A stretch of 10,502 nucleotides of DNA, from contig JBGCDR010000041.1 of NCBI GenBank assembly GCA_045105515.1, positions 1 to 10,502 on the forward strand, read 5' to 3'. This document shows, one piece after another, positions 1-10,502 of the stretch. The notes beneath the pieces are model-generated. The model was not told the origin of the DNA and made no database searches. It worked only from the letters and a program-made list of their open reading frames with translations. The number at the start of each line of letters is the position of its first letter. Positions within the stretch are counted from its first letter, which is position 1. The translations under genes were made by a program, and so were the position numbers. Origin of the DNA: Oligoflexales bacterium. GTDB lineage: Bacteria > Bdellovibrionota_B > Oligoflexia > Oligoflexales > Bog-1112.

Positions 1-107
1 TTTAATCATAGCATGTTGATATTACATATATATTATATGGCGGTTTTTTCTGTTTTTACATCATATCTTTTGCGGTTTCAGTGATTATACATGGAAAGTA
101 GGTGTTA

Positions 108-294
108 ATGGGAGCTTAATCTTCGTCTTGCCAGTAATAAACAACACCTAATAGCAAAGCATCTCTTCGCCGAGCTGACTGAATATGGAGTTGAAATCCT
201 CCGGTTTGATGGATCAATTTGGAGAGCTGTACCTGATCAAGAATCTATAAAGAGAATCTTGAAATCATTCAATTTAGCTGCCAATAATTTATAA
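108..294 (+). pseudogene. Possible gene remnant or frameshifted ~62-aa ORF, resembling the C-terminal half of DUF6824 (alternative: D5_N-type primase fragment)
   Basis: Frame 109-294 is open: WELNLRLASNKQHLIAKHLFAELTEYGVEILRFDGSIWRAVPDQESIKRILKSFNLAANNL*. An ATG at 108, preceded by AGGTG, is out of frame by one base. Removing one G from ATGGGAG gives MELNLR.... The LIA..L...L...G...L..D...W..V.D.....R pattern was recognised by eye only. Confidence 0.3.
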
Positions 295-302
295 TTATCC
301 AC

Positions 303-333
303 TTGATTTTAAGTTTGAATAATAGGGTATAAT
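303..333 (+). promoter_or_regulatory. Possible sigma70-type promoter of the HA-domain gene
   Basis: TTGATT (303-308) and a perfect TATAAT (328-333) lie 20 nt before ATG 354. The 19-bp spacer is long and the background is AT-rich. Confidence 0.3.
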
Positions 334-353
334 CAATAAAATAAGGCTTAAAA

Positions 354-971
354 ATGAAGAAACTGATTTTAATTGCATTCGTAATGTTTGAAGGTTTACT
401 ATTAGCTAATAATCAATCTGATACTAGATTCAAATCTTTCCAAATTGATAGCTGGAATACCCGCTATAATGAACTTTTGAAATTTTATCAGATTTATCAG
501 CATGTAAATGTGCCTCACACCTATCCCGCAAACCCTCAACTCGCCAGGTGGGTAAAGCGTCAAAGACGACAGCACAAACTTTTAGAAGAAGGTCATTCAT
601 CGACACTCAGCTTTGAGCGTTTCAATCGACTCAATGATATTGGTTTTATATGGAATTCTCATGAACAGAAGTGGCAAGAGATGTACAGGCAATTAAGAGA
701 TTTTTCCATCAACAACGGTCATTGCAATGTTTCATCCAACAACCCCAATAAAAAACTAGCTACTTGGGTAAAATGCCAACGAAGACAATACAAGCAATTA
801 ATGTCTAAAAAATGCAGCTCTATGAGCCAAAGTCGTATTGAACAACTAGAAAGCATTGGTTTTATCTGGAATGGCAAATTAACCAATAATATCGAAAATC
901 AGCTAACAGAAGACGATTTAAGGTATTTCTCCCATGAGTGGGAAAATGACCCATTAAACTTGTTAGAATGA
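354..971 (+). CDS. Signal-peptide protein with two tandem helicase-associated (HA, PF03457-type) domains and no helicase
   Basis: N-terminus MKKLILIAFVMFEGLLLA|N is Sec-like. Two repeats of W...Y..L..F....H.NV......LA.WVK.QRRQ.K......S......R...L..IGFIWN at aa 34-101 and 107-173 (nt about 453-656 and 672-872). Confidence 0.9.
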   Translation: MKKLILIAFVMFEGLLLANNQSDTRFKSFQIDSWNTRYNELLKFYQIYQHVNVPHTYPANPQLARWVKRQRRQHKLLEEGHSSTLSFERFNRLNDIGFIWNSHEQKWQEMYRQLRDFSINNGHCNVSSNNPNKKLATWVKCQRRQYKQLMSKKCSSMSQSRIEQLESIGFIWNGKLTNNIENQLTEDDLRYFSHEWENDPLNLLE

Positions 972-982
972 ATAGTCTAGCT

Positions 983-1717
983 TTAATTTAAACTAGGTTC
1001 ATTGGGTTCTATATTTCTTGGCATGTCAGAAGGGATGGAAAGAAGATTTTGAGCATAATCTCCTCCTAATTCACCTTCATACCGATAAACATATGCAGAA
1101 TCTACATACATCAACTTACTATTCTGATTTTTAGAAGTAAATTTTAACTTGAATGAAAACTGGATATCGTCTTCGTTACCTGCAAATGGAACGACCAATA
1201 TTTTAGAAGGAAATTGAAGAGATTTCTTTGAAATCTCACCAGCAATATCAACCCAGCCATCAGAACTAGATTCAGGATTCGCTTCAACTTCCATGACAGC
1301 TTCAAAACGATCTGGATTTGCAAGTTCCTGAGACAATTCAAACTCAGAAGCTTCAATATCAATCAATGCAACATTCCTTAAACCACCACTAACATGATAG
1401 AAAATCTTGATCAGTTTCCCTGTCTTATTTTTTATTGATAAAGAAGAACGGAAGGAAACACCCCAAATACTGAATGAACTCTCATTAATCTCGGGAATGA
1501 TATAAGTACCATCTTCATTTACATTTATATTGATTTCATTACTTTTGATCGTTCCACCCCATCCATTTTGAATGGACCAAAAATACTCTACTGCAAGTTC
1601 GCTTGTTTTTAGATTGGTATAGTTGCTAATTTTGTAGTGCCTTGCCGGCTGTTGAAACCTTTCGGCCATTAAGGTGGAAGAAAACACTGAAAGATAAACC
1701 AATAACAAATATCTCAT
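983..1717 (-). CDS. Secreted hypothetical protein, 244 aa, probably beta-rich
   Basis: Start moved from 1777 to ATG 1717, which has a strong AGGAGG site upstream (1724-1729) and begins the signal peptide MRYLLLVYLSVFSSTLMA|E. No family recognised. Confidence 0.8.
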   Translation of the reverse strand: MRYLLLVYLSVFSSTLMAERFQQPARHYKISNYTNLKTSELAVEYFWSIQNGWGGTIKSNEININVNEDGTYIIPEINESSFSIWGVSFRSSLSIKNKTGKLIKIFYHVSGGLRNVALIDIEASEFELSQELANPDRFEAVMEVEANPESSSDGWVDIAGEISKKSLQFPSKILVVPFAGNEDDIQFSFKLKFTSKNQNSKLMYVDSAYVYRYEGELGGDYAQNLLSIPSDMPRNIEPNEPSLN

Positions 1718-1935
1718 ACAATCCCTCCTACATTCTTTTTTTATAATTATAACCTGCCAATATACTAACCGTTTCATCTGTTATTACAACTCATACTCAA
1801 TTATGGCTGATTAATTCACAAACAATGCAGTCTACAAATTTTTTGTGGCGATTTTACTTCTGTTGGCATTGGGAGCTGATATGAGATAGAAGCATGGCTT
1901 TATTAAATCGTTTCAAGATAATTAGGTGGCTCAAA

Positions 1936-2115
1936 TTATCCACTGCTCAAGTATGATATTAGGCCAATAATAATAGGCAGCAAGACAAGAAAAATAATCA
2001 ATGCGATTCGATTTTTATTAGGTTTATCCTTGAGAGCCTTTGGCATTATCTGAGAATTCTGAATGGTTTTCGTGAGAGAAAACTTGTCATTATTCTGGTT
2101 TTCAGGCTTGTTCAT
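1936..2115 (-). CDS. Small 59-aa protein with one C-terminal transmembrane helix (not in the ORF track)
   Basis: ATG 2115 to TAA 1936: MNKPENQNNDKFSLTKTIQNSQIMPKALKDKPNKNRIALIIFLVLLPIIIGLISYLSSG*. Polar and basic N-terminus followed by about 20 hydrophobic residues. Co-oriented with both flanking genes. Ribosome-binding site is weak. Confidence 0.6.
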   Translation of the reverse strand: MNKPENQNNDKFSLTKTIQNSQIMPKALKDKPNKNRIALIIFLVLLPIIIGLISYLSSG

Positions 2116-2138
2116 CTAGAATCTCGGTAGTATTTACT

Positions 2139-2159
2139 TTTGCCAATTAAATTGACAAA
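2139..2159. repeat. Imperfect inverted repeat, possible operator or hairpin
   Basis: TTTGCCAAT-TAA-ATTGACAAA with one mismatch (a G-U pair on the minus strand), between the cyclin stop and the small ORF start. Confidence 0.3.
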
Positions 2160-2237
2160 TTACGAAATAATTATAGCACGATTCTTGATGAAATCCATCG
2201 AAACTCTCATTTGCTCTGCAAGGCAATTGAGACCAAA

Positions 2238-3218
2238 CTAAGCTCCTGTATTTGTTTCGTTAACAAGGTGCAACCGACTTCTCAGCTCAACAATTTCAGT
2301 GGAATCAATTTCAAGACCAAATTCTCTTGCTGCATTTTGGTAAAACTGGTTTTTGCTATCATCATCGAGTTTTAAAGTATAGCGAAATCTCTTATGGTTA
2401 TACTCATAATAGTCAAAGTAAGTACGTTCTATAGCATTAACTAGGGCCGCAAATGCCACTGACGCAGCTGGAAATGTTATAAAAAACGACTCATGCTGCG
2501 ATAACTCTGTAACAAAAAGTGCATTCTGATAAATTGGAGTTCCCAAAGAACTATTAGTATTTATAAGTTTCATAAATCTTAAAAGGTAATCGTCTTCAAG
2601 AGGCGGATTAAGCCAATACTCCAAAGACTCCATGATCTTCAGTTCTTCTTCAGCGATGCGCTTGGAGTCAAACTTTCCCCTGCTAAGTTCAGCCATTGCT
2701 TCAATACCAACCCTCCGAGGTTCCTGAGTTTTGAAAGCAAAATAAAGTGCTGTTGTCGCCGCCAATTGGAATTCTTCTTTAGTGCTAATTTTAGTTTCCG
2801 CCAAATAACGATCCAATATTTTAATGGCAAAAGCTACAACTTTACGATTGATATCAAAGTGGTCCACAACCTGAAAAGCCCACTCACAAATTTTTTCCCT
2901 CCAAAGAGGTGTAATTTGTGACACAGATTCGCCAGAGGAATCACTATCGTAAGTGTCCTCTGGAAAGTAGTATTCAACGAGGTATGTTTCTGATTCCCGC
3001 CTCTGCATAACCTTAATTTGCTCAATCACCATTTCTCGATCAATTTTCATACTCTGCTCTACTGACATTTCCCCATAACCGATTGTATCAGGTTGTTCTG
3101 CTGATATTTCCGCAAAAGCGCTTGTATCAGTCAGTTCTTCTGGCATTTCCCCAAAAGAGTTTGTATTGGTAAAGGTGACACATAAAAAAAGCAGAATTAA
3201 AAAGGATTTCACAAACAC
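2238..3218 (-). CDS. Signal-peptide-bearing eukaryotic-type cyclin (Cyclin_N plus Cyclin_C), similar to diatom-specific cyclins
   Basis: GTG start with GAGG upstream (3229-3232). Signal peptide MFVKSFLILLFLCVTFTNTNSFG|E. Cyclin box motifs: WREKICEW (MRAIL-helix equivalent), LDRYL, FQLAATTALYFAFKTQEP (Lys163), IAEEELKIMESLEYWLNPP (Glu192). Second fold: LFVTELSQHESFFITFPAASVAFAALVNA. Confidence 0.92.
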   Translation of the reverse strand: MFVKSFLILLFLCVTFTNTNSFGEMPEELTDTSAFAEISAEQPDTIGYGEMSVEQSMKIDREMVIEQIKVMQRRESETYLVEYYFPEDTYDSDSSGESVSQITPLWREKICEWAFQVVDHFDINRKVVAFAIKILDRYLAETKISTKEEFQLAATTALYFAFKTQEPRRVGIEAMAELSRGKFDSKRIAEEELKIMESLEYWLNPPLEDDYLLRFMKLINTNSSLGTPIYQNALFVTELSQHESFFITFPAASVAFAALVNAIERTYFDYYEYNHKRFRYTLKLDDDSKNQFYQNAAREFGLEIDSTEIVELRSRLHLVNETNTGA

Positions 3219-3564
3219 TAAACATTTTCCTCAATAGCTAACACACAAATTAAGTAATCAATCCCCCCAGTTCTTACGAAAATATGTGGGTTTTTACAAG
3301 CAATAATTCCTTATGAATCCATAAAAACACCTTGTAACAAGCTATTATTTAACACCTATTCTTCCTATTTAATTCTCAATATAGGCTCTGAACACGACCT
3401 AAGTAGGATTCAAGGATTGTTTTTACCACATCTAAGGCTTACTTTACAATTTCCGTCGTTCACTGTTGATAGGCATGAGAATTCATTATTTAAACTTGCG
3501 AAATGTTAGATAAATGAGGAAGATAAAACCGCCTTTTTTTGAGTTCATTATTGAGGTAATCCTG

Positions 3565-4605
3565 ATGCTCAACTATTTTTTGTTTTTTCTTTTAGCTATT
3601 TTTCCCTTATTTGTATATGGAACAGAACCCGAGAATAAGCCCCCAATACTCGAAATAGCAGATGATCTGACTTTCAGAATTTTCGGCTTTCTCAAAGAAG
3701 AAGAGCTTGTTGATTATAGCGAAAGCAATAAATCCAGTCATAGATTGTTTGGTGCATATGTATCCTCACCTGTAGATAGTCCAAATGGACAGAACTTACG
3801 TAAATCCAGTTATTTTCACATAGTGGTCGAAAATGACCTTTGTTTATTTTTAAATGAATATCTGAAAAAAAAACAGCACACTCCGATATCAACGATTGAA
3901 AATATTGTCGAACTTTCTAAAAAATTTCCCAATATCTTATTAGAAATTTTACTAAAAGCTGATCCAAAAAACCATAAACAAAGCTATGCCCAGCTCGAGT
4001 ATTTCTTCAATACCACTTTTGCTATGGATAGGATAATTTCTCATTTACCTGCATTTAAATCTAACCATGAGAACTTAGCAAGTGTGCTAATTGAATTATT
4101 AACTTGGACACACATTTGGTGGAGTAAGGCAAGAGAAACTGTAATCAAAGAAATAAAAGAACAATTAGACGACCATCTGGCACAAGATATAAGCCTTCAA
4201 ACCTTCGATCAGCTGAATCTCATAATCGAGCAAAGAGCTGGTGGACACATAAGAGACCAATTATGGGATCAAGTTTGGGACAAAGTTGGCAATGAATTAG
4301 ATATATTTATCTGGGATACAGCATTCCAAATTGAGCAACTAAATTCGAACCCTTCTGTGATAACTCTTAAGCACTTCCCTTTTCTCTTAGCGCATAAACA
4401 AGGAACGCTAGACGAGATGGTGAGATCGGCTATGGATTATAGCTTCATGATGTACCAAATGGAAAATATTGTGCTTAGAAATTCGGAATTCTTTCTTGAA
4501 CAACATAGAAATCTAGCTAACACTATTTTATTTAATTTGCCTTCTAAACAGATTAAAGATGCTCTAAGATCCATAATGCCCCCCCAAAACCAAACCATTT
4601 TTTAG
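3565..4605 (+). CDS. Signal-peptide protein with an N-terminal F-box-like motif and an unknown helical C-terminal region
   Basis: Start moved from 3514 to ATG 3565, which has GAGGT at 3553-3557. Signal peptide MLNYFLFFLLAIFPLFVYG|T, then ILEIADDLTFRIFGFLKEEELVDYSESNKSSHRL, which fits the F-box hydrophobic spacing in divergent form. The CDS is solid. The F-box call is about 0.5. Confidence 0.75.
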   Translation: MLNYFLFFLLAIFPLFVYGTEPENKPPILEIADDLTFRIFGFLKEEELVDYSESNKSSHRLFGAYVSSPVDSPNGQNLRKSSYFHIVVENDLCLFLNEYLKKKQHTPISTIENIVELSKKFPNILLEILLKADPKNHKQSYAQLEYFFNTTFAMDRIISHLPAFKSNHENLASVLIELLTWTHIWWSKARETVIKEIKEQLDDHLAQDISLQTFDQLNLIIEQRAGGHIRDQLWDQVWDKVGNELDIFIWDTAFQIEQLNSNPSVITLKHFPFLLAHKQGTLDEMVRSAMDYSFMMYQMENIVLRNSEFFLEQHRNLANTILFNLPSKQIKDALRSIMPPQNQTIF

Positions 4606-4676
4606 TTGAAAGCTATTTACAGGTTATTAGAAATAATACTTTTTCCGTGCAGAAAGAAAATTCTTTGAATAACCCT

Positions 4677-6821
4677 TTATCCAAAGGAGCCTAAATTATT
4701 GCTCCATTTTGTTAGGGCGCTGCTTAGTTTTGACCGGTATATTGGTTTGGACATATAGTCATTCATACCCACTTCAAGGCACTTTTCTTCATCACTAAGC
4801 ATAGCATTTGCTGTCATAGCAATAATAATTGGTTGGCGATTCAAATTTAATTGGCGGATCAACTTTGTGGCTTCATATCCATCCATGACCGGCATCTGAC
4901 AGTCCATAAAAATCAGGTCATAGGTGTTCTGCTCTACCATTGCAACCGCCTGTTTTCCATTAACTGCTGTGTGACAATTAATTTTGAATTTTTCGAGAAA
5001 AGAAAGTGCCAACTCCCGATTAATAAGGCTATCCTCAACCAACAAAACACTTAACTCGGGAAACTTTATTTCTTCTGGATTTTTCATTATTTCATTTGTC
5101 TCTAAATTATCTACAGCATTTAATTCAAGCTCAAAGTAAAAATGACAACCAGTTCCGAGGGTACTCTTTACCTCTATTTTACTAGCAAATAGCTTTGCCA
5201 GTTTTTGAGATATGGACAATCCCAATCCTGTCCCACCAAATTTTCTTGTGGTGGAAGCATCTGCTTGAGTAAAATCTGCAAACACGTTGCTTAGCTCTTT
5301 CTCAGCAATCCCAATTCCGTCATCCTCTACTGCAAAAAAGACTTTATGCTTGCCAGGTCTCAAAGCTCTGCTTTTCACCCGAAGAATTACCAGACCATTC
5401 TGTGTAAACTTTATAGCATTGCTAACCAAATTGGTGAGAATCTGAGCTAAGCGGTTTGAATCTGAGCTCACAAACCTTGGCGTCCCTTCTTCAATTTCTA
5501 GATGAAAGTCTATACTTTTTTCAAGAGCTCGTGCTTCAAACAATTGATAAATAAATTTAAGCTGCTTGTGAAGATCAAATGGCTGCATATCAAGAGACAT
5601 AATTCCTGCATTGATTTTGGATATATCCATAATGTCATTAAGTATTTTCATCATCGTCTCCCCAGATTGGATGATGGTTGACACTATTTTTTCTTGAGCT
5701 GAGTCTAAATTTTGATCTAGGAGTAAATCTGCATTACCTAGTACCCCATTCATAGGAGTACGGATTTCATGACTCATGTTAGCTAAAAACTGAGATTTTG
5801 CTGTACTAGCCTTCACAGCTTCTTCCTTCGCTAATAGTAATTTATGCTCGTTAGCTTTCTTTTCGGTAATATCTTGAATAGTTCCTCTGAGGCTTTTAGA
5901 TCCTTCAGAATCAATAGATACGGTGCCCACGGTTTTTATCCATATATTTTTTCCACTTCTGGTGATAAAGGGAAGATCCAAATTCCAACCTTCATCATAT
6001 TCAATTGCTTTTTGCAGTGCTAAAGTAAAGGTAGGTCTTGCTTCTTCAGCATAAAAACTAACTGCGTCAGCAACATTAATTTTTTCCCCGATTGGTAACT
6101 CATGAATGCGATAAGCTTGGTCACTCCACCAGAATTCTCCGGTTTCGGCTTTAAGGGACCAACCACCAATTTTAGCTAATCTGTTTGTTTCATTTAAGAG
6201 ATTCTCTACCTCTTCTTTTTTACTTAATGTTTCCTTTAGTATCTCTTTCGCATCAATCAAAGTGGATTCAAAATATTCTCGATATTTTTCAAAGTAATAT
6301 GAAATCGCTCCACAAAGAAAGATAGAAAATGCATGAAAGATGGCACCCATAATATCCGAGCTATTAGGTCCTTCAACACTTGCTCCCTCTAGAGCTCTAA
6401 TCAATATAAGATCCATTGCTGCCGCAAACATGCCTATCAATAGGGAAGCGCCAAATGCAAACTGTTTACCGAGAAAAAAAACATAGGCCATTGGCAAAAC
6501 TGAATACCACCAAACAGAAGTCTGACCATCTGAATGAATAAAATATTGATTTACAGGTATTACAATGGATACAAATGAGAGCAACAGAATTGCAGAAGTT
6601 TTATAAGATTGCTTACGCAAAACGAGCCGAACGAAAATAAAATAAGCTAAACATAAAGCAGCGACTACCACGCCTTCAATAGACATATCAAAGACTAGTG
6701 AAACGCATAATGATAGAAATGTTACAATTATGGAAAGATTTAAGGCTGAGGAGAAAATCGCCTCACGAAACTTGTTGTAAGGTTGATTATCTTTAAGTTC
6801 GTGATTCACCATAATATCCAT
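4677..6821 (-). CDS. Membrane hybrid sensor histidine kinase/response regulator (multi-TM, PAS, HisKA, HATPase_c, REC)
   Basis: About 5-6 TM helices. PAS/PAC segment IGGWSL...WWSDQAYRIHEL...GTIQDITEKK. H-box FLANMSHEIRTPMNGV, N-box QILTNLVSNAIKFT, G1 DDGIGI, G2 GGTGLGLSIS. Receiver VEDSLIN, FMDCQMP, AMTANA, SKP. Confidence 0.97.
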   Translation of the reverse strand: MDIMVNHELKDNQPYNKFREAIFSSALNLSIIVTFLSLCVSLVFDMSIEGVVVAALCLAYFIFVRLVLRKQSYKTSAILLLSFVSIVIPVNQYFIHSDGQTSVWWYSVLPMAYVFFLGKQFAFGASLLIGMFAAAMDLILIRALEGASVEGPNSSDIMGAIFHAFSIFLCGAISYYFEKYREYFESTLIDAKEILKETLSKKEEVENLLNETNRLAKIGGWSLKAETGEFWWSDQAYRIHELPIGEKINVADAVSFYAEEARPTFTLALQKAIEYDEGWNLDLPFITRSGKNIWIKTVGTVSIDSEGSKSLRGTIQDITEKKANEHKLLLAKEEAVKASTAKSQFLANMSHEIRTPMNGVLGNADLLLDQNLDSAQEKIVSTIIQSGETMMKILNDIMDISKINAGIMSLDMQPFDLHKQLKFIYQLFEARALEKSIDFHLEIEEGTPRFVSSDSNRLAQILTNLVSNAIKFTQNGLVILRVKSRALRPGKHKVFFAVEDDGIGIAEKELSNVFADFTQADASTTRKFGGTGLGLSISQKLAKLFASKIEVKSTLGTGCHFYFELELNAVDNLETNEIMKNPEEIKFPELSVLLVEDSLINRELALSFLEKFKINCHTAVNGKQAVAMVEQNTYDLIFMDCQMPVMDGYEATKLIRQLNLNRQPIIIAMTANAMLSDEEKCLEVGMNDYMSKPIYRSKLSSALTKWSNNLGSFG

Positions 6822-6844
6822 GTCTTATAAAACCGTTACATCTG

Positions 6845-6873
6845 TCATCGGCGGGGAAAAAAATAAATCTTAG
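6845..6873 (-). promoter_or_regulatory. Putative sigma28 (FliA/SigD) promoter of the hybrid kinase
   Basis: Minus strand reads CTAAG-N16-GCCGATGA, ending 23 nt before ATG 6821. The spacer is slightly long and contains a poly-T run. Confidence 0.55.
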
Positions 6874-7059
6874 TACTTTTATTCCAAACTAAGTACAGAC
6901 GTAATATCAGAAAGCTTAAACCTTTAATATCCTGCTTGCTCTCTTGCTTTCTTGGTAAAATTACCATCAAAGAAACTTAGCGGTGCTTGATAAACAAACA
7001 AGCCATGCCAACTGGATATTTTTTGTAAATAAAACCATATTTTTTGGTGCAATTTAATT

Positions 7060-7109
7060 TTGATGATAAAATATCAACAATATTCATCCTTACAAAGAGG
7101 ATGATTTTT
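7060..7109. repeat. Two adjacent inverted repeats in a divergent intergenic region
   Basis: TTGATGATA-AAA-TATCAACAA (7060-7080, one mismatch) and TCATCCT-N7-AGGATGA (7084-7104) followed by TTTTT. Confidence 0.4.
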
Positions 7110-7284
7110 CATGATATAAACAAAATCCATATCAAATATCTTTAAAATTTGAAAACTCAGTGTAATATTGAAATATGACTCATATAATTCTAGGTAGGGA
7201 CCAAATATGCAGTAAGATATTTAGATTTGCATTCTGCAATTATATCATTGATAGAAAAAAATCGAGGGTAGTAGGGAGTTGAGC

Positions 7285-7629
7285 ATGAAGGTGCTAATGG
7301 TAGATGACGAGGAAGATTTGCTTTATGTTCTTGGAGCAAGTTTTGAAGGCTTGGGAATTGAGTTTGAAACAGCCTCAAATGGCGAAGATGCCCTTGACAG
7401 ATTTGGCTCATTCAAGCCAGATATTGTATTAACTGACTACAATATGCCTAATATGAATGGGGTTGAACTAAGCAAAAAACTTAAAGAAATAAATAAAGAT
7501 ATCAAGATCATCCTATACACAGCCTTTGATTGTGTCGAAAAGGAAGATAGGGGTCTTTTCCATACTGTCTTAGGTAAACCACTCCTGTCTACAGAGGTAA
7601 TTGATGCTATTAAAGAGCTAATCGACTAA
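7285..7629 (+). CDS. Stand-alone response regulator receiver (CheY-like)
   Basis: ATG 7285 has GGAG at 7275-7278. Motifs: VLMVDDE acidic pocket, LTDYNMPNMNG phospho-Asp, LYTA, GKP. No output domain. Confidence 0.95.
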   Translation: MKVLMVDDEEDLLYVLGASFEGLGIEFETASNGEDALDRFGSFKPDIVLTDYNMPNMNGVELSKKLKEINKDIKIILYTAFDCVEKEDRGLFHTVLGKPLLSTEVIDAIKELID

Positions 7630-7656
7630 TTCTCTGCATTTAGATCAAGTGAGGAC

Positions 7657-7687
7657 TAGATAAAACTAGGATTTCTTATTTTATCTA
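7657..7687. terminator. AT-rich hairpin between convergent genes, possible bidirectional terminator
   Basis: TAGATAAAA (7657-7665) pairs with TTTTATCTA (7679-7687), with an inner TAGG/CTTA stem. Confidence 0.35.
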
Positions 7688-8100
7688 CTTATCTTGATAC
7701 ATTCCAACTGCCTTGATCTCAAAAAGTATCTCTGGAGACTGTTGCTCAAGCTTTTATCGGACATCCTGACTAACTTTATTCCCACTTCCTATCCCCAATA
7801 ATTTTTTTGTAGCTTTCCCATTTCGTTTTTGCTACGAGTAATTGACTGGTGATTTCAGAATTTGCAGTTTTTTCTATTCTCATTTTTTTGTCACCATTAA
7901 GCATTGCATCAAGGGATAGGCCAATATAATCCTTAGATTTTTTTGAAAGATCTTTGTTTTTACCCGCATCTGTTTTAGCTGCGATTAGTAAAGTTCTTTG
8001 CCAGCCTTTGTGAAAGCATACGTAGTCTTCCTGCAATGTTAATTGTTTTACCCGATCCTTTAAATCCAGCCTTAAAGGCTGTCTCATAAGATTTAAATTG
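7685..8100 (-). pseudogene. Frameshifted PilJ/NarX-like four-helix sensor domain pseudogene (PF13675-type)
   Basis: Frame A (8046-7996) gives TINIAGRLRMLSQRLAK, a P-box-like motif. A shift near 7990 leads to LLIAAKTDA...LDAMLNGD...SQLLVAKTKWESYKKII. A second shift near 7790 leads to NKVSQDVR*KLEQQSPEILFEIKAVGMYQDK*. No usable start codon precedes the motif. Confidence 0.8.
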
Positions 8101-8175
8101 CCTGATTTTTATCGCGCTGGAAAGGTCGGCGATGCCAGCATAGTATTGTCGATAACAGCTACGATCTACAAAAGC

Positions 8176-10020
8176 TTAGCCAGCCTTTTTATTGCTTAAT
8201 AGATCCATGAATTTTTTCGGAAATGACAATACAAAACAAGTATTTCTATTTTTTTCATCATAGCTTAGAGACCCCTGATGATGCTCCATAATCCCTCTTG
8301 AAAGGCTGAGCCCAAGGCCGGTACCCTTTCCTATTTCTTTAGTGGTATAGAAAGGTTGCATCATCTTCCTCCGGATCTCTTTTGAAATTCCCGATCCACT
8401 ATCCGTGATTCTCAGTTTAAAAAACTCATCTGATTCCTCAAAATCGATTTTAATCCATTTATTGTCTAAACCTTCTATGGCATCAAGAGCATTTCCGAGC
8501 AAGTTCATCAAAACCTGTTCTATTTGCCCAGGCTTACAAGTAATAGAAACATCAATAGGAATATTAGTAATGTAAAGTTCTGCTCCATTTTTTTGAACCT
8601 GGTGCCGACTAAATGATATAGCTTCATCAACCAAGCGAGACATGAAAACAGAAATGAAGGGATCACTGGTAGAATCTCTCGCGAAAGTTTTTAATCCGTC
8701 CACAATTTTAGATATTTTATCTGAGCCTTGCTCTATTATCCCGGCAAATTCTTTGATCTGCTGTTTATCAAAACTATCCTTGGCAACGAGACGGCAAATT
8801 TGACTTGCCCGGGTTTTAATAACTGCTAGTGGTGTATTTATTTCATGAGAAATACCAGCAGACATTTCACCTAATGCTGCCAATTTTGATGATTCAACCA
8901 GTGCTTCTTGAGTAAATTTTAGTTTCTTAGTTCTTTCAATTATCTTTACTTCGAGTTTTTCTTGATAATCACCAAGGCTTTCTAATGAGCTATTTAGCGT
9001 CTCACCAAGGGTGTTGATACCATCTGCAAGTTCATTAAATGCCCGAATATTCGATTTACCTACTTGTTTACTAAAATCATTACTTTTATAAGTATTTAGA
9101 ACATCTACACTACTTTTAACGATGTTTCTAGCTTCTCTATTTAATTTTTCCATGTACTCCTTGAAGAAAGTCCCAATAGATAAATTGGCAATTATGATGG
9201 AAATAATCAAAATTAGGTATAAAGAATCTTGATTAGATTCAGAAAAGTAGAATGAAAGTACAGAATAAGCAATAACTCCTGATGTAAACAATAGAGTATT
9301 AAAAATACTGAAGAAAAATAGAGCCATTAAGGGAATTGGAATGATTGCATACGAAACGGGACCAGAGAGACCTCCCGTATTCTCAATGGCATATACAGCA
9401 CAAACGAACCAAATGATTATATAAAGAGTTATACATAGCTCCAATTTAAAGTGTCTCAAAAGGAACTTAGTTAATAGACTTAATAGAAAAAACACTCCAC
9501 TTGTAATACTCAAATCCTTAGTGTTAAGTGTAAAAAATGCTGCTACGCCTATAAATAGTGAACAAAAAATTCCGATCGTAGCCATTAAATTGAATGCTGC
9601 TTCTTTTTGCTGCTTATAGTAACTTTCTTTTTTTATTGTTTTATTTAAATCATCCTGATTATTAGCTAGCAACCAATCGATTGCCAACTTTCTATTTAAA
9701 AACTTTCTTGTTCTCGACTCTTCCTTTAAAAATTTATAAATTATTCTATTTATCCCTCGCATTGATTTTTTGCAGATAATAACAGCAATACTATCAAATT
9801 TTTTCTCAAGGTTTTCAAGAATTTCATTATATAAACGAGATTTATTCGAGCAATCTATCAGTAAGTTTTTGTAACTCATACCTTTTTTTTTTTGCAGCTC
9901 TGCCAACTGTTTACAAAAATACAAAGGACTAGGAATCATTTCTCCTTTAATAATAACTTCCATAATTCCATTGCTCCAATAACGAACAACAACCCAGTTC
10001 AGCTCATTTTCAGCAAGCAA
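8176..10020 (-). CDS. Membrane sensor histidine kinase (NtrB-like HisKA/HATPase_c) with a possible N-terminal SpoIIAA-like domain
   Basis: About 5-6 TM segments, a HAMP-like linker (FNELADGINTL), a coiled coil, H-box SAGISHEINTPL, N-box [38 protein letters not shown]. The TTG start is uncertain. Confidence 0.93.
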   Translation of the reverse strand: MLAENELNWVVVRYWSNGIMEVIIKGEMIPSPLYFCKQLAELQKKKGMSYKNLLIDCSNKSRLYNEILENLEKKFDSIAVIICKKSMRGINRIIYKFLKEESRTRKFLNRKLAIDWLLANNQDDLNKTIKKESYYKQQKEAAFNLMATIGIFCSLFIGVAAFFTLNTKDLSITSGVFFLLSLLTKFLLRHFKLELCITLYIIIWFVCAVYAIENTGGLSGPVSYAIIPIPLMALFFFSIFNTLLFTSGVIAYSVLSFYFSESNQDSLYLILIISIIIANLSIGTFFKEYMEKLNREARNIVKSSVDVLNTYKSNDFSKQVGKSNIRAFNELADGINTLGETLNSSLESLGDYQEKLEVKIIERTKKLKFTQEALVESSKLAALGEMSAGISHEINTPLAVIKTRASQICRLVAKDSFDKQQIKEFAGIIEQGSDKISKIVDGLKTFARDSTSDPFISVFMSRLVDEAISFSRHQVQKNGAELYITNIPIDVSITCKPGQIEQVLMNLLGNALDAIEGLDNKWIKIDFEESDEFFKLRITDSGSGISKEIRRKMMQPFYTTKEIGKGTGLGLSLSRGIMEHHQGSLSYDEKNRNTCFVLSFPKKFMDLLSNKKAG

Positions 10021-10080
10021 TTTAATGGCATTAACTCCCGATAAAAAAGAATAAACTCAACACGCACACATTCTTCTGTA

Positions 10081-10107
10081 TTATCGGCCACTAAGTTTTG
10101 AACTTGA
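10081..10107 (-). promoter_or_regulatory. Sigma28 (FliA) promoter of the sensor kinase
   Basis: Minus strand reads TCAAG-N14-GCCGATAA, with an exact -10 consensus and canonical spacing, 60 nt before the ORF start. Confidence 0.75.
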
Positions 10108-10173
10108 TTAAATAGTAAGAATTGAGCCTGGAAAACAATTATTAAACTCAATTGTAGTAAGATATGACTAATA

Positions 10174-10395
10174 TTAGGCTGCTTGGTTTTTTGGCAAACT
10201 TAAGATAAAAGTAGTGTATTTTGCGGAGCTATCTAGTTGTAGACTCCCTCCATGCATTTCAGCAATTCCTTTTGAAAGGCTCAAGCCCAGACCAGTCCCA
10301 ACCCCCACATCCTTGGTCGTAAAAAATGGCTGCAAAATTTTATCCTTTATTTCATCTGGAATACCCAGGGCTGATTCAAATAAGATTTTTTCCAA
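10174..10395 (-). pseudogene. Truncated histidine kinase ATPase C-terminal fragment
   Basis: [40 protein letters not shown] keeps the F and G2 boxes. G1 is degenerate (ESALGI instead of DSGxGI), H and N boxes are absent, and an in-frame stop lies about 10 codons upstream. Confidence 0.8.
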
Positions 10396-10502
10396 TTTTT
10401 CATTAAATAGGTCAGAAAAATTCTAAGCCGCAGTACCAAAAGTGACTAGATAAAAAAAATATAGGAAGAAAAAACTTAAAAAAAATGGCTCACTTTTATT
10501 AA

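Follow-up and report, generated by a model that had tools for sequence, protein, structure and literature searches.

The genome of an uncultured Oligoflexales bacterium encodes a cyclin with two tandem folds and a protein with two HA repeats whose nearest relatives are eukaryotic, next to two further genes with hydrophobic leaders. On balance, we favour the reading that the bacterium lives inside, or preys on, a stramenopile alga and that these eukaryote-derived proteins are exported; the host, and the export and delivery of the proteins into it, are what we infer.

The window, that is, the whole 10,502-nucleotide stretch of DNA that was analysed, is one entire contig of a metagenome-assembled Oligoflexales genome of 6.3 Mb (Table 1). 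The original prediction described its left part as a candidate effector island of secreted, eukaryote-type proteins. The four leader genes do adjoin one another beside ordinary two-component genes, as Pfam confirms for the kinases and the receiver. The term eukaryote-type suits the cyclin and the HA protein, both recognized by Pfam, but not ORF2, which is bacterial in type, nor ORF4, whose proposed F-box fails in Pfam.

Table 1. Features of the window, with the four long ORFs in the left 4.6 kb
Positions	Strand	Feature	Basis
1–140	.	Terminal part of a multicopy repeat, probably an insertion sequence; the assembly breaks here	Recurrence and depth
354–971	+	HA protein, 205 aa: leader (residues 1–19) and two HA (PF03457) repeats; ORF 354–971	Pfam
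983–1717	-	ORF2, 244 aa: leader-bearing protein with a PKD-like Ig segment; ORF open to 1777	GGAGGG site at start
2238–3218	-	Cyclin, 326 aa: leader (residues 1–23, GTG start), acidic linker, Cyclin_N (97–203), second cyclin fold; ORF 2238–3218	Pfam, model
3565–4605	+	ORF4, 346 aa: leader-bearing protein of a lineage-specific helical family; ORF open from 3514	GAGG site, public call
4677–6821	-	Hybrid histidine kinase (PAS, HisKA, HATPase_c, receiver)	Pfam
7279–7629	+	Single-domain response regulator	Pfam Response_reg, E 1.9e-19
8176–10020	-	Membrane histidine kinase	Pfam HisKA, HATPase_c
10360–10502	.	Terminal part of another multicopy repeat, closing the contig on the right	45 matches and depth

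Results

Bacterial origin of the contig

The DNA is genuinely bacterial, it comes from an uncultured Oligoflexales, and the contig is not chimeric. RpoB and L10 of the assembly both fall into clusters (identity at least 90%) that contain NCBI proteins named 'Oligoflexales bacterium'. The tetranucleotide make-up of the left 4.6 kb is typical for the genome (71st percentile of distance), its GC also agrees with the genome, and its GC3 is the same as in the kinase genes of the contig. The junction at 4605–4677 is bridged in each of three runs by one unbranched contig of 10,281 bases, which covers 111–10391 with no differences and at flat depth; these runs may be the source sample and are labelled 'plant metagenome', not diatom. 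The best matches of the hybrid kinase are full-length kinases from the same bacterial family (35–42% identity), and the response regulator has a 51%-identical paralogue beside a second cyclin on contig C317.

The genome is rich in repeats and has undergone massive repeat expansion. About 135–140 bases of the left-end repeat recur at 96.7–100% identity on ~30 other contigs, nearly always at a contig end, and are covered at 700–2570x compared with 14.5–46x in the contig body. The right-end repeat (1150–10765x) has 45 matches including the contig's own, and all 11 others that were printed lie at contig ends. No coding sequence was found in 108–353, and bases 1 to ~140 belong to the repeat. The assembly has a contamination of 4.8% and, because it measures 6.3 Mb against 4.6 Mb in its congener, may mix strains.

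The HA protein

The HA protein matches its Pfam family with E 6.2e-38 and 129.4 bits (cut-off 28.4), with two repeats of about 64 residues each. A profile search of the genome places these at about 447–647 and 660–863, with scores of 70.7 and 65.3 bits. The best non-paralogous matches are diatom proteins at 49–59% identity, and all seven matches with a known organism are diatoms. In the tree, the HA clade (99) is nested within a 25-row clade (99) that includes Fragilaria, Astrosyne and Extubocellulus, while Nitzschia, Bacillariaceae sp. and Ditylum fall outside it; a second tree agrees. The resemblance to diatom families noticed earlier is thereby upheld for this protein.

The cyclin

Cyclin_N (PF00134) is matched over residues 97–203 (bases 2610–2930) with E 2.8e-17 and 63.1 bits against a cut-off of 23, and with 65.4 bits in the genome search; Pfam Cyclin_C found no match in this protein. 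The presence of two tandem folds is supported by an Atlas model (pTM 0.75), residues 48–326 of which align with full-length cyclin clusters at TM 0.75 and 0.71, both sides of the comparison being predicted models. Among solved structures, human cyclin B1 is the best relative (E 1.8e-8, 37 bits), and the Lys of its helix-3 motif and the Glu of its helix 5 are matched by Lys and Glu of the window cyclin. We take these to be the first-fold residues that contact the CDK in cyclins A and B, with roles assigned from cyclin A–CDK2.

Diatom cyclins are by far the nearest sequence relatives of the window cyclin, and both cyclin folds are shared. There are 109 non-self homologues, the best at about 139 bits and from diatoms, and every one of the 23 that carry a named organism is from a diatom; the window cyclin is about 36–45% identical to diatom cyclins. 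In one tree, the cyclin forms a polytomy with diatom clades, and under a mixture model it lies outside the sampled diatom rows; both trees were built without non-diatom eukaryotic cyclins and without labelled dsCYC. The proposed diatom link therefore stands at the level of the labelled matches but not as nesting within a diatom clade, and since the cyclin lies outside the diatom rows and no non-diatom eukaryotic cyclins are in the tree, a diatom donor is not established.

The distribution of both domains is patchy and unlike that of a broad, vertically inherited bacterial clade, an outcome that would have counted against the original prediction. Of 61 relatives, 5 have Cyclin_N, and of 95 genomes in the order, 4 have HA; both domains are absent from 14 control genomes. 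In the same-genus genome, HA is missing, as is any close copy of the window cyclin. Rarity in bacteria, patchy occurrence and eukaryotic nearest relatives all point, at the level of sequence, to horizontal acquisition of both genes. The independent genomes of relatives have leader-bearing cyclins of their own adjoining histidine kinases, and four of the six other cyclin ORFs were flagged as leader-bearing.

ORF2 and ORF4

No Pfam family was matched by ORF2. An exhaustive search returned 26 matches at E <= 0.001, and among the five non-paralogous ones that were scanned, three (P0234, P0235 and P0247) are long PKD_6 repeat proteins aligned with residues ~33–80. ORF2 was considered as a eukaryote-like protein and rejected as such, the same residues resembling bacterial PKD_6 repeats.

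The F-box-like motif proposed for ORF4 (about 3646–3768) was not borne out: F-box profiles (PF00646 and PF12937) gave no Pfam match at E <= 10 in ORF4 or its closest homologue, nor any match in ORF4 at E <= 0.1 in the genome search. ORF4 has one close homologue (47% identity), and its family occurs in 3 of the 95 genomes of the order. A homologue in genome G050 shows an F-box-like match at E 0.013 and 15.7 bits, under the cut-off of 24.3. The AlphaFold model of ORF4 (pLDDT 81) has a poorly modelled N-terminus, with three short helices at mature residues 14–47 (pLDDT 33–61); the N-terminal part modelled alone reached pLDDT 46, and structure comparison of the model gave no fold match. The Atlas neighbours of residues 37–110 are mostly F-box clusters (feature score 0.89, 127 shared features, TM 0.51–0.61), all under the naming bar. 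These weak leads make a degenerate F-box possible.

Leaders and translation starts

A hydrophobic N-terminal leader is present in all four proteins and, by inspection, each fits a Sec-type signal peptide in outline (charged n-region, hydrophobic h-region and small residues at -3/-1, within ~15–35 residues). Leaders were judged in this way and with a crude detector script. The detector flagged ORF2, the cyclin and ORF4 (three of four); it missed the HA protein, the leader of which has a Glu inside its hydrophobic core, and the ORF4 leader is without positive charge. Signal peptides on all four genes, as originally proposed, can thus be affirmed as hydrophobic leaders but not by the detector for HA, and for the cyclin they hang on the GTG start. 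As the same detector flags 1546 of the 4335 genome ORFs of at least 150 aa (35.7%), and 124 of 3080 windows along the genome (4%) contain four consecutive flagged ORFs, leaders alone are unexceptional here.

The three clear Shine-Dalgarno sites reported earlier were found again, namely GGAGGG 5 nt ahead of the ATG at 1717 (ORF2), GAGGA 9 nt ahead of the GTG at 3218 (cyclin) and GAGG 8 nt ahead of the ATG at 3565 (ORF4); the HA gene has only AAGG ahead of 354. The starts of ORF2 and ORF4 are most likely internal, at Met21 (1717) and Met18 (3565), and the public gene call for ORF4 also begins at 3565. The cyclin has its leader only if it starts at GTG 3218, because the public call (302 aa, from Met25) is leaderless; Met25 has a G-rich site only 1–2 nt upstream, compared with the 9-nt spacing at the GTG. 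Judged by the alignment coverage of the cyclin and HA matches, the leaders lie outside the region homologous to diatom proteins.

A Sec leader carries a protein only to the periplasm, and classical effectors are delivered by T3SS, T4SS or T6SS without Sec leaders. Passage of the leader proteins across the outer membrane and into a host is a proposed step.

A CDK homologue and signs of host dependence

Contrary to the premise that CDKs do not exist in bacteria, contig C106 of this genome carries the gene for a leader-bearing kinase, with CDK3, CDK2 and CDK1 as its best solved relatives (E 7e-44 to 2e-39), and relative genome G010 encodes a leader–CDK-like–Cyclin_N fusion protein. The C106 kinase has neither the RD motif nor the T-loop threonine and, with these lost, would not need a host activating kinase. 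It is one of 22 Pkinase matches in the genome, and contig C250 encodes a leader-bearing protein with an F-box-like match above the cut-off (26.2 bits). The genome also has six full-length TLC/NTT nucleotide transporter (ATP/ADP-translocase) genes, which are absent from all 14 control genomes. These transporters and the repeat expansion speak for a host-dependent lifestyle, as does the alga-invading habit of another bacterium of the order (see Discussion).

A loose neighbourhood of genes

The HA and ORF2 genes are duplicated as a pair on contig C282, with dN/dS of 0.22 for HA and 0.17 for ORF2 (87% amino acid identity), while the cyclin and ORF4 each have a separate distribution. Paralogues of window genes lie on three other contigs amid bacterial genes, and cyclin or ORF4-family genes occur near receiver genes at four places. 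With such unlike distributions, and on a contig that ends in a multicopy repeat, the four genes do not form a co-inherited island. They are best explained as a loose neighbourhood of exported-protein genes, not an operon, in a repeat-rich genome.

Discussion

Based on these results, a full, two-fold cyclin and a protein with two HA repeats may have been captured from diatoms or close stramenopile relatives, after which their composition would have drifted to that of the bacterial genome and a bacterial leader would have been gained ahead of the homologous part. ORF4, as a lineage-specific helical protein, and ORF2, as a bacterial-type Ig-like protein, would stand alongside the captured pair. 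The proteins could be exported to the host cytoplasm or nucleus while the bacterium lives within, or preys on, a eukaryotic and probably stramenopile alga. Inside the host, the cyclin might bind and activate a CDK, supplied either by the alga or by the bacterium in the form of its exported CDK-like kinase, and the HA protein might bind nucleic acid. A bolder version, in which an Oligoflexales that invades algal cells exports a complete cyclin–CDK engine of stramenopile ancestry, made up of the diatom-type cyclin and the bacterium's CDK homologue, that would force or stall the host cell cycle from within, is possible but doubtful. In that version, the pair, which a relative has as a single fused protein, would be the first cyclin and CDK effectors of a bacterium.

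It is rather unlikely that the exported proteins act instead in the periplasm, at the cell surface or out in the medium, with the captured domains as binding scaffolds without an intracellular role. Sec-type leaders by themselves predict that location, about a third of the genome's ORFs look exported, and HA is paired in both copies with ORF2, an Ig-like protein of surface type. However, the cyclin retains both folds and the Lys and Glu of CDK contact, ATP, which kinases need, is scarce outside cells, and the genome bears signs of an intracellular lifestyle; we also know of no extracytoplasmic partners for cyclins, CDK-like kinases or F-box-like domains. If the leaders were membrane anchors or start-codon artefacts, the cyclin could partner the CDK-like kinase within the bacterial cell, perhaps to time a complex growth-and-division cycle, as the leaderless public call, the many Pkinase matches with a CDK homologue among them, the kinase–cyclin fusion in a relative and the nearby receiver genes would allow. 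We consider this decidedly improbable, given that the CDK-like kinase, the fusion protein and most of the other cyclins also have leader-like N-termini and that the GTG start has the better-placed ribosome-binding site; genes so patchy even within the family are poorly suited to a core cell-cycle role.

The genes would be functionless, selectively neutral passengers, recently transferred into a repeat-rich genome, only if intact frames with ribosome-binding sites, composition and GC3 converged on the genome's own, dN/dS of about 0.2 for HA and ORF2, and leaders added to captured domains were all set aside. This is very unlikely, even though multicopy repeats bound the contig, the genes are missing from the same-genus genome, and neither the GTDB species set nor JGI metagenomes yielded close copies of them. 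Mis-assembly of 4.6 kb of eukaryotic or viral DNA onto bacterial DNA, or mis-binning of the contig, is barely credible: the assembly is a metagenomic one with some contamination and two of the genes have eukaryotic best matches, but the contig is unbranched and of even depth in all three runs, its left part agrees in tetranucleotides, GC and GC3 with the genome and the kinase genes, bacterial ribosome-binding sites are present, the paralogues elsewhere sit amid bacterial genes, and relatives sequenced independently have leader-bearing cyclins by histidine kinases.

The reading of exported, eukaryote-derived proteins has precedents in part. Host-gene capture by intracellular bacteria is well known, and herpesvirus v-cyclins, which bind host CDKs, are parasite-encoded cyclins taken from a host lineage; four of their solved chains (1g3n, 1bu2, 1jow and 1f5q) are among the structure-database matches of the window cyclin. 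Whereas v-cyclins are expressed inside the host cell, the bacterial cyclin would need export, it would derive from an alga, and it is accompanied by a CDK homologue in the same bacterium. Effectors of eukaryotic type include the F-box/U-box proteins and LegK kinases of Legionella and the F-box proteins of Amoebophilus and chlamydiae. The present bacterium would resemble these as a host-dependent one with transferred eukaryotic domains, and its genome encodes both kinase and F-box-like proteins, but those effectors are delivered by type IV or type III secretion without Sec leaders. The bacterial cyclomodulins Cif (a deamidase) and cytolethal distending toxin (a nuclease) act on the host cell cycle as enzymes, unlike the window cyclin, which is a homologue of the cell-cycle engine itself. 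To our knowledge, cyclins and CDKs are known from viruses and not from bacteria; a literature phrase search returned no relevant paper, and no cyclin or CDK homologue was found described among the effectors of intracellular bacteria.

Diatoms have an expanded cyclin family that includes diatom-specific cyclins, according to Huysman et al. 2010 (PMC2872877). The window cyclin differs from diatom cyclins in being bacterially encoded, with a bacterial leader, an acidic linker and bacterial composition, and in the better tree it branches apart from the diatom rows that were sampled. According to another report, an FD111-like bacterium of the same order as the window genome enters cells of the stramenopile alga Nannochloropsis, replicates in them and empties them (PMC12865303). 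With such an intracellular replicative stage, exported proteins would meet the host cytoplasm; this host is a eustigmatophyte and not a diatom.

Three concrete proteins are available for tests: the cyclin, the CDK-like kinase and the kinase–cyclin fusion. If this reading is correct, they would represent a new class of bacterial host-manipulation proteins. They would also document gene flow from diatom to bacterium, opposite to the direction usually discussed. Diatoms or related algae would then become candidate hosts for this uncultured marine lineage, a point of relevance to phytoplankton mortality.

Bacterial origin and continuity of the contig

The window takes up all 10,502 bases of contig C41, and its DNA is bacterial and contiguous. 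The source genome (6,286,444 bases in 461 contigs; metagenome-assembled, 90.9% complete and 4.8% contaminated) amounts to 6.3 Mb, compared with 4.6 Mb in its congener. RpoB and L10 of the assembly fall into clusters, at identities of at least 90%, with NCBI proteins labelled "Oligoflexales bacterium"; a search of the assembly for SSU rRNA found none. The best matches of the hybrid histidine kinase are full-length kinases from the same bacterial family (35-42% identity). GC stays between 29 and 39% throughout the window, without a step from its left to its right part, the tetranucleotide distance to the genome mean lies at the 71st percentile for the left 4.6 kb and the 69th for the right part (1122 genome chunks), and GC3 is 0.28-0.36 in the four genes of interest and likewise in the kinase genes. 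A 10,281-base contig spans positions 111-10391 in 3/3 sequencing runs, with 0 differences and flat depths of 14.5, 37.3 and 46. Three assemblies, each made from a single run, thus bridge the junction at 4605-4677; the runs are labelled plant metagenome, belong to one study and may be the data from which the genome was assembled. No RNA run is listed among those that contain the stretch. The original prediction, which placed the four genes in a bacterial genome and depended on continuity across this junction, was borne out on both points.

Both ends of the window are termini of multicopy repeats, recurring on about 30 (left) and about 44 (right) other contigs. The left-end copies lie nearly all at contig ends, as do all 11 right-end copies among the matches listed, and the depth at the contig ends is 700-10,765x, a 50- to 200-fold excess over the contig body. 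An unassembled repeat element probably explains the 461 contigs. An Rfam scan of the window returned 0 families, and promoter-like and terminator-like sites were no more frequent in it than in shuffled sequences.

Features of the window and of related loci (C, contigs of the source genome; L, extracted loci; G005 and G010, genomes of relatives in the same family; locations without a prefix are in the window)
Feature	Location	Strand	Length	Assignment
Left terminal repeat	1-140
HA gene	354-971	+	205 aa	Pfam: two HA repeats, E 6.2e-38
ORF2	983-1777	-	264 aa	Pfam: none
Cyclin	2238-3218	-	326 aa	Pfam: Cyclin_N, E 2.8e-17, 63.1 bits vs cut-off 23
ORF4	3514-4605	+	363 aa	Pfam: none
Hybrid histidine kinase	4677-6821	-	714 aa	Pfam
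Receiver	7279-7629	+	116 aa	Pfam
ORF	7776-8087	-	103 aa	Pfam: none
Histidine kinase	8176-10020	-	614 aa	Pfam
Histidine-kinase ATPase-domain fragment	10174-10395	-	73 aa	57% identical to end of neighbouring kinase; cut by terminal repeat
Right terminal repeat	10360-10502
Second HA + ORF2 pair	C282:11511-13328		1,820 bases
CDK homologue	C106:8124-9131 (L112:1417-2424)	+	335 aa	Leader-bearing kinase
Kinase-cyclin fusion, G010	L003:469-2124	+	551 aa	Leader, protein kinase and Cyclin_N in one ORF
Kinase-receiver-cyclin group	C317:218-4868
Kinase of this group	C317:218-1540			Lipoprotein-type protein kinase
Receiver of this group	C317:3412-3753
Second cyclin	C317:4203-4868			Leader-bearing
F-box-like protein	C250:1796-2812	+		Leader-bearing
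PHO80-like cyclin, G005	L004:1447-2460	-		PF08613
PHO80-like cyclin, G005	L007:1441-2874	-		PF08613
PHO80-like cyclin, G005	L007:2910-3290	-		PF08613
ORF4-family gene	3565-4605
ORF4-family gene	C293:349-1485
ORF4-family genes	L014:3-578 with L014:704-1057

Diatom relatives of the cyclin and the HA protein

The cyclin domain and the HA domain are both genuine, and the closest relatives of both proteins are diatom proteins. A search of 5.8 billion proteins with the cyclin gave 110 matches, one of which was the window's own; the best scored ~139 bits at 36-45% identity, and most carried Cyclin_C as well as Cyclin_N. Of the 109 non-self matches, 23 can be assigned to an organism, a diatom in every case (14 names from the listing, one truncated to "Thalas...", and eight from cluster members or taxids), with Thalassiosira, Skeletonema, Cyclotella, Chaetoceros, Proboscia, Asterionellopsis, Pseudo-nitzschia, Cylindrotheca and Epithemia among them; three further matches had transcript ids only. 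Among solved structures, the best relative is human cyclin B1 (37 bits). An Atlas model of the cyclin aligns with full cyclins over residues 48-326 (TM 0.75), so both cyclin folds are predicted to be present. Alignment to cyclin B1 shows that the Lys and Glu through which cyclins A and B contact the CDK are kept.

Two trees, in which diatoms were the only eukaryotes sampled, were built for the cyclin. With FastTree (114 rows), it joined a bacterial cyclin from G050, a genome within the order (support 84), in a polytomy with diatom clades; an IQ-TREE mixture model (42 rows), rooted on the source genome's second cyclin, placed it outside all sampled diatom rows (support 85), with long-branch warnings. 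The diatom affinity proposed for the cyclin in the original prediction is thus upheld by the organism labels, but the trees do not nest it inside a diatom clade. On sequence grounds, the cyclin appears to belong with the expanded diatom cyclin family that Huysman et al. described (PMC2872877), and its donor may have been a diatom or another stramenopile. The second cyclin of the genome, on C317, is distant (26% identity). GTDB species genomes, which may leave out the source genome, gave 0 relatives among 6 matches to the pattern WREKIC[EH]W followed by cyclin alignment, and JGI metagenome contigs gave 0 among 124 pattern matches.

For the HA protein, 457 matches were obtained at E <= 0.001. 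The closest are the copy on C282, a paralogue with 87% identity, and a metagenomic protein with 64%; the others among the best 120 of the 457 have 49-59% identity over 72-85% of the query. All seven organism-labelled matches within the same best 120 are diatoms (Ditylum, Fragilaria, two from Astrosyne, Extubocellulus, a Bacillariaceae sp. and Nitzschia). Both FastTree (122 rows, 147 columns) and an IQ-TREE mixture model (43 rows), rooted on a distant HA paralogue on C188, united the three bacterial HA sequences in one clade (support 99). This clade lies within a 15-row clade (99), which in turn is part of a 25-row clade (99) to which Fragilaria, Extubocellulus and one Astrosyne copy belong; the second Astrosyne copy falls outside, along with Nitzschia, Ditylum and the Bacillariaceae sp. 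Because a well-supported branch has named diatoms on either side, the bacterial HA clade is nested among diatoms, and the diatom character first proposed for this protein is supported.

Cyclins and CDK homologues elsewhere in the lineage

The original prediction held that the targets must be host CDKs since bacteria have none, which is wrong for this lineage. A CDK homologue is present in the source genome itself, on contig C106, with CDK3, CDK2 and CDK1 as its best solved relatives (E 7e-44 to 2e-39). The kinase retains DFG, the catalytic Lys, the glycine loop and a CDK-type substrate-binding segment; HRD is replaced by HGD and the T-loop Thr by His, and the PSTAIRE helix is altered. A search of the 94 other genomes of the order gave no match to it at E <= 1e-35, a threshold that may also miss the kinase-cyclin fusion of the relative G010. 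The kinase part of that fusion, whose gene adjoins a histidine kinase gene, most resembles CDK2-type kinases (E 3e-42). Fusions of this kind exist in stramenopiles, since the Atlas contains an oomycete cluster that combines Pkinase and Cyclin_N.

The other cyclin genes of the relatives are diverse (Cyclin_N or PHO80-like), and 4/6 were flagged as leader-bearing. The PHO80-like cyclins of G005 have hydrophobic leaders, and two of their genes are adjacent. On C317, a stretch of 5 kb contains a protein kinase, a receiver 51% identical to the window's receiver and the second cyclin. A further leader-bearing protein, on C250, has an F-box-like match of 26.2 bits, above the Pfam cut-off, followed by ~five tandem repeats of ~45 residues. 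The source genome also encodes six full-length TLC/NTT proteins of the ATP/ADP translocase family (on C74, C181, C166, C40, C393 and C190; E 6e-116 to 3e-203), and such nucleotide transporters were found in 0/14 control genomes.

ORF2, ORF4 and the island question

An exhaustive search with ORF2 gave 26 matches at E <= 0.001. Three of the five non-paralogous matches scanned are long PKD_6 repeat proteins, aligned to residues ~33-80, and two of these three have a type-IX sorting tail; ORF2 is classed, from its sequence, as a bacterial-type Ig-like protein. JGI metagenome contigs yielded 0 relatives of it among 258 pattern matches.

ORF4 has one close homologue (47% identity) and belongs to a lineage-specific family found in 3/95 genomes of the order, namely the source genome (several paralogues), its congener and G050. 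Its model (pLDDT 81) confidently predicts a long helical C-terminal domain, for which Foldseek found 0 matches in the PDB at E <= 0.001 and a wide VIA-align search reached a best Z of 4.8, to generic helical bundles. ORF4 had been called F-box-like, a claim that was not confirmed: no match to the Pfam F-box was found even at E <= 10, and the N-terminus came out poorly in the full model and reached pLDDT 46 when modelled alone. An F-box in ORF4 is a lead, coming from an N-terminal F-box-like motif common to four family members, an F-box-like match in the G050 member at E 0.013 only, and Atlas F-box-cluster neighbours that all fall under the Atlas naming bar. The helical domain of the family has repeated W-D-Q-V motifs. 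Genes of the family lie near single-domain receiver genes at three places, which may be chance given 63 receiver matches in the genome.

The distribution of the cyclin and the HA protein is patchy: HA was found in 4/95 genomes of the order and in 0/15 other genomes of the family, and Cyclin_N in 5/61 relatives. The HA and ORF2 pair recurs on C282 at 89% nucleotide identity and 87% protein identity for each protein; dN/dS between the copies is 0.22 for HA and 0.17 for ORF2, at dS ~0.3, and both are therefore under purifying selection. Two 124-aa ORFs follow the C282 copy, which is either a paralogue or from a co-binned strain. The four genes had been read as one effector island, and we considered a single transferable unit. 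This was rejected because HA and ORF2 were copied on their own, without the cyclin and ORF4, which have separate distributions.

Start sites and leaders

Start sites were judged by reading ribosome-binding sites from the sequence. ORF2 most likely starts at ATG 1717, with GGAGGG five bases upstream, and ORF4 most likely at ATG 3565, with GAGG eight bases upstream, in agreement with the public gene call. The cyclin frame opens four codons before GTG 3218, and GAGGA lies nine bases upstream of this codon; the public call starts at Met25, where a G-rich site lies only 1-2 bases away, and the leader is absent in that version. Given the chosen starts, inspection shows that the N-terminus of all four proteins is a hydrophobic leader with small residues after it, as predicted, but a crude leader script flags only 3/4, missing HA (which has a Glu in its hydrophobic core), and the cyclin's leader depends on GTG 3218.

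Across the genome, the same script flags 35.7% of the ORFs that are 150 aa or longer (1546 of 4335), and a leader is therefore ordinary here; runs of four flagged ORFs are seen in 124/3080 genome windows. What is unusual is the proteins that carry the leaders, not the leaders themselves. In both the cyclin and the HA protein, the leader lies outside the diatom-homologous part.

Proposed mechanism

We propose that the leaders drive export of the four proteins, that the exported proteins would reach a eukaryotic cell, probably a stramenopile alga, and that the cyclin may act there through a CDK of the host or of the bacterium itself. This reading is weakest in that a Sec leader accounts for the first membrane only. 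An FD111-like member of the Oligoflexales is described as attaching to Nannochloropsis, replicating within its cells and leaving ghost cells behind (PMC12865303).

The literature searched, which takes in few subscription journals, contained no relevant paper on bacterial or secreted cyclins or CDKs, or on cyclin effectors, and nothing useful on the HA domain and diatoms. We know of no earlier description of a cyclin, a CDK homologue or a cyclin-CDK fusion that carries a Sec-type leader in Bdellovibrionota. In kind, the capture of eukaryote-like proteins by host-dependent bacteria is known. In this lineage, a self-contained exported cyclin-CDK pair would be as good a mechanism as the targeting of host CDKs.

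Follow-up and report, generated by a model that had tools for sequence, protein, structure and literature searches.

An intact cyclin with a predicted export signal encoded in an Oligoflexales genome

The reverse strand of a 10,502-nt window, the whole stretch of DNA analysed here, encodes at 2238–3218 a real, intact two-domain cyclin in a bacterial genome, that of a member of the Oligoflexales (Bdellovibrionota). Among its named relatives the nearest are without exception cyclins of diatoms (36–45% identity over 50–78% of the protein), it carries a predicted bacterial export signal, and the same genome encodes a second cyclin and a CDK-like kinase, both with signal-peptide-like N-termini. These data suggest that the bacterium makes cell-cycle regulators predicted to be exported, probably into a host cell. 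On balance we lean towards an effector cyclin that acts with a CDK, either the host's or the bacterium's own, inside an algal host. Cyclins and CDKs count as eukaryotic hallmarks, and parasite cyclins are known from viruses; to our knowledge none of the bacterial proteins that interfere with cell division in a host, which are toxins or enzymes, is a cyclin. The literature searched contained no description of a cyclin from a bacterium, and in papers on Oligoflexales the text matches to cyclins were to the word 'cycling' only.

An intact cyclin and its relatives

The gene was read from a GTG codon (Table 1). An in-frame TGA at 3233–3231 lies immediately 5′ of this start, which has a well-spaced GAGGA ahead of it, whereas the public database gene call begins at the ATG of codon 25, yields a 302-aa protein without the signal peptide and has only GGGG upstream, 2–3 nt away. 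Shine–Dalgarno-like motifs precede 1093 of the 2943 long ORFs of this genome. Promoter-like sites were no more frequent than in shuffled sequences, and a search for terminator-like sites found none. For the separate ORF at 3514–4605 an F-box identity was considered and rejected: there was no Pfam match at E ≤ 0.01, the F-box-like model was silent on the cyclin contig and Atlas gave no usable match.

Table 1 Features of the cyclin gene in the window
Feature	Position	Strand	Description and basis
Cyclin gene	2238–3218	−	326 codons + stop, GTG start; Pfam, PDB sequence matches, AF2, Foldseek
Shine–Dalgarno GAGGA	3228–3232	−	9-nt spacer to GTG; read directly
Signal peptide, Sec-type, residues 1–23	3150–3218	−	n-region MFVK, hydrophobic core, SFG|E; predicted by crude rule
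Acidic linker, residues 24–52	3063–3149	−	disordered in AF2 model; pLDDT <50 at residues 1–47
N-terminal helix, residues 53–79	2982–3062	−	family motif VMxRxE..Y; pLDDT ~96
Acidic, Ser-rich loop preceding cyclin box, residues 80–103	2910–2981	−	low model confidence
First cyclin fold, residues 104–198	2625–2909	−	five helices; W106-R107-E108-K109-I110, W113, K163, E192
Second cyclin fold, residues 208–323	2250–2597	−	AF2 and Foldseek
Tyr-rich β-hairpin insertion in second fold, residues 267–282	2373–2420	−	common to P0119 and P0120 only

Of the two cyclin profiles that the preliminary description of this DNA had named, Pfam Cyclin_N (PF00134) matched residues 97–203 (63.1 bits, gathering cutoff 23, E 2.8e-17; 65.4 bits for the ORF in a six-frame search) and Cyclin_C (PF02984) had no match in the protein at E ≤ 0.01. 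That both cyclin folds are intact, as the same description held, was borne out by the AF2 model (pLDDT 82.7, pTM 0.79), which places helices throughout the two tabulated folds, and by Foldseek, in which full-length cyclins A, D1 and E aligned over 256–283 columns (TM scores, normalised to the target, up to 0.82). The top PDB sequence matches were cyclin B1, v-cyclin, E1 and D1.

The residues through which cyclins contact CDKs are also kept, in line with the earlier reading of the sequence. In a HMMER alignment to human cyclin B1, R107 pairs with the R of MRAILIDW and W113 with its later W, K163 with the K of ASKYEE and E192 with the E of QMEMKIL; we take the latter pair to correspond to K266 and E295 of cyclin A. 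Across a 38-row family alignment R107 is invariant, and K163 and E192 are nearly so. The copy in the related genome G050 has Ser and Gln, respectively, at the columns of these two residues. The MRAIL hydrophobic patch is altered to W-R-E-K-I, as it is throughout the diatom family. RxxL occurs at residues 279, 313 and 315 only and a KEN box is absent, which confirms that no destruction box lies ahead of the cyclin box.

All 14 relatives whose source names spell out an organism come from diatoms, among them hypothetical proteins of Mediolabrus comicus, Skeletonema potamos, Cyclostephanos tholiformis and Thalassiosira exigua (KAL7547856.1). The three motifs that had first suggested this kinship (WREKICEWxFQVVDHFD, VMQRRESETY and ELSRGKF) proved common to the diatom family in the alignment, and family-specific motifs both inside and outside the cyclin box are common to the window cyclin and its diatom relatives. 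We built a quick tree of 64 rows and a careful tree of 39 rows, the rows left out having been picked by rank order and not by result. The window cyclin grouped with P0119, P0120, P0186 and the G050 copy (94/82, 83/63, 84/83), in a clade whose members either have a signal peptide or are bacterial and for which the tree columns contain only three signal-peptide residues. This clade sits outside that of the named diatom cyclins, in a polytomy with diatom subfamilies, and the tree is unrooted because it holds no canonical cyclin outgroup. The proposal of a diatom origin is supported in that the named relatives are all diatom and unsupported in that the window cyclin, in a clade of its own, does not nest inside the diatoms; since the tree is in addition unrooted, a stramenopile donor rests on the identity of the relatives. 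The five members have diverged to 26–47% identity, have kept the fold and in most cases have kept an N-terminal signal, which argues for long-term selection.

Relatives in bacterial genomes are sparse. Within the order 4 of 95 genomes match Cyclin_N, across the phylum 4 of 131 do so, and a scan of genome contigs for relatives returned only the G050 locus. With the window cyclin as query there was no orthologue in G005, in G010 or in G001, which belongs to the same genus and is 94% complete; G001 has a cyclin-like ORF that lacks the first helices. A metagenome scan gave 158 relatives, of which 80 mostly short loci were kept; the 20 of these that were inspected were diatom-like and did not include the contigs of P0119 and P0120. 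The home contigs of P0119, P0120, P0186 and P0262 (a kinase, see below) measure 7, 72, 30 and 26 kb, respectively.

Predicted export and candidate kinase partners

Read from the GTG codon, the N-terminus of the cyclin has the n-h-c layout of a signal peptide and passes a crude, home-made signal-peptide rule that was positive for 7 of 9 bacterial-type cyclins and CDKs, for none of 161 eukaryote-type members and for 30.5% of the ORFs of the genome. The signal depends on this choice of start, as a start at ATG-25 would drop it. It leads into a strongly acidic stretch (10 D/E against 1 K/R in residues 24–60), and the acidic linker of the preliminary description is thus present, while its signal peptide is predicted by the rule. 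Judged by the crude rule, export appears to be a trait of the bacterial copies of the family. A Sec signal peptide delivers a protein no further than the periplasm, and the classical injected effectors of T3SS, T4SS and T6SS usually have no Sec signal peptide. We infer that the cyclin may be delivered beyond the periplasm, into the cytosol or nucleus of a host.

Several traits of the genome hint at life inside eukaryotic cells. It encodes six full-length TLC/NTT nucleotide-transporter paralogues and two GspD (type II) secretins above cutoff, and Oligoflexales of the FD111/Pseudobacteriovorax kind are described as multiplying inside Nannochloropsis and other microalgae (PMC12865303). Of 11 Ser/Thr-kinase ORFs taken from its 19 Pkinase matches, 5 have signal-peptide-like N-termini, and the periplasm offers no ATP. 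In the mechanism that we favour, an Oligoflexales ancestor would have acquired the cyclin from a stramenopile alga long ago and added the Sec signal peptide and the acidic linker. The protein would leave by Sec and then perhaps by a type II system, arrive in the algal host cell and bind a kinase of the CDK type by way of the Lys/Glu contact surface that it has kept, turning on or misdirecting CDK activity at the wrong time. With no destruction box, the cyclin may be spared the degradation of the APC/C type that clears D-box cyclins. Against this mechanism speak the limited reach of a Sec signal, the dependence of that signal on the GTG start, the patchy occurrence of the gene, the Ser and Gln of the G050 copy, the altered MRAIL patch, a tree in which the clade does not nest among diatoms, and the finding of a CDK-like kinase in just one of the four cyclin-bearing relatives. 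The partner could be a CDKA-type kinase of the host, for which the bacterial protein would then mimic a cellular cyclin; the diatom cyclins dsCYC2 and dsCYC7 are reported to bind CDKA1 in yeast two-hybrid assays (PMC4392632). It could also be the CDK-like kinase that the bacterium itself appears to export.

This kinase is encoded at 8124–9131 of a second contig, C106, and its best PDB matches are CDK3, CDK2 and CDK1 (E ~1e-43). It has HGD in place of the HRD of CDKs and, in the alignment, His at the activation-loop Thr of CDK3; non-RD kinases usually do without activation-loop phosphorylation. Its closest relative, P0262 (48% identity), likewise has a signal peptide and HGD. The related genome G010 encodes a natural 551-aa chain in which a signal peptide is followed by Pkinase (132.7 bits) and Cyclin_N (39.3 bits) domains. 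The cyclin half of this fusion has its own record as the sole relative found, and its fold predicted from the single sequence (pLDDT 35.8) was too low in confidence for use. Together, an apparently exported kinase of the bacterium's own, a second cyclin and the fusion in a relative open a different mechanism, in which cyclin and C106 kinase would form a portable holoenzyme, independent of any CDK-activating kinase, and phosphorylate targets in the host. The co-occurrence of the two proteins in one genome, both with signal-peptide-like N-termini, speaks for it, as do the HGD and His substitutions and, by a Rosetta-stone argument, the G010 chain, which retains HRD, whereas in published protist fusions Asn takes the place of the catalytic Asp (PMC3019232). 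Against it, the genes lie on different contigs (C41 for the cyclin), the PSTAIRE helix of the kinase is very divergent, and no orthologue of the kinase was found at E ≤ 1e-25 in 60 relatives. Among the four other cyclin-bearing genomes, a CDK-like kinase is found in G010 only, the best kinase matches of G001, G005 and G050 lacking both WYRxPE and HRD/HGD. The nearest eukaryotic relatives of the kinase are moreover not diatoms, and cyclin and kinase therefore need not share a history. A complex predicted for kinase residues 24–335 and cyclin residues 50–326 scored 0.00 in a run without controls, a value that counts neither for nor against binding. We consider a holoenzyme of this kind unlikely, though the most probable of the rival readings.

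A bolder and slightly less probable version would join this kinase to the algal setting. Microalga-invading Oligoflexales would export a self-sufficient cell-cycle engine, consisting of a D-box-less diatom-type cyclin and a non-RD CDK-like kinase (fused in one relative), and force an S-phase-like state or rewired phosphorylation in the host, raising nucleotide pools for import by the six NTT transporters. If true, such an exported engine would be the bacterial counterpart of the viral-cyclin strategy.

We give still less credence to a cyclin that stays in the cell or the envelope, where it would have a purely bacterial role such as the regulation of Ser/Thr kinases or would be a drifting, functionless relic of transfer. 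The public gene call omits the signal peptide, the 19 Pkinase matches would offer kinases to regulate, and the patchy distribution of the family together with the truncated ORF of G001 would fit a relic. However, the ORF is intact and native in codon usage, it is the GTG and not ATG-25 that has a well-spaced GAGGA, the second cyclin of the genome, its CDK-like kinase and the G010 fusion also open with signal-peptide-like N-termini, and the conservation of fold and, mostly, signal across the five diverged copies points to long-term selection. An effector cyclin acting with a CDK inside an algal host remains our preferred reading.

Bacterial residence and age of the transfer

Three sequencing runs, assembled separately, each gave one contig of 10,281 bp that covers positions 111–10391 of the window with 0 differences and joins the cyclin to bacterial two-component genes; the runs are three samples of one study, possibly the source, and their only label is 'plant metagenome'. 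No RNA data set was listed as containing the sequence, which is evidence neither way. Coding sequence makes up 80% of the window, without interruptions. The cyclin gene has a GC3 of 33.4%, at the 51st percentile of a genome whose mean is 33.5%, its codon likelihood lies at the 69th percentile among 2943 ORFs and the tetranucleotide distance of its contig at the 76th percentile among 168 contigs of similar length. The core of the flanking histidine kinases has relatives of 35–47% identity in 26 of 31 related genomes. No relative of the cyclin was found in viral contigs, and the diatom contigs that hold relatives have 40–48% GC and encode no signal peptide.

That diatom or giant-virus DNA was misbinned with the bacterial genome, or that the assembly is chimeric, is thus very improbable: the genome is a 6.3-Mb MAG of 461 contigs with an estimated contamination of 4.8%, the cyclin contig has a GC content of 35.1% (10th percentile of similar-length contigs), the G050 copy sits on a contig of just 2155 bp and CDK–cyclin fusions have been reported from some protists (PMC3019232), but against this stand the concordant run assemblies, the GTG start with its Shine–Dalgarno motif, the native codon and tetranucleotide usage, neighbouring histidine kinases of the lineage's own type, and a cyclin paralogue and a CDK-like kinase on two other contigs, each among bacterial genes. 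The contamination that had been raised as an objection can be set aside. The fully native codon usage further means that any capture must be old, and the position of the clade apart from the named diatom cyclins argues the same way. Both point to an old transfer of the cyclin into bacteria; the idea of a captured cyclin holds for such an event and not for a recent one.

Comparison with known systems

The diatom family marked by 'LWREKICEW.YQVVDHFD' is probably that of the diatom-specific cyclins (dsCYC; Huysman et al. 2010, PMC2872877), defined there as clustering solely with diatom cyclins, separately from the A, B, D, H, L and P classes. The window cyclin has the VMRxQE..Y N-terminal helix, the cyclin-box motif and the LSRG.F of this family, as well as two cyclin folds, the same Lys and Glu and an altered MRAIL patch, and like the diatom genes examined it is a single ORF. 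It differs in being encoded on a bacterial contig and genome and not in a diatom, in the added signal peptide and acidic linker (the signal-peptide rule found none among the eukaryote-type members), in the β-hairpin insertion of the second fold and in having no detected Pfam Cyclin_C, a domain present in most diatom relatives. In a comparison made without labelled dsCYC or canonical-class sequences, it clusters beside, not inside, the clade of named diatom cyclins.

Like the v-cyclins of gammaherpesviruses (1g3n, 1jow, 1bu2, 1f5q), it would be a case of a eukaryote's parasite taking over a cyclin, probably to the same end, namely to drive a host CDK free of its normal controls. The v-cyclins are no closer kin to it than are cellular cyclins (E 3.9e-7 to 1.2e-4, against a better 1.8e-8 for cyclin B1) and stem from another donor lineage. 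Unlike them, the window cyclin has a bacterial source and must pass across bacterial membranes.

CDKs with integral cyclin domains occur in oomycetes, ciliates and Theileria (Judelson & Ah-Fong 2010, PMC3019232), where Asn replaces the catalytic Asp and the proteins may be inactive. The G010 protein has the same kinase-then-cyclin order, which supports the view that bacterial kinases and cyclins work as pairs; in contrast to the protist fusions, it has HRD and a signal peptide, and the window cyclin stands alone.

These findings probably document old gene flow from stramenopile algae to bacteria, in the form of proteins already present, unremarked, in public databases; one relative is annotated as 'cyclin family protein' in NCBI. 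Among the kin of this lineage are bacteria that make microalgal cultures crash, and the cyclin would offer a tractable handle on host control by poorly known algal parasites. In concept only, it resembles the Dot/Icm effectors of Legionella and the cyclomodulins CDT, Cif and CNF, which use host-derived domains or interfere with the cell cycle. Cyclomodulins are enzymes or toxins, not cyclins, and effectors of these kinds have T4SS or T3SS signals, not a Sec signal peptide. The word 'cyclin' is absent from the Legionella effector atlas (PMC11696984) and from a genus-wide effector preprint (10.1101/350777). Beside these systems, a conserved family of cyclins with signal peptides, accompanied in the same genome by a CDK-like kinase, would be a new class of host-manipulating factor.

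Domains, fold and amino terminus of the window cyclin

Pfam recognizes Cyclin_N (PF00134) at residues 97-203 of the window cyclin (63.1 bits, cutoff 23; E 2.8e-17) and matches nothing else at E<=0.01, Cyclin_C (PF02984) included. The preliminary description had both cyclin folds intact, and this we can affirm because an AlphaFold2 model built from a 38-row alignment (pLDDT 82.7, pTM 0.79; confident) contains a first fold of five helices (residues 104-198) and a second helical bundle (208-323) broken by a beta hairpin (267-282), and Foldseek aligned 256-283 columns with full-length cyclins A, D1 and E at target-normalised TM values of up to 0.82. Residues 1-47 are disordered in the model and 53-79 form a long helix. 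The best solved sequence relative is human cyclin B1 (E 1.8e-8, residues 102-263), followed by v-cyclin, cyclin E1 and cyclin D1. Where HMMER aligns the protein with cyclin B1, the MRAILIDW position reads WREKICEW, and the contact residues are the Lys of ASKYEE and the Glu of QMEMKIL, which we take to be equivalent to cyclin A K266 and E295. The interface residues listed in the preliminary description (R107, W113, K163 and E192) are all present, together with W106. RxxL occurs only at 279, 313 and 315, leaving none before the cyclin box, as had been noted, and the protein has no KEN box.

Coordinates of the cyclin gene, its neighbours and related loci (aa, amino acids)
Feature	Location	Strand	Length	Remarks
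Cyclin ORF	window 2238-3218	minus	326 aa	
Two-repeat Helicase-associated (HA, PF03457) protein	window 354-971	plus	205 aa	129 bits; hydrophobic N-terminus
Cyclin-flanking protein of no known family	window 983-1777	minus		signal-peptide-like N-terminus if read from an internal Met
Cyclin-flanking protein of no known family	window 3514-4605	plus		signal-peptide-like N-terminus if read from an internal Met
Protein resembled by a receiver protein of contig C317	window 7279-7629			
High-copy repeats at contig ends	window 1-124 and 10366-10502			
CDK-like kinase of the window genome	G000:C106:8124-9131 (L009:1417-2424)		335 aa	signal-peptide-like N-terminus
Kinase-cyclin fusion of relative G010	L003:469-2124		551 aa	
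PHO80-type cyclin boxes of relative G005	L004:1447-2460; L007:1441-2874 and 2910-3290			two adjacent

The first in-frame start past a TGA (3233-3231) is a GTG at 3218, upstream of which lies GAGGA (3232-3228) with a spacer of 9 nt. The public gene call opens instead at ATG codon 25 (302 aa), where only GGGG is found upstream, 2-3 nt away. Read from the putative GTG start, the protein begins with a positively charged n-region followed by a hydrophobic core and SFG|E, and the acidic linker reported previously is evident in residues 24-60 (10 acidic versus 1 basic). Our crude signal-peptide rule flags the window cyclin but is permissive, since it also flags 30.5% of 3715 genome ORFs. It nevertheless picks out 7 of 9 bacterial-type cyclins and CDK-like kinases as against 0 of 161 eukaryote-type family members; the two unflagged proteins, both from metagenomes, are P0120, in which inspection suggests a weaker signal peptide, and P0119, possibly truncated. 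Diatom proteins start at about residue 55-60 of the window cyclin in the alignment, which, together with the absence of flagged eukaryote-type members, argues from sequence that the signal peptide and acidic linker are bacterial additions.

An F-box-like stretch seen by eye in one cyclin-flanking protein (3514-4605) found no support from Pfam or Atlas. The two-repeat HA protein fails the crude rule owing to one Glu; proteins of this type number three in the window genome (C41, C188 and C282) versus none in 14 control genomes. HA repeats are abundant in stramenopiles, and this protein may be a second alga-derived exported protein beside the cyclin.

Bacterial residence and ancestry

The window is one entire contig (C41, 10,502 bp) of a 6.29-Mb genome in 461 contigs (90.9% complete, 4.8% contamination). 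The possibility, raised in the preliminary description, that the gene is an assembly contaminant was dispelled by an identical contig in three runs, native GC3 and codon usage and bacterial flanking genes. Three runs assembled separately in Logan, which stem from three samples of a single study, may be the source of the genome and are labelled only 'plant metagenome', each yielded a single 10,281-bp contig spanning 111-10,391 with 0 differences, at depths of 14.5, 37.3 and 46. The runs listed as carrying the sequence include none of RNA. GC3 of the cyclin gene is 33.4% (genome mean 33.5% +/- 4.4) and its codon usage falls at the 69th percentile of 2943 long ORFs; among 168 contigs of similar length, C41 lies at the 76th percentile for tetranucleotide distance and the 10th for GC. 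The window has a coding share of 80% and also encodes two histidine kinases, the first of them a hybrid, and a receiver protein (Pfam); for the catalytic core of the second kinase, 26 of 31 related genomes have relatives at 35-47%. Diatom contigs bearing cyclin relatives have 40-48% GC and lack the signal peptide, and a search of viral contigs for cyclin relatives found none. The evidence thus says that the gene is truly bacterial. The assembly breaks at the ends of C41 because of the high-copy repeats there, whose word depth in each of the three runs is 700-10,765 as against 14-46 for the rest of the contig. Joins of 136 with 10366 and of 4218 with 10365, over 22-24 letters, are also seen in contigs.

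A word-indexed search with the window cyclin gave 110 matches among 2439 candidates. All 14 organism-named matches were diatoms, centric and pennate, the best at 36-45% identity. The motifs likened in the preliminary description to diatom-specific cyclins (WREKICEWxFQVVDHFD, VMQRRESETY and ELSRGKF) proved to be real family marks, since the alignment shows an N-terminal VMRxQE..Y helix, LWREKICEW.YQVVDHFD and LSRG.F to be common to the diatom relatives beyond the cyclin box. The diatom relatives may belong to the published dsCYC class, which was defined by clustering only with T. pseudonana cyclins (PMC2872877). An exhaustive HMMER search returned 3504 matches at E<=0.001; among the best 150 of these, three proteins outrank the ordinary diatom set, namely a tandem double cyclin of Thalassiosira exigua and the metagenome proteins P0119 (47% identity) and P0120 (40%). 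P0120 is built like the window cyclin, its signal peptide and acidic linker preceding a cyclin that has the same Tyr-rich insertion.

A 64-row quick tree and a 39-row careful tree (LG+C20+F+G4) agree; both are unrooted because no canonical cyclins were included, and the kept columns hold just 3 residues from the signal-peptide region. Both recover the window cyclin as a clade with P0119 and P0120 (support 100 in the quick tree and 94/82 in the careful tree), joined in the latter by the Pseudobacteriovorax copy (83/63) and then by P0186 (84/83), which likewise opens with a signal peptide. Nesting among diatom cyclins was not borne out, the window clade branching from the same polytomy as the named diatom clade (86/73) and a second subfamily (96/87), inside neither. 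For the second cyclin of the window genome and for the G010 fusion the branches are very long and unplaced, and monophyly of all seven rows that are bacterial or carry a signal peptide was not rejected (p-AU 0.138). We conclude that the gene probably descends from an old transfer from a stramenopile alga of diatom kind, as the identity of its relatives suggests, followed by diversification in bacteria. The earlier view of a captured cyclin holds in that form; recent capture from Thalassiosirales is not supported, the window clade falling outside the named diatom clade.

Other bacterial cyclins and a CDK-like kinase

Cyclin_N matches occur in 5 of 61 relatives, the window genome included (E<=0.001), and at E<=1e-4 in 4 of 95 genomes of the order and 4 of 131 of the phylum, all within the window's own family, with none in 14 control genomes. 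The gene is patchy: among the four other cyclin-bearing genomes (G001, G005, G010 and G050), the window protein as query matches only the Pseudobacteriovorax copy (G050; 31% identity), which has Ser and Gln at the two contact columns and is located on a 2155-bp contig. The window genome holds a second Cyclin_N protein (contig C317; 221 aa, 46.7 bits), also with a signal peptide, about 3 kb from a lipoprotein-like Ser/Thr kinase. A paralogue on C167 shares the long N-terminal region of this kinase (440 aa, lipoprotein-like N-terminus). The G005 copies are PHO80-type cyclins (PF08613), one named 'cyclin family protein' by NCBI, and would represent another class of cyclin, acquired independently; one of them carries a threefold internal repeat ahead of the cyclin box. 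In G010 a single protein adjoining a histidine kinase combines a signal peptide, a CDK-like protein kinase (132.7 bits) retaining the catalytic HRD, and Cyclin_N (39.3 bits), and a search for relatives of its cyclin half found only its own record.

The gene for the CDK-like kinase of the window genome sits between one resembling a membrane sensor and a small one that is UspA-like by eye. Its best solved relatives are CDK3, CDK2 and CDK1 (E ~1e-43), and in the same alignment it has HGD where HRD is expected, and His in place of the activation-loop Thr. Phosphorylation of the activation loop is generally dispensable for non-RD kinases. The closest relative of the CDK-like kinase, P0262 (48% identity), shares both the signal peptide and HGD; its other relatives, at <=38% identity, are CDKs of eukaryotes with no particular tie to diatoms. 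The crude rule passed 5 of 11 extracted Ser/Thr-kinase ORFs (the genome has 19 Pkinase matches). Beyond the bacterial cytoplasm a kinase lacks ATP, except inside another cell.

Possible kinase partners, proposed host and known systems

The reading that best fits these data is an exported effector cyclin that partners a CDK-type kinase inside the cell of an algal host: the protein would pass beyond the periplasm into the alga, bind the kinase there and affect the cell cycle. A Sec signal does not specify injection. The window genome encodes two adjacent GspD-type secretins above the NCBIfam cutoff and six full-length TLC/NTT nucleotide transporters (389-677 bits; C74, C181, C166, C40, C393 and C190), unusually many paralogues in one 6.3-Mb genome for a bacterium that still has many two-component systems. 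Pseudobacteriovorax, of the same order, is placed by NCBI in Oligoflexales, Bdellovibrionota. Oligoflexales of the FD111, Oligoflexus and Pseudobacteriovorax kind are reported to attach to Nannochloropsis and other microalgae and to multiply inside them, leaving ghost cells (PMC12865303), and by analogy an algal-parasite lifestyle is a candidate for the present organism.

Two partners are possible. In favour of a host CDKA-type kinase are the retained interface residues, the reported two-hybrid binding of dsCYC2 and dsCYC7 to CDKA1 (PMC4392632), and three of the four other cyclin-bearing genomes, in which no CDK-like kinase was found, their best matches lacking WYRxPE and HRD/HGD. The bacterium's own CDK-like kinase is the other candidate, being encoded in the same genome as the cyclin and sharing its export signal, and the G010 fusion is a natural precedent for such pairing.

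We found no report of a bacterial cyclin in the literature searched, a limited set without the FD111 and Oligoflexus genome papers, and the word 'cyclin' is absent from large Legionella effector surveys (PMC11696984; 10.1101/350777). CDK-cyclin fusions have been published for oomycetes, ciliates and Theileria, with the catalytic Asp replaced by Asn (PMC3019232); the G010 fusion, unlike them, keeps HRD. We rate parasite-encoded cyclins and eukaryote-like bacterial effectors as the known kinds to which the window cyclin relates.
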